A stretch of DNA of 64,000 nucleotides from an uncultured Gemmatimonadales bacterium (GCA_963793305.1 CAWBZV010000002.1:576001-640000), one strand, 5' to 3'. Shown: positions 1 to 64,000, numbered from the stretch's first letter. The notes: generated from the letters alone by a model not told the origin. Translations and numbers: made by a program.

Positions 1-483
1 ATGCCACGCATCCGCGCGAATGACCGTGCTGCCGATGGCCGTCCCGACGTCGTTCACGCGCCGGTAGAGGTAGATCTTCACGACGAACGCGATCCCCGCC
101 ACGGCCAGCGTGAACGGCTCGGGCAGACGATGGGGGGTTTGGATCAAATGGACGGCGCCGGCCGCGATCGCGATCGCCGCCGCGATCAGCAGCAGCGCGA
201 CCGCCATGCTGGCGAGCGGCTCCGCCTTGCCGTGACCAAACGGGTGGTTCTCGTCCGCCGGCTGCGCGGCGACGTACAGTCCGAACCAGACAATGAGCGA
301 CGACAGGATGTCGCTCGACGACTCGGCCGCATCGGCCACGAGCGCGTACGAGTGTCCGAGGACGCCCGCCGCGAGCTTGACCAGGACGAGGCCGATGTTC
401 GCGGCCAACCCGGTTTGCGTGGATCGGATGCCCTGTTCTGCTCTCGCCTGCAGGAGACCCGACTGCGCTCGCGCGGACATCAT
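1..483 (-). CDS. Cation diffusion facilitator (FieF-like) transporter, 3' part outside the window
   Basis: Hand translation of the minus strand gives ...KLAAGVLGHSYALVADAAESSSD...ADENHPFGHGKAEPLA...IRADAWH; GGAGG RBS at 484-488. Confidence 0.9.
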   Translation of the reverse strand, partial: MMSARAQSGLLQARAEQGIRSTQTGLAANIGLVLVKLAAGVLGHSYALVADAAESSSDILSSLIVWFGLYVAAQPADENHPFGHGKAEPLASMAVALLLIAAAIAIAAGAVHLIQTPHRLPEPFTLAVAGIAFVVKIYLYRRVNDVGTAIGSTVIRADAWH

Positions 484-530
484 CCTCCAAATCTTGACGC
501 CACGGTCAGGCGCCCGCTAGCCTCCCTTCC

Positions 531-1499
531 ATGACTGTCTCAGCCTTCCTGAAAGAGCACTTCCGGCACTTCAACGCCGCCGCCTTGATGGACGCCGCCG
601 AGGGATATCGGCGGCACCTCGATTCCGGTGGCAGCATGCTCGTCACGTTGGCCGGCGCCATGAGCACGGCCGAGCTGGGGCGGTCCTTGGCGGAAATGAT
701 CCGCAAGGGCAAGGTGCAGGGGATCGCCTGCACGGGGGCGAATCTCGAAGAAGACGTGTTCAACCTGGTCGCCCACAAACACTACACGCGCGTCCCGAAT
801 TACCGCGATCTGACGCCCGCTGACGAGCAGAAGCTCCTCGAGCGGCACATGAACCGGGTCACGGACACGTGCATCCCGGAGGCCGAGGCGATGCGGCGGA
901 TCGAGCGCGCGGTGCTCGAGGAATGGGTCAAAGCGGATCGCGAGGGCAAGCGCTATTTCCCGCACGAGTTCATGTATCGCATCCTGCGCAGCGGCGTGCT
1001 CAAGAGCGAGTACGAGATCGACCCGAAAGACTCGTGGCTGTTGGCTGCCGCCGAGCGGGACCTGCCGATGTTCGTTCCCGGTTGGGAGGATTCGACGCTG
1101 GGCAACATGTACGCGGGCCACTGTATCTCCGGCGACGTGTGCAACGTGCACACAGTGCGCACGGGCATCGAGTACATGATCAAGTTGGCGGACTGGTATC
1201 AGACAACGTCCGCTAAGTCCTCGATCGGTTTCTTCCAGATCGGCGGCGGCATCGCGGGCGATTTTCCCATCTGCGTCGTGCCCATGCTGCACCAAGATCT
1301 GCAGCGGCCCGAGGTTCCACTCTGGGGCTACTTCTGCCAGATCTCGGATTCCACGACTTCGTACGGATCGTACTCCGGGGCTGTCCCCAACGAGAAGATC
1401 ACCTGGGGCAAGCTCGGCGTGGACACGCCCAAGTTCATCATCGAGTCCGACGCCTCGATCGTCGCTCCCCTCGTCTTCGCCCTCGTACTCGACTGGTAG
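531..1499 (+). CDS. Deoxyhypusine synthase-like protein
   Basis: Motifs TLAGAMSTAELG, CTGANLEED, GGGIAGDF, YSGAVPNEKITWGK. Confidence 0.92.
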   Translation: MTVSAFLKEHFRHFNAAALMDAAEGYRRHLDSGGSMLVTLAGAMSTAELGRSLAEMIRKGKVQGIACTGANLEEDVFNLVAHKHYTRVPNYRDLTPADEQKLLERHMNRVTDTCIPEAEAMRRIERAVLEEWVKADREGKRYFPHEFMYRILRSGVLKSEYEIDPKDSWLLAAAERDLPMFVPGWEDSTLGNMYAGHCISGDVCNVHTVRTGIEYMIKLADWYQTTSAKSSIGFFQIGGGIAGDFPICVVPMLHQDLQRPEVPLWGYFCQISDSTTSYGSYSGAVPNEKITWGKLGVDTPKFIIESDASIVAPLVFALVLDW

Positions 1500-1503
1500 C
1501 GCG

Positions 1504-3114
1504 TTACGGGTATCGCCAAGCGTACGTGACGCTGAGTTGTGTCTGGGCGTAGTACGCAGCCGGCGAGGGCACGTTGTTCGCGTTCGTGATCCGCGCGAGC
1601 TGCACGCTGAGCGTGATCGGCAGGATGCGAGTCAGTAGCCGAGCCGAGAGATCGCCGAGGTAGGCAGTTTGCACGGGATGCCCGGGCTCGTTCGTCGGAA
1701 ACGGCGGGTTTCCGACGTTGACTGGCGAGACCGCGGGCCGGGTGTCGATGCGCAGCAGCCCGCGACGCCAACGGCCGATATCAGCGCTGATGCAAAGAAG
1801 ACCCGTGGGGAAGGCCTCGGCCCCAAGCCGGAGATAGTCGGCGTCGGGCCCGAGCTGAGACCCGATCGGCTCGTTCCAGAACTGCTGGACCTCGAAATAG
1901 TACTTCCGCATGTACAGGTAGCTGTCCGATCGATCGTACTCGACCTCGGCGTCGATCGGGACCAATGCCAAGATGGGAATCGGGGTATCGGCCACGAGGC
2001 GCCAGCCAAGTTGGTCCGGTGTCTTCGCCCTATCGGCCGCATCGATCTGGATGTCGTCGACGAAGAGCTCACCGGCCAGCGTCACGGGGCCAAGGCGCGT
2101 TCGCAGGGCAAAGAAGTCGATGAGGTTATCTCTCGCGTCGTCGCCGGTGCGTCCCGTGTCGTGCTGGATGATGAGATAGGGCAGGAACGGGTCGACATAG
2201 AGCAGATCGGGCGCTCGCGAACCGCGGGACGAGACCGCGGTCTCGCCAATCGTGAGCTCCAACATGCGGTCTGGTCGCCAGGTGATCTCGTGCGCGAACA
2301 GCCAGCGGTAGAAGTGGAGCGGCTGGAGCCCTGAGGCCAACCCATCGTGGGCCGAATCCAGCGTGACGTCGTTCAGCAGCCCGGCGTACGCCCGCCCTTC
2401 GAAGTGGGCCGTTCGGAACCCAAAGGCGAGGCGATCGATCGGCGGTCCGTTGGCCGAGAGCGCATACGAATCGTTCCCGGAGCCCAGCCAGGCCTCTCGA
2501 CCACGGCCGAGGGTCGCGTAGAAGGCTCCGGCGCCGGCCGCGATGTACGTCTCGTCGAGGTTCGCCGCGACCTTGTTCTTGAGCCCCTCATCAGCCGGGA
2601 GGGTGGGATCGTTCCTCCCGCTCGTTTCGACGAAGCCCGAAACGACGACCGCGACGTGCTGTCCGTCGCTCCAGGTCACGCGCGGCTCCAGGACGCCGAC
2701 GAGCGGCGGCGTCCCGTCATCGGTTGGTCGTACGTTCTCCCAAAGAGGACGGAAGACCCCGTTTGACAGTCCTGTCGCGCGGACAGTCGCGGCCGCGCCG
2801 CCTCGCAGAGCTGGCATAGTGTCAGCCGGCGCGGGCGCGAATCGTGCACGCAACGCATTCAAAAGGGGTCCGACACATTGACGTTGCGTTCTGGCAGCTT
2901 CGAGCGCGGACCGTATCGCGCCGACCTCGTATGGTCGATTGGGCGAGACACGGGCGGCCGCGCAGCCGAGTCGCTCGAGTGCGGCGAGTTGCGTATAGGC
3001 GGGATCGTCGAGCGGAAGAGTGACGAGGCCGGACTGCGCGTGAGCGAAGTCGGGGAAGCTGAGCGCGGGGAGCGCGGCGAGCGCGATGAGCGCGAAGTGG
3101 GTCCCGAGGGCCAT
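1504..3114 (-). CDS. Capsule assembly Wzi-like outer-membrane beta-barrel protein
   Basis: Signal peptide; GR..WLGSG..ALSANGPP, IGET, GELFVDDIQ and PIGSQLGPDAD motifs; aromatic C-terminus. Confidence 0.65.
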   Translation of the reverse strand: MALGTHFALIALAALPALSFPDFAHAQSGLVTLPLDDPAYTQLAALERLGCAAARVSPNRPYEVGAIRSALEAARTQRQCVGPLLNALRARFAPAPADTMPALRGGAAATVRATGLSNGVFRPLWENVRPTDDGTPPLVGVLEPRVTWSDGQHVAVVVSGFVETSGRNDPTLPADEGLKNKVAANLDETYIAAGAGAFYATLGRGREAWLGSGNDSYALSANGPPIDRLAFGFRTAHFEGRAYAGLLNDVTLDSAHDGLASGLQPLHFYRWLFAHEITWRPDRMLELTIGETAVSSRGSRAPDLLYVDPFLPYLIIQHDTGRTGDDARDNLIDFFALRTRLGPVTLAGELFVDDIQIDAADRAKTPDQLGWRLVADTPIPILALVPIDAEVEYDRSDSYLYMRKYYFEVQQFWNEPIGSQLGPDADYLRLGAEAFPTGLLCISADIGRWRRGLLRIDTRPAVSPVNVGNPPFPTNEPGHPVQTAYLGDLSARLLTRILPITLSVQLARITNANNVPSPAAYYAQTQLSVTYAWRYP

Positions 3115-3257
3115 GAGGTCCGGTTACGACTCAATCTATGACGACGTTCCTATTCGGTCACGGTGGAACCCAACGTTCCGGTGTGGGTAGCGGCATGCTA
3201 GCGTGGGGAGATACCGCTACTTTGCTGGCACCCCACGTGTCATTTACCTCATCCCTC

Positions 3258-6200
3258 ATGCACTCGCGGACCACGCGCCTCATCGTGCTGGCGGCTATCG
3301 CCCTGATGCTTCCGGGGGCGGTGCGCGCCCAGTACTTCGGAGAGAACAAGGTGGCCTACCGGAATTTCGATTTCCGGGAGATGCACACCCCTCACTTCGA
3401 TATCTACTACTACACCGCGGAGTCCTTGGCCACCGCGGACGTGGCTCGCATGGCCGAACGATGGTATGAGCGCCATTCGGCAACGCTGCGCGACACGTTC
3501 CCCAAGAAGCCGATCGTGCTGTTCTCGGATCCGCCGGCGTTCTCGCAACAGAATATCGCCTACATCCCGCTCGGCGGTCCCGTCGGCGGCGTGACGGAGC
3601 CCATCCGGAATCGCGCGATCATTCCGATGAGCCCCGACTATCATCAGACCGACCACGTGCTCGGCCACGAGTTGGTGCACACCTTCCAGTTCGATATCGC
3701 CGAGAATATCCGTGGGCCGGGTGGTGGCGGGATCGGCGCGTTCGAGCGCATTCCGCTGTGGGCCACCGAAGGCATGGCCGAGTATCTCTCGATCGGCCGC
3801 GATGACCCGAACTCGGCCATGTATCTGCGCGACGCCGTGTTGCGGAACGACATCCCGGCCCTCCGCAGGCTCGGACGGGGCAACTACTTCATCTATCGGT
3901 GGGGCCAGATCTTCTGGGCGTACGTCGGTGGCAAGTACGGGGACGATGTGATCCCGCGGCTTTTCCGTCAGGCGCTGCGCACGGGCTTCGAGCCCGCGGT
4001 CCGGAACGTCCTCGGGATGTCCAGCGACTCGCTGAGCCGGGAGATGGCGGCTGCCATCCGCCGCGAGGTCACCCCGCAGCTCAATGGACTCGTCCGTCCC
4101 GAGAACGTCGGCGATCGCCCGCTGCAGCCGATGAGCCGGCGGTTCGGCGACATCGACGTCGGGCCGGCCTTGAGCCCTGACGGCAAGTACGTCTCGTTCT
4201 TCACGCAACGTGGTCTGTTCCAGATCGATCTCTACGTAGCCGATGTCGAGACGGGCCGGATCGTGCACAAGCTGACCAGCATCAACTCCAACCCGCACTA
4301 CGACGCCTTGAATTTCGGCGGCTCGGCCGGGTCGTGGTCACCCGATGGCCAGCGCCTCGCGGTGGGTGTCTACGCGAAGGGCAAGGAAATGATCGGGATC
4401 TTCAATGTCCAACATGGCGGCTTGGAGCGGAAGATCGACATTCCCGAAGTCACGACGGCCGAGGACATCTCGTGGGGCGTCGACGACAAGTTGGCGTTCT
4501 CCGGCAACCACGGCGGCATCACGGACTTGTACGTGTATGATCTCAAGACCGGGAAAACGACGCAGCTCACGGATGACCGGTTCGCGCAGATTCAGCCAGC
4601 ATGGTCGCCAGATGGCAAGTACATCGCCTATGTGACGGACAGCGGCACGACGGACATGAACAAGCTGGCGTGGGGTCCGCTCCACGTCATGATCCGCGAC
4701 ATGACGACGGGAACGTCGCGCATGCTGCCGACGTTCCCGAACGCCAAGGCGATCAATCCGCAGTGGACGCCCGACGGCAAGGGCATCTACTTCGTCGCCG
4801 ACCGGAATGGCATTCCCGACATTTATCGCGAGAACATCGAGACGGGCGAGATCACCCAGATCACCCGAATCGCGACGGGCGTGACGGGCATCCTGCCCAT
4901 GTCGGCTACGATGACGGTGGCGCGCACCAGCGGCCGGATCATGTTCGACGTGTTCGCCCGTGAGGGATACGAGCTGCACCGCTTGGATCCGGAAGCCGCG
5001 GCCGGCACGCCGCTGATCGCTGGGCAAGGTGACACGACCTCGGTCGGCGTCCTGCCGCCGACGGATGTGCCAGGCGGCGGGGCAGTGACCGCCCGCATTG
5101 CCAATGCCAGCACGGCGCTGCCACCGGAGCACGATTTTCCGACCGGGCCGTATCATCCCTCGTTCGGGCTGGAGTACCTCGGCTCGCCAGGCGTGGGTGT
5201 GGCCGTCGGGGGGCCGTTCGGCAGCGGACTCGCCGGTGGCGTCTCGGCGTATTTCGGCGATCAGCTGGAGAACAACGTCCTCGCCGCGCAGCTCGCCGGG
5301 TCTGGGCAGATCCAGGACTTCGGCGGCGAGGTCTTGTACATCAATCAGGCGCACCGCCTCATCTTTGGCGCCAGCGTCGGTCACATTCCGTACTTGACTG
5401 GTGGGACGTTCGTGAGCGACACGACGCTGCCGACGTCCGGCGGCGGGTCGGCCCCAGGGCAAGTCATCCACGAGGTCTTCGAGCGCGCGTTCTATGAGAC
5501 CGGGACATTGTTCGCCCAATACCCGTTCTCACAGTACCGGCGTCTCGAGTTGAGTGCGGGATATACGTACCTGCACTATCAGATCACGCAGGACGAGTAC
5601 ATCACCGACAATTTCGGGAACATCCTGACCGCGAATTACAACCAGGGGTTCCCGGGCACGCCGCCCGGGCTCAGTCTCTGGCAGACGAGCATTGCGTATG
5701 CGACCGACTACACGACGTTCGGGTTCACCTCGCCGATCGCCGGCGCGCGATATCGATTCGAGGTCGATCCGACATTCGGTAACCTCCTGTATACGACCGT
5801 GCTGGCCGATTACCGGCGGTACATCTTCGCCAATCCGGTGACCTTCGCGTTCCGGTTGACTCACTACGGGCGGTATGGTCGCGACGCCGAAGATTCGTCG
5901 ACGCTCTTTCCGTTGTACGTCGGCGATCCGTATTTCATCCGCGGGTACGATTACAACACGATCAACATCAACGAGTGTCAGGGGCCGACCGTGGCGAACG
6001 GCGGCTGCCCGGTGCTCGACCGGTTGTTCGGCAGCAAGATCGCCGCGGCGAACTTCGAGATCCGGTTCCCGCTGACCGGTGTCGCGCAATACGGGTTGAT
6101 CAACTTCCCCTATCTGCCGATCAACGTCGCGCCGTTCGTCGACGCGGGCGTCGCGTGGTACAACCACGATACGCCGGTGTTCAAGTTCTCCGAGACCTCG

Positions 6201-6350
6201 AGCCAGCGCATTCCGGTGTTCTCCAGCGGCATCAGCACCCGCATCAACGTGCTCGGCTACATCGTCGCCGAGGTCTTCTGGGCCTATCCGTTCCAGCGAC
6301 CTATGCAGAAATCCGGGATCTGGGGTTTCCAGATTCTCCCAGGCTGGTGA
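3258..6350 (+). CDS. Omp85/BamA-family protein with N-terminal HExxH metallopeptidase domain and TolB-like (PD40) beta-propeller
   Basis: Signal peptide ending AQYFGENKV; HELVH...WATEGMAEY; repeated WSPDG/LSPDG; barrel motif IRGY, NFEIRFP, FVDAG; C-terminal Trp. Confidence 0.85.
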   Translation: MHSRTTRLIVLAAIALMLPGAVRAQYFGENKVAYRNFDFREMHTPHFDIYYYTAESLATADVARMAERWYERHSATLRDTFPKKPIVLFSDPPAFSQQNIAYIPLGGPVGGVTEPIRNRAIIPMSPDYHQTDHVLGHELVHTFQFDIAENIRGPGGGGIGAFERIPLWATEGMAEYLSIGRDDPNSAMYLRDAVLRNDIPALRRLGRGNYFIYRWGQIFWAYVGGKYGDDVIPRLFRQALRTGFEPAVRNVLGMSSDSLSREMAAAIRREVTPQLNGLVRPENVGDRPLQPMSRRFGDIDVGPALSPDGKYVSFFTQRGLFQIDLYVADVETGRIVHKLTSINSNPHYDALNFGGSAGSWSPDGQRLAVGVYAKGKEMIGIFNVQHGGLERKIDIPEVTTAEDISWGVDDKLAFSGNHGGITDLYVYDLKTGKTTQLTDDRFAQIQPAWSPDGKYIAYVTDSGTTDMNKLAWGPLHVMIRDMTTGTSRMLPTFPNAKAINPQWTPDGKGIYFVADRNGIPDIYRENIETGEITQITRIATGVTGILPMSATMTVARTSGRIMFDVFAREGYELHRLDPEAAAGTPLIAGQGDTTSVGVLPPTDVPGGGAVTARIANASTALPPEHDFPTGPYHPSFGLEYLGSPGVGVAVGGPFGSGLAGGVSAYFGDQLENNVLAAQLAGSGQIQDFGGEVLYINQAHRLIFGASVGHIPYLTGGTFVSDTTLPTSGGGSAPGQVIHEVFERAFYETGTLFAQYPFSQYRRLELSAGYTYLHYQITQDEYITDNFGNILTANYNQGFPGTPPGLSLWQTSIAYATDYTTFGFTSPIAGARYRFEVDPTFGNLLYTTVLADYRRYIFANPVTFAFRLTHYGRYGRDAEDSSTLFPLYVGDPYFIRGYDYNTININECQGPTVANGGCPVLDRLFGSKIAAANFEIRFPLTGVAQYGLINFPYLPINVAPFVDAGVAWYNHDTPVFKFSETSSQRIPVFSSGISTRINVLGYIVAEVFWAYPFQRPMQKSGIWGFQILPGW

Positions 6351-6361
6351 GCAATTTTTCC

Positions 6362-6394
6362 AAAGGCCCGCCTCGCTTCGCGTAGGCGGGCCTT
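6362..6394. terminator. Intrinsic terminator-like hairpin
   Basis: AAAGGCCCGCCT...AGGCGGGCCTTT inverted repeat just after the Omp85 stop. Confidence 0.8.
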
Positions 6395-6421
6395 TAGCTT
6401 ATGCGCATGTCTGGTTCGCGT

Positions 6422-7406
6422 ATGACTCGATTATTGCTTGTGCTGGCGTTGATGGGTAGCGCGTCCGCGCGAAGCGCGGCGCAGACATTGACGGTTCGCC
6501 TCGACACGACGGCCCATGAGATGGTCATGGAGATGCAGCCGATCACCCTCCATAGGATGGTCGAAGCGCAGCCCTGGCACGATCACGATCCCGTTCGATG
6601 GCTGGCTGCAAGGCTACGACTGCCAGCTCGTGGACTCGCATGGCAAGCCGCTCCCACACGCGTTCATTCATCACGTCAACCTGATCGCCCCGGAAAAGCG
6701 CGAGCTCTTCAGCCCGATCATGCTGCGCATCGGCGCCCAGGGCTCGGAAACTCCGGCCGTCGAGCTGCCAAAGATTCTGGGACTCCGGGTGCACCGCGGC
6801 GACACGCTGCTCGTGACCGCGATGTTCCAAAACGCGGGCGCTCACGACATCGTCGGCGCACGGCTCCTCATCCGGATGCCGTACCGAGCAACCGGCGCGG
6901 TCAGCGCGGTCTCCATCTACCCGATGTACTTGGACGTGATGCCACCGGCCGTCGCGAAGTCGTACGACTTGCCCGCGGGCCACTCCGAGAAGAGCTGGGA
7001 AGGCCACCCGGCGGTCTCCGGCCGCATTCTCGCGCTCGGCGCGCACATGCACAAATACGGCACCGCGCTCCGGTTCGAGGATGTCACCGCCAAGAAAGTG
7101 CTGTGGGAGACGAAGCCGATCGTCGACAAGACCGGCGAGCCGGTCGACATGCCGGTCAAGACATTCTGGTGGAGCTTGGGGCTCCCGGTCCGTCCAGACC
7201 ACGTGTATCGGGTCACCGCGATCTACGACAATCCCACGGGACGCACCCTCCCGCTTGGCGGGATGGGCACACTCGGTGGGGTCTTCATGCCATCGAACGT
7301 CGACGCGTGGCCACGCGTCGACCGCACGGCCCCCGACTACGTGCTCGACCTCAAGGACACGATGTCAACGGAAGACATGGCCGGCATGGCCGGCATGGAT
7401 CACTAA
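6422..7406 (+). CDS. Secreted copper type II monooxygenase (PHM)-like protein, apparent +1 frameshift near 6573
   Basis: Signal-peptide frame (6422) joins the 6516 frame at CAGCCCTGGC; HH, HMH and GGMG motifs; Met/His tail. Confidence 0.55.
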
Positions 7407-7831
7407 GGAGTCGGGGTACACGGCGGCGAACGGTCCGCGGTCGGCATGCACGTGAAGTCGTCGACGCCCATGTTCTTATTGATCGTGTACGCCGCGATCT
7501 GATTACGCGCCTGATCGTCCGTCATTGGCAACCGCCGCGCCGCGTGCGACTCGGTCGCCCAGAAGCGCACCCCACAGATCTGCGTGTCCGCGCAGAGCAT
7601 GTGCGCGGTCTTCCGGAGCTCGTCGTCCGACTTCGCGACCTTTGGCGACACGACCACGAAACGGATATCGCCCGAGGTGCCGAGCAGCTTGACGTCCTCC
7701 GATTGCCACCAGGAGCTTGGCGCAGCCAAGATCTGTCCAACCGACCCAGTCGTGCGGCGCGACAGCGCTGCCCCGACGCGCGGCGGAGCCGCGAAGAGAA
7801 CGAAGAGGACGAGCACGAGGCGGCCGGGCAT
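7403..7831 (-). CDS. Hypothetical secreted protein
   Basis: Signal-like N-terminus, Cys pair, fills the gap between neighbours. Confidence 0.5.
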   Translation of the reverse strand: MPGRLVLVLFVLFAAPPRVGAALSRRTTGSVGQILAAPSSWWQSEDVKLLGTSGDIRFVVVSPKVAKSDDELRKTAHMLCADTQICGVRFWATESHAARRLPMTDDQARNQIAAYTINKNMGVDDFTCMPTADRSPPCTPTP

Positions 7832-7900
7832 CGCGTCAAAGCTACCGACGGCCGGGACGGTGGCATGTGACCCGCGTCACGACCGCGTAGCTTTCGCGTT

Positions 7901-8608
7901 ATGCCTGTTTGGCTTGAGTGCCTGCTGGCCGTAGGCATCGTGAGCGCCATTCCATTGGCGAGCGCGGTCGTTTTGCTCGTGGATCCGACGGTGCTACGCC
8001 GATCCGTCCCCGTGCTCGTCCGACTGGCGACCGGCGCGCTCATTGGCGCCGTGCTGTTCGACCTGATCCCGGAAGCTCTTGCCGCCGGTCAGCGACCCGT
8101 GCGCGTCGCTACGTCGCTCGTCGTGGGCCTTCTGGGCTTTGGACTTATTGACCAGGTGTTCGACCGACTCACATCGAGTCGGCGGATCGTCTGGCTCAAC
8201 TTCACGGGTGACGTCCTGCACAACGCGGTTGACGGCGTGCTCATCGCCGCGTCGTTTCTCGCCAATCCTTCGGTCGGGATCATCGCCACGCTCGCCGTCT
8301 CGCTGCACGAGATCCCTCGCGAGCTCGGAAGCCTGGGCATATTCATCCACGGCGGCCTGGCGCCCGTCCGCGCCTATGGCCTCAATGCGCTGACCGGTCT
8401 CGCGGCGCTCGGGGGTGCGGCGCTGACACTGGTCATCGGCCTCCGCGCCCGCGGGATCGCGACGGAGATGATTCCGATTGCCGCGGGCACGTTCCTGTAT
8501 CTCGCTGGCACCCTGATACGGTCGACCGGCCGCCCGCGCCTCGCGGACGCTGGTTGGATCGCCGCCGGCCTCGCCCTGATAGCCGTTACTGAACAGTTTT
8601 TCGCATAA
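7901..8608 (+). CDS. ZIP family metal transporter
   Basis: Hydrophobic; LHNAVDG and LHEIPRELG motifs. Confidence 0.88.
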   Translation: MPVWLECLLAVGIVSAIPLASAVVLLVDPTVLRRSVPVLVRLATGALIGAVLFDLIPEALAAGQRPVRVATSLVVGLLGFGLIDQVFDRLTSSRRIVWLNFTGDVLHNAVDGVLIAASFLANPSVGIIATLAVSLHEIPRELGSLGIFIHGGLAPVRAYGLNALTGLAALGGAALTLVIGLRARGIATEMIPIAAGTFLYLAGTLIRSTGRPRLADAGWIAAGLALIAVTEQFFA

Positions 8609-10040
8609 GCGCTTCGATCTCGCTCGCCTCGCGAGGCGCGGTCGATGTGCGCTTGAGGCCACTCGAGGTGAGCACGTAATCGTCCTCGATGCGCACGCCG
8701 ATATTGGCGTAGCGCTGGATCAGGGAGCGCACCCGCTCGGCGTACGCCCGATTGCGCGGCGTGTCGGGTATGATGGACAAGATGTCGGCCTTGACGTACA
8801 CACCGGGCTCGATGGTGAGCGCGTCACCGACCGCGAATGTCTTCTCGCCGTAGTAGAACTGCGCCGGATCGTGCACATCGAGCCCCAGTCCATGACTCGG
8901 CCCGTGCGGAGCGAAGAGCCGCCATTGCGGACATGTATCCCCGGTCTGTCCGCAGAAGCCTTTCGGCGCATCCACGACGGCGGCCGCCGAATCGATGAGA
9001 TGCAACCGCACCAGCCCGGCAATGATGACATTGCCGATGCTATCGCGTTCGGCGGCGGCGGTGACGCCGGGCTTGACCTGCCGCTCGCCCGCCGCCTGCG
9101 CGTCCCGAATGATCTGATAGATCGCCCGCTGATCAGCGGTAAACGTGCCGCTCACCGGAACCGTCCGGGTGATGTCCGCCGCGTACCCCTGCACGCTGGC
9201 GGCACAGTCCATTACGACGACCTCGCCGGACTTCATCACGCGATCGTCGCGATCGTAGTGGAGCGTGGTGCCGTTTGGACCGGAGCCGACAATCGACGCA
9301 TAAGCCGGAAACCCGTCGCCCCCGTTCCGACGGAACGTGTACTCCATGAGTCCTTGCACGTCCGCCTCGCTCTTGCCAGGCGCGATCTCGGCCAGCACCG
9401 CCTTGTGTCCGAGCGACGACACCGCCGCCGCGCGCTCCAGCAACGCCATCTCGGCGGGACTCTTTCGCGCCCGCATCTCGTCCAGGATCTGCGTCGCGTC
9501 TTTGACCACGAGCGACGGATGCGCCGCATGCAGTGTTCGCACCAGCGCGCTGCCGAAGCTCAACGAGTCATCGGCGATGAATTCATCCGACTCGGCGTCG
9601 CTGGCGACCCACAATGGCAGGCCCGCCCCGGCCAGGGAGTCGAGATCAGCCTCGAGCTGCGTATTGCGCGCCGAGGCCATGCCGGTCTCGCGCATGATCG
9701 CCTCGGGCGACATGCGTTCGCCCGTGTAGAACTCCCGCCGAGGGTTCGACGGCTGCACGTAGAGCGTGGCCGTCGTATGCCCACCACGCCGGACGACGAC
9801 GAGGGACGCGTCGGGCGCCAGAAAGCCGGTCAGGTACCGGAACGGCGCTCGCTGCTTGAACGGCGGGTAATGATCGACCGGCTCGCGAGCACCGGCGATG
9901 AAGAAGATGCCACTGTCGATCCGCGCGACGATCGCGTCGCGGCGGGCGTGGTACTCGGCCTGGGTGATCTGGGCGCCGCCGAGCATGGGCGTCGCGGCGA
10001 GCGCGCAGACGAAGAGACACGAGAGTCGGGCGTTTGGCAT
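8586..10040 (-). CDS. pepP: Xaa-Pro aminopeptidase (M24B), probably secreted
   Basis: GYAADITRT, HGPSHGLGLDVHD, TIEPGVY, GVRIEDD; start chosen at MPNARL. Confidence 0.9.
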   Translation of the reverse strand: MPNARLSCLFVCALAATPMLGGAQITQAEYHARRDAIVARIDSGIFFIAGAREPVDHYPPFKQRAPFRYLTGFLAPDASLVVVRRGGHTTATLYVQPSNPRREFYTGERMSPEAIMRETGMASARNTQLEADLDSLAGAGLPLWVASDAESDEFIADDSLSFGSALVRTLHAAHPSLVVKDATQILDEMRARKSPAEMALLERAAAVSSLGHKAVLAEIAPGKSEADVQGLMEYTFRRNGGDGFPAYASIVGSGPNGTTLHYDRDDRVMKSGEVVVMDCAASVQGYAADITRTVPVSGTFTADQRAIYQIIRDAQAAGERQVKPGVTAAAERDSIGNVIIAGLVRLHLIDSAAAVVDAPKGFCGQTGDTCPQWRLFAPHGPSHGLGLDVHDPAQFYYGEKTFAVGDALTIEPGVYVKADILSIIPDTPRNRAYAERVRSLIQRYANIGVRIEDDYVLTSSGLKRTSTAPREASEIEALMRKTVQ

Positions 10041-10077
10041 GCGCAATTTTAGCGCGGCCGGTAACTTCCGGATAGTC

Positions 10078-12457
10078 ATGCGCGCGATCTGGATTCTCGT
10101 GCTCGCCGCCGTCCCCAGTGCCATGTGTATGGCGCAGGGACCGCCCGATGCGGCAACAGTGGCGGCGGCCGATGGCTACGGCGGAGTCGTTGCTGCCCTC
10201 GAGCCGTTCATCCAGCGCGAGTTGGCCGAGAAGGATATTCCGGCGTTGTCGATCGCGCTGGTCGACGATCAGCGGATCGTGTGGGCGCGCGGGTTCGGCA
10301 TTGCGAACGCGAAGGATTCGGCGAAAGCCACGGCCGCGACCATTTATCGCGTCGGGTCCGTCTCGAAGCTGTTCACGGACATCGGCGTGATGCATCTCGT
10401 CGAGCGCGGGCAACTCGATCTCGACGCGCCGATCAGTCGCTACCTCGCCGAATTTGCTCCCCACGACCGGTTCAACGGTCCGCCACCGGTGACGCTGCGG
10501 GAGCTGATGACGCACCGCGCGGGCCTCCCATTGGAGTCGCCCGTCGGCAGCTACGTGGACTCGACGACGCCGACGCTGGCGGCGACCGTCGCCAGCCTCA
10601 ACGAGGCGGCCCTGGTCTATCGGCCTGGATCGCACACGAAATACTCGAACGCGAGCGCGACCACGGCTGGTTACGCCATCGAGCGCACCCAAGGCGTTCC
10701 GTTCGCGCAGTGGATGGACCGCGAGGTCCTGGCCCCGTTCGGCTTCCGGCACAGCGGATTCGCGCTGACGTTCGACATGGTGCCCTTGCTCGCCGCCGGC
10801 ACGATGTGGACGTACGAGGGGCGGCGATTCCCCGCGCCGACGTTTCCCATTGGCGAGTCTCCCGCGATGGGGATGTACTCGAGCGTCACCGATCTCTCGC
10901 GGTTCATCAGCGCGTTGTTCACGTGGGGTCGCGGACCGCACGGGCCGGTGATCGCGCCGGCGACGCTTGCCGAGATGTGGCGGCCGCAATACGACACGAC
11001 GGTCGAGGGGGGCGTGCGCTATGGGCTCGGCTTCGCGATCTCATCGCTTGACGGGCATCGTCGCGTTGGGCATACGGGCTCGGTCTACGGGTTCGCGACC
11101 GATATCGCGCTCCTGCCCGAGGACCGGTTGGGTGTCGTCGTCATTTGCACGCTCGATGGGACGGGTCCGGTCGCGACGCGCATCTCGGACGCGGCACTGC
11201 GACTGATGCTCGCGCACCGCGGGGGACAGCCACTCGCGACCCCGGCGGATGATGCGGCCGTCCCGCCGCAGACCGCGGCCCGTCTCGAAGGCTGGTACCA
11301 CTCTGGGACCCGCGGCATTCTATCTCGAAGCACAGGAAGGCGCGTTGTACGCACGCTCCGCGCGAGGCGGGCAACGCTTGGAGCTTCGCACCATCGCCAA
11401 CGACACGCTGATTACCGACGATCGGCTCGGGTTCGGCAATCGCGTGTACCCGCTCGGCTTCGCGCTCATCGTGGACCGCGACACGTTGTGGCGCGCCGAG
11501 ATTCCGCAACCGACGCCGGTCAGCCCCCGCTGGATGGGACTCATCGGCGAGTACGGCGGCGACTACAACTCGCTCATCATCCTCGAGCGCGGTGGTCGAT
11601 TGATGGCGCTCGTCGACTGGTTCCAGGAGTATCCGCTCACGCAAGTCGGTGATCTCGACACGTACGCGTTCCCGGAGTGGGGCCTGTACGACGGTGAGCA
11701 GGTCACGTTCATCCGGGACGCGAACGGGAAGGCCGCGACGGCGGTCGCTGGCGGCGTCAGCTACGATCGGCGGATGCTCGGGCCCGACGATGGATCTCAA
11801 TTCCACATCACGCCCGTGCGGCCGATCGAGGAATTGCGCCGTGCCGCGCTCGCCGCGCAGCCGCCGGCGGAATCCGGTTCGTTCAACCCGACCGATCTCG
11901 TGGATGTCACGTCGCTCGATTCCACGATCAGGCTCGACATCCGCTACGCCACGAGCAACAACTTCCTCGGCGTGCCCGTGTACACCGAGGCCAAAGCCTA
12001 CCTGCAGCGCCCCGCGGCCGAGGCGCTGGTGCGCGTCAACCGTGCGTTGCGCCGGCAGGGGTATGGGCTGCTGATTCACGATGCCTACCGGCCATGGCAC
12101 GTGACCAAGCTGTTCTGGGATGCGACACCGCCGGAAGGCAAGGTCTTCGTGGCCGATCCGCAGCAAGGCTCGAATCACAATCGGGGGAGCGCCGTCGACC
12201 TCACGCTGTTCGACACCACGAGCGGGAAGGAAGTGCAGATGACCGGCGGGTACGACGAGATGTCGGATCGGAGCTATGCGTACTATCCGGGCGGCACGTC
12301 GCTCGAACGGTGGCGCCGCGATTTCTTGCGCCGGCTCATGGAGCAGCAAGGCTACCACGTGTACGACGCCGAATGGTGGCATTTCGACTTCGGTGACCCG
12401 AAGAAATATCGGATCGCCAATATCGATTTCGAACATCTGGCGATCGCCCGGCGGTGA
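10078..12457 (+). CDS. Serine hydrolase (beta-lactamase family) fused to VanX-type D-Ala-D-Ala dipeptidase; apparent +1 frameshift near 11314
   Basis: N-half has SVSK, YSN, HTG; C-half has DIRYAT, DAYRP, SNHNRGSAVD, EWWHF; frames join at CGCGGCATTC. Confidence 0.85.
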
Positions 12458-13053
12458 TTACCGTCCGGCATCTGTCGGGCGCCGAGGATCTCGACGCCTG
12501 CGTGCGCATGCAGCGCGAGACCTGGGGCGCCGATTGGGTGGTGCCGTACCCGATGCTGCTCGTGTCGCAGAAGCTCGGCGGCATCCTGGCTGGGGCGTTC
12601 GATGGCAACGGGCCGATGCTCGGCTTCGTGTTCGGCGTGGCAGGGGTCATCGCCGGTGACATCGTGCACTGGTCCGACATGCTGGCCGTGCACGCCGACG
12701 CCCGCAATCGTGGGATCGGGCGGGCGCTCAAGCGGTTTCAACGCGATGCGGTGCTGGCAATGGGGATCAAAACCATGTACTGGACGTACGATCCCCAGAT
12801 CGCGCGCAACGCCCACCTGAATTTGAATGTGTTGGGCGCCGAGGTGACCGAATACGTGCCGGACATGTACGGGCCGGGCACGGATCGATTCATCGTTCGC
12901 TGGTGTCTCGATGGCCATGCGCCGCGCCGACACGGCCCTGAAGAGGGGCGCATTGAGATTCCGGCGACACGCACCGAGTTCGAGCGGGCATTTGCGGACG
13001 GCCTCCGCGTGAGCGGATTCGACCGCACGCACTACATCCTGACGCGAGCATGA
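12454..13053 (+). CDS. GNAT family N-acyltransferase of the NSAR-associated type
   Basis: WSDMLAV...RNRGIGRALK, WTYDP..ARNAHLNL..LGA, YVPDMYG; GTGA overlap with the upstream gene. Confidence 0.85.
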   Translation: MITVRHLSGAEDLDACVRMQRETWGADWVVPYPMLLVSQKLGGILAGAFDGNGPMLGFVFGVAGVIAGDIVHWSDMLAVHADARNRGIGRALKRFQRDAVLAMGIKTMYWTYDPQIARNAHLNLNVLGAEVTEYVPDMYGPGTDRFIVRWCLDGHAPRRHGPEEGRIEIPATRTEFERAFADGLRVSGFDRTHYILTRA

Positions 13054-14171
13054 GAATACAACAGATCACTCTCCGCGAGCTGCACTTGCCGCTCCGCGAG
13101 CCGTTCCGCATCTCCTCGGGCGTGGTGAGCGAGCGCCGGATCTTCCTGCTTGAGCTGCGCGATGCCGATGGCACCGTCGAATGGTCGGAATGTGTCGCGG
13201 GCGAGCACCCGAACTACACGTCCGAGACCGTCGAGACGGCGTGGATGGCCATCACCTCATGGCTCGCCCCACGCGTGCTCGGCGTTGACTTCGCCTCTCC
13301 CGCCGACGTTGCGCCCGCGCTCGATCGCGATCTCCGCGGCCATTCGATGGCCAAAGCGGCGATCGAGATGGGTTCGTGGGGTCTCACGGCGCGCCGCTCG
13401 GGGGTATCGCTCTCTCACCTCCTCGGCGGCACTCGCGATCGAATCGTTACTGGGATCTCCCTCGGCATTCAGGCGAATCCCGATGCGCTCGTCGCCCGTG
13501 CTCGCGCCGCGAGAGCCGACGGCTATCGCAAGATCAAGCTCAAGATCATGCCCGGCAAAGATGTCGAGTATGTCGGCGCCGTTCGGGAAGCCCTCGGCCC
13601 CGACGCCCACATCATGGCCGATGCCAACTCGGCATACACGCTGGCCCAGGCGGATCATCTGGCGAAGCTCGATGCATTCGATCTGATCATGATCGAGCAG
13701 CCGTTGGGCCAGGATGATTTGGTACGTCACGCGGCACTCCAACGCCGACTCTCGACCCCAATCTGTCTCGACGAGTCGATCACGAGTCTCGATCGCGCCG
13801 AAGACATGCTGACGCTGGGCTCGGGCCGGATCATCAACATCAAACCGGGCCGGGTCGGCGGGTTCTCCGTATCGAAGGCCATTCACGACACGTGCGAGCG
13901 CGCCAACGTTCCGGTGTGGTGTGGTGGTATGCTGGAGAGCGGGGTAGGGCGCGCCTACAACGTCGCGCTCGCGTCCTTGCCGAACTTCAAGCTGCCGGGC
14001 GACCTGAGCCCGAGCGCGCGGTATTGGGAGCGAGACATCGTGACGCCCGAGTGGACGATGGACGCTGATGGCATGGTGAAAGTGCCGCGAGAGAAACCAG
14101 GTACAGGGGTCACGGTCGACGTTGACCGCGTCGACAATCTCACCGTTCGACGCGAAGTGATCCACGCGTGA
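13050..14171 (+). CDS. menC: o-succinylbenzoate synthase / N-acylamino acid racemase (enolase superfamily)
   Basis: KIKLKI, DANSAY, IEQPL, LDES, NIKPGRVGG, WCGGMLESG, PGDLS. Confidence 0.9.
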   Translation: MRIQQITLRELHLPLREPFRISSGVVSERRIFLLELRDADGTVEWSECVAGEHPNYTSETVETAWMAITSWLAPRVLGVDFASPADVAPALDRDLRGHSMAKAAIEMGSWGLTARRSGVSLSHLLGGTRDRIVTGISLGIQANPDALVARARAARADGYRKIKLKIMPGKDVEYVGAVREALGPDAHIMADANSAYTLAQADHLAKLDAFDLIMIEQPLGQDDLVRHAALQRRLSTPICLDESITSLDRAEDMLTLGSGRIINIKPGRVGGFSVSKAIHDTCERANVPVWCGGMLESGVGRAYNVALASLPNFKLPGDLSPSARYWERDIVTPEWTMDADGMVKVPREKPGTGVTVDVDRVDNLTVRREVIHA

Positions 14172-14875
14172 GGCGTTGGTTTCTGGTCATCGCACTGGCG
14201 AGCCTGCCGGAGCGCGTGTACGCGCAGCGCGCCAGCGATCTGGAAGTCGGTGGCGTGTTCGTGCTGAGTGCGGTCGCTCTGACTCCGCTCGACGGCCGGG
14301 TGCACGACTTCATGAAGCAGCCGGCGCTCCAATCGAACGTGCCCCTCCATCGTTCGGCGAGCACGATCAGCTTCCTGATACTGCCGGGGACGGCCGGGCT
14401 CCTGCTCGGCACCTATGTCGCGGGGCAGGTGGGTCACGATCGCGGCTTGGCCGAGATCGGATTCCACGGCGGTGAGGCGATCTTCCTGAGTGAGCTCGTG
14501 ACCGGCGCCTTGAAGATCGCACTGGGCCGCTCGCGTCCGACCATCAGTCCCGATGACCCCTACCAGTTTCATCCGGGCGGGGCCCTCGGCCACGATGATC
14601 AGGGATCATTTCCGTCGGCGCACGCCACGGCCGCGTTTGCGCTCGCGGCGGTCCTGAGCGCGGAGAGCGCGCGGTGGTGGCACCATGCGGGGTGGGTGGG
14701 GCCCGTCGCGTACGGTGCCGCCGGCACGGCGGGGTTGGCTCGCGTCTACCTCGGGAAGCACTGGCTAAGCGATGTGCTCGCGGGCGCCGGCATCGGGATC
14801 GCCGGTGGCCTACTCGTCACGCACTTCAGTGAGTCCCACCCGAACAACGCGCTCGACCGCGCGTTCCTGCCCTGA
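14168..14875 (+). CDS. PAP2 family phosphatase
   Basis: K..LGRSRP, SFPSAH, ARVYLGKHWLSDV. Confidence 0.88.
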   Translation: MRRWFLVIALASLPERVYAQRASDLEVGGVFVLSAVALTPLDGRVHDFMKQPALQSNVPLHRSASTISFLILPGTAGLLLGTYVAGQVGHDRGLAEIGFHGGEAIFLSELVTGALKIALGRSRPTISPDDPYQFHPGGALGHDDQGSFPSAHATAAFALAAVLSAESARWWHHAGWVGPVAYGAAGTAGLARVYLGKHWLSDVLAGAGIGIAGGLLVTHFSESHPNNALDRAFLP

Positions 14876-16033
14876 CAACACTTCGCGATAGCTGACATCG
14901 AGGCGATCGAGCTCGTGGTCCCACGAGAGCGCCTCGGCGGTGCGCCGTGCACCCTCGCTCAAGCGTCTCGTCCGCTCCGGATCCGTCGCCAGCGACACAA
15001 TAGCGGCCGCCATCTGTTCGACATCGCTGGGCGGATAGGCGATGCCGTTGATGCCATCTCGGAGATGATCCGCCACTCCTCCGGCTGGCGCCGCAATCAC
15101 CGGTAGCCCTGAGGCCATGGCCTCGAGGACCACCAAGCCGAGCGTCTCGGTCAGCGAGGCGAACAGGAACGCATTGCTCGACGCATAGAGCGCCGGTAGC
15201 TCGGTGTGGCGATCGAGGTACCCGAGAAAGATCACACCCTCGGGTGCCGCTGCCCGCACGGCCGCTTCTTTTGGCCCAGCTCCGGCTATCACCAATCGGG
15301 TCGAGTCGGGCGGGAGCCGTTGGATGGCGCGCGCATACGCTTCGACGATCATCTCGGCGTTCTTCTCGTTCGCCAACCGCCCGACGTAGAGAAACGTGAA
15401 CCGATCCCCGAGCTGGAGGCGTTCGCGCAGCGACGCGCTCCGGTGTTTCGGCGAGTACACATTGATGTCGACGCCGCGTCCCCAGACTTCCACGTCGCGC
15501 ACGCCGTTCTTGAGCAAGTCTTCACGCGACGGCCCGGATGGCGTGTACGTCCGCACGCTCCGGCGATGAAAGCGCGCGATGTAACTCATGACCGGCTGTC
15601 GGAGCCAACCAACCCCGTATTCGGCGGTGTAGCGACTGAAGTCCGTGTGATAGGACGACACGCGAGGGATGCCGAGCGTGGCGCCAACGAGCTGCCCCAT
15701 GCGCCCGATGACGAACTCGGTCTCGCTGTGAATGAGATGGGGCCGAAATCGACGGGCCAGGTGGAGGACGGAGAAGTACGAGGGAGCCGAGAGGCGAATG
15801 TCGCGATACCAAGGGAAGGGCAGGCTCGGAATTGAGAGCACCTGGAGTTGTCCATTCCGCGCGTGCTCGGTGAAGACGTCGGTCTCCTCGGCCGGGTAGC
15901 TCGGCGCGACGACGGCGCATTCCCAGCCGCGCGCGAGGAGGCCCGCAGCGGAGAGGGCCGTGACGACGGACACGCCGTTCACTTGCGGCGGGTATGTATC
16001 GGTGCAGAACAGTACTCGCATTGGAACCGTCAT
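14810..16033 (-). CDS. Glycosyltransferase family 4
   Basis: TDTYPPQVNGV, SSYHTDF, VWGRGVD, YVGRLANEK, ETLGLVVLEAMASGLPV. Confidence 0.92.
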   Translation of the reverse strand: MTVPMRVLFCTDTYPPQVNGVSVVTALSAAGLLARGWECAVVAPSYPAEETDVFTEHARNGQLQVLSIPSLPFPWYRDIRLSAPSYFSVLHLARRFRPHLIHSETEFVIGRMGQLVGATLGIPRVSSYHTDFSRYTAEYGVGWLRQPVMSYIARFHRRSVRTYTPSGPSREDLLKNGVRDVEVWGRGVDINVYSPKHRSASLRERLQLGDRFTFLYVGRLANEKNAEMIVEAYARAIQRLPPDSTRLVIAGAGPKEAAVRAAAPEGVIFLGYLDRHTELPALYASSNAFLFASLTETLGLVVLEAMASGLPVIAAPAGGVADHLRDGINGIAYPPSDVEQMAAAIVSLATDPERTRRLSEGARRTAEALSWDHELDRLDVSYREVLSGQERAVERVVRVGLTEVRDE

Positions 16034-16157
16034 CGAAGCGTTACGCATCTGTCGCGCGCCATGGTGGTATCCATTACCCCAAATCGCGAAGTTATGTAGC
16101 GGATGAGAGTTGCGCGCTGCGCGCGCGGCAATGTATCCCACCCGTGATGGAGCCGCC

Positions 16158-17003
16158 ATGACCGGTCCCACAGACGTCCGACGAGTTGTCCTGGTCGTAC
16201 TCGACGGCCTGCGCCCGGACGCCATTGAACGCTACAGTCTGTCTCATATCCGAGGCCTGGCCGCCGCGAGCGCGTCGACAATGGCCGGAAGCTCGGTCAG
16301 TCCCAGCGTCACTGCTGCCGCGATGGCTTCGATCCTGAGCGGCGCGCCGCCCCAGTACCACGGCCTGGAGAGCGATCGCTTCCATATTCCGCGATCGCGA
16401 GGACCTGTCCACCTTCTCCCTCGTGTCCTAGCCGATGCCGGATATCCGACATCGGCTTTTGTGCATTCAGTACCCCGCTTGTACGCGGGCTTGTCCAAGC
16501 GCATCGCCCGACACCTCGGTGTGGCCGAGGCGCATTTCAAGGGTGTGGGCGCGCTCGATATTCTCGAGGCCGCGAAACCAACCCTTCGGACCCAACGTCG
16601 TGGTCTCGTGCTCATGCACTGGCCGGACGCGGATCGTGCGGGGCACGACCACGGATGGATGTCACGAGAGTATGAGCGAGCCGCACGGGCCCTCGACGCG
16701 GGAGTTGGCGCGCTCGTCACCGAGCTCGATCCCGCGCGGGATCCGGCGACGGTGCTGATGGCGTTCGCCGACCACGGCGGAGGTGGTGCGGTTCCGAATG
16801 ACCACGATAGCGACCATCCATTGGATCGGACGATTCCTGTGATGTTATCTGGAGCGAGCATCGAGCCATGCGAGCTCTCGACTCCGGTCACGTTGCTCGA
16901 CATCCCGGCCACTCTTCTCTGGGCACTCGGCGTGCCCCGGCCTGCTTCCTATACCGGACGGGTGCTTACTGAGGCCTTTACGGCAGCGGCGGCAGCGGCA
17001 TAA
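16158..17003 (+). CDS. Alkaline phosphatase superfamily / nucleotide pyrophosphatase-like protein
   Basis: VLDGLRPD, PSVT, DRAGHDHG, ADHGG, DH. Confidence 0.85.
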   Translation: MTGPTDVRRVVLVVLDGLRPDAIERYSLSHIRGLAAASASTMAGSSVSPSVTAAAMASILSGAPPQYHGLESDRFHIPRSRGPVHLLPRVLADAGYPTSAFVHSVPRLYAGLSKRIARHLGVAEAHFKGVGALDILEAAKPTLRTQRRGLVLMHWPDADRAGHDHGWMSREYERAARALDAGVGALVTELDPARDPATVLMAFADHGGGGAVPNDHDSDHPLDRTIPVMLSGASIEPCELSTPVTLLDIPATLLWALGVPRPASYTGRVLTEAFTAAAAAA

Positions 17004-17092
17004 GGCATTTTGCAAGACTTATAGAGGCTACGTTACGTGTTTGTTGCTGGTGCCAGGTGTTGATGTCACGCAACACTACTAACCTATAGGCT

Positions 17093-17617
17093 ATGGCTAC
17101 GTCCCTGTTTCAGCGTCTGGACGCGCGCGATCGGGCCCTCTTCGACCGCTGGACGATCGATCGGTCAACGGCAGGCCGTCGCGCTTGGATTGTTGTGACG
17201 CACATGGGAGGCCTCTGGTGCAGCGTGGCGGCGGCAACCGTCCCGCTGCTCGCCGCGAGCGCCACGCTGCGGGCGGCGGCGTTCCGGGCGTTTCTCGGAC
17301 TCGCCATTTCGCACGTGATCGTGCAGATCCTCAAGCGCAACGTGTTGCGCGTGCGGCCGACCGAGGAGCTCGGGCACGAGTCGCTGGTCCGGGTACCCGA
17401 CGAGTTCTCGTTCCCGTCAGGTCATGCGACGGCCGCGATGGCGGTGGCTCTGGCCTACGCGATGGCGTTCCCAATGCTCGCGTTGCCGCTCGTCGCGCTG
17501 GCGACGCTCGTCGGGTTCTCGCGCGTGTGTTTGGGCGTTCATTACCCGAGCGACGTGCTGGCGGGTCAGACGATCGCGATCGTCACGGACCTCGTTGTCT
17601 TCGCCGTGGTTCGCTGA
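17093..17617 (+). CDS. PAP2 family phosphatase
   Basis: K....RVRP, FSFPSGH, SRVCLGVHYPSDV. Confidence 0.9.
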   Translation: MATSLFQRLDARDRALFDRWTIDRSTAGRRAWIVVTHMGGLWCSVAAATVPLLAASATLRAAAFRAFLGLAISHVIVQILKRNVLRVRPTEELGHESLVRVPDEFSFPSGHATAAMAVALAYAMAFPMLALPLVALATLVGFSRVCLGVHYPSDVLAGQTIAIVTDLVVFAVVR

Positions 17618-17666
17618 GCGACGGCTCATAGTTGCGACATTTGGGTTTCGGTCGTGATGTGGGGTG

Positions 17667-18188
17667 ATGGCCTCCCCCCAGCGCATCCCGGAACCGAAGT
17701 CGCTGACGCCGTTAGCGGCGCAGCTCAAGCGTGAACGGCTCAGGTTCTCGAACTTCCGATTTGCGCGGACCCCATCGGGGTTATGTACGGCCGAAGTCGA
17801 GCTCGAGTGGCTCGATGGGGTTTCCGTGGTTGGCCGGGCAACGGGGCAGTCGAGTCCCATGGGCGACCTCAGGGTCGCTGCCGAAGCGGCTCTCAAAGCA
17901 CTGGAAAACTTTGCTGGCGGGGCGCTGGCGTTCGAGCTGGCCGGTATCAAGGCGTTACGGGCGTTCGACGCCAATATCGTGATCGTGGCTGTCGGCCTTC
18001 GGAAGGGCGAAGGGCCGACCCGGCTCCTCGGCAGCTATCTTGCCGAGCAAGACCCCGTCCGCGCCGCTGTGGTCGCCGTGCTTAACGCTACGAATCGAAT
18101 TCTCGGCAACTTTATATCGACCGATGAGTTCGGCAGTATCGAACTCATCCCCGACCGACCAGTCGAGCACCGCGCAGCGGCTGCATGA
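17667..18188 (+). CDS. Hypothetical protein
   Basis: Clean ORF with alpha/beta pattern ending AVVAVLNATNR. Confidence 0.7.
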   Translation: MASPQRIPEPKSLTPLAAQLKRERLRFSNFRFARTPSGLCTAEVELEWLDGVSVVGRATGQSSPMGDLRVAAEAALKALENFAGGALAFELAGIKALRAFDANIVIVAVGLRKGEGPTRLLGSYLAEQDPVRAAVVAVLNATNRILGNFISTDEFGSIELIPDRPVEHRAAAA

Positions 18189-18252
18189 CGTGCGGCGGAG
18201 CCGCGCTCGGTTAAAGGACCCGGACCCAGCTACCGGGGTACGGCAGGCCAAG

Positions 18253-19737
18253 ATGCGCCGTATCGCCCTTCTGGTCGCTTTTTCGGCCGTGGGGGCCTGT
18301 GGTGGGCACCACGCCCCGCCAGCGGCTCCACCGGCCCCTGTGGCGTCATCGGGCGCCCCAATGCCGTCCCCGGCCACGGAGCCGGCCCAGGCGCCTTCGC
18401 CGCCGGCCGATACGATGGTCCCGACCGTCGAGATCTCCAAAGAGTACACATTCGTTTTCGGAGACTCGTCGCGGAGTCCTTCGCTGGACACCGCGACGAC
18501 ACCGGCCGAATCCGCGGCCGTCCACTGGGACATGGACGTCAAGTCGTACGAGACGCAGCGTCGCGTCGCGCATTTCGTCTCGATCTTCGCCGGTGAGGCG
18601 CGCGATCACTTCGAGGAGCGCGTACAGCGCGGCACACGATACGAGCCCATGATCCGCGCCAAGCTCCACGCTGCGGGCCTGCCCGAAGACATGACGTACC
18701 TGGCGCTGATCGAGAGCGGCTACTCACCTCACGCGTACTCGTCCGCTGCCGCCGTCGGGATGTGGCAGCTCATGACGTTGACCGCGCGCGGCGCAGGATT
18801 GCGCGTCGATTGGTGGATCGATGAGCGTCGCGATCCGGTCCGCTCGACCGATGCGGCGATCAAGTTCCTCAAGTATCTCAAAGATCAATTCGGGTCGCCG
18901 TATCTCGCCGCCGCGGCATACGACGGCGGCCCGGGTCGTATCGCACGCGGGTTGAGTCGCTACGCGAGCGATTTCGAAGGCCAGAATGGCGACGACATCT
19001 TCTTCGCGCTCGCTGACAAGAAGTATCTCCGCAGCGAGACCAAGGATTACGTGCCGCAGCTCATCGCGGCCGCGCTCGTCGCCAAGCAGCCCGCGCGCTA
19101 CGGGCTCCACATTACGCCCGAGGAGCCGTACGCCTACGACTCCGTACGCGTCGGCCCCGCCACGCCGCTCGCCGCGGTTGCCAAGGCCCTCAACGTGCCG
19201 ACCAGCACGATCCTCGATCTCAACCCCTTCGTGTTGCGCGGCATGACGCCGCCGCGCGACTCATTTCTCGTGCGCGTGCCGACGGGGAACGCCGATGGCT
19301 TCGACTCGGCGTTCGCTGGGCTGGCCAAGGCGCAACGCACGGGGGTCACGCGCGTCGAGGCGAAGAAGGGCGACTCGTTCGCGACGATCGCGCACCGCGC
19401 CGGGCTCACGAGCCGGCAGGTCGCGGCCTACAACCCGAAGACCCCGCACACGAAATCCGGCCGCATCCCCGCGGGCGAGGTCGTGATGGTGCCGAGCAAT
19501 GCCGTCGTCGCGGCCTCGCTGGACGTGCCGGATCCTTCGATCGAGCGCTATGGCTCGTCAGGCCGCGGCAGCATCCACATCGTGAAGAAAGGCGAGTCGC
19601 TCGGCCTCATCGCGGTGCACTATCACACGACGGTCGCCCGCTTGATGCAGCTCAACGGCCTGCGCAAAAGCATCATTCTGCCGGGGCAGGCGCTCGTAGT
19701 CTCCGGCTCCGCCGGTCGCGCCAAGCATCGGTCCTAA
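18253..19737 (+). CDS. MltD-like lytic transglycosylase lipoprotein with LysM domains
   Basis: Lipobox VGAC; LALIESG, AVGMWQL, DERRDP, ETKDYVP; C-terminal LysM HIVKKGESL. Confidence 0.92.
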   Translation: MRRIALLVAFSAVGACGGHHAPPAAPPAPVASSGAPMPSPATEPAQAPSPPADTMVPTVEISKEYTFVFGDSSRSPSLDTATTPAESAAVHWDMDVKSYETQRRVAHFVSIFAGEARDHFEERVQRGTRYEPMIRAKLHAAGLPEDMTYLALIESGYSPHAYSSAAAVGMWQLMTLTARGAGLRVDWWIDERRDPVRSTDAAIKFLKYLKDQFGSPYLAAAAYDGGPGRIARGLSRYASDFEGQNGDDIFFALADKKYLRSETKDYVPQLIAAALVAKQPARYGLHITPEEPYAYDSVRVGPATPLAAVAKALNVPTSTILDLNPFVLRGMTPPRDSFLVRVPTGNADGFDSAFAGLAKAQRTGVTRVEAKKGDSFATIAHRAGLTSRQVAAYNPKTPHTKSGRIPAGEVVMVPSNAVVAASLDVPDPSIERYGSSGRGSIHIVKKGESLGLIAVHYHTTVARLMQLNGLRKSIILPGQALVVSGSAGRAKHRS

Positions 19738-19808
19738 GCGCCAGTCCTGATGCACAACGGGGCCGACCAATTACGGCCGACCCCGTTCGCTGTATGCGTT
19801 CGTCGACG

Positions 19809-20492
19809 TTAGTCGACCACGCCTTTGCCTTTGTAGCCTTTCATCACGAGATGCTCGTACCCGTTCGACGGGTCGAGACCCGCTTGGCGTGATTCGTTGA
19901 CCGCCGTTTCCCCGCGATTGTAGATCAGCAGCGCGAGCTTCATGTTGCCGTGATTCTCACGCACCAACGCGCGGAGATACCGGAGCCCGCACCGCAAGTT
20001 CGTCTCGCGATCATACAACGCGTCGCGCGTCACGCCCGGGACAAAGAAGCGAGCCGTCGCCGGCATGACCTGCGTGAGCCCGACCGCGCCCACGGGGCTC
20101 AGCGCGTGATCATTGAACTCGCTCTCGACTCTCACGAGACGGAACGCGAGCTCCGGCTCAATGCCTTCGGCCAACGCGACATCATAGATCGACGACGCGA
20201 GATCGGCCGCGACATGATACCGCGTCGAGAACGCAAACACGGCCTGCATACGCTCGAGCTGTGCGGTGGCGAGATCGAGCTTGCCCCGCGTCTCGTCGAG
20301 CTGATTCCTCAGATCGGACGACCCCATAACGAGCAACGGCGATACTTCTGCCCGCGCCTCGCTCGGCCGATGGCCCTCGAACGCGACGACGCCTACACCG
20401 CAGGCGAGGACGGCAATGATGCCGTTCCGCCAGCGAGCCCGACGACGTTCGATCTCTCCCCGACGCGCATACCCACTCTTGTATTGTCGCAT
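19809..20492 (-). CDS. SLT-domain lytic transglycosylase
   Basis: LVRVESEF, SPVGAVGLTQVMPATA, ALLIYNRG. Confidence 0.88.
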   Translation of the reverse strand: MRQYKSGYARRGEIERRRARWRNGIIAVLACGVGVVAFEGHRPSEARAEVSPLLVMGSSDLRNQLDETRGKLDLATAQLERMQAVFAFSTRYHVAADLASSIYDVALAEGIEPELAFRLVRVESEFNDHALSPVGAVGLTQVMPATARFFVPGVTRDALYDRETNLRCGLRYLRALVRENHGNMKLALLIYNRGETAVNESRQAGLDPSNGYEHLVMKGYKGKGVVD

Positions 20493-20552
20493 TGGATTTT
20501 TGTCCTGATTCAGAGAAAACGTGGGTCCAACCAGGCGCAACCGCCGTGCCAC

Positions 20553-21035
20553 TCATGAGCGGGTCCACGAGCCGCCCGCGCCGCCGTGCTTTTCCTGGAG
20601 CATAACGTCCGAAATCACCAGGGTCTTATCTATGGCTTTCACCATGTCATACACGGTGATCAAGCTCACCGCGACGGCGGTCAACGCTTCCATCTCAACT
20701 CCTGTCTTTCCGACAGTCTTGGCGATAGCCTCAGCCCGGAGACCCGGAAGCGCGTCGTCTGCAAAAAGACTGACCTGAAGGTCCGTCAATGGCAAGGGGT
20801 GACACAGCGGTATCAATTCTGCAGTACGTTTTCCTGCCATTATACCAGCAACACGTGATACGCTGAGAACGTCGCCTTTCGCGACAGTGTTTTTTTTGAT
20901 CGCTGACAGCGTATCGGCGTTCATGCGAATGGCACCTGTCGCGCGTGCAACACGAACCGTGTCGTTCTTATGTGTAACATCGACCATCCGTGCGGAGCCA
21001 TCCGCGTCGATGTGATTCAGATCACGTTCGCTCAT
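20553..21035 (-). CDS. moaC: Cyclic pyranopterin monophosphate synthase
   Basis: ARMVDV, LIPLCHPL, TGVEMEAL, YDMVKA. Confidence 0.97.
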   Translation of the reverse strand: MSERDLNHIDADGSARMVDVTHKNDTVRVARATGAIRMNADTLSAIKKNTVAKGDVLSVSRVAGIMAGKRTAELIPLCHPLPLTDLQVSLFADDALPGLRAEAIAKTVGKTGVEMEALTAVAVSLITVYDMVKAIDKTLVISDVMLQEKHGGAGGSWTRS

Positions 21036-21940
21036 GGCTCGAGCCCCATGAGTAGTACGGCCGTGATGAGCTGAGGATTCACGTTGTTCTCGAGCATGTC
21101 TTTCGCTTGCTCGACACGCGTGACACCCGCGACCGCTCGTTGTGCACTCTCGGTATCACCACGCCCGATCGCATCGCGCGCTCGTGCATGCAGCCCAACT
21201 GTCATCGCATCGAGTCGCTCGGCGAAGGCACCACGCGCGCCTGCCGCACCTTGGCGCAATGCGACGCGATACCGATCGGCACCCTGCGCGGTGAGCAACG
21301 CGCTCGCATCCACCTCGCGATGCGTGGGACGCACGCCGTCCGGCGCCACGCGAATCATCACGACGCGCGAGCGTATCGTTGGCAGCAATGCATCCGGCCT
21401 GCTCGTCGTCAGGATGATCGTCGTGTCGGCCGGCGGTTCCTCGAGGGCCTTGAGGAACGCATTCGCTGCTGCCTCGGCGCCCTCCTGTGGAACCATTCGC
21501 TCCGCATCGCCGATCACGACCACTTTGCGCGAACCGATCGCTGGTCGCATCGCCATACGAGCGAGCAGCGCGCGAACCGTCGAGACGTAGATCGCGTCGG
21601 ACCCGGATGGAGGCCCATACTGCCAACCCGTGTCGCGCCGCTCCGCGATCGCCGATGACAGATCCTCCCACACGGTGTCGGCCGACGCATCACTGTCTTT
21701 GAGGCGGGGTCGCGGGAAGATCCATGTAAGATCCGGATGCATGAGCGACGCGGCCCAGACGCAGGCCTGGCACATGCCGCACGGCTTGCCGGCCGGGGCC
21801 GTACACAGCAGGCGTTGCCCGAGCCACAACGCGAGGCGCTGCTTGCCGATGCCACTGGGACCAACGAACGCCATCGCCGACGGCAGTCGTCCCGCGTCAG
21901 CGCTGGCCGCGAGGCGCTCCTTCAAAGTTACGGCAGGCAT
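21032..21940 (-). CDS. holB: DNA polymerase III delta-prime-like subunit (short)
   Basis: GPSGIGK, C...PCGMCQAC...HPD, ANAFLKALEEPP, LLPTIRSR, NVNPQL. Confidence 0.85.
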   Translation of the reverse strand: MPAVTLKERLAASADAGRLPSAMAFVGPSGIGKQRLALWLGQRLLCTAPAGKPCGMCQACVWAASLMHPDLTWIFPRPRLKDSDASADTVWEDLSSAIAERRDTGWQYGPPSGSDAIYVSTVRALLARMAMRPAIGSRKVVVIGDAERMVPQEGAEAAANAFLKALEEPPADTTIILTTSRPDALLPTIRSRVVMIRVAPDGVRPTHREVDASALLTAQGADRYRVALRQGAAGARGAFAERLDAMTVGLHARARDAIGRGDTESAQRAVAGVTRVEQAKDMLENNVNPQLITAVLLMGLEP

Positions 21941-21986
21941 AGGCTGAATATATGGCGCCCCCTCATTCGCCAGTTAACTTGCTCAT

Positions 21987-22607
21987 GTGCCGCCGCTTCG
22001 CACTGTCCAGCCGCCTCCGTCGTCGCCGCCACCACCGGCGCTGCATCTGCGCGCGCTCGATAACCTACAGTTCATTCGCGACACGATGGAACGCGCGGGC
22101 TCGTTCACGGCCATCTCCGGACTCGGGATGATCGTGATCGGCGTCGTGGCGTTCGTTGTCGCGGACATTGCCGCTCACAGCGCCACGCCTCGTGGATGGC
22201 TCATGTCGTGGATCGTCGCGGCGGCGATCAGCGCCGCGGTGTCGGCGTTCGCGATCGCGCGCAAAGCGCGCGGTGCACACACGCCAGTCTTCAATGGCCC
22301 GGGCCGCAAGCTCGCGCTCAGCTTCACACCGACGATGTTCGTTGGCGCGCTCCTCACCGTCGTGCTCTACCGCGCGGGCCTCGTGAGCGCACTCCCGGCA
22401 CTCTGGCTGCTGGTCTACGGTTCGGCGGTGATGACCGGTGGCACCTATTCGGTTCGCATCGTCCCGGTGATGGGACTCTGTTTCGTTGTACTTGGTATTG
22501 TTGCACTGATCGCGCCGGCGACCTGGGGCGACTGGTTACTCGCGGGCGGCTTCGGCGGCCTGCACCTGGCGTTCGGGACGGCGATCGCATGGAGGCATGG
22601 TGGCTAA
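21987..22607 (+). CDS. Membrane protein, about 6 TM
   Basis: DNLQFIRDTMERAGSFTA N-terminus, hydrophobic helices, GFGGLH. Confidence 0.8.
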   Translation: MPPLRTVQPPPSSPPPPALHLRALDNLQFIRDTMERAGSFTAISGLGMIVIGVVAFVVADIAAHSATPRGWLMSWIVAAAISAAVSAFAIARKARGAHTPVFNGPGRKLALSFTPTMFVGALLTVVLYRAGLVSALPALWLLVYGSAVMTGGTYSVRIVPVMGLCFVVLGIVALIAPATWGDWLLAGGFGGLHLAFGTAIAWRHGG

Positions 22608-22986
22608 AGGCAATGGTTCGGCAGTGCCGAAGGACGTCGAGGCCGCGCCACGCGGTGAGCGCCGGGTCGGCGCACGGGCCGCGGCACGGGCCTCCTCGTC
22701 GCTCGATCGCATCATTCACGAGCGACTCCGACTCGGCATCGTGAGCGCGTTGGCCGTCAATCAAGTGTTGAGCTTCAACGAGTTGAAGCAGCTCATGCAG
22801 GCGACCGACGGCAACTTGAGCGTCCACGCCCGCAAGCTCGAGGAGGCCGGCTACATCAGCTGTGAAAAAACGTTCAGCGGCCGGCTGCCCCACACGGAGT
22901 ATCGTCTGACGGCGTCCGGTCGTCGGGCACTGGAGCGCTACCTGGACCACATGGAAGCGCTCATTCGCGCGACCCGCGAAAAGTGA
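22597..22986 (+). CDS. Winged-helix transcriptional regulator (HTH_34/ArsR-like)
   Basis: [37 protein letters not shown]. Confidence 0.9.
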
Positions 22987-23035
22987 GACGAACCTTTTAT
23001 ATCGACTCGGCAATTTTTTTTGGGGTATAGGCTTC

Positions 23036-23773
23036 ATGGCACAAAGTGCTTCGCCCGCGGGAATGCATGTGGCGATCATTATGGACGGCAACGGACGGTG
23101 GGCGCGCGCCCGTGGACGGCCACGAGCCGCCGGCCATGTCGCCGGCGTCGAGACGGTGCGGAAGATCACGGAGCACGCGTCGACGCTCGGCGTCGGCACT
23201 TTGACCCTATACGCCTTCTCGGCCGACAACTGGCGCCGGCCGGCCCCGGAAGTCCGCGCGCTCATGCGCCTCTTTCGGCGCGCCCTGCGGTCCGAGATGG
23301 AGCGCTGCCTGGTCAACGGCGTCCGGATGTCGATCGTTGGCCGGCGCGACCGGTTGAGCCCGCAACTGCTAGAGACGATCGAGCACGCCGAGTCGGCCAC
23401 CGCCCACGGCCGCACGCTGTGGCTCCGCATCGCGATCGACTACTCATCGCGCGATGCGATCGTGCGCGCCGCCGCCCGCTATGCGGCGCTCCACCCGGGC
23501 GGGGCTCCTGCGATGCCCGGCAACGCGGAATTCGCCGCCCTCCTCTCGGAAGTTCACCACTCGGCCCCGGTGCCAAACGTCGACCTGCTCATCCGCACCG
23601 GCGGTGAGCAGCGGCTCTCGGATTTCCTCCTGTGGGAGTGCTCGTACGCCGAGCTCTATTTCACGCCGCGCATGTGGCCCGAGTTCGACACCGGCGAATT
23701 CTCGCACGCGGTGAACGAGTTCCGGCGGCGTGAGCGGCGGTTCGGTGGCCTTGTGGAGGCAGCCGCCGGTTGA
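23036..23773 (+). CDS. uppS: cis-prenyltransferase (undecaprenyl diphosphate synthase family)
   Basis: [41 protein letters not shown]. Confidence 0.95.
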
Positions 23774-24789
23774 TTGCGGCCGTCCTCCTGCTCGCTCTCC
23801 AGATGCGCGGCGTCAGCGTCGCGCATGATGGCACCGTCTGGGCGAGCAGCCAACACGGCGTCGTTGTCCACTCGACGGACCGCGGTGCGACGTGGCAGAC
23901 CGACACAATCGCCGCGGCCCGCACATTCGACCTGCGCGGCATAGCCGCCGTCGATCATCGCACCGCGCATGCAATAGTCGCTGGAGCAGACACGGGTCGG
24001 ATCTTCGTCACCAGCGACGGTGGCCATTCGTGGCGACTCGAGTACAATGACACGCGCAAGGGCGTCTTCTTCGATGCCATCGCGCTTTGGAGCTCGGCGG
24101 AGCCGAGATCTGTCCAACCGACCAGTCGAGCGGCGCGAAGCGCGCATCGACGTGCCGCGGAGCGGCGCCCGAGAGACCTGATCGTCCTCGGCGATCCGAT
24201 CGGTGATGCGTTTACAGTTCTTGTCAGCCGTGACGCGGGCGCGCATTGGACCGCCGTCCATCCACCGCCCGCGCTCCCTGGCGAAGCGGCCTTTGCGGCC
24301 AGCAACACGTGCCTGGCGACGGGCGCGCCCGGAGAAGCGTGGTTCGTCACCGGTGGGAGTCACACATTCGCACGAGCGTTTCATACGCTCGATTATGGCG
24401 TGCGCTGGTCAGTGACCAGCTTGCCACTTGTGGCTGGTGACGCGAGCTCAGGCGCGTTCTCGATCGCGTTCAATAAGAGTCATGGCGTCGTCGTGGGCGG
24501 CGACTATGCCGTTCCGGATTCGTCGCGCCCGAACATCGCCCTGAGCACAGACGGTGGCGCCACGTGGGCGCTCGGTCCTGGACCAGGCGCTGTACCATAT
24601 CTCTCCGCCGTTGCACCACTTCGAGCCGGCTGGATCGCCACTGGCACGCGCGGAACCTGGATCTCCCGCGACGACGGCATGAGCTGGACGCGGGCCGACA
24701 CGACCACGGAGAACGCGATCGCCGTCACGCCGACACACGCGATTCTCCTCGGGGCGAAAATCCAGCGAATTGGAGATCCAACGCGTTGA
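23770..24789 (+). CDS. BNR/YCF48-like beta-propeller protein with an in-frame insertion
   Basis: Repeated S.DGG.TW Asp-boxes, [15 protein letters not shown]; Arg/Ala-rich insert after DAIALW. Confidence 0.8.
24116..24166 (+). repeat. Hairpin dispersed repeat, copy A (inside a CDS)
   Basis: AACCGACCAGTCGAGCGGCGCGAAGCGCGCATCGACGTGCCGCGGAGCGGC matches 60353-60404 with 4 substitutions and 1 indel. Confidence 0.85.
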
Positions 24790-24815
24790 GAGAGGGGACT
24801 GTACAACCCTCTACC

Positions 24816-25305
24816 ATGCGAAAAGCAGCCAACTCCAATATCACGCTGCGACTGATCGGAGGCGCGCCGGCAACACGCGCGCTACGCCTGCTCCGCTCTC
24901 TCGAGAAGCGGCCCGCCGATGGAGCCAGCCGACCCGTCGTAATCGCGCTGGTGCTCCCGACAAATGAGGGAGACGTCACCGAGTCGATGACGACCGACGT
25001 TGGGCGAACCGTCCGTTTCGGGGACGTCACGGTCGACCTCGCCGCCCGCGCGGTCACGCGGAACGGGGAATCGGTGACGCTCACCCCGCGCCAGTTCGAC
25101 CTGCTGGCCGCGCTCGTGCGGTCAGGTGGCCGGGCGATGTCACGCCGGGAGCTCATCGACGTCGCGTGGCCGGACGCGAACGGCAGCGGCGCCCGGACGA
25201 TCGACACCCACATCTCGGCATCTGCGGCACCGGCTCGAGCTCGATGCCGCGGCGCCGCGGCACATCATGACCGTGAAAAAGATGGGCTATCGCTTTCAGG
25301 TCTGA
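24816..25305 (+). CDS. OmpR-type winged-helix DNA-binding protein without a receiver domain; apparent +1 frameshift near 25216
   Basis: LTPRQFDLLAAL..SRRELI..AW...RTIDTHI continues in another frame as HLRHRLE...HIMTVKKMGYRF. Confidence 0.8.
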
Positions 25306-25712
25306 TCGCGGAAGCGGCTCATTGCGCGGAGCCGTTCCCGCTGGGGTGGCGTGAGAATGCTGTCGATGGCCGCCCGCGTGCCGAGCATCAGCGCGCGGAC
25401 ACGCGGTTGATACTCGTTTCGCAGCGAGTCGTACGCGGTCATCTGCCGCGCAATGATCGAGTCGATTTTGACTTGCTGCGCGGACGAGAGATCGAGCTCG
25501 CGTGCGAGCCGCCGCGCGGTCCCGCTGCCCGTTCCGTCCGTGATCACATCCGCGCCGTAGTACCGATATAAGACCAAGCGGTCGATCGCTACGCCGACCG
25601 CGACGCCGGCACATCCCACCAGCAGCAGCACGAGGGCAAACGTGACCTCGCGGCTCAGGTGGCGCTTTCGTGTGCGGGTGCCGAGCTCTCCGACGACGCC
25701 GGCGCTCGCCAT
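25296..25712 (-). CDS. Spy/CpxP/ZraP-like membrane-anchored periplasmic protein
   Basis: One TM; ELDLSSAQQ..I and ILTPPQR LTxxQ-like motifs. Confidence 0.7.
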   Translation of the reverse strand: MASAGVVGELGTRTRKRHLSREVTFALVLLLVGCAGVAVGVAIDRLVLYRYYGADVITDGTGSGTARRLARELDLSSAQQVKIDSIIARQMTAYDSLRNEYQPRVRALMLGTRAAIDSILTPPQRERLRAMSRFRDQT

Positions 25713-26053
25713 CACCGGTCCGTGCCGACGGCCGCCGCGATCACCCACTCTCCGTCGCGCGGTCCCACCGCGGCGACCTCGAATGCCTGCGCCGACGCCT
25801 CATCGCCACTCACGGCGCCGAGCAGCGTTGCTTTGGGAGTGGGGATGAGCGCAATCGCCAGGGCGGCCGCCACCCCGGCGGCGATCCCCGCGGTCGCGGC
25901 CATCCGTGTCCAGCGACCCCAAGATCGGCGAGCGCGAAGCGCGAGCGAGGTATCCATACTGATACGCGCGGCAAGGCCGTCGAAATCGACGCCGCGCGTC
26001 GCGCGCCCGTCCACGCTCCGCCACAGTGCGCGGAGCCGATCGTTGCTCCTCAT
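25712..26053 (-). CDS. Putative anti-sigma factor (single TM)
   Basis: Directly downstream of and ATGA-coupled to the ECF sigma; one TM. Confidence 0.6.
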   Translation of the reverse strand: MRSNDRLRALWRSVDGRATRGVDFDGLAARISMDTSLALRARRSWGRWTRMAATAGIAAGVAAALAIALIPTPKATLLGAVSGDEASAQAFEVAAVGPRDGEWVIAAAVGTDR

Positions 26054-26634
26054 CGGCTCACCAATGGCGCAAGGACGCGCCGCAGTGTCCGCCACGCGTC
26101 ATGCACGTGCCACCGCACGGTTGCCTCGGAGATCGCCAGCGCATCGGCCACTTCGCCGCGCGTACACCCATCGAGCTCGATCAATTCGATGACGATACGC
26201 TGGCGTGGCGGCAGCGCGTCGAGCGCCGACCGAAATCGCGCGCGCACCTCCGCACGCTCGACCGCGAGGTCGGTCCGCTCGACGCCCATGACGTCGTCGG
26301 GCAACGCCTCCGTTCTCCGCAGCGCTCTCGCTTTCCGCGCGTTGAGCCCGCGATTGATGAGCACCCGGTACATCCATGGCCCAAATGGCCGGCCGAGCTC
26401 GAAGCTGTCGATCTGTCGCAACAGGATCATGAACGTCTCCTGCACCAGATCTTCGGCATCTTCCCGATGGCCGAGCAACCGGAACGCGACGGTGAACGCT
26501 CTCCGGATGTAGCGCCGGACGAGCACGTCGTAGGCCGCCGAGTCGCCGCGTTGGACGCGCTCGACCAGGGCGGACTCCTCAGCAACTAGTGCCGCCGGGA
26601 GCGCGACCTCAGTACGGACGCGTGCCGGCTCCAC
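26050..26634 (-). CDS. ECF RNA polymerase sigma factor (start uncertain)
   Basis: DAEDLVQETF, FGPWMYR, LDALPPRQR, EVADAL..SEATVRW. Confidence 0.93.
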   Translation of the reverse strand: MEPARVRTEVALPAALVAEESALVERVQRGDSAAYDVLVRRYIRRAFTVAFRLLGHREDAEDLVQETFMILLRQIDSFELGRPFGPWMYRVLINRGLNARKARALRRTEALPDDVMGVERTDLAVERAEVRARFRSALDALPPRQRIVIELIELDGCTRGEVADALAISEATVRWHVHDAWRTLRRVLAPLVSR

Positions 26635-27145
26635 TGGCGGTCCCTGGCGGTCCCCCGCGCTCGTTGATCAGCGGTCGGTGCGACATCCGCGCCTCGAACG
26701 CGAGCTGATCTTGCAGACTCTGCAGCTTCTTTTGCTGATCGGGATTCAGCACCGCAACGGCCTTCTCGCGCGCCGTCCGTCCGGCGTCGTGCACCTCGCC
26801 GAGCAACCGCGCCGTTGCGCGCCGCGTCGCGAGCAGACTGTCGCGTTGCTCGGCGGTCATCGGCACGGGTGGCACACCAGGCGAGTTCGGCGCCCGGGGC
26901 GGCGGAGCGGCCGATCGCAAATCGTCGAGCGAGTCCCTGAGTGGGCGCACGTGCATCGTGAGCTGCGCGCCGATGCTCTGCAGCGACGTCACCTGCGAGT
27001 CGGCCAACTTGAGCTCCGACCGGTGCAGAATGATGAACGGGGTCGGGTTCTCCGGATCCATCGGCTGCTTGAGCGCTATCGTGTCGGGCGTTTGCGCCGT
27101 CACGACATTGGCCAACAGAACGAGACCGAACGCTACACGCAGCAT
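26609..27145 (-). CDS. Secreted Spy/CpxP-like helical protein
   Basis: Signal peptide; ELKLADSQV and VLNPDQQ motifs. Confidence 0.6.
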   Translation of the reverse strand: MLRVAFGLVLLANVVTAQTPDTIALKQPMDPENPTPFIILHRSELKLADSQVTSLQSIGAQLTMHVRPLRDSLDDLRSAAPPPRAPNSPGVPPVPMTAEQRDSLLATRRATARLLGEVHDAGRTAREKAVAVLNPDQQKKLQSLQDQLAFEARMSHRPLINERGGPPGTASGAGTRPY

Positions 27146-27157
27146 GAGTGCTCCAGT

Positions 27158-28321
27158 TTACACTGCCCGGCCGCCAGCCGTTGGGTTGCCAACACCGAGA
27201 CGGGCCAGCGCTTCCATCACTCGCCGGGTTGCCTCTTCAGTAGTATCGCCGACTGCCGCCAAATGTCCCATCTTCCGCGCCGGTCGCGCCTCTTTTTTTC
27301 CATACAAGTGCAGGCGTGTACCAGGAACGGCCAGCGCCGCCGCGAAATCGGGAGGGGCCGACCCATGCCAGGCGTTGCCGAGAATGTTCGCGATCGCGGC
27401 GGGTGTCACGATGGCCGTGTCGCCGAGCGGTAGGTCGCACACGGCGCGCACGAGTTGCTCGAACTGGCTCGTGACGCACGCCTCGATCGTGTGATGAAAG
27501 CTGTTGTGCGGCCGCGGAGCCAACTCGTTCACCAGCAGCCGGCCGTCCGCGGCGAGGAACATCTCGACGGCGAGCAGACCCACGACGCCGATCCCCTCGG
27601 CCAGCCAGGTGGCGAGCTCCGTCGCTCGTTCGGCCATCCCCGGATCCAAGCGGGCGGGGATCGCCGACCACGCGAGCTGCCCGGCCTCATGAACGTTGAG
27701 CGCCGGCGGATACACGGCTGTCTCGCCGTGAGGTCTGCGGGCCACCATCACCGAGATCTCGGCGGCCAGGTCCACCGCCTGCTCGACGACGCAGCGGGTT
27801 GCCCTGAGGGCTGCCCATGCCTCGGCGCACTCGTCGGGAGTCGTCACCCGAACCTGCCCACGCCCATCGTAGCCGCCGGTGGCAGCTTTCACATAGGACA
27901 CGCCGAACCGCTCGACAGCCTGCCGGCACTCGGCGACCGATGACACGGTGGCATAGGCGCCGACGGGTGCCCCTTGGCTGACGAGCCACTCTTTCTGCCG
28001 CGCCCGATCGCCGACGACCTCCAGGACTTTGGACCCGGGCCGCACGGGCGCGAACTCACTCGCGGCCACGAGGCCGGCCGGCGCGATCCGCTCGATTTCG
28101 AGGGTGACAACGTCGGCCATTTCGGCCAGCCGCGTGGCAGCTGCCACGTCGTCGAACCTCGCCGTGATGCACTGGCTCGCCAGCGGACCCGCTGGTGGGT
28201 GCGGGTCGGGGTCCAACACGACGATGTCATATCCCATCGCGCGGGCGGCGAGCGCGGTCATGCGCCCGAGTTGCCCGCCGCCGAGCAACCCGATCGTCGC
28301 ACCTGGGAGTATTGGGGTCAC
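27158..28321 (-). CDS. purK: N5-carboxyaminoimidazole ribonucleotide synthase
   Basis: IGLLGGGQLGRM, GGYDGRGQ, NELAPRPHNS, HLYGK..RKMGH; GTGA-coupled to purE. Confidence 0.96.
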   Translation of the reverse strand: MTPILPGATIGLLGGGQLGRMTALAARAMGYDIVVLDPDPHPPAGPLASQCITARFDDVAAATRLAEMADVVTLEIERIAPAGLVAASEFAPVRPGSKVLEVVGDRARQKEWLVSQGAPVGAYATVSSVAECRQAVERFGVSYVKAATGGYDGRGQVRVTTPDECAEAWAALRATRCVVEQAVDLAAEISVMVARRPHGETAVYPPALNVHEAGQLAWSAIPARLDPGMAERATELATWLAEGIGVVGLLAVEMFLAADGRLLVNELAPRPHNSFHHTIEACVTSQFEQLVRAVCDLPLGDTAIVTPAAIANILGNAWHGSAPPDFAAALAVPGTRLHLYGKKEARPARKMGHLAAVGDTTEEATRRVMEALARLGVGNPTAGGRAV

Positions 28322-28836
28322 GTCTTCGAGGGCGGCGGCAGAGTCTGCGCGAGCACCTCGTCCCGTCGCTCGGCGCGCCAAGCGCGGATTCGCTCTCTGA
28401 CCTCGGGTCGCGCGATCCCAACAATGAGAGCCGCGAGGATGCCGGCATTTGCGGCCCCGGCGGCGCCGATCGCCAGGGTACCGACGGGCACGCCCTTGGG
28501 CATCTGGACGATGGACAGCAGGGCGTCCATGCCGTTGAGTGCCGTGGCGGGCACCGGAACGCCAAGGACGGGTACGAGGGTTTTCGCCGCCAGCATGCCG
28601 GGCAAATGAGCAGCGCCGCCGGCCCCAGCGATAATCGCCTGCAGGCCGCGGGCTTCCGCCTGTTCGGCGTACTGGAAGAGCCAGTCAGGCGTGCGGTGTG
28701 CCGAGACGACGCGTTCTTCGAAGGGGACCCCGAATGTTCTCAGCATCTCGCACGCCGGCGCCAAGTGTGCGTAGTCGCTTTGGCTGCCCATCACGACGCC
28801 GACCACGGGATCTAAAACGTCAGGAATGGGATTCAT
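28318..28836 (-). CDS. purE: N5-carboxyaminoimidazole ribonucleotide mutase
   Basis: VMGSQSD, VSAHRTP, IAGAGGAAHLPG, SIVQMPKGVPV. Confidence 0.97.
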   Translation of the reverse strand: MNPIPDVLDPVVGVVMGSQSDYAHLAPACEMLRTFGVPFEERVVSAHRTPDWLFQYAEQAEARGLQAIIAGAGGAAHLPGMLAAKTLVPVLGVPVPATALNGMDALLSIVQMPKGVPVGTLAIGAAGAANAGILAALIVGIARPEVRERIRAWRAERRDEVLAQTLPPPSKT

Positions 28837-28886
28837 TCGGTGTAAGGAACCAATAGACGGCGGAAGACGTAATAGGCTATAACACT

Positions 28887-29234
28887 ATGCAAATCATGCA
28901 GCAATTGGGTCTCTCGGTGGGGCTCAGCGCGGCGGGCGGAATGGCGATCCGGCAAGCGATGGCCATGGCCGGCATCCCGGCTGAGTCCGGTGGTCTTCGG
29001 ATCACGGCGCAGCCACATGAGCACGGGTGCAAGTACCTGTTCTCGATCGAACAAGATGCGCGTGAGACGGATTACATTGTTAGGCAGCACGGAATAAAAA
29101 TGTACGTCGATCCATTCTCGGCTGAGCACGTTAATGGGAGTGAGATCGACTTCGCGGAGACCGAAGAGGGCGCTCGATTCACGTTGACGCCTCCAGATCG
29201 GTCGAAGCATTGGAAGGCGCCGCTCGTGGCGTAA
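28887..29234 (+). CDS. Divergent HesB/IscA-like protein lacking the CxC motif
   Basis: GLRI..., YLFSI, D....HGIKMYVDPFS...VNGSEIDF...F pattern. Confidence 0.7.
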   Translation: MQIMQQLGLSVGLSAAGGMAIRQAMAMAGIPAESGGLRITAQPHEHGCKYLFSIEQDARETDYIVRQHGIKMYVDPFSAEHVNGSEIDFAETEEGARFTLTPPDRSKHWKAPLVA

Positions 29235-29264
29235 CCGCTGGCGCGGGTCAGCGGTTGATGCGAC

Positions 29265-29303
29265 GGGCGGACCCGGAAAGGGGTTCGCCCGCTTCGTTTC
29301 TTT
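29265..29303 (+). terminator. Intrinsic terminator
   Basis: GGGCGGACCC-GGAAA-GGGGTTCGCCC followed by a T-rich tract. Confidence 0.65.
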
Positions 29304-29319
29304 GGGGGATAAAGGTAAA

Positions 29320-30252
29320 ATGGCGGTTCAGAAAAAGGGCGCTCGCCGGGCACGGCGCGCACCGGTAGCGATAGAGGCAGACCAGGGGCACGAGCTGCTC
29401 GATCTGTATATCGCGGAGCTGTCGCGCACGCCGGTGATGAACGCCGAGGCGCAGAAAGAGCTCGCGCGAAAGATGCGGAATACGAAGCTCTCGCAGCCCG
29501 AGAAGAACCAGGCGCGCGCGGAGTTGATCAGCGCGAACTTGCGGTTCGCGTTCTCGGTCGCCAAGCAGTACCAGAATCGCGGGCTGTCGCTCGAGGATCT
29601 GGTCGGCGAGGCGAACGCGGGATTGTGTCGCGCCGCGGACAAGTACGATCCGGACGTTGGCGTGAACTTCATCTCGTACGCCGTGTGGTGGATCAAGCAG
29701 GCCTTGCACGCGTCGATCACGACCAAGGGTCGTTCCGTGCGGTTGCCACTCGGCCGCGCCGGCGACCTCTCGCGTGTCGTCAAGGCCCAGGCAGCGTTGC
29801 GCGCGGCGCTCGGCCGCGAGCCGACGCATAATGAGATCGGCCGGGCGTGCAATTTGAGCCCGGAGATCGCCGAGAGCTTGGTGGCACTCGTGCAGCCCGA
29901 GCGGTCGCTGGATGAGCCGCTCGAGTCGGGTACCAACTCGCGCGCGGGCGGCAGCCGTACGCTCGCCAGTGTCATCGGCAACGATGACGATGAAGAGGGT
30001 CGTTTGCCAGGTCGGCTGGAAGACGAAGACCGTTGGAATGCTTTGCGTTTGGCGTTGGAGCCGTTGCCGGCTCGCGATCGCCAGGTGCTCGTGCTCTACT
30101 ACGGTCTCGAGGGCAAGGAGCCGATGACGCTCGAGCAGATTGGTTCGATGCTCGGAGTCACGCGCGAGCGTGTGCGTCAGTTGCGCGATCGCGCGATCGC
30201 GGCGCTGCGTTCGGGTCAGGCGACAGAAGTCCTGCGCGACTGGGCAGCGTAA
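29320..30252 (+). CDS. Sigma70 RpoD/RpoS-like factor lacking region 1.1
   Basis: ANLRF..SVAKQYQNRGL, FISYAVWWIKQ, MTLEQIG..LGVTRERVRQL. Confidence 0.93.
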   Translation: MAVQKKGARRARRAPVAIEADQGHELLDLYIAELSRTPVMNAEAQKELARKMRNTKLSQPEKNQARAELISANLRFAFSVAKQYQNRGLSLEDLVGEANAGLCRAADKYDPDVGVNFISYAVWWIKQALHASITTKGRSVRLPLGRAGDLSRVVKAQAALRAALGREPTHNEIGRACNLSPEIAESLVALVQPERSLDEPLESGTNSRAGGSRTLASVIGNDDDEEGRLPGRLEDEDRWNALRLALEPLPARDRQVLVLYYGLEGKEPMTLEQIGSMLGVTRERVRQLRDRAIAALRSGQATEVLRDWAA

Positions 30253-30253
30253 G

Positions 30254-30307
30254 AGCCCCCTTGGGGGTTTGGGGGATGAGAGTATTTCCCCCAAACCCCT
30301 AGGGGCT
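30254..30307. terminator. Long G/C-run hairpin between convergent genes
   Basis: AGCCCC..GGGGGTTTGGGGGA / TCCCCCAAACCCC..GGGGCT inverted repeat. Confidence 0.6.
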
Positions 30308-30494
30308 ACTCCGTGAGCCCATGATCCTGAATGCGATCGACGGTGTTCTTGCTGTCGATGTCGGGTTCCGCGTTCGGATCTTCCTCATCCCGCGTCTGCT
30401 CTTCCTCGTTCGCCGCGAACGACGCGCCAGCGAAATCCCGTCCATGCAGGTGGATGACTTTCGGCTCCTCGGGTTCGTCGTCGTGCTCACTCAT
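30306..30494 (-). CDS. Small acidic hypothetical protein
   Basis: 62 aa with strong GAGGAG RBS at the end of the VOC gene. Confidence 0.55.
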   Translation of the reverse strand: MSEHDDEPEEPKVIHLHGRDFAGASFAANEEEQTRDEEDPNAEPDIDSKNTVDRIQDHGLTE

Positions 30495-30503
30495 GTTGTC
30501 TCC

Positions 30504-30959
30504 TCATGGCGTGTCGAGGTAACGTAACTCCAGACACTCGATGGTTCTCCCATCGGGATCGCACGCATACAGCGCTCTGACTCCATCCCAGGCTGATCCA
30601 GGCTCGACAATCGTCACGGCCTCGGAGATCTGGCCGGCGCCCAAGCTGACGAGTCGCTCCCGGGCCGCGTCGGCGCTGTCGACGACGAATCCCAAATGAG
30701 TATGGCCGGGCTGGTGTCGCTGTTGCGCGAGACGCCCCGTGACCGGGTGGACGTACTGGATGAGCTCGAGTAGTCCGCCGCCAGGTACTTCCAGATCAGC
30801 CGTCACAATGCTGGCGCCGGCAACGCCCGTCACCGTCTCGATCTCGTCACCACTATTCTGCGACCGTTCGCGCACACGGCACCCGAGCAATGCCGAGTAG
30901 AACGCGATCGATGCGTCGAGATCCGAGACTGTGAGGCCGACGTGATGCAGGCCAGTCAT
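30504..30959 (-). CDS. VOC (glyoxalase) family protein
   Basis: HHVGLTVSDL, LELIQY, HLGFVV, DPDGRTIE. Confidence 0.9.
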   Translation of the reverse strand: MTGLHHVGLTVSDLDASIAFYSALLGCRVRERSQNSGDEIETVTGVAGASIVTADLEVPGGGLLELIQYVHPVTGRLAQQRHQPGHTHLGFVVDSADAARERLVSLGAGQISEAVTIVEPGSAWDGVRALYACDPDGRTIECLELRYLDTP

Positions 30960-32287
30960 AGCTCGACCTCCGGCGCGTCCGGTGTATCGCGCCCGAGGAC
31001 CTCATCGAGCGTCTCGTGCCGCTTGACGAGGCGGGCCCGGTTGCCGCTGACCATGACGGTCCCCGGCCGCGCAAGCGCATTGAAATTGGTCGCGGCCGCA
31101 TCCTGATACGCCCCCGTATCCAGAAACGCGATGAGGTCGCCCGCCGTGACCTTGGGCGCCGGCACATCGCGCGCGAGAACATCGAACCCGCACGAGATGC
31201 CGACGATGTGAGCTGTCCCCGCCGGTTGCTCGTCGACGCGCGACGCGAACACGGGACGAAAGTGTGCGTGCTCGATCATGAGGTCCGGCAAGAACATCTC
31301 CGTCGTGTCGACCTCGATCCAGGTGGCCGGGGTCGGTCGCATCTGCGTTTTGATGTGCCGCACGCGTGTGAGATGCACGCCGGCGTCCGCGAACAGGCTG
31401 CGTCCGGGCTCGAGCTGCAGGACGATGCCGTCGGGCTCGACTCCACCCGCCCGGAGCGATGCACACAACGATGTGCCGACGCACTCGGCATACTTCTCGA
31501 TCGACGCGGCTGGCCGCCGCTCTGGGTCCGTCGGATCTCGCGGGGCGGGGAATCCGCCGCCGATGTCGAGCTCGCGCGGCCGCCACGGCGCCCACGCGCG
31601 GCAGAGCGCCGCTACCGCTGCCCCGAACCCCGCCGCCATCTTCGCCCAGACCGCCGGATCCGCACTATGTCGTCCCAGGTGCGTCATGAGCCCGCTCAGC
31701 TCCAGGTTCTTCTCGGAGAGCACTCGCAATCCAATCGCTCGTGCTGCACTCGGCTCGATCCCGGGTTTGTAGAGCTGCGCCGCATCCCGAATCGCCATGT
31801 CCGGGAAGAAGTCCGATCTCTCCGTCAGCGACTCGTGATCCGGTCGCACGCGCAGTCGAAGATGCGCTCGCAGTTGCATCGCGAGCAGCGCATCGAGCTC
31901 GGCCTCGCTGTCGAGCGTAATGGCGGCCCCAGTCTGCGCCGCTTCTCTCAGCAGCCCCGCATTTTTTGCTGATCCATTGACGGAGATCCGCTCGGCGGGC
32001 ACGCCGGCCCGAAGCGCCGCGCGCAATTCGTGTTCGCCGAACACGTCGCACCCGACGTCTTCCTCATTGAGCACGCGGCGAACCGCCAGTACGTAGTTCG
32101 CTTTCAGCGACGGCAGCAGCTCGACCCGGCCTCCGGGCCAATGCTGCGCGAACGCCTGACGTATCGCCCGGCAGTTCGCGCGCAGCTGTGCCTCTGACAT
32201 GACATAGATGGGCGTCCCGAACCGCTCGGCGATCCGAACGGTGTCGCACCCTTCGACCCACAGCCGCCCGTCAACGTGGCGCAGCAA
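30956..32287 (-). CDS. PLP-dependent group IV (LysA-like) decarboxylase, divergent
   Basis: FGTPIYV, SLKAN, DIGGGF, EPGRSL, DTGAY, NFNALARP. Confidence 0.85.
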   Translation of the reverse strand: MLRHVDGRLWVEGCDTVRIAERFGTPIYVMSEAQLRANCRAIRQAFAQHWPGGRVELLPSLKANYVLAVRRVLNEEDVGCDVFGEHELRAALRAGVPAERISVNGSAKNAGLLREAAQTGAAITLDSEAELDALLAMQLRAHLRLRVRPDHESLTERSDFFPDMAIRDAAQLYKPGIEPSAARAIGLRVLSEKNLELSGLMTHLGRHSADPAVWAKMAAGFGAAVAALCRAWAPWRPRELDIGGGFPAPRDPTDPERRPAASIEKYAECVGTSLCASLRAGGVEPDGIVLQLEPGRSLFADAGVHLTRVRHIKTQMRPTPATWIEVDTTEMFLPDLMIEHAHFRPVFASRVDEQPAGTAHIVGISCGFDVLARDVPAPKVTAGDLIAFLDTGAYQDAAATNFNALARPGTVMVSGNRARLVKRHETLDEVLGRDTPDAPEVEL

Positions 32288-33422
32288 CCGCCGCTCTCTC
32301 GCACGAGAGGTGCACGACCCCGTAGCACAGCGCCGCCAATGTCGCCGCGCTGCCCGACAGCACCAGCACCGCCGGATATCCTAACCCGATGTCCAAGAGC
32401 TTCCCGGCGGCCGCGGGCCCGATCGCCAGCGCGATGCCTTGTGCGCCCGGCACGAGCGCCGCCCCACGGCCGCTCGGATCCACGAACGCGAGCGTGCCAA
32501 GCTGAAAGATGTCGATAAAATTCCACGCGACCTGCAGGACGAGGAGCGTGACGACATACATGACGGCATGCGGCGACACGCTGTGGGCGAGCAACGTCAA
32601 CGAAAAGATCGCGAGCGCTGCCAACAGGGGTCGCGACTGTCCCATGCTCCGGCTGATCCGAAACGCCGCGACACAACCGAGGCTCGACAGCAGGACACTG
32701 GCCGTCAACAGATGATGTACCGTATCGGGCGCGAGTCCGAACGTGATGCCCATGCGCTCAGCGTAGGCCCAGTAGCTGCCGATCGCGACATACACAAAGG
32801 CCACCGCCGCCAGACAAAGCGCCGGCAACACCACGCCGCCATTGATCTCCGTCCGCTCGACGCTCGGCATCTCCGGCCGGCGTGCGCCGAGCGCCGGCAC
32901 CATGGCCAACGTCGCGGCCAGCACGACCGCGATCGAGACGAAGAGTCCCGCGGGTCCCCACCGCGCATCGATGGCCGGAAACGCGGCCAGCACGATGGCG
33001 TTTGCGACGACCTGCGCGAAGATCAGTATCGAGAACCCTCGCGCCGTATCCGTCTGGTAGCAGAGCAGCGCCAATGACGACGAATAGATGGCCCCTGATG
33101 CCAGCCCGGCCCCAAACCGAAGCACGCACAGTGGCCCGAGCGCATGGAACCACAGGCACAGCGTATTGAACACAACGCCGAGCACGACCGCGCCAGCCGT
33201 ATATCGCCGCCAGTTTACGCGATTGGCCCACGCCAACGTCGTGATGGCGCCAACACACAGACCAGCAAGATCTATCGATGTGATGTAGCCCGCGTACGCG
33301 TCGCTATATCCCCAGTGATCGTGGAGCGCGCCGACGATAATCGGCATACCGAGGATCTGGATGACGCCGCCGAGGCCCAGCGCGATCTGCGCCCAGAACA
33401 CCCGGCGAGGCTCAGTGGTCAT
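32271..33422 (-). CDS. MFS transporter
   Basis: About 12 hydrophobic segments; LRFGAGLASG. Confidence 0.85.
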   Translation of the reverse strand: MTTEPRRVFWAQIALGLGGVIQILGMPIIVGALHDHWGYSDAYAGYITSIDLAGLCVGAITTLAWANRVNWRRYTAGAVVLGVVFNTLCLWFHALGPLCVLRFGAGLASGAIYSSSLALLCYQTDTARGFSILIFAQVVANAIVLAAFPAIDARWGPAGLFVSIAVVLAATLAMVPALGARRPEMPSVERTEINGGVVLPALCLAAVAFVYVAIGSYWAYAERMGITFGLAPDTVHHLLTASVLLSSLGCVAAFRISRSMGQSRPLLAALAIFSLTLLAHSVSPHAVMYVVTLLVLQVAWNFIDIFQLGTLAFVDPSGRGAALVPGAQGIALAIGPAAAGKLLDIGLGYPAVLVLSGSAATLAALCYGVVHLSCERAAVAAPR

Positions 33423-33603
33423 CGTGCATCAGTATAGCCGAGGTGATGGACGGGTGATACGCCGCACTAGCTCGTGTGCCCGGTTCCGGGACGCCGCCGG
33501 CCGCGGGCGAACACGCGTCCGGGGCGTCCCACGCGCAAGACGCGGTTGATCAACGCGTTACCTGGCGAGCGCGATTGGCCCCGTTCTGGCAAGAGCGCTC
33601 ACC

Positions 33604-36042
33604 ATGCTACTCGATGACATCGCGCAAGACATCCGGCATGCGCTCCGCGCGCTCAGGCAGCGTCCGGGATTCGCGGCCGTGGCGCTGCTCATTCTGGCGC
33701 TCGGCATCAGCGCGGCCACCGTCATGTTCACGATCGTCGACGGCGTCCTGTTGCGACGCCTGCCGTTCCCGGCGCCGGACCGCCTCGTGGCGCTCCGAAC
33801 GTCGACACAGGACGTGGGCGAGGTGTGGGGCTACTCGTATCCCGACATCCAAGACCTGATTCGCACGAGTCGCACGCTCAATGTGGCTGCGTGGACGTAC
33901 GGTGGTGGTACGATCACCGGCAACGGACCGGCCGAATACGTATCGGGTCGCAAGCTGTCGGCAAACCTCCTTCCGGTCCTTGGGCTCCAGCCCGAGCAGG
34001 GGCGCGCATTCCGCACCGATGAGGATCGGCCCGGCGGAACGCCTGTCGCCATGATCAGCGATGCACTCTGGCGCCGGCATTTTGGTGGGAGTCCTTCGGC
34101 AATCGGCGGTCCCCTCAGCTACGACGGCATCACCTACGTCGTGATCGGCGTGCTGCCCGCGGCATTCGAGCTCACGGGGCCAGCCAACGTCTTCACGGCG
34201 CTCGGCCAGAGCACCGATCCGCGCCTGCACACGCGCGGCGCTCGCTTTATCCGTGTACTCGCCCGACTGCGACCGGGTGCCACGCTGGCCCAGGCGCGCG
34301 CCGAGGTGGCGCTCACCGGCCGGCAGTTGGCGGCGCAGTACCCCGCGACGAACGCGGGGGCCGGTATGGTTGCGCATCCGTTGCGCGACGAGGTCGTGGG
34401 ACAGATTGGCTCGACGCTATGGCTGCTGCTCGCCGCGGTGTCGCTCGTCCTGCTCATCGCGTGCGTGAACATCGCCAGTCTGCTCTTGGCGCGCGCCGTC
34501 GCCCGCGATCACGAGCTGGCGCTCCGCACCGCCTTGGGTGCTAATCGCGGGCGCATCGCGCGACAATGCATGACCGAAAGCGCCGTCCTCGGTGTGGCCG
34601 GTGGCGCACTGGGCGCGATCCTCGCCGCAGCTGGCGTGCGTCCATTCGTCGCGCTCTGGCCGGGCGGCCTTCCGCGGGCCGGAGAGATTCGCCTCGACTG
34701 GCGCGCGCTCGTGTTCGCCCTCGCGGTGTCGCTGGCCACGGGGATCCTGGCGGGGCTGGCGCCCGCTCTCCGCGCCAGCGTCCGCGATCTCGGGCGTACG
34801 CTGCGCGCATCGGGACGCGGGACGACGGCCAACACGCGGCGGATGCACGGGGCGTTCGTCGTGGCCGAATTGGCGCTGGCGATCGTGTTGCTGGTGTCGG
34901 CCGGCATGCTCGGCCGAACATTGATCACGCAATCGACGCGCGATCCCGGGATCGACCCGCACCACGTGCTGGTCGCGCGATTCGCGCTCGCGCCGAGCGC
35001 GCTGGGCGATCCGCAACAGATTCGCGCCGCGTGGCGCCAGGTCGTTGAGCGGGCGCGGGCCGTGCCCGGTATTCGCGGCGTCGCGCTCGCGGACATCATT
35101 CCCATGCGGGAAGGCGAGAACACCATGTCGTATTGGACGACGCCGACGGCCCCGCCACCGGACCAGGAGCCGGACGCACTCGCGTCGAGTGCGACGCCGG
35201 ACTATCGGGCGGTCATGGGCATCCCGCTGCTCAAGGGCCGGTTCTTCACGGACGCCGATAGCCTCGGCACCGAACCGGTGGTCGTCATCGATGCCAATCT
35301 CGCGCGCCATGCCTTTGGCGAGACAGATCCCGTGGGTCAGCGCCTCTGGCTGCCCGGCCTCGGCCCCAACCCCTCGCGCATCGTCGGCGTCGTCGGGCAC
35401 GTGCGCCACTGGGGCATGGCCAACGACGATGTGTCGCGCGTGCACGATCAGGTCTACTATCCGTTCGCCCAGGTCCCGGAGTCGCTCATGCATCTCTACT
35501 CCACGTTCCTGTCGATCGCCGTGCGCACGACAACCGCACCGGCCGACGCCATCCGTCCGCTGCAGTCGGCGCTCGGGGGTGTCGGGTCCGATCAGGCGAT
35601 GTACGACATCCAGACGATGGATGACGCGGTGCGCGCCTCGCTCGATGTACAGCGTTTCCTGTTACTGTTGTTCGGCATCTTTGCCGGCGTGGCGATGCTG
35701 CTCGCCTGCGTCGGGATCTACGGCGTCCTCTCCTACCTCACAACCCAACGCGTCCCGGAGATCGGCGTGCGCCTCGCGCTCGGCGCCACCGCCGGCGATG
35801 TGGTCCGCTTCATTCTTCAGGACAGCATCCGCCTGATATCTCTCGGCACCGCACTAGGCCTCGCCGCGGCGCTCCTCGCGGGTCGCGTCCTACTCAAGGT
35901 GATCGTCGGCATGCAACCAACGGAGCCGGCAACGGTGGCCTCGATGGTTGCACTGCTCGTCGTCGCCGCACTGGCCGCGAGCTTCTTACCCGCGCGGTGG
36001 GCGAGCCGCATCGATCCGGTCAGAGCGTTACGGCAGAACTAG
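33604..36042 (+). CDS. ADOP-type (MacB/FtsX duplicated) ABC permease
   Basis: QDIRHALRAL..RPGF, LLIACVNIASLLLAR, EIGVRLALGA, IDPVRALR. Confidence 0.93.
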   Translation: MLLDDIAQDIRHALRALRQRPGFAAVALLILALGISAATVMFTIVDGVLLRRLPFPAPDRLVALRTSTQDVGEVWGYSYPDIQDLIRTSRTLNVAAWTYGGGTITGNGPAEYVSGRKLSANLLPVLGLQPEQGRAFRTDEDRPGGTPVAMISDALWRRHFGGSPSAIGGPLSYDGITYVVIGVLPAAFELTGPANVFTALGQSTDPRLHTRGARFIRVLARLRPGATLAQARAEVALTGRQLAAQYPATNAGAGMVAHPLRDEVVGQIGSTLWLLLAAVSLVLLIACVNIASLLLARAVARDHELALRTALGANRGRIARQCMTESAVLGVAGGALGAILAAAGVRPFVALWPGGLPRAGEIRLDWRALVFALAVSLATGILAGLAPALRASVRDLGRTLRASGRGTTANTRRMHGAFVVAELALAIVLLVSAGMLGRTLITQSTRDPGIDPHHVLVARFALAPSALGDPQQIRAAWRQVVERARAVPGIRGVALADIIPMREGENTMSYWTTPTAPPPDQEPDALASSATPDYRAVMGIPLLKGRFFTDADSLGTEPVVVIDANLARHAFGETDPVGQRLWLPGLGPNPSRIVGVVGHVRHWGMANDDVSRVHDQVYYPFAQVPESLMHLYSTFLSIAVRTTTAPADAIRPLQSALGGVGSDQAMYDIQTMDDAVRASLDVQRFLLLLFGIFAGVAMLLACVGIYGVLSYLTTQRVPEIGVRLALGATAGDVVRFILQDSIRLISLGTALGLAAALLAGRVLLKVIVGMQPTEPATVASMVALLVVAALAASFLPARWASRIDPVRALRQN

Positions 36043-36523
36043 GATGCTCCCGACTGTCGAAGCGTAAGTGGACCCACTCGCGCGCCACTGGAGTGTCTAC
36101 GAAGCGTCCCTGCATGTAATCACGCACCGCGCGACGCCAGAACGACAGTCCAGGTGTATTGGTGACGAGCACGCGAATCAACCACTCGCCCGCATGTTGG
36201 TTCCAGAGATGCGTGGCGAACGTGCTCCCGATGCCTTGATGCCGGAAGCGCCGTAGCACAAAAAAATCCTTCATGTCACGCCCATCAGAGCGTCCGAGCC
36301 ACCGCTCCGACGGGCCAACCACGGCGAAACCCGCCAGGGACCCGCCGACTCTCGCGAGGTAGATGGCGTGATCACCCTGCCAGAGCGAATTCGTGTCGAA
36401 TCCGAACGCTCCGTCATCGCGCGTGTCGATGCCCAGCCACTCACTCATGTCGTGGACGTAATGTTCGTAGAGGTTTCGCAGAATCACGTCCTGGCTGCGA
36501 TCGATGCGCTCAAAAGCCGTCAT
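36020..36523 (-). CDS. GNAT family acetyltransferase
   Basis: LYEHYVHDMSE, DFFVLRRFRHQGIG, N.PGLSFW. Confidence 0.85.
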   Translation of the reverse strand: MTAFERIDRSQDVILRNLYEHYVHDMSEWLGIDTRDDGAFGFDTNSLWQGDHAIYLARVGGSLAGFAVVGPSERWLGRSDGRDMKDFFVLRRFRHQGIGSTFATHLWNQHAGEWLIRVLVTNTPGLSFWRRAVRDYMQGRFVDTPVAREWVHLRFDSREHPSSAVTL

Positions 36524-37287
36524 GTTCGCGCGGTGAAACGCCGCACGACATCGCGATAGGCGCGACCGGACATCAATCGCTTGCCGTTGTTCAGGATGAG
36601 CACGTAGTCACCCTGAAACCATGGCTGGATCTCCTTGACGCGCTTGATATTCACGATCACCGATCAATGGATCCGCACGAACTGCTCGGACGGCAGCCTT
36701 CGCTCGATCCCGTTCAGCGTTTCCCGCACGCGGTATATCTGCTCGGCCGTCTGCACGAGCACGACCTTGTCGGACACCTCGATGCAGTCGATCGTGGCCG
36801 CGTCGATCAGAATATGCCGGTCGTCGACCTTCAAGGTGATACGGTCTGGCGAACGATCTCGGGCGAGCCGGTTGAGCAGCGTCTCGAGTTGCCCCGAGAG
36901 CTCTGACGATCGCCCGCTGCGGACGCGGACGATCGCGCGTTCCATCGCCGTTCGAAACCGTCCATGGTCAAAGGGTTTGAGCAAATAGTCGACCGCGTGC
37001 ACGTCGAACGCGCTCAGCGCATATCGCTCGTACGCCGTCACGAAGATGACCGCGGGCATGTTCGGCACGCCGACGGCGGTGACGACACCGAAGCCGTCGA
37101 GGCCCGGCATCTGCACGTCGAGGAGGACGATGTCGGGCCGGAGCTGTCGGATCGCGTCGACGGCCGCCTGGCCGCTCGCCGCGTCGCCGATGACCTCGAC
37201 CTCGTCCATCTCGGCCAACAGGGATCGCGCCAGACGCCGGGCCGGCGCTTCGTCGTCCACGACCAACACGCGGCAGCGCGGACTCAT
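36520..37287 (-). pseudogene. LytTR response regulator with an in-frame TGA at 36664-36666
   Basis: VVDDE, LDVQMP, FVTAY, DYLLKPF, then FVRIH*SVIVNIKRVKEIQPWFQGDYVLIL; natural stop overlaps the GNAT ATG. Confidence 0.85.
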
Positions 37288-37742
37288 CGCAGAAGGACTA
37301 TGCGCACGCGAAAGCCTCCACCGGGAGCGTTCCCGGCGTCGAACGATTGTCGCTCCCCGTACCGCGCCTCGAGTCGCTCCCGCACGTTCTTCAAGCCACG
37401 CCCGGCTACCTGCCCGTCCTGCCCCACAGCGCCCTGTCCGTTGTCGGTAATCTCGATCCCGTGCTGGATGGCATTCTCCAGACAGGGCTGCAGGATCATA
37501 TTCGGGACCCGGATCGAGCGCGCCTCGTCGTCGACCGCCCACTGGACGGTCAACCGGTCGCCAAAGCCAGCGGTCTGAATGTCGACGTAGCCACGCAGAA
37601 ACCCGATCTCCTGCTCGAGCGCGACGTCCTGCTCGTCCATCCGGTCCAGCGCCGTGCGCAGCAGATCACCCAGTTGCGCCAGGACGCGGCGGGTGGTCAC
37701 GACGTCTTCGGTCATGAGCGCCGATATCGTGTGCAGCGCATT
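37284..37742 (-). pseudogene. Truncated LytS-family histidine kinase
   Basis: NALHTISAL..LQPCLENAIQHG..DNG.G..GLKNVRERL present; the PHFLF H-box, the sensor domain and the segment between HG and DNG are missing. Confidence 0.8.
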
Positions 37743-37904
37743 GCGCTGGATAGCGGCCGATTCTTCATCACTCGCGGCTACCGGTGACTGAGCCCAGATT
37801 CGCAGGTCTTTGGTCATACTTTGCTCATACAAGAACAGAAACGACAGCGCCGCGCAAAGCACTGGCGCGGCGTAAGTCTCGGTGGGGCTAGGATGTTTGG
37901 GAAG

Positions 37905-37977
37905 CTCCCGAGACAGGACTCGAACCTGTGACCCGCGGATTAACAGTCCGCTGCTCTACCAACTGAGCTACTCGGGA
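37905..37977 (-). tRNA. tRNA-Asn (GTT), CCA not encoded
   Basis: TCCCGAG TA GCTCAGTTGGTAGAGC A GCGGA CTGTTAA TCCGC GGGTC ACAGG TTCGAGT CCTGT CTCGGGA G folds as a cloverleaf. Confidence 0.97.
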
Positions 37978-38209
37978 ATGGAACACGGTAACTTACTGAG
38001 CGCGTTGGGCTTCCTCAAGCTTCGAACCCATGCCCGGTAAGTGGGTCGGGGAAGCCGATTGTGGGCACTCGCAGCGAGGGGAGCGTAAGCGTGTGTGAGG
38101 CGGCTCCCAAGTCCGATATCGGGTCGTTCGCGGGCGGAATGCAATACGGGAGGTCAAACAGGGTGCAGTGAAGCTTTCGTCTTGCGCATTGATCGAACGC
38201 CTCTTAGAG

Positions 38210-38482
38210 CTATGCTCGCGCCGGATCGGGTCCGCCCTTCTTGCCACTCTCCCGGGATTCAGGGTGCACCCCAAGAAGATCGAAAAGGGAATCTTTCGCT
38301 GTCGCGGCGACGCGGGCATCGTGGATGATCTCCACGCCTGCGTCTTTCACGCTCACCAACAGCTGTCGTTTCGCCGCAAGATCTCGTCTTGCTTCCTTTA
38401 GCGCGTGATATCCGAGCCACGAGCTCACGACAGCAGCGACTCCACTGACAATCACCGCTATCAAACCGACGTATGATTCCAC
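38210..38482 (-). CDS. Hypothetical single-TM protein
   Basis: GGAGG RBS; starts 1 nt after the upstream stop; lower GC. Confidence 0.55.
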   Translation of the reverse strand: MESYVGLIAVIVSGVAAVVSSWLGYHALKEARRDLAAKRQLLVSVKDAGVEIIHDARVAATAKDSLFDLLGVHPESRESGKKGGPDPARA

Positions 38483-38483
38483 G

Positions 38484-38945
38484 CTACACCTCCGAAAGCC
38501 CGACGCCCCATACGCCGGTGACGATTGAGAAAACTAACATCACGAGCGAACCGTACGCGATCACGCGTATGCCGCTCTGGGCGTCAGCAAGGGCCTGACC
38601 CGTCAAAGGTCGAACGGATGCGATTGCTGCGTGGGCAATTGATCCGTACCACACCGCAGCGACTACAACGACCAGCAGATTCAATCCGATAACGATGATT
38701 TTCGTCCGAGGCCAAGTCCCGCCGCGTAGGCCGGGTGTAAGTTCTCCCACAGAGCTCATCGAAATTCCCATTGCTATCAGAAGAGAATCACCGTTGCCAA
38801 ATACACGCGCCAGCTGCAACGCCTGGAGACCCGGCGGGTGTCCCCAAGTTATTAGGACAACCGCACGCACGATCAAAGGCACCGCAGCGAAAACGACGCT
38901 AAAGAAGAGCCATCGGGTGATCTTGTCTGTGACTATTTGAGACAC
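38484..38945 (-). CDS. Hypothetical 4-TM membrane protein
   Basis: Four hydrophobic segments; lower GC than the backbone. Confidence 0.65.
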   Translation of the reverse strand: MSQIVTDKITRWLFFSVVFAAVPLIVRAVVLITWGHPPGLQALQLARVFGNGDSLLIAMGISMSSVGELTPGLRGGTWPRTKIIVIGLNLLVVVVAAVWYGSIAHAAIASVRPLTGQALADAQSGIRVIAYGSLVMLVFSIVTGVWGVGLSEV

Positions 38946-39318
38946 CTAAGTACTCGATCGGTCGAGGACGATCTGAGCGAGACTCGGCGACTCACAGGTC
39001 TCGTTTGCGTGGCAGGTTGCGCACGCGGAGCAGAGTAAGATGTGCTCGTGGACGAGTGCACCATCATCGCCACGCGCGATCACTGGTGCGTTTCGCGAAG
39101 AAAGCGCACATGCGTCTGGCTCGTACCACTGGACCCCTTGACGACGATCCAGCGCGTCGGAGTGCCGGTGCCGCCCACCATGATGCTTCGAACGTCTTGG
39201 TCGACGAACTCCGGCTGTCGATGTGGCCGACGTGGAAATTCCGTGGGCGAACACGACGAGCAAGGGTGACTTCTCGCATCCACCGTGAGAGATCGCACGT
39301 CCGCTATCTGGGCCTAAG

Positions 39319-39420
39319 CGACTCGAACGGTTCTTGCTCGCTCTAGGCATGGACATTCGCATCCAGATCGCCCCCCGGACTGGAGCGAACAGGCGCGGCG
39401 CTCTTACTGTCCACGATCTC
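39319..39420 (+). pseudogene. C-terminal remnant of an XRE/HTH_37-type antitoxin-like regulator
   Basis: Translates RLERFLLALGMDIRIQIAPR...RRGALTVH; no intact 5' part recognised. Confidence 0.4.
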
Positions 39421-39556
39421 GGGTGGCGATGCGCGCCTCGCATCGAGCGTCGGGCAACTGCACCGTGACCGGATGGCCCGTATCAGCGGATCAACTTAGC
39501 ATTTAGGTGCTCCTAAGCACGGTCGCGAAGTCAGTTTTTCAAGTCCGGAGCGATAA

Positions 39557-39853
39557 GTGCACTTCCTTGTCTTTCTGGCGCATCCGAAACCATCGAGTGA
39601 TGGTTACGGATCAGTCGACGGTGCCTACGTCAGCTGCTGGGTGAATGAGCCGGTAGCGTCTGCCGCGGAACTGGTCGCACGCCAGTTCATCGACGCCGCC
39701 GGCTGGGACATTGAAGAGCTGGAAGAAGCGCATCCAATATCAGAGAATCACTACTCTGCAAGCGACCCGGGCCGCGAGAAAGCCGATCAGGCCCGGATCG
39801 ACGGTATTGTCGTCACATTCGTCGTGTGGGATATCGGTGCGCCAGACGCATAG
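39557..39853 (+). CDS. Hypothetical acidic protein
   Basis: GGAG RBS with GTG start; GAYVSCWV...GWDI. Confidence 0.6.
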   Translation: MHFLVFLAHPKPSSDGYGSVDGAYVSCWVNEPVASAAELVARQFIDAAGWDIEELEEAHPISENHYSASDPGREKADQARIDGIVVTFVVWDIGAPDA

Positions 39854-40395
39854 CTGAGGAGTTCCACGGCTGTCGCCTGCCTTCGCGCCTCGCGCCGATG
39901 CTCCTAGTAGTATCACGATTCGTTGCAGCCCGGGCCCGCTTCGTCGCGCGCAGCGCAGTCCCGAGAGGTAAGGGAACGCCAGCCGGGCGCACGGCTGAAT
40001 CCCTCGTACAACAGCGCTTCGGCGACGACGCGGGTAAGGAGAACTGGAGAGGCGCCTCGAAGCCGGGCCCTCATTGGGTCTCACCGGTCACGCCGATAAT
40101 AATTGCGCGGCGATCCATCATATCGACCGGATTCGAGACAACATTTCTTGAAACCGGCGACCAGACCCACACGGACACAGATCGTTGCGTCCGAGCTTCT
40201 CGAGCAGCTCCTTAGTGCCGCCGACAACCCGATCGCCGCGCCTCACGCGTGATTCGCTCAGGGAACCCCCGGCGCCGTTTCGACGTCTGCTCAAAAGGAG
40301 GTTAGGTCGTCCCAGTCCTTCGGCGTGTGCTGTGCCATAGCATCCTCCGTTCAGTGAACGTCCAATCTACCAGACTGCCCCCGGTTACCGGTTCC

Positions 40396-40613
40396 TCAAG
40401 TTTCTCGGCTCTTCGCCAGTGTCCGAAATGCGGCGCGGATGATCTCGTCGGGCACGAGGTCGGGCGTCAGCAGTCTCTGGAGCACGAGGCCTTCGATCAG
40501 CGCGTGTATGATCGGGATCAGCTTTTCGGCGGGATTGGAAGCTCGCCCTTCCGGGTCACGCTCCGCAGCCACTGAGCGCCGCTGGCGTAACTCTGCGCGG
40601 TCAGCTCGCGCAC
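40396..40613 (-). pseudogene. C-terminal fragment of a TetR-family regulator (frameshifted)
   Basis: VRELTAQSY...ELPIP / AEKLIPIIHALIEGLVLQRLLTPDLVPDEIIRAAF; no HTH seen. Confidence 0.45.
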
Positions 40614-40700
40614 TTGTGGGAGCGTCTCCCGGTGCGCCACGGTGTAGGCCAAGCCGGAGAGACGACCCACCGCCGCAACTTCGCGATCCGGAATTGCCGC

Positions 40701-40843
40701 GAAGTCCTCACGTTCCGCGAGGAAGCGCGCGCGACTTGGGGGCCGGTTCGACCCGCGCGCATTTCACGATGCGGCGCTCGCGGAGCGCCTTTTCGCTCGA
40801 CGTGTTGGACGGCGAGATGCACGGGTGGTTGGACGCCCAGTGA
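40701..40843 (+). pseudogene. Decayed 3' fragment of a DUF885 gene
   Basis: EVLTFREEARA..RFDPRAFHDAAL..LDVLDGEMHGWL aligns, across frameshifts, to the C-terminus of 48607-50328. Confidence 0.7.
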
Positions 40844-40913
40844 GAAGGTTTTACGCTCGAGGACGTTGAGCAGGGAGAGGCCGTCCCTTCCTAACTCGCT
40901 CCGAGGCCACGCT

Positions 40914-43001
40914 GTGTCGATCCTGCATCGCTCATTACTCGCAGTGCCTTTCGCAGCAGTGTTGCTCTCGTGCAACAGCACCTCTTCCACCGCTCCCAAA
41001 AAGACCACAACGGGGCTGTCCGGCACGTACGCCGGCGCATTCGGCAGCACGAAGGTGTCCGGCTCTTTCGTGGCAAAGTTCGGATCGGCGCTTTCGGGCG
41101 CCGCCGTCGCGGGCGCGCCGCGCATCCGAGAACAGGGGAGCGGCGGCAATGACGGCTCGATCACGATCACCCTGTTGAACGGCACGACGGTGACGCTGAC
41201 CGGATCGAACGACTCGACGTTCACGCTGACCGACAGCAACGGCGACAGCTGCACGGGGACGGCGGCCAGCGTCCTCAACGCGACGTGCACCCTCGGCGCA
41301 TATCCGGGGGTTACTCTGACGCTCTCTGGCGTGCTCCAGGCAACCGCCGGCGCGTTGACGACGTATTGTGGCATCGACACCGGTCTCCTGAGCCGCAGCA
41401 TGGCCGGCTCGATGCTGCTCGGCATCGCTGGCTCGCAAGCCTTCATCGTCAACATCGCCGCCGGCTCCAACGCAACGACCTTCTATAGTGGCTCGGCGTC
41501 CGCCGGCACCCTGTCGTTAACGTCGTCCGGCTCGGGCAGCACGAACTCGATTCAGGGAACGTATACGTCCACCACCGCGACCGGGACGATCGCCGGCAGT
41601 GGCACGGTCGGGGTGGTCGGCGCGTGGGGTGCCGCATCGCCGTGCACGCTCGTCCAGGCCACGCTGTCGCCCACGACCTTGGCCTTTTCCGCGGTCGCTT
41701 CCGGTACGGCGCCGGCGCAGCAGATCGTGGTCATGACGCCGAGTACGGTGGGGCCCGTGAGCGCCGCGATTCCGTCGTCGGCGTCGTGGCTGACGGCAAC
41801 GACATCGGGTGACTCGGTCTCGTTCGCCGTTTCGACGAACGTGTCGGCGGGGTCCTACAACGCGACGGTACCTATCTACGGGCAGTTCGCCAAGGGCGGG
41901 TCGCTCACCGTGTCGGTGTCGTACACGGTCACCTCGCAATCGACGAACAGCTTCGCCGGACTCTTCCTCGCGTCCAGCGACGGGCAGCTCCTGGGGTACG
42001 CGACGAGCCAACTGGGGACATCGAATGCCACGCCCACCATCAGCGTCGGCAGCGGCGCGGTGAGCGGCGCGGGCTATCTGGCGGTCGATGCCGCCGGCGA
42101 TCTCTGGGTGTCGAGTGGCTTCCGGCACGACATCTACGAGATTCCGACCTCGCAGTTCTTATCCAAAAACCTGACCTGGTCCTACTCGTGCGAGCTGCCG
42201 ACGCCGGTCGGAGGCGGCAATGTGCCGGAGCCGGCCGGAATCGCCGTCGACACGAGTGGGACTGTCTGGGTCGCCGATAGCGCGAACGCGGGCTGGTTCT
42301 ACGGGTACTCGACATCCAATGTCACCAGTAATTGCGCGCTCAATCCGACGCAGCCGTCGGGCGCCAGTCACCCGAGCAACCAGTACCACCTCACGAGCAT
42401 CAACAACTCCCAGGTCCCCGTCACCGCCGCTGTATTGACCGGCATGGCGTTCGACCCGCGCGGCAATCTGTGGATCGCGGATCAAGCGCAGGGCTTCGTC
42501 TACAAGATGCTCCAGGGCCAGATCACGGGATCGAATCTCGAGCTGGCCGCCGATGCGGCCTTCAACGTGATCTCGGAGGAAGGCGATCAGTCCCCCCACG
42601 CGCTGGCGTTCGATGCGCAAGGCAACCTGTGGGTGGCGTACCTGGGGCACGGCACGATCGCCGAATTCGCCGCGTCGCAACTCGGCAACGCCGGCACGAC
42701 CGGCGCGAACTATCCCATCCCGCAGAACATTTTGACGGTCACCAACGTGACCGACTCGGTGACGTCGATCGCGTTCGACGGGTCGGGCAACCTGTGGTTG
42801 GTGGAATCAGCGAACCGCAACGCCAACACCGGCCTGGCATTCGTGCCCGCGAGCCAGTTGTCGGCCCAGAACGCCGTGTTGTCACCGACGGTGACGTTCG
42901 CGGAGAATGGCGCGGGACCGCAATTGCCCACGGCGATCGCGTTCTCGCCGGCGCCGGCCGGGCTGTCGCTGGGCCAGCGGGTCCGCCGCCGGCGTCCGTA
43001 A
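40914..43001 (+). CDS. Ser/Thr/Gly-rich surface lipoprotein with an Ig/BACON-like module and C-terminal NHL beta-propeller
   Basis: Lipobox VLLSC; LSPTTLAF...SWLT; repeated AFD..GNLW. Confidence 0.8.
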   Translation: MSILHRSLLAVPFAAVLLSCNSTSSTAPKKTTTGLSGTYAGAFGSTKVSGSFVAKFGSALSGAAVAGAPRIREQGSGGNDGSITITLLNGTTVTLTGSNDSTFTLTDSNGDSCTGTAASVLNATCTLGAYPGVTLTLSGVLQATAGALTTYCGIDTGLLSRSMAGSMLLGIAGSQAFIVNIAAGSNATTFYSGSASAGTLSLTSSGSGSTNSIQGTYTSTTATGTIAGSGTVGVVGAWGAASPCTLVQATLSPTTLAFSAVASGTAPAQQIVVMTPSTVGPVSAAIPSSASWLTATTSGDSVSFAVSTNVSAGSYNATVPIYGQFAKGGSLTVSVSYTVTSQSTNSFAGLFLASSDGQLLGYATSQLGTSNATPTISVGSGAVSGAGYLAVDAAGDLWVSSGFRHDIYEIPTSQFLSKNLTWSYSCELPTPVGGGNVPEPAGIAVDTSGTVWVADSANAGWFYGYSTSNVTSNCALNPTQPSGASHPSNQYHLTSINNSQVPVTAAVLTGMAFDPRGNLWIADQAQGFVYKMLQGQITGSNLELAADAAFNVISEEGDQSPHALAFDAQGNLWVAYLGHGTIAEFAASQLGNAGTTGANYPIPQNILTVTNVTDSVTSIAFDGSGNLWLVESANRNANTGLAFVPASQLSAQNAVLSPTVTFAENGAGPQLPTAIAFSPAPAGLSLGQRVRRRRP

Positions 43002-43019
43002 AGCCAACGCCACGGTAGT

Positions 43020-43061
43020 TAAGAGGCAGACTGGCGAGTCTAACTTGCCAGTCTGCCTCTT
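43020..43061. terminator. Bidirectional terminator-like hairpin
   Basis: TAAGAGGCAGACTGGCGAG...CTTGCCAGTCTGCCTCTTA between convergent genes. Confidence 0.8.
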
Positions 43062-43128
43062 ATCGTCGCGCCGGTGCTCACAGTACTATGGCGATCCGTT
43101 GCGGCTTGGCGTTCCTCAAGCTTCGGGC

Positions 43129-43755
43129 TCAGATCCGCATCCCGTGGAGCGCTCGCGACGCCATGACGAGGTGCGCCGTATCAGTCTGGATGCTCGTGAC
43201 ATCGAACCCGGCGATGATAGTACCGAGTTGGCAGTTCGAGACAGCCAACATATCGGTGCCGCTTTCGGGATGGCATTTGCCGCTTAACACGGTCAGTGAT
43301 GCGGTGACGGTGCCACCGCCACCGACCGACCCCTGCGCGGTATCGGGTGCGTACTCGACATAAGTGAAGGTCTGGATGCCGCTGAATTGCTCGTCGATTC
43401 GCATGACGGATCCCGGGTTGCTGCCGCCAGTCCACGCCGCTATGTGGATGGTCGAGTCGACGCCCAACCCAGGAGCATTTTCGTCCCAGGCGACCGCCTG
43501 AAAAGTCGTGGCCGTTCCGTTCACGGATATTTGCACGGTCGTCGGCGCGACGCCCCACGATAATGCAGCAATGGCGATCGTGAGGGCGTTATACCACGCG
43601 TTATCCGCGCGCGGATGTTGGGTCAACACACTGTCGAAATGTTCGGCCAGTGATTGAGGCAATGGACCCGTCGGCATGTCGCTGCCGCACGCACTGGCGG
43701 CGACTGCGCAACACACGAGAGCCGAGATCGTACGCACTTTGGGAGCGTGGCTCAT
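43129..43755 (-). CDS. Hypothetical lipoprotein
   Basis: GGAGG RBS; lipobox ASAC-GS. Confidence 0.7.
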   Translation of the reverse strand: MSHAPKVRTISALVCCAVAASACGSDMPTGPLPQSLAEHFDSVLTQHPRADNAWYNALTIAIAALSWGVAPTTVQISVNGTATTFQAVAWDENAPGLGVDSTIHIAAWTGGSNPGSVMRIDEQFSGIQTFTYVEYAPDTAQGSVGGGGTVTASLTVLSGKCHPESGTDMLAVSNCQLGTIIAGFDVTSIQTDTAHLVMASRALHGMRI

Positions 43756-43820
43756 ACGGGTATTCCTCCGTTGGTGACGAAGCCCCGAAACGCGCGGGTC
43801 CAATATGGCAGCCGCGTGAG

Positions 43821-45263
43821 TCAATGCTGCGCTTGGGCCTCCTCGAGCCGCTCCACGGGCATGGCGGTCGGCACGTGCCGCGCCACGTCGATGTTCCCCT
43901 GGTCGACCACGACATAGCCATCTCTGACCACGAGCCACACCTTCGCGAGATCGCCCAGCGAGACCTCCGGGCGACCGTCAATAACGGTTACGTCGGCGAG
44001 CTTCCCAGGCTCCAAGGTGCCAAGTCGGTCGCCCATGTCGAGCATCTGGGCGTTCGTCCGCGTCGCGATCTGGAGCACCTCGGGAACCGTGTAGCCGAGG
44101 CGGACAAATTGCTGCAGCTCGTTGATGTAGGGCCCAGGCAGATAACGAAACCAATCGCGCACGAGGTCGGTGCCGACGCCGAGCGTGATGCCCGCATCCT
44201 TCATCTTCTTCACCAACGCGAAATTGAGCGACTTGGAGAAGAAGAATCGGCGCGATGTCGTGCCGTAGTACGCGCCCGCGGAATTGAAGATGATGATGTA
44301 GGGCGTCAAGGTGGGATCCGACTCGGTGCCGTGCTGCTTCATGAGCGCGATCGTCTCATCGGATCTCGGCAGCGGATGCTCGATCATGTCGATGCCCGCT
44401 TCGACCGCCCACTTCGTGTAGAACGTCTCGCAATCGCACGTCACCTTGAGGCCGAGCGCGTGCGCTTCCTGGATCGCCGCGGAAACCTCGGCCGGCGTGA
44501 AGTGGCTGGCGATCTTGATGAGGTCAGCGCCCGCGGTGAACTGCTCGCGCACCGCCTCGCGCCAATCATCGGCCCCCGACGCGACGCGGACCATGCCCCC
44601 GGCGGTGCTGTTGTATGGCCCGCCATCGTCGCCGTGACCCCCCTTGCTCGTGATCAGCTGGCCGGCCGCGAATACCCGCGGTCCGATGACACGGTTCTGC
44701 TTGACCCAGGCCTGGAGACGAAACGGCACGTCGCCCTCGGATCCAACGTCGCGCACGCTCGTGATGCCGCTTTCGATGTAGTAACGGAGACGCTCGACCC
44801 CGCGCAGCGCGGCGTCCGCACGGCTCCCGGCGACCGACCCCGGCGTGTCGTCATCGGGATACGTCGAATGCGTGTGCAGGTCGATGAGACCCGGCATGAC
44901 AGTCTTGCCGGCGACATCGATCACGCGCGCGTCGGAAGGCCAGTTGGTCGCCGATGGCGCCAGGATCCGGTCGATGTGGTTGCGCGTGATGACCAGCGTC
45001 CCCTCGCGCACGGGCGCGCCGGTCGCGTCGAAAATGCGGCCGCCGCGCAGCACGAGCGTTCCAGGCGGCCCGTTGACGCCAGGCGGCTCCGGAACCCGCC
45101 GAGGATCGTCGGAGACGCTCTGGGTCGGCGACAGGAATCGCCGTCGCTCAGTCCGGCCGACGACGGTGTCGCGCCCACTCTCCTGGCCCCTCGCCGCCAC
45201 CGGCGTCGCGAGTGGGAGCACCATCGAGACAACCATCAAGCAGAAACTCGGACGGCATATCAC
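43821..45263 (-). CDS. Secreted amidohydrolase family protein
   Basis: MPGLIDLHTH, GITSVRDVG, GADLIK, IEH, GVGTD, GTLEPGKLAD. Confidence 0.9.
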   Translation of the reverse strand: MICRPSFCLMVVSMVLPLATPVAARGQESGRDTVVGRTERRRFLSPTQSVSDDPRRVPEPPGVNGPPGTLVLRGGRIFDATGAPVREGTLVITRNHIDRILAPSATNWPSDARVIDVAGKTVMPGLIDLHTHSTYPDDDTPGSVAGSRADAALRGVERLRYYIESGITSVRDVGSEGDVPFRLQAWVKQNRVIGPRVFAAGQLITSKGGHGDDGGPYNSTAGGMVRVASGADDWREAVREQFTAGADLIKIASHFTPAEVSAAIQEAHALGLKVTCDCETFYTKWAVEAGIDMIEHPLPRSDETIALMKQHGTESDPTLTPYIIIFNSAGAYYGTTSRRFFFSKSLNFALVKKMKDAGITLGVGTDLVRDWFRYLPGPYINELQQFVRLGYTVPEVLQIATRTNAQMLDMGDRLGTLEPGKLADVTVIDGRPEVSLGDLAKVWLVVRDGYVVVDQGNIDVARHVPTAMPVERLEEAQAQH

Positions 45264-45338
45264 GTCGCCACGCTCCGCGTTAGATCATAGGCCGAATCAC
45301 CGGGCCAAGATAACGCCGACGGGCGACCGTCCGCATGC

Positions 45339-45373
45339 AAAACGGCTGGCTTCCCCCGTGCGAAGCCAGCCGT
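45339..45373 (-). terminator. Intrinsic terminator
   Basis: ACGGCTGGCTTC/GAAGCCAGCCGT stem with a T-run on the minus strand after the 45401 gene. Confidence 0.7.
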
Positions 45374-45400
45374 GTTGGCGCGCGGTTACGCGAATGCTTC

Positions 45401-45829
45401 TTAGTTCACCGTGATGACAAGGGTGCCCTCGCCAACGTCTCCACAGCCCCCCGCATAGACCGAGATACTTCCGGCACTGGAATAGAAGATGCCTCCCGAT
45501 GTCTGACCGGGATCAACGGTCGTCAGCGGAACAGGGGCAACACCGTTGTTAAATCCCTCGAACTGATACACGGTCAGCGCCGTCGAGGTGTTGTTCGTCC
45601 ACTCGATCAGCTGGTTTTCGTGGGCCGACGCCGGGTTCGGCGAAAACGTGGGACAACCAGCGGATGCATTGCTCGGTCCTATCGCGATCTGTAGCGCGTC
45701 GTACGCGCAACCCGATGAGAGCGCGTGCTGTCCCGCCGGACATTGCGCGGCGGTGGGGCTATCGCTGCTCGAGCAACCTTGCAACACGAGGCCGATGAGC
45801 GCGAACGTGACTGCTGCGAGGGTACGCAT
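45401..45829 (-). CDS. Small lipoprotein, possibly cupredoxin-like fold
   Basis: Lipobox LQGC; FSPNP...IEWTNN...PGQT...GTLVITV. Confidence 0.6.
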   Translation of the reverse strand: MRTLAAVTFALIGLVLQGCSSSDSPTAAQCPAGQHALSSGCAYDALQIAIGPSNASAGCPTFSPNPASAHENQLIEWTNNTSTALTVYQFEGFNNGVAPVPLTTVDPGQTSGGIFYSSAGSISVYAGGCGDVGEGTLVITVN

Positions 45830-45917
45830 ATGCATCCGGGGTTGGCAGTGTGTTAAGTCATGGTTAGTCAGATAAGGGACGCCGCGAGAAACCAGTTTGT
45901 AACCGGTTCATGTCGCG

Positions 45918-46283
45918 TTAAGGTTGCGGTCCATCATTGGGGTAGGGAAAGTAGAGTTCGTTCCCGTCCAGATCATGGACAACCATGAGGCGGTATCCCC
46001 ACTCCCCGTCCTGCACCTCGACCCCCTTGTGTTCCAACTCGGCGCGCAGCGCGTGCAGGACATCGGCATCGAGCGAGATAAAAATGAGGGCGCTGCCCAC
46101 TTTTTTTGGCCACTGCGAAGACAGAATGAGCGCGCAGCTGTGGCGATCGACCTGCGCGACGAGCGGCTTGCCCCCGTCATCGTAGCTCCAAGCGCGCGTG
46201 AACCCCAGTTGATTGACGTAGAAATCGACTGACCGGGCAACGTCAGTGACGAACAGGACCGGACGGGCAAACCATTCGCTCAT
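45918..46283 (-). CDS. VOC / bleomycin-resistance family protein
   Basis: PVLFVTDVARSVDFY..LGF, WGYR..V.DLDGNELYF. Confidence 0.88.
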   Translation of the reverse strand: MSEWFARPVLFVTDVARSVDFYVNQLGFTRAWSYDDGGKPLVAQVDRHSCALILSSQWPKKVGSALIFISLDADVLHALRAELEHKGVEVQDGEWGYRLMVVHDLDGNELYFPYPNDGPQP

Positions 46284-46364
46284 GCGAGCGACGCTAGTCG
46301 AAGACTCGAAGCCAAGCAAGCCGGATCCAGGGAGCGGCGCATGGGCTGCCGCGAACGGTCGCTC

Positions 46365-47357
46365 TCAGCTCGGCCGTCGACGCCGCGCGCGGCGGAGTTT
46401 TCGGAGCGCGACGCGGAGGCCCGCGAGACCGTCGAGTTGCACCGCGCCGATGGCGGTCAGGACCGCCGAGTAGGTGGGCGCCGCGGCGCCGCCGACGAGG
46501 AGAGCCGCGCGCTTTGGGAGCGCCGCGCGCAGGCGCCGAAGCTCGTCGCCGACGGTCGGGTCGCCCATGGGGTACACGACACTCAGCGCTACCGCCCGCG
46601 CCCGTGTCCGCACCGCGCACTCGGCAATGTCCTCGGCCGTCAAATCGGGGCCCAGGTATGTGACCCGCCAGCCCTCGGTCGCCGCGCTCGCGGCGACGAG
46701 GAGCGCGCCGAGCTCGTGGACCTGACCCGATGGCGTCGCAACGACCACGCTCGCCGTCGCGAGCGGCGGGCTCGCGCGCTCGACCACTCCGTCCAGCGTG
46801 CGCCGCACCATCATCGAGGCGAGATGCTCGTGTACCGGACGCAGCGTCCCCTCCCGCCAACGCGCGCCCACGTCCTCGAGCAGCGGAACGAGGAGCCCGT
46901 CGAGCAATTGAACGGCAGAGAGCGCGATCGTCGCTCGCCGCAGCGTGGCTTCGAGCGCGGTTGAGTCCAGCCGCTCGATCGCGCGCATCGCATCCGCGCG
47001 ATACTCGGCCGCGGCCAACGGCGCGTCGCCGTCGCGCGGGTGCGCTCCCCGGCTGGCATGCTCGGCCTCGACGTTCGCGTCCGCCGCCGCGTCCTGTCGG
47101 ACGAGCGCGGTGAGCGCTTCGGTCGGCAACTCGGCCACCAGTCCAATGCTTCGCCCGGCCAATGTGGCGCGATAGAGCAGACGAAGCCGCTCAATGTCGG
47201 TGTCGGAGTAGAGCCGGCGACCGCCCTCGGTTCGCGATGGCGTGACCACGTCATACCGCCGCTCCCACGCGCGCAGCAGATCGGGGCTGAGTCCGGTACG
47301 ACGGGTGACGACCCGCATCGGATGGCGATGCTGGCCGGCGTTCACAGTCGGGGCCAT
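46365..47357 (-). CDS. MerR-family B12-binding (CarH/LitR-like) regulator
   Basis: TGLSPDLLRAWERRY..P.RT.GGRRLYS; W-x9-EH; HELG; VTYLG; VGG; start uncertain. Confidence 0.9.
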   Translation of the reverse strand: MAPTVNAGQHRHPMRVVTRRTGLSPDLLRAWERRYDVVTPSRTEGGRRLYSDTDIERLRLLYRATLAGRSIGLVAELPTEALTALVRQDAAADANVEAEHASRGAHPRDGDAPLAAAEYRADAMRAIERLDSTALEATLRRATIALSAVQLLDGLLVPLLEDVGARWREGTLRPVHEHLASMMVRRTLDGVVERASPPLATASVVVATPSGQVHELGALLVAASAATEGWRVTYLGPDLTAEDIAECAVRTRARAVALSVVYPMGDPTVGDELRRLRAALPKRAALLVGGAAAPTYSAVLTAIGAVQLDGLAGLRVALRKLRRARRRRPS

Positions 47358-47382
47358 GCCCGAAGGTATCGAATGCATCCAC

Positions 47383-47418
47383 CATTGTCCAGATTCTGTC
47401 CTGGACGATAATTTGACA
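47383..47418. promoter_or_regulatory. Putative CarH-type operator overlapping divergent promoters
   Basis: TGTCC at 47386 and 47397 (11-bp period); TTGACA at 47413. Confidence 0.45.
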
Positions 47419-47477
47419 GTGCCCGGTCGGGCACGTAGATTCGCCACCATACGAAATCAGCGAACTCGAGGTGCAGC

Positions 47478-47771
47478 ATGCGCGAGATCAGGTTCAGCCA
47501 GACCCACCGCACGAGCGGTGTCCGGCGACGCTTCATCATCTCACAGTTCGATGCCGCGGTCGGCGCCATGATGCCCGATCGCGAGCGCGGCGGGCCGTAT
47601 CTTCCCCCGCCGTGGCCTCTCGCGTGGCGCTACATGGCGCAGATGGGCGATGGCTCCCCCTGGACCGAGTTGCGCCGGCTGGACGCAAAGGCCAATGCGC
47701 CTGACGAAGAGGTCAGAAAGAAAGCGATCCGCGATTTCAACCGCCTGGCGCGCGGCGGCGCTCAACTCTAA
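47478..47771 (+). CDS. Hypothetical protein
   Basis: GAGGTG RBS with ATG; 97 aa. Confidence 0.55.
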   Translation: MREIRFSQTHRTSGVRRRFIISQFDAAVGAMMPDRERGGPYLPPPWPLAWRYMAQMGDGSPWTELRRLDAKANAPDEEVRKKAIRDFNRLARGGAQL

Positions 47772-48603
47772 CCGCGAATTATTCGGGGTTGGGGAGAAGG
47801 CCCATTTTGTTGGTAGATCGGCCGCATGATCGCTCGCACCTTGGGCAAGTCGAGCGTGAACCAGACCGCACCTGCGATACAACACGCCCCGGTCAGCATG
47901 ACGGTGGCAGGCGCGCCGATCCGGTGCGCCAGCGCGCCGGCGAACAGGCTGCCGAACGGCGAAGCGCCGAAGAATGCCATCGTGTAGTAACTCATCACGC
48001 GGGCCCGCTTGTCCTCGGGCACCAGTGACTGGATGACCGTGTTGCTCACGGCCGCGGCCTGCATCATGCCGAAGCCGACGAGCACCATGAAGACGAGCGA
48101 AAGCCACAACGCCCGCGACAAGCCGAACAGGGTCAACGCCGCGCCGAGCGTCGCGGAAGCGATCTGCAGCATACGCGTGAGGCCGAGCACCGACTTGCGC
48201 ACGGTCAACGAAAGCGCCGAGATGAGCGCGCCAACGCCCGCGTGGTCGACCAATTCCTCGTCGTCGTGGTCGCGGACCGCGAGATCGTAAACGAGAAACT
48301 CCGTCGGCATCGCGTCGTGCGTGAAATGGTCCAGCGCGTAGACCAGGTACGACGGTAGGAAATAGTGGTAGGCGGCCGGCGAGAATAACGGCAGACAGGA
48401 CGGGTATGCTCGATCAGCCCATCCGGCACCCGGCGCCATCCGACGCCCGCGAACGCGCGACAGATCGCGTTGCAGTCCGGGCAATCGTGTGGCGCGATCT
48501 CGTCGCGGGGTGGACACTTGTCACCCCCGAACACGCGAAGGACGTCAGTCCGGAAGGCGCGTAGCACCGGGTCGTTGCGTGTCGTCCGCTCAGCGTCTGC
48601 CAT
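47768..48603 (-). pseudogene. Chimeric remnant: DUF6714-like 5' part (frameshift near 48417) fused to the last TMs of an MFS transporter
   Basis: HDCPDC...W...LPLFSPAAYHYFLPSYL, then from about 48242 GVGALISAL...NTVIQSLVPEDKRARVMSYY..PFGSL. Confidence 0.6.
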
Positions 48604-48606
48604 ATG

Positions 48607-50328
48607 CTAACGCGCCAGTGACTGCTCCATCCAACGATGCATCTCGCTGTCGAGCACGTCGAGCGGCAATGCACCCTGACCGAGTGCCGCGTCATGAAAC
48701 GCCCGGAGATCGAAGCGCGCACCGAGCCGCGCGCGGGCTTCGGCGCGGAGCTTCAGGAACTCGAGCTGGCCGAGCTTGTACGCGAGCGCCTGGCCCGGCC
48801 ACGCGATATAGCGATCGACCTCGGTCTGGACATTCGGCTCATCCATCGCCGTATACGTATGGAAGTAATCGACCATCTGCTGCCGCGTCCAATGCTTGTA
48901 ATGGACGCCCGGGTCCACCACTAACCGAATCGCGCGCCACATCTCGTTCTCGAGCCGGCCATAATCGCTGTACGGGTCCTGATAGAACCCGACTTCTTTG
49001 CCGAGCCGCTCGGAATAAAAGGCCCAACCCTCGACGAATGCCGTGTAGCCGCCGTGCTGGCGGAACGTCGGCAAGTCAGGGAGCTCCTGAGCGAGCGACA
49101 ACTGCATGTGGTGTCCGGGAACGCCTTCGTGATAGGCGATCGCCTCGACATTCAGCAGCAGTCGCTGGTCCGGGTTCGACTCGTTCACGTTGATGCGCCC
49201 AGGGCGCGAGCCATCTGGCGTACCGGATGTATAGTCGGCCGGTACCGCGTTCGCGCCGCGGAATGGATCCATCGGGATCACGGCGAGCGTCGAGCGCGGG
49301 AGGCGGCCAAAGAGCTGCGGCAGACGCTCCGTCATCTGATGCGCGTACTTGGCGTAGAGATCGAGCACCTGCTGCCCGGACGTCCCGTAGAACCGGCGGT
49401 CGCGCTTGATATGATCGTTGAAGGTCGCGAGGTCGTTATAGCCCTGGCTCTTGGCGATGGTCAGCATCTGCGCCGCGACCTCGGCCACCTGCGCAACGCC
49501 GATCGCGTAGATCGAGTCGGGGCTCAAGTCCGTCGTTGTCATGCGCCGCGCTTCGAATCGATACCGCGCGGCGCCGTCCGGTAGCGCCCAGATGCCAGGA
49601 TCGTTGCGCCCCCGCGGCGCATACTCGGCGCGAACGAACTCGGCGAACTTCCGATACGCCGGCACGATCTCCTGGTCAACCGCCGCGAGGATCGCCACAC
49701 GGAGTCGCGCGCGATCAGCCTCGCCAAAGGCGGTCGGGAAGTGCGACAGGGGAACCGCGAACGGGCTCGCCGCGCCGGTCTTCGACGCGACATCCTGGGT
49801 CTCGACCACCACCTTGTCGAGCAGATAGCGCGGCGGCATGAGGCCATCGCGCATACCCTGTCGCATGTTCTCGGTCACCTGGTCGAACGCGTGTGGCATC
49901 GCATGCAGCCGGGCGATGTAATGATCGTAATCCGCGACCGTGTTGAATGGCGTCAGCGATACGAGGTCGACAAAGCCGAGGTGGATCCCATCGCGTTGGT
50001 CGACCGGCATCTCCCACGACTTGAACGCCATCGCGTCGAGACGCTCCCGCAGATCCCGGATCATCAGCCGACGACTCAGCGCATCGGATGCCGAGAGGCC
50101 AGCGGTGTCGATCGCCTCGAAGCGCGCCAGGAACGAGCGACGGGCCGCGGCATCAGCCTGGATCGCCGACAGCGAGCGGTCATCCAAGCGATCGTTGAAT
50201 CGATTGTCGCCGAGCGCCGTGGCGGCCTCCGGCGACGAGCGCATCTCGTAGTCCCACTCCTCGTCGAACAGGGGGCGCAACGGTTGCGCGACCTGAAGCA
50301 ACAGCGGCACGAGCAAGAGCATGGTCAC
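48607..50328 (-). CDS. DUF885 family protein (HExxxH metalloprotein)
   Basis: AYHEGVPGHHMQ, AFVEGWAFYSE, RAIRLVVD.GVH, EVDRYIAWPGQALAYKLG. Confidence 0.93.
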   Translation of the reverse strand: MTMLLLVPLLLQVAQPLRPLFDEEWDYEMRSSPEAATALGDNRFNDRLDDRSLSAIQADAAARRSFLARFEAIDTAGLSASDALSRRLMIRDLRERLDAMAFKSWEMPVDQRDGIHLGFVDLVSLTPFNTVADYDHYIARLHAMPHAFDQVTENMRQGMRDGLMPPRYLLDKVVVETQDVASKTGAASPFAVPLSHFPTAFGEADRARLRVAILAAVDQEIVPAYRKFAEFVRAEYAPRGRNDPGIWALPDGAARYRFEARRMTTTDLSPDSIYAIGVAQVAEVAAQMLTIAKSQGYNDLATFNDHIKRDRRFYGTSGQQVLDLYAKYAHQMTERLPQLFGRLPRSTLAVIPMDPFRGANAVPADYTSGTPDGSRPGRINVNESNPDQRLLLNVEAIAYHEGVPGHHMQLSLAQELPDLPTFRQHGGYTAFVEGWAFYSERLGKEVGFYQDPYSDYGRLENEMWRAIRLVVDPGVHYKHWTRQQMVDYFHTYTAMDEPNVQTEVDRYIAWPGQALAYKLGQLEFLKLRAEARARLGARFDLRAFHDAALGQGALPLDVLDSEMHRWMEQSLAR

Positions 50329-51222
50329 CTCGGTTGAGCCAGCGCGGAGCGAATGACCTTCAGCGCGGCATCGCGCTCGGCTCCCGACAGCGGCAGCCGC
50401 GGTGGACGTACCGTCTCCGAGCCGCGACCCACCTCGTGCTGCACGAGCTTGATGAGCTGCACGAACTTCATGACGGTGTCAAATCTCAACAAAGGCAGAA
50501 ACCACGAATAGAGCGCGAACGCTTCGGCTGCCCGACCGGTGCAGGCGAGATCGAAGAGTCGGACCGATTCAAGCGGCAGCGCGTTGACCAACCCGGCCAC
50601 CCATCCCCGCGCGCCGACGCCAACCGCTTCGAGGATCATATCGTCGAGTCCCGCGAGCAGCGACAATCGATCGCCGAGGACCGCGCGCAGGGCCGAGACC
50701 CGGCGCACGTCACCACTGGACTCTTTGACGGCATGCACGTTCGCGTGACGGTCAGCCAGTGCTTCCACGTCGGACGCCAGGAGATCGGTGCCGTACGCAA
50801 TCGGATTGTTGTAGAGCATGCACGACAATGGAGTCGCCGAGATCACCGCGTCGAAATGCGCGTGCGTCTCTCTCGCGTCCGGGCGATAGACATAGGGCGG
50901 CAACACCATTAGAGCCCGAGCACCCCGCGCGCTCCGCGGCGCGAGCCAAACGAACGCACTCCTCGGTAGCCAGGCCGCTGACGCCGGCAATGACGGGCGC
51001 CGAGGGACCGGCGGCGTCGGCGCAAATGGACAGCACGCGGATCTTCTCGTCGAATCCCAGCGTCGCCCCCTCACCGAGTGAGCCGAGCGCGACAATGCCT
51101 CGGCAACCATGGCCGAGCAGCCAGCGGACATGATCGGCGAGAAACGACTCGTCGATCGCCCCGTCGGCCTTGAACGGCGTCGTGATGGCCGGGAGAACGC
51201 CGGTCCAATCGTGTTTTTGCAT
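50325..51222 (-). CDS. DapA-family protein, probable pyrroline-4-hydroxy-2-carboxylate deaminase; apparent +1 frameshift near 50913
   Basis: GVLPAITTPF, GSLGE; then MVLPPYVY, LYNNP..YGTD, VKESSGDVRR; cluster context. Confidence 0.85.
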
Positions 51223-52502
51223 TACAGGAAGGCTCGGACTGGAGTGGGAAAAATGGGTGGGCGTGGCGTGTCCGGCGGCCAACCGCGGAGACACTCCATG
51301 ATAGGGCCGCAGACACGGCCTTGGCATGGGCCCATCCCGATCCTCGTGTAAAGCTTCGCCTGGCGCTGCGTCCAGGCAGGATCGAGCGCGCCGTACGGGA
51401 CGCCCTCGCAACGGCAGACGATGGTCTCCGCTTCCGCGAGCGCGCGGACTTCGGGGCGGATCGCGAAGGCTGCGTCCAGACGTTGCGCGAACGCGTGGTG
51501 GCGCGAGCGAGCCTCACCGAGGACCGCGTCCGGCGCGACTCCGGCTGCCGCGCACCCGGCAATCGCGCCCTCGACGAGCGCGGCGTCTACGCCACTGATC
51601 CCGGTCGGCTCACCCGCGCAGAAGATGCCCGGCACACTGGTCGCCTGACGTTCATCGACATCCACCGCGCCGTCGCGAATCGCGCATCCCGCGAGCCGCG
51701 CCAACTCGGTCGATGGCACCAACCCGTAGCCGGTGCACAACACGTTGCAGGTCACGCGCTGCCCGTCGGACAGCATGACGTTGAGACCCGATGGAGATAC
51801 CGAGACCTGCGTGGCCCATGTGCCGGACCGAAATGGGGCGCCGACGAACGCCGAGCGATAGGCGATTGCGTCGAGTATCCGGCCGGGCGTTCGCCACAGT
51901 CCCGCGGCGAATCGAGCCATGCGCCGCGCCGAAGCCTGTTCGGCCACCAGGACAATGCGCGCCCCCGCCCGCGCCAAGGCCGCGGCCACCGTGAGCATGA
52001 GCGGCCCCGAACCCGCAAGGACGACTCGTCGTCCGGCGAAATCAGCCGCTCCGTTCTTGAGCAGCGCCTGTGCACCGCCGATGCCAATGACGCCCGGCAA
52101 CGTCCACCCGGGAAACGGTAGATACCGCTCACGGGCGCCCGTCGCCAGCACAACCGTCCGACCACCGAACAGCGAGGAGTCGACTACTTCGCCGCCCGGC
52201 ACGAACTCGGCGCCACATCGATCGAATCGCTCGAGCCAACGCACGGCAACGCGGGGCAACGTGCGGCGATCTCGGTGCCGCCAGATCTGCCCTCCCGGCC
52301 GCTGCGCCGAGTCGAGCACCACGACGCGCCGGCCCGCCTCGGCCGCATGCACCGCCGCGGCAATGCCCGCGGGACCGGCGCCGACGATCATCACGTCGGC
52401 CGGATGCCCGGCACCCACCCACGAGGGTATGCGCTCCATGCACGCACGCCGCGGCACGCATTGGAAACACGTTCCCATACCACAGAGTGCGCCATCGATC
52501 AT
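51222..52502 (-). CDS. D-hydroxyproline dehydrogenase alpha-like flavoprotein with fused miniature Cys cluster
   Basis: LCGMGTCFQC..RRAC, GAGPAG, LATGARE..PFPGWTLPGV, VCRCE, TRIGMGPCQGRVC. Confidence 0.85.
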   Translation of the reverse strand: MIDGALCGMGTCFQCVPRRACMERIPSWVGAGHPADVMIVGAGPAGIAAAVHAAEAGRRVVVLDSAQRPGGQIWRHRDRRTLPRVAVRWLERFDRCGAEFVPGGEVVDSSLFGGRTVVLATGARERYLPFPGWTLPGVIGIGGAQALLKNGAADFAGRRVVLAGSGPLMLTVAAALARAGARIVLVAEQASARRMARFAAGLWRTPGRILDAIAYRSAFVGAPFRSGTWATQVSVSPSGLNVMLSDGQRVTCNVLCTGYGLVPSTELARLAGCAIRDGAVDVDERQATSVPGIFCAGEPTGISGVDAALVEGAIAGCAAAGVAPDAVLGEARSRHHAFAQRLDAAFAIRPEVRALAEAETIVCRCEGVPYGALDPAWTQRQAKLYTRIGMGPCQGRVCGPIMECLRGWPPDTPRPPIFPTPVRAFL

Positions 52503-53494
52503 ATGCGAGCCGGCGAGTACGGCGCGGGATCGATCGCCGTCGGCCGGCCCAGAATCAGGTCGGTCAAGAGACGACCCGTGCCGAGCGCCATGGTAATGCC
52601 GAGCCCTTCATGTCCGGCCGCGATCCACAGACCGGGCGTAGCCGGCCAAGCGCCAATGTAAGGCCGATGATCCGGCGTCGCCGGACGAAAGCCCGTCCAT
52701 ACGCGAAGGGCGGTGACGTCAGAGAGCGCCGGCATGAATTCCACCGCGCGCCGCACCATGCGACCGAGGATCTCGCGATTGATCGACGCATCCCATCCCA
52801 CCAACTCTCGCGATGATCCGATCAAGACCTGACCCGTCGAGCGCGGCTGCACGTTGAACGCCACGCACGCATCGCCCAACGTCTTCGCGCTTTGAACGTA
52901 TCCGAGCTCGGCCACTTGATGCCGGCACAACCCCGGCACACGATCGGTGATGAGCAAGTGGCCTTTGCGCGGGATGATCGGCAGGCCTGGTGTCAGCGTC
53001 GGGGCCCACGCACCGGCGGCATTCACGATCACATCGGCCTTCAGCCCATCAAGACGATCAACACGCGTGTGTTCTTTTACACGTAACCCGGCCAACAACC
53101 AACGCGTGAGCGCCGGTTGATACACGACGCCGTCAGTAGGCACGAGCACCGCGCCGGCGAGCCCCGGACGCAATGCGGGCTCTGCCTCGCGCAATGCTTT
53201 TTCATCGAGTAACTCGCCGCCGGTCATCGATAACTGGTCCGGCGTCTCGGCCACCCAGAGCGTGCCGCAGCGGTCCAAGCCGACATCAGGCGGAGAAAGC
53301 GACCATAACAACTTCTGTGAGTAGGCGGACAACGGATCATCATCAAAGACGACAACGTGTCCCATGCCCGCGGCGGTCGTCCCCGCGCCGGCGAACTCGG
53401 CCTCGAGCACGGTAACCGACAGGCCTTCCTGCGCGAGATAGTACGCGCACGCGGCGCCAATGATGCCCGCGCCAACGACGATGACGTCCGTCAC
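52499..53494 (-). CDS. FAD-dependent D-amino-acid oxidase family, D-hydroxyproline dehydrogenase beta-like subunit
   Basis: VVGAGIIG, GTTAAGMGH, PRKGHL, NVQPR.TGQ.LIGSSR, GHEGLGIT. Confidence 0.88.
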   Translation of the reverse strand: MTDVIVVGAGIIGAACAYYLAQEGLSVTVLEAEFAGAGTTAAGMGHVVVFDDDPLSAYSQKLLWSLSPPDVGLDRCGTLWVAETPDQLSMTGGELLDEKALREAEPALRPGLAGAVLVPTDGVVYQPALTRWLLAGLRVKEHTRVDRLDGLKADVIVNAAGAWAPTLTPGLPIIPRKGHLLITDRVPGLCRHQVAELGYVQSAKTLGDACVAFNVQPRSTGQVLIGSSRELVGWDASINREILGRMVRRAVEFMPALSDVTALRVWTGFRPATPDHRPYIGAWPATPGLWIAAGHEGLGITMALGTGRLLTDLILGRPTAIDPAPYSPARI

Positions 53495-54420
53495 ACCTCA
53501 GGGAATCCGGCGCGAAACGGATCAGCAGTGTCGAAGCGCAACGTCGTCTCGCCCGTGACGAACGCATGCCCACGGATGAACGGGATGAGCTCCCCATCGC
53601 GTTGCTCGAGCCAACTCGTGAACCGCCCACCCGTGATGCTCTCCGGCTCGAAGACCTGACCAGGCGCGAGCAAACCCCGGGCATGAAGCGTCGCCAGCTT
53701 CGCCGAGGTACCCGTACCGCAGGGCGAGCGATCATACGCTCCGCCAGGACACATGACGAAGTTGCGCCCGTCCGGCGCCGAGAGCTCCACGTGGTCGATC
53801 TCGGCCCCATTCGCGCCCGTGATGCCCTGATCGCGCAGCGCATCCATGATGGCGATAGTGAGGCGCGATAGCTCCACCTGCCTGGCCATCGTGAGCGGCT
53901 GATCGGCCAGGTGCGTGATGAAGAACCAGTTCCCACCATACGCGATGTCGCCGACAATACGACCCAAGCCGGGCACGTGCACGGCGACATCGCATGCGTG
54001 ACACCGCGCCGCCACGTTGCGGATGGTGACGGTGCCATCGGCACCCAACTCGGCCGCCACGGTTCCCACCGGCGTGTCGAGCGTCACGGTACCAGCAGAA
54101 AGCCGGCCGAGATACTCCAGGGTGCGCACGACGCCGATCGTACCGTGACCGCACATGCCGAGATACCCGACGTTGTTGAAAAAAATGACGCCGGCAATCG
54201 AGTTGGGTTCGGTCGGGGGCGTCAACATCGCACCGACCAGCGCATCATGCCCCCGCGGCTCACAAATGACCGCCCGTCGCAGATGATCCGCATCCCGCCG
54301 CATCGATTCACGCCGCGCCGCCATCGTATCGCCGGACGGCTGTGGCCAGCCGTCGAGCACGACACGAGTCGGCTCGCCTTCAGTGTGGGAATCGATGACC
54401 CGAATGGACGCAGGGAACAT
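53491..54420 (-). CDS. Proline racemase family, probable 4-hydroxyproline 2-epimerase
   Basis: IDSHTEGEPTR, GMCGHGTIG, AYGGNWF, YDRSPCGTGTSAK. Confidence 0.92.
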   Translation of the reverse strand: MFPASIRVIDSHTEGEPTRVVLDGWPQPSGDTMAARRESMRRDADHLRRAVICEPRGHDALVGAMLTPPTEPNSIAGVIFFNNVGYLGMCGHGTIGVVRTLEYLGRLSAGTVTLDTPVGTVAAELGADGTVTIRNVAARCHACDVAVHVPGLGRIVGDIAYGGNWFFITHLADQPLTMARQVELSRLTIAIMDALRDQGITGANGAEIDHVELSAPDGRNFVMCPGGAYDRSPCGTGTSAKLATLHARGLLAPGQVFEPESITGGRFTSWLEQRDGELIPFIRGHAFVTGETTLRFDTADPFRAGFPEV

Positions 54421-54495
54421 GAGTCGAAGTCCAAATTTGGCGGCGGGGGCCGTTTTGTCCAATCGGTCGCCTTGAGATCCGACGCATCGTGCGTC

Positions 54496-55134
54496 ATGCG
54501 ATTCGCCTTGCTCCTCTCCCTCGTCGCCACGCCCGCTTTCGTCCTGTCGCTCGATTCGACGAAGGGGCTCACGCCAATCCGCGCCACAGTCAGCGCCGTC
54601 ACCTATCACAACCGCCGCGCGGTAAAGCTGACCGACACCGGCGACGGCGGCATGGCGCTCGTCAACGACCTGGACTTCCACTCCGGTACGATCGTCGTGC
54701 ACGTCGCCGCGGTGCCGGTCCCGACAATCGACACCTCGTCCCGCGGGTTCGTAGGTCTTGCGTTCCGTAGCTCGGCCGACGGGAATCGATACGAGAACCT
54801 GTACCTGCGCATGACCAACGGCCGCGCCGACGACCAGCTCAGGCGCAACCACTCGGCGCAGTACGAATCGATTCCCGACGCTCCGTGGCACACGCTCCGC
54901 GAGAAGAGCCCCGGGAAATACGAGTCATACGTCGACCTCCGGGCCGGCGAGTGGACGACCATTCGTATCGTCGTTCACGGCAACCACGCGGAGCTCTTCG
55001 TGAACGACGCCGATCAGCCCTGCCTCGTCGTCAGCGATCTCATGCTCGGCGACACGCACGGACGGATCGCCCTATGGATCGGCCCGGGCACGATCGGCTA
55101 CTTCTCGCGCCTGACGGTCGAAGCGGCGCCCTAA
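54496..55134 (+). CDS. Secreted DUF1080/ConA-like hypothetical protein
   Basis: Signal peptide; RGFVGLAFR, YLR..NGRADDQLRRNH, GKYESY, GRIALW. Confidence 0.7.
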   Translation: MRFALLLSLVATPAFVLSLDSTKGLTPIRATVSAVTYHNRRAVKLTDTGDGGMALVNDLDFHSGTIVVHVAAVPVPTIDTSSRGFVGLAFRSSADGNRYENLYLRMTNGRADDQLRRNHSAQYESIPDAPWHTLREKSPGKYESYVDLRAGEWTTIRIVVHGNHAELFVNDADQPCLVVSDLMLGDTHGRIALWIGPGTIGYFSRLTVEAAP

Positions 55135-55904
55135 CGCATCGCGCTCACGACGCGCGAGGTCAGGAATGTCACGGTGTCGAAGCCGTGGGCGCGTAGGCGA
55201 GCTTCGAGTACATCGGGTTCGATACGCGTCAGCCACGGCTCACCGGCGGCCGCGGCACGCTCGGCGATCTCATCGGACTCGTCGGGCGCCTTGGGAGCCG
55301 TGAACGTAAAGACGATTTCGCTCAGGGGTGGCAGCGCGGCCACGAATGCAAACACCGCGTCGACAGCGGATTCCGTGAGATAGACCATGACGCCGAGCCA
55401 GGACACGAATGTCGCGGCGCGTGGATCGAAGCCGGAGGCCGCGAGGCCGTCCATGAGCGACGTCGTCTCGAAGTCGATCGCGACGTGCTCCACGTTCGGC
55501 GGCACAACAATGCCGGCGCCCGCCAAACGCGCTCGCTTGGCGTCGCGGCTCGCGGGATGATCGACCTCGAAGACGCGAAGGGGCGCGGCCCACGCGGGTT
55601 GCCGATACGCGAACGTGTCATATCCCGCGCCGAGGACGATGCATTGGCGGACCCCTCGGGCGACGGCCTCGGCCAGCCGATCCTCGGCGTGCCGGCTTCG
55701 CGCGACGACGTGGAGGAGAAGCCGCCGCACCGGCGGCGCGTCGAAGCGCTCCGGATTCGCCCGAATGCGATCGATGACCTCCGGCTCGAGGAGGCGCAAG
55801 ACGACCGGGTCCTCGAGGATGTGCGGAGGGCTGTCGAGCAACTGGTGCGCGGCCCGGAGCGTCGCGACGGCAAGCGCGGTCGCGCTCGCGGCGCGATCCG
55901 TCAC
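55131..55904 (-). CDS. LCM-family class I SAM-dependent methyltransferase
   Basis: TAL.VA.LRA.H, VLGAGYDT, VFEVDHP, SWLGVMVYL; GTG start overlaps the upstream TGA. Confidence 0.9.
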   Translation of the reverse strand: MTDRAASATALAVATLRAAHQLLDSPPHILEDPVVLRLLEPEVIDRIRANPERFDAPPVRRLLLHVVARSRHAEDRLAEAVARGVRQCIVLGAGYDTFAYRQPAWAAPLRVFEVDHPASRDAKRARLAGAGIVVPPNVEHVAIDFETTSLMDGLAASGFDPRAATFVSWLGVMVYLTESAVDAVFAFVAALPPLSEIVFTFTAPKAPDESDEIAERAAAAGEPWLTRIEPDVLEARLRAHGFDTVTFLTSRVVSAMR

Positions 55905-56152
55905 GGCAGCGGCAGCGCCTGCCGGTCGACGAGAGTCTTCGTCAGAAGCTGCTGCGCGTCCGTCATGCGGCTGAGCTCCGCGGTGACGTCGTCGAGCGCA
56001 ACTTCGACGCGCGCGAGCCGGTTCTCGAAACTGGCGACCGTCGCCGCCGCCACATTCTTGCGTCCGTTGAGCCACAGCCGAACGAGGGTTATCAACGTCG
56101 CGCCGCCGATCGCCATCGACAAGACAGCGACGATCGCATCATTCTGATCCAC
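55901..56152 (-). CDS. TM + coiled-coil paralog 6
   Basis: GGAGG RBS with GTG; ENRLARVEVALDD..ELSRMTDAQQL. Confidence 0.8.
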   Translation of the reverse strand: MDQNDAIVAVLSMAIGGATLITLVRLWLNGRKNVAAATVASFENRLARVEVALDDVTAELSRMTDAQQLLTKTLVDRQALPLP

Positions 56153-56402
56153 GCGACACCTCCGCCGGCAACCCACGTTGAGTGAGCGCCGCCGTCAAGA
56201 ACCGGTGCGACTCGGTCATCCGGCCGATCTCGGCCGACATATCATCGATCGCGACTTCCAGGCGCGCGAGGCGCATCTCGACGTCACCCGACGGCTTGGC
56301 TTTGACAAGGCGTGACTTGTACCAGTAATGCGCGACGCCGACGACCATTCCCGACAGTGACATGAAGACAAAGACCGCGGCAACGGCGTCAGGCCCCCCC
56401 AT
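56139..56402 (-). CDS. TM + coiled-coil paralog 5
   Basis: EMRLARLEVAIDDM..EIGRMTESHRF. Confidence 0.8.
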   Translation of the reverse strand: MGGPDAVAAVFVFMSLSGMVVGVAHYWYKSRLVKAKPSGDVEMRLARLEVAIDDMSAEIGRMTESHRFLTAALTQRGLPAEVSRGSE

Positions 56403-56655
56403 GCGCGGCCTCCGACGATCTCTCCGCCAGAAGTTTCGTGACGAACTGCTGCCCTTCGGTCACCCGCGTCAACTCGGCGGCCATGTCGTCAATGGCAACC
56501 TCGAGCCGCGCGAGCCGCATCTCGACATCGGCCGGTGCCCTGATCCGCTCGTTCTTCAATCGCACCAACTTCGTGACGTAGTGACCGGCGCCGATCACGA
56601 CCAACGCGATCGACGCAAAGAAGACCATCCCCGCGAATGCCTCAGCGGGATTCAC
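56389..56655 (-). CDS. TM + coiled-coil paralog 4
   Basis: EMRLARLEVAIDDM..ELTRVTEGQQF. Confidence 0.82.
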   Translation of the reverse strand: MNPAEAFAGMVFFASIALVVIGAGHYVTKLVRLKNERIRAPADVEMRLARLEVAIDDMAAELTRVTEGQQFVTKLLAERSSEAAHGGA

Positions 56656-56893
56656 GAATCATCTCCGGGGACCGGTCGGCGAGCAGTTTGTTCGTGAACT
56701 GCTGACCTTCGGTCACACGCGACAGCTCTGAGGTGAGATCGTCGATCGCGACCTCCAGCCGTGCGAGGCGCTTCTCAATACCGTCGAGCGCCTCCGGCTT
56801 GGACTGCTGCGTCCCATACTTGACGCCGACCCATATCCAGATCGTGACGGCGACGATCGAGAACACGACGATGAAGACGACTTCCGGCGGCAT
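56642..56893 (-). CDS. TM + coiled-coil paralog 3
   Basis: EKRLARLEVAIDDL..ELSRVTEGQQF. Confidence 0.82.
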   Translation of the reverse strand: MPPEVVFIVVFSIVAVTIWIWVGVKYGTQQSKPEALDGIEKRLARLEVAIDDLTSELSRVTEGQQFTNKLLADRSPEMIRESR

Positions 56894-57168
56894 CAGCGGG
56901 ATTCCCGCGACGGCAGCGCCCCGACGGCGCCCCGCTCAGTCAAGACGTTCGTCAAGAACTGCTGCCCTTCGGTGACCCGCCCGATCGCGCCGGTGAGATC
57001 ATCGATCGCGACCTCGACCCGTGCGAGGCGCTTCTCATAGGCCTCCAGCGCGCTTGCCGAAGCGCCGCGTTTCGATACCTGCTTGACCATCTCGATAATA
57101 AACCCCATGCCACAGGCGATCGCGACAATGGCGACGACCATATCGAAGGGGTTATTGACGAAATGCAT
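56893..57168 (-). CDS. TM + coiled-coil paralog 2
   Basis: GGAGGAG RBS; EKRLARVEVAIDDL..AIGRVTEGQQF. Confidence 0.82.
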   Translation of the reverse strand: MHFVNNPFDMVVAIVAIACGMGFIIEMVKQVSKRGASASALEAYEKRLARVEVAIDDLTGAIGRVTEGQQFLTNVLTERGAVGALPSRESR

Positions 57169-57180
57169 AGTCGCTCCTCC

Positions 57181-57444
57181 CTACGGTCCGAGGCGCCTCG
57201 AGGTTTCGGGGTCCGCCAGGACCTTCGTTAAGAACTGCTGGCCCTCGCCAATCTTGGTGATTTCGCCAGCAAGATCATCCAGTGCGACTTCAACGCGTGC
57301 CAGGCGCCGTTCCAGCGACTCCAGCGCCTCCGGTCCCGCCGAGGAACTGCGCTTGTAGCCGATCCACTTCGAGCCGATGACCAGAACGGCGATCATGCCG
57401 AACATCGAGACGGGTACGGCGACTTCCGGTCCGATATACATCAT
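57181..57444 (-). CDS. TM + coiled-coil paralog 1
   Basis: ATGA overlap with the uvrA stop; ERRLARVEVALDDL..EITKIGEGQQF. Confidence 0.82.
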   Translation of the reverse strand: MMYIGPEVAVPVSMFGMIAVLVIGSKWIGYKRSSSAGPEALESLERRLARVEVALDDLAGEITKIGEGQQFLTKVLADPETSRRLGP

Positions 57445-60288
57445 ATCGTATCTAACGTCATCGCGAACCGCGCGGTGTCAACTGGCTTGCTCGGCCTCGG
57501 CAGGACCGTGCGAAGCCAGCGTCCGGTATGAGACGACTCGACCGCGGCCACGTCCTCGGGCCGGCCCATGGCGACGACCCGTCCACCGTGCATACCGGCC
57601 TCGGGCCCGAGGTCGATGACCCAGTCCGCCAGCTTGATCACATCCAGGTTGTGCTCGATCAGGACCAGCGTATGACCCTGATCGACCAACCGGTCCAGCA
57701 CGTTGGCCAGCCGGCGAATGTCTTCGAGGTGCAGGCCAGTCGTCGGCTCATCGAGAATGTAGAGCTTCCGCCCACCCGATCGCGCGGATGCCGCGAGCTC
57801 ACGGGCGATCTTGATCCGCTGTGCCTCGCCACCAGACAGCGTGGTGGCGGGTTGTCCCAAGTGGAGATAGCCGAGTCCGACTCGCTGCAACTGCCACAAC
57901 GTCGACGTCAGACGATCTTGACCGTGAAAGAATCGCACGGCTTCCTCGACGGTGAGGTCGAGCACCTGCGCGATGTTCTTGTTCTTGACCGTCACTTCCA
58001 GCACATCCGACCGGAATCGCCGCCCACCACACACGTCGCATGGAACGAACACGTCGGCCATGAACACCATCTCGACCTCGATATACCCCGCGCCCTCGCA
58101 GTTCTCGCATCGCCCGCCCGCGACGTTGAACGAGAATGTGCCCGGCGTATACCGCCGCTCCCGCGCCAATGCGGTGTCGGCAAAGAGACGCCGAATCTCA
58201 TCGTAGGCCTTGATGTACGTCACGGGATTGGATCGCGGAGATCTCCCGATCGGAGCCTGGTCGATCAGCACGACGTCATCGAACGACTCTGCGCCCGTTA
58301 GAGACGTATAGCTGCCGACCGGCTCACCCAAGTGGCGTTTCGCCGAGTTGTCTCCTCGCAGCCGCGTCTCCAATGCCCTGTACAACACATCGTGCACGAG
58401 CGTGCTTTTCCCCGAGCCCGACACGCCGGTGACGACCGTCAGCGCACCAATAGGGATGCGAATGTCGACGCCCTGCAAATTGTGCTGGCGTGCGCCAGTC
58501 AGGGTCAGCCACGGAGGACCGACGGGCCGTCTCTTCGGAATCGGGATCGTCCGGAGGCCGGTGAGATATTGGCCGGTCAGCGGACTCTCGCTCGCCCGGG
58601 AAATCGGGCCGGCGAAGACGATACGGCCGCCGTTATCCCCGCTGCCTGGCCCCAGCTCGATCATGTAGTCCGCATGCCGCACCGCTTCGAGATCGTGCTC
58701 GACGACCAGGACGGTATTTCCGGCATCGCGAAGCCGCATCAATAATCTCAATAACCGATCGATATCCCTCGGGTGCAGCCCGATGGATGGCTCGTCGAGC
58801 ACATACAGCGTGTCGACCAACCGTGAGCCGAGCGAGTTGGCGAGCGCGATACGTTGTGCTTCGCCGCCCGAGAGCGTTCGCGCGGCTCGATTCAATGAGA
58901 GGTAGCCGAGTCCGACGTCGACGAGAAACTGGAGCCGGTCGCGCGCCTCTCTGAGCACCGTCGTCGCGATCGTTTGCTCGAACGGCGTCAGTGGCAGGCC
59001 GTCGAGCCACGGCAACAGGACGTCGACCGGCAACTCGGCCACTTCGGCGATCGTGCGGTCGGCGATGCGCACGTGCAGCGCGGCCGGCTGCAGCTTCGCG
59101 CCGTGGCACGACGGGCAGACCCTCGCCGATTGATACTGCCGCAGAAAGACCCTGATGTATTGCTTGTAGCGCTTCGTCTCGAGGCGTTTCAAGAACGGGA
59201 AGATGCCGACGTACGGCTTCGTCTGGCCGCGGATCGGTGCGTTGAGCAGCACCTGGCGCTGCTCGGCCGTCAGATCGCGCCACGGAACGTTCAGCGGGAT
59301 CTTTTCGCGCCGCGCAAAGTCGGCGAGCGTCCGGCGCGTGCCGTCGTAGCGTGGCTTCTCCCACGGATCGATCGCGCCATCGCTCAGCGTCTTGCTCGGG
59401 TCAGGGACGATCAGCGACTCATCGTACTCCAGCACCGCGCCAAACCCGTTACAGGTCGGACAGGCGCCTCTCGGATTATTGAATGAGAAGAGCTGCGGCG
59501 TCGGCTCGGGGGCCACGGTGCCATCGTTTGGACACTCGAAGCGTTCGGTATACCGGTGCTCGACGTCGCCGACCAGGATCACGCAGTCGCCGTCACCTTC
59601 GGCGAACGCCGTTCCCACCGCATCGGCTAGGCGGGATGCGATGTCGGGGCCCATGACGAGGCGGTCGACGACCACCAGCGGGTTCACCGCCGTTGTCAGG
59701 TCGATCGCCCAGGTCTTGCAGCTCTTGCAGTTCGCGCATAGCGCCGCCCACGCTGACGCGAACGAACCCCCGCGCTTGCAGGTTCTCGACGACGACGGCG
59801 TGAGATACTTGATCGGAAACCCGGAGAGGGAAGGCGACAGCGAACCGGGTTCCCGCCGCGAAGGCCAGAACGGCGTCAGTGACCGATTGAACCGTGGAGG
59901 GCCGCAACTCGCGGCCGCACACGGAACAGAACGTGTGCCCGATGCGAGCCCACAGCAGCCGGAGATAGTCGTAGATCTCCGTGGCCGTGCCAACCGTGGA
60001 GCGCGATGTCTTGGTCGGGTTCTTTTGCTCGATCGCGACGGCTGGAGACAGGCCGTCGACGATGTCGACGTCCGGCTTCTCCATCCGCTCCAGAAACTGC
60101 CGCGCGTAGGCCGACAGCGACTCGACGTAGCGCCGCTGCCCCTCGGCGTAGATGGTATCGAACGCGAGCGACGACTTCCCCGACCCCGACGGACCCGTGA
60201 TCACGGTCAGGGCTCGGCGGGGAATGTCGAGGTCGAGATTTTTCAGGTTGTGTTGCCGCGCACCGCGAACGATCAGCCGGTCCTTCAC
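57441..60288 (-). CDS. uvrA: Excinuclease ABC subunit A; apparent +1 frameshift near 59709
   Basis: GARQHNLK, GPSGSGKSSLAFDT, EGQRRY, FSFNNPRGAC, two LSGGEAQR, GVSGSGKST, DEPTTGLH. Confidence 0.95.
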
Positions 60289-60309
60289 ACCCGAAAGATA
60301 TCCGAAGAA

Positions 60310-60404
60310 GGGGGGTCCGGGGGGCGTAGTTGGGGTATGCCCCCCGGAGGCGAACCGACCAGTTGAGCGGCGCGAAGCGCTGCGTCAACGCGCCGCGGAG
60401 CGGC
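60310..60404 (+). repeat. G-run hairpin plus hairpin dispersed repeat copy B, upstream of uvrA
   Basis: TCCGGGGGGC...GCCCCCCGGA stem, then AACCGACCAGTTGAGCGGCGCGAAGCGCTGCGTCAACGCGCCGCGGAGCGGC. Confidence 0.8.
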
Positions 60405-60669
60405 CGCCGCGCAGGATTCGGCCGAGGATCAACACGAGCGCGGCACCGAGCGTGGCCAGTGCGAGCGATCGCGGATCGAAATGGTCGGCCGTGACGGTGC
60501 CCCAGCCGAGTCTCGTTCCGATGTAGCCGCCAAGAAATGCCCCGATAATCCCGAGGCCGGTGGTGACGAGGCACCCGGCGGGGTCGCGGCCGGGCAAGAG
60601 AAACTTGGCCAATGCACCGGCCACGAATCCGAGGATGACCCAATGGAGCCAGAGCGGCACGTGTGCCAA
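60385..60669 (-). CDS. GlsB/YeaQ/YmgE family membrane protein
   Basis: WVILGFVAGALAKFLLPGRDP.GC..T..LGIIGAFLGG. Confidence 0.9.
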   Translation of the reverse strand: MAHVPLWLHWVILGFVAGALAKFLLPGRDPAGCLVTTGLGIIGAFLGGYIGTRLGWGTVTADHFDPRSLALATLGAALVLILGRILRGGRSAAR

Positions 60670-60686
60670 AATACTAGCTTTTAGCG

Positions 60687-62517
60687 ATGGCAGGGGAGGC
60701 AGGAACAGGCATTCACGAGGAGGATGCGCTCGGCAAGGCCTACGATGGGCGGCTGATGCGGCGCTTGCTGGCGTACGCCAAGCCGTATTGGTACCTGATC
60801 GTCCCAGCTATCGTCTTCCTGTGCGGCGAAGGCGCGCTCCAACTGGTCGGCCCCGTGCTGACCAAGCGCGTCATAGACGTTGGAGTGCCGCACCATGATG
60901 GGCATCTGATCCGCATCTCCGTCGGGCTGTATGTCCTGTCGCTCGTCTTGCAGTTCGGCTGCTCGTACGGCGAGACCCTCCTCACGAGCCTTCTGGGCCA
61001 GCGCGTCATGCGGGACCTCCGGATGCGCATGTTCGCCCATGTGGAGAACTTGCCGGTCGCATTTTTTGACCGAAACCCCGTCGGCCGTCTCGTCACCCGG
61101 GTGACATTGGACGTTCGAGTCGCTGAACGACCTGTTCACCGCCGGCGTCGTGTCCGGACTCGGCGACCTGTTCACGCTCGTGTTCATCGCGATCTTCATG
61201 GTCCGCGACGACTGGCGGCTGGCGCTCGCCGCCTTCGGGGTCATCCCGCTGGTGTGGCTGACGTCCGAGATCTTCCGGGTCAAGGTCCGAGCGTCCTATC
61301 GCGACATCCGGACGCGAATCGCGCGCATCAACGCGTTTCTCAACGAACGCCTGACCGGCATGCGCATCGTACAGCTGTTCGGTCGCGAGAAATGGGAAGC
61401 CGATCGCTTCGACGACCTGAATCGCGGGTACCTCGCCTCGAACTTGAGGTCGATCACGATCTACGCGTTGTATTTCCCCGCGATTGAAATTCTGACATCG
61501 GTCGCCCTCGCCAGCTTGATCGTTGCCGGCGCCGGCCGAATCCATGCGTCCACGTTGACCGTAGGGACTCTCGCGGCGTTTCTGCAGCTCGTGCGGCGAT
61601 TCTTCCAGCCGCTGCAGGATCTATCGGACAAATACAATACGCTGCAACAAGCCATGGCCTCATCGGAGCGCATCTTCAAACTGCTCGACGAGCCCGAAGG
61701 CCCCGCTCAGGGCGTTGTGACCGGTATACCACGTGGAGGCGTGACGGTTGAGTTCGAGGACGTATGGTTCGCCTACGGAAACGCCGAACCGCCACAATGG
61801 GTGTTGCGGGGCGTAAGCTTCCGCGCGGAGCCAGGACAAACGATTGCGCTCGTCGGACACACAGGGGCGGGGAAGACCACGGTGGTGAGTCTCCTGATGC
61901 GATTCTATGATCCGCAACGAGGCCGGATTCTGGTCGACGGCGTTGACATCCGCGAGATGTCGCTCGCCGACCTCCGCGTCCGTATCGGGTACGTCCAGCA
62001 GGACATCTTTCTGTTTGCCGGCGACGTCATGACGAACGTGCGGCTCTCGAGCGCGTTGTCCGACGCGGACGTCCAGCGCGCCGCGGCGCGGGTCGGCGCC
62101 GACCGTGTCGTCGCCCGGCTCCCCGGTGGATGGTCACAGGAGCTCGGCGAGCGCGGCGCGTCGATCAGTGTCGGCGAGCGACAACTCCTGTCGTTCGCCC
62201 GGGCGATAGCGGCCGACCCCGCGCTCCTGCTGCTCGATGAGGCGACGAGCGCGGTCGACAGCGAGATAGAAGCGGAGATTCAGCAAGCGCTGGCAGTCCT
62301 CATGCAAGGAAGGACGACGATTGCGGTCGCCCACCGGTTGAGCACGATCATCGGCGCGGACGAGATTCTGGTGATGCACCACGGGGAGATTCGGGAGCGC
62401 GGGACCCACCGCGAGTTGCTGGAGCAGGGTGGATTGTATGAGCGTCTGTATCGACTCCAGGTCGGCGACGACGGACGGGGAAGTGTTGCGCGCGACGCCC
62501 TTGCCGCATCTAACTGA
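60687..62517 (+). CDS. ABC exporter, fused permease/ATPase; apparent +1 frameshift near 61115
   Basis: FFDRNPVGRLVTR; GHTGAGKT; ISVGERQ; LLDEATS; AHRLST. Confidence 0.93.
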
Positions 62518-62573
62518 TGCTACCATCGGCGCTTGCCAGCCTCGGCGGGCACCCCTAGCTTGTCCAACTGGTC

Positions 62574-63857
62574 ATGCCCTACCTTCAACTCAATGAACGG
62601 CAGTTCGCCCTCCGCGTTGGTGAGACGCGGGTTGGCGGGGGCGCGGAAGCGGACGTACTCGTCCCTGGGGGCGACGCATCCGTACAAGCCGTCGTTGATC
62701 TGTCCCGCGAGAGTGCCGTTTCTATCCGCCGTGCGTTCTCCTCGGCGGCCGTTCGGGTCAACGGAGTGCAGCTGGGTGCGGAGCCCACACCGCTCATTCA
62801 TGGCGACAAGATCGAGATTGGTGGGGCTGAGCTCTTCTTTGGAGATGACCGCAAAGGGGGCAGTACCCAGTTCATTTCCGCTGTCAGCCTCCCCGATTTC
62901 AAGAATCTCAAGCCGCCCGCGCCTGGCAAAGCGACCCTGGCGACCGGCGGGCGCGTGATCTCGCTCGTCGATGGACGCGAATATCAGATTCCCGCGGCCG
63001 GCATCTCGTTCGGCCGCGACGCGGGTTGTGACGTCGTGATCCCCTCCTCGGAGGTCTCCCGTCGCCACGCCGAGATTGCGCCTGGCGATGTCGGTTATGT
63101 CCTGAGCGACACCAGCACGAACGGGATTTTTGTCAACGGCCAACGCGTTGACGCGATGCAAGTCCTCGGTCGAGGTGACGTAGTTCGGATCGGCACGGAA
63201 GAGTTTCGGTTCTACGCCGACCAAGCGAGCGCGTCTCCAAAGGTGGAAGCGGCGGCGGACCCTGCGGCGGCAAGTGCGCCAACTCCGGCCGTGGCGGCGC
63301 CATTTCCACGTCAAGCATTGGCCACGCTCGAAGTGGTCGGTACGAGTCCCATGAAGGGCCAGACGTTCTCGATCGTATCGGTCCTGGCGCACGTGGGGCG
63401 CGGGCCGCACAACGATATCGTGATCGTCGAGGAGAGCGTGTCCGATTCCCACGCCAAGCTCCAACGGCGCGAGGGCGTGTGGTATGTCACAGACCTCGGC
63501 TCGACGAACGGGACATATATTGGCGGCCGCCGGATAGCGGCTGAGGAGAAGCTCGCGACCGATGCCGATATTCGCTTCGGTGGCGTGCCGTTGGTCTTCC
63601 GCGCGCTGGTCACGGAACACGTCACCGAGCCCAAGGGCGGCACCCGCCAATTGAACGTCGACGCCATCAAGCGAGCTGCTGCGCCTCCAGCGCCGGTCGC
63701 TGCTCCCGTGAGTGGACCGAGCGCTGCGCCCGCTCCGCGCCCCCGCCCCGTCGCAGCGCCGCCAGCGCCCAAGCGCGCTGGCGTGCCGTGGTGGGCCTGG
63801 TTGGTGGTGATCATCGTCGTCGGCGGCGCCGCGTTCTTTGCCATGCGGATGCGCTAA
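62574..63857 (+). CDS. Triple FHA-domain protein with Pro/Ala linker and C-terminal TM
   Basis: GR...VSRRHA...STNG; GR...VSDSHA...STNGT; degenerate N-terminal FHA. Confidence 0.88.
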
Positions 63858-64000
63858 TGCAGCTGACCTACGCCTGCCGAACAGACGTGGGGATGGTCCG
63901 CGTCGGGAATGAGGACAGCATGTATGCGGAGGCCAATCCGTACCGTGGTGTCTTTATGGTCGCCGACGGCATGGGTGGGCACGCGGCCGGCGAGGTCGCC
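63857..64000 (+). CDS. PP2C-type Ser/Thr phosphatase, partial
   Basis: [13 protein letters not shown]...[19 protein letters not shown] overlap. Confidence 0.92.

Follow-up and report, generated by a model that had tools for sequence, protein, structure and literature searches.

Escherichia coli PspB is a small membrane protein that self-associates and binds PspC (PMC3068692), and PspB duplicates occur in some operons (PMC11237479). Bacillus subtilis has LiaI, another small membrane protein, which is co-induced with the PspA paralog LiaH and anchors it (PMC8144471). The sigma-W regulon of Bacillus holds pspA and flotillins (PMC8144471), and its promoter consensus is TGAAAC followed by CGTA (PMC5758882). 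Then there are the CesT/Tir-PspA dyads of Ravi et al. 2024 (PMC11237479); no array of small membrane proteins with coiled coils figures among the neighbourhood groups that its text describes. The main texts of two Psp surveys (PMC11237479 and PMC9239133) do not name the Gemmatimonadota, and a literature search, confined largely to journals outside subscription and to text rather than survey tables, turned up nothing relevant on PspB or PspA in this phylum. How PspA-type (ESCRT-III-like) proteins are recruited to a damaged membrane beyond Proteobacteria and Firmicutes is the question we address here.

Our material is a stretch of 64,000 nt, which we call the window, from an uncultured Gemmatimonadales bacterium (GCA_963793305.1 CAWBZV010000002.1:576001-640000) whose genome, labelled G000, is 92% complete. 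It contains an array of six small genes. At a probability of about 0.55, we propose that these encode sigma-W-like envelope-stress membrane proteins that would serve as partners of PspA much as PspB or LiaI do. The components of this proposal are not equally firm. Membership of an envelope-stress regulon is very probable; that the proteins act through PspA we favour only a little over its opposite. Predicted co-regulation with pspA is well supported by promoter sequences, and binding to PspA we infer only from gene context and by analogy.

The array occupies 55901-57444 on the minus strand, six consecutive open reading frames of 87, 91, 83, 88, 87 and 83 amino acids, just as the original prediction described them. 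Their starts are 238-276 nt apart, slightly less than the repeat of 250-290 nt it gave, so the tandem arrangement stands and the figure does not. Gene 1 (57181..57444, minus strand, 87 aa), encoding a membrane helix and coiled coil, has a start that overlaps the stop of a second uvrA paralog (57441..60288, minus strand). This uvrA, 52% identical to the uvrA near pspA, is split in this assembly by a one-base insertion near 59710 and is intact in two relatives (G001 and G004). Gene 2 (56893..57168, minus strand, 91 aa) has a strong GGAGGAG ahead of its start, and gene 3 (56642..56893, minus strand, 83 aa) begins within the gene 2 stop. Genes 4 (56389..56655, minus strand, 88 aa, GTG start), 5 (56139..56402, minus strand, 87 aa) and 6 (55901..56152, minus strand, 83 aa) follow, with starts and stops overlapping along genes 2-6. 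For gene 6 the most likely start is the GTG at 56152, not 56176, judging by the GGAGG in front of it and the same start in G001 and G004. An LCM-family methyltransferase gene (55131..55904, minus strand) overlaps the gene 6 stop; it also follows the array in G001, G004 and G005, though not in G002 or G003. Clear ribosome-binding sites had been claimed for several genes, and a GGAG-type sequence does precede four of the six; genes 1 and 3 have none, their starts overlapping instead the stop codon of the preceding gene.

Each protein has a single hydrophobic stretch of 19 residues (Kyte-Doolittle 1.9-2.7) beginning at residue 5-10, with two to five K/R after it and none before, which bears out the N-terminal helix and basic linker first noticed in these sequences. 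Charge on one side only points to an N-out, C-in topology. We infer, then, a family of single-pass inner-membrane proteins with the N-terminus outside and, in the cytoplasm, a coiled coil of 40 residues. The AlphaFold2 model of gene 4 has helices at 3-35 and 42-85 joined by a linker (pLDDT 93.7), and predicted models of both branches of the family, described below, have one N-terminal membrane helix and then a helical domain. The helices do differ greatly beside a common core: paralogs share 19% identity (10-32) ahead of the core, compared with 64% (53-78) inside it. The common core is present in all six, and its TEGQQF element is exact in only three. A sequence search of the PDB gave nothing better than E 0.004, Foldseek gave the gene 4 model no PDB match, and VIA-align gave it generic coiled coils only (best Z 6.4, rmsd 4.8-8.4).

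Are six such similar genes needed? They might be a recent redundant amplification for dosage, their differences functionless, and copy number does vary from 2 to 6 within the genus. The history of the copies makes this very unlikely. A protein tree and a core-DNA tree of 30 sequences from the genus both cluster the copies by array position across genomes, and 36-89% of synonymous core sites differ between paralogs. These position-wise trees also rule out that the cores are alike through gene conversion. Each copy is old and conserved in its own right, with no homogenisation among them. Nei-Gojobori dN/dS, computed on positional orthologs in G001, G004 and G005 (6, 6 and 4 pairs), is 0.036, 0.028 and 0.075 for the core, rising to 0.22, 0.17 and 0.31 for helix plus linker and to 0.33-0.57 for the tail. 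The array genes are real and under purifying selection, including the membrane part of every copy. That they are maintained rather than decaying was thus a sound call: the values are far below 1, and the coil, at 0.03-0.08, is nowhere near it. The picture of diversifying helices fared less well. At 0.17-0.31 the membrane part is not changing fast, and every position keeps its own helix between species, which points to stable, specialised paralogs.

A profile of the six genes, run against 79,356 six-frame ORFs of the genome, finds these six only (E 1e-36 to 1.5e-34; the next match has E 0.5), so there is no seventh copy elsewhere in the 92% of the genome at hand. Nothing reached a curated cut-off in Pfam or NCBIfam, in keeping with the view that no named family was recognisable. 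Nor is the array confined to this genome, since among 24 other genomes in its family 22 carry one to nine matches each. Searched more widely, the profile collected 1,958 cluster representatives with E values no higher than 0.001. The best 80 of 544 confirmed stretches in a GTDB scan are all titled Gemmatimonadota, mostly Gemmatimonadaceae. Other orders have members somewhere in all five genomes searched. In five genomes from other classes of the phylum the family is absent apart from one match in G044 (E 0.003, inside a 441-aa ORF), which we judged to be chance; PspA passes its cut-off in only 1 of 15 genomes from those classes. Among the sequences searched, then, the family was found only in Gemmatimonadota. 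A viral origin was considered and dropped, since not one of 33 pattern matches in viral contigs was confirmed. As for expression, six metatranscriptomes contained only 5-8% of the words; in four of them, contigs of relatives reach into each of the six genes, covering it in part, and some span adjoining genes. This is a weak sign of transcription, as the runs were selected with this stretch and may contain DNA.

Family members turn up at three genomic addresses. (The genomes counted are kin, so the counts that follow are not independent events. One unpublished genome, G012, enters several tallies and supplies one of the 16 promoter training sites described below; it is absent from the kinase-locus promoter counts, and no conclusion depends on it.) The first address is pspA. 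In two sister families, f2 and f3, 29 of 29 loci have members in the 1.5 kb upstream of pspA, directly before a CesT_Tir_1 gene and pspA or before pspA itself; arrays seen whole have 2-10 copies, and at eight f2 loci the array adjoins pspA without an intervening CesT gene. One member sits ahead of CesT-pspA in two of six genomes from other orders, the remaining four having a pspA with no adjoining member. In Gemmatimonadaceae, by contrast with f2 and f3, none of the 21 pspA loci, this genome's included, has a member within 1.5 kb upstream. Here pspA is some 400 kb from the array.

At the second address, in Gemmatimonadaceae, one to four copies have the gene of a membrane histidine kinase on one side and that of an NtrC-type sigma-54 regulator on the other. 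This address accounts for 65 of the best 80 GTDB loci (some of which may duplicate genomes already counted), and 13 of 15 kinase loci in other genera carry members. Small membrane proteins tune some two-component systems. The Gemmatimonadaceae copies could accordingly be accessory subunits of the kinase, tuning its sigma-54 regulator, and a profile of kinase-linked copies alone does find the window's six genes. We nevertheless regard this as quite unlikely, since kinase and regulator adjoin one another with no member between them in all six genomes of this genus, in G006 and at four of four f2/f3 loci; two further objections come from promoters, to which we return.

The third address is peculiar to this genus, where two to six copies follow the second uvrA paralog. 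In f2/f3, too, arrays come after a uvrA, though there it is the other paralog; gene 1 overlaps the uvrA stop, and in several genomes a lone member occurs in a bshC-member-murJ-uvrC-like context. All this could mean that the proteins take part in a DNA-damage response or tether UvrA-type repair proteins at the membrane. It is hard to credit when uvrA and the array have other genes between them in G031, G033, G035, G038 and G039, when nowhere beyond this genus is the second uvrA followed by an array, and when the array has its own predicted promoter downstream of uvrA.

Do members at these addresses belong together? Profiles of the window branch and the pspA-linked branch align in register over 68 columns (probability 95.5%, E 1.6e-8). 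The pspA-linked profile has matches in 15 of 24 Gemmatimonadaceae genomes (best E 1.5e-12), none of them among the six genomes of this genus. At 15 bits or more it recovers 24 of 25 kinase-linked members, one of the six window genes and none of 188 small membrane proteins of this genome, controls that were not chosen for coiled coils. A profile built from the 25 kinase-linked members finds exactly the six window genes (E 1.5e-16 to 4.9e-9; next match 0.09). The window is therefore linked to pspA in two steps, by way of the kinase-linked copies, and on this profile evidence both branches are one family. Their C-terminal boxes differ, ERLDFAERLL in the pspA-linked branch versus SEGQRFTTKLL in the kinase-linked branch, so the partner may have changed.

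What unites the addresses is a predicted promoter. We trained a matrix on CesT upstream regions only (16 sites out of 23 regions), and so on pspA operons alone, and it scores a putative ECF site in the window at 57180..57209 on the minus strand with 20.7 bits: GAAAC at -35 (57207-57203), a 17-nt spacer and CGTA at -10 (57185-57182). The boxes equal the sigma-W consensus. The site falls within the last codons of gene 1 and ends 11 nt before the gene 2 start. Gene 1 thus lies upstream of this strong promoter-like site, and its 3' end holds the predicted promoter for genes 2-6. Five relatives (G001, G004, G005, G003 and G002) have an equivalent site; in G003 both boxes are kept despite a changed spacer and reading frame, and in G002 the site is ahead of the first copy.

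GAAAC-N16/18-CGTA recurs ahead of CesT-pspA and ahead of family genes. With the CesT-trained matrix, 23 of 47 family genes have an upstream site of at least 12 bits versus 13 of 415 other genes. All 22 Gemmatimonadaceae loci with a CesT gene have a CesT-pspA site of at least 12 bits, many of them being in the training set; in this genus that site is weak (12.2-14.3 bits, four of four). At kinase loci, sites of at least 15 bits occur at 10 of 13 with members (nine at the kinase start, one at the kinase 3' end) versus 0 of 11 without. In G023 the kinase is followed by a truncated member-like gene and a promoter site is present; this locus was left out of both groups. Of the GTDB kinase-linked loci, 63 have enough flank, and a forward site is present at 37 of these versus a reverse site at one; in other contexts only 2 of 10 loci have a forward site. 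One ECF-type promoter-like sequence (GAAAC-N17-CGTA) is thus predicted to mark all three addresses, and by these counts the promoter-like sequence common to pspA follows the family genes and not the kinase. It is gone from the kinase where the array is absent, which counts against the proteins being kinase subunits. So does the sigma-54 scan (a -24/-12 pattern with one mismatch allowed), which had no hit upstream of any of 47 family genes or 23 CesT genes, and hits in 2 of 415 controls. A sigma-70 promoter was rejected, its lone site being on the wrong strand and at chance level.

The genome has 548 sites of at least 12 bits. At 17 bits or more there are 31, of which 18 are just upstream of a called gene and 2 antisense, with 1.0 expected. 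Behind these stronger sites are genes for three MacB/FtsX permeases, two ABC ATPases, an outer-membrane efflux protein, a Toastrack protein, a CAAX protease and a BlaI repressor, as well as an operon with a Band-7 gene. This amounts to a predicted sigma-W-like envelope regulon for Gemmatimonadota. A candidate for the ECF sigma itself (G000:C4:72137-72715) is encoded near anti-sigma, Toastrack-type and Bax1-inhibitor genes; an upstream site of at least 12 bits occurs at 9 of 30 orthologous loci, several of these sites being inside the coding region of the preceding gene.

Our preferred explanation, that the proteins are stress-induced partners of PspA, can be put as follows. An ECF sigma recognising GAAAC-N16/18-CGTA would switch on genes 2-6, if the conserved sequence is indeed where transcription begins, and would also serve the CesT-pspA operon and other envelope-stress genes. 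The coils would pack with one another, giving a docking site for PspA and the CesT-like chaperone at the stressed membrane. The genes would have left the pspA operon for the kinase-regulator operon in Gemmatimonadaceae, and in this genus a second move would have put them behind the second uvrA, the promoter being carried along each time; the order of these moves is our reconstruction. The genome has PspA, and within its 92% there is no match to PspB or to PspC (PF04024), which leaves room for another membrane partner. Against the proposal stand the loss of pspA linkage throughout Gemmatimonadaceae, where the kinase-regulator operon is the commonest address, the altered C-terminal box, and G005, which is 94% complete, keeps five copies and has no PspA match. 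The weak CesT-pspA site of this genus, the 548 sites of at least 12 bits, the place of gene 1 upstream of the strong site and the pspA loci of other orders that lack a member count against it as well. Predicted complexes of PspA (residues 1-228, 30-row alignment) with gene 4 (145-row) scored 0.00 in two runs, which speaks neither for nor against binding.

All of the promoter evidence would fit equally well if the proteins were in the same ECF regulon and worked independently of PspA, their coils forming homo- or hetero-oligomers as a scaffold or seal for the membrane, or docking on Band-7, Toastrack or protease complexes. Precedents exist: PspB and PspC of Yersinia protect cells without PspA (PMC9239133), and E. 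coli PspB, as noted, binds itself (PMC3068692). Overlapping starts and stops suggest a fixed stoichiometry, and the 21 Gemmatimonadaceae loci lack pspA linkage to a man. Set against this are the tight linkage to pspA at all 29 f2/f3 loci and in two other orders, and the eight f2 arrays that abut pspA with no CesT gene between. On balance we think action apart from PspA rather unlikely.

We have also entertained a bolder version of the PspA-partner proposal, and hold it to be doubtful. The 2 to 18 non-identical copies per genome would form mixed coiled-coil adaptor bundles, the composition of which would decide where PspA, the bacterial ESCRT-III, polymerises; the Gemmatimonadaceae adaptors, with their rewritten C-terminal box, would in addition couple membrane state to the sigma-54 two-component system. 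If this were true, paralog diversity instead of PspB-PspC would provide a Psp-type sensing layer, one portable as a cassette with its own promoter.

How close is all this to PspB? The original prediction called the likeness superficial, and sequence comparison did not establish a kinship. The PspB cut-offs (PF06667, TIGR02976 and NF006993: 25.6, 51.7 and 90) are not reached in the window, where only gene 3 matches, at 13.5-14.2 bits. Six of 145 relatives reach E 0.1 (best 2.1e-4), and PspB is not among the 25 commonest of 77 families matched by 52 pspA-linked members. PspB scores a median of 9-10 bits on the family profiles, where controls score at most 9-10. Probabilities from hhalign are 28.5% and 15.6% against an enterobacterial PspB alignment that is shallow (Neff 1.5), because the homologs of E. 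coli PspB retrieved were close enterobacterial ones only (82% or more). Both branches have PspB as their nearest named cluster in the ESM Atlas (0.78 and 0.76, to be taken as leads only), and the top cluster there bears the automatic name 'Phage shock protein B family protein' with no Pfam support. Gene context and the common promoter, on the other hand, tie the family to pspA.

Set beside the known systems, the family resembles PspB in size, in its one N-terminal membrane helix and its cytoplasmic helix (PMC11237479), and in having its gene beside pspA, in f2 and f3 though not in Gemmatimonadaceae. It is unlike PspB in that this genome has no PspC, the promoter is of ECF type and not sigma-54, there are up to ten tandem copies, and in Gemmatimonadaceae the array is not beside pspA. 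With LiaI it would share small size and induction alongside a PspA protein and, as with LiaI-LiaH of Bacillus subtilis, it is found with a two-component system. Searches of Pfam and NCBIfam gave no match to the LiaI or LiaI-LiaF-TM family; unlike the multi-helix LiaI-LiaF-TM proteins these have one helix and a coiled coil, and ECF sigma rather than LiaRS control is predicted. The predicted regulon recalls that of sigma-W in Bacillus subtilis, with the same TGAAAC and CGTA boxes and with pspA, a Band-7 operon, transporters and proteases among its targets, in a diderm phylum this time and with only a candidate for the cognate sigma; the Bacillus regulon has no known target from this small-protein family. 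Here pspA comes after a CesT_Tir_1 gene (PF22550), which recalls the CesT/Tir-PspA dyads (Ravi et al. 2024, PMC11237479). The family thus supplies candidate membrane partners of PspA for a whole class of common soil bacteria, and the window adds a branch without pspA linkage that a common promoter would keep in the same regulon. This is the expansion of a known theme and not new chemistry, and its mechanism is a proposal. By analogy we would say that the family works like PspB or LiaI, while stopping short of calling it PspB.

A weaker promoter-like sequence lies ahead of gene 1 on the minus strand (57452-57481, 6.1 bits against our matrix for ECF, sigma-W-like promoters). It reads TGACAC-N17-CGTT, includes a perfect TTGACA and ends 7 nt before gene 1, which could be transcribed from it as a nearly leaderless message. 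The site is retained in G001, G004 and G005, relatives in the same genus. Scanning the whole source genome, G000, with the matrix gave 31 sites of at least 17 bits, a set that we predict from sequence to be a sigma-W-like regulon; four of the proteins in it are unnamed and only 66-84 aa long. Many of these sites end 2-30 nt short of a start codon, which suggests that their transcripts are short or leaderless.

Compared with G004, the array is free of gaps. Three other genes in the window, a DapA-like gene (50912), uvrA (59710) and an ABC transporter (61114), are each split by a single-base insertion, and these insertions are probably assembly errors. G001 carries genes 1-2 in two slightly different versions, both at contig ends (the end of C73 and the start of C7), probably reflecting a mixture of strains rather than two arrays. 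In five genomes of the genus, a small transglycosylase-associated membrane gene (PF04226; window 60385-60660, minus strand) lies upstream of the second uvrA. The triple-FHA membrane protein and PP2C-type phosphatase gene that follow the ABC transporter (window 62574-64000) are conserved within the genus.

The family also lives elsewhere. One genome of the sister family f3 and four from other orders (L111:5502-5795; also L164, L165, L168 and L169) each carry a single member at a site flanked by bshC on one side and, on the other, by murJ and then a uvrC-like gene; this is possibly an old location of the family. G007, a further Gemmatimonadota genome, has two identical copies of one member far apart (L028:6325-6585 and L029:6056-6316), both amid mobile-looking genes. 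Long members of 200-250 aa (L042:5594-6235, L044:5316-5945, L046:4809-5567, L049:5622-6317, L056:4891-5565 and L058:5673-7007) have an additional helical region N-terminal to the membrane helix. They show no evident signal peptide and match no named Pfam family, and a promoter-like site accompanies several of them.

The kinase-regulator operon of G000 (C10:168051-172960, L063) extends into an Omp85-like protein and a further protein, whose ortholog in another Gemmatimonadota genome, G006, weakly matches DUF4390 (E 0.005). This layout is reminiscent of NtrY-NtrX operons, but the regulator scores under the NtrX cut-off.
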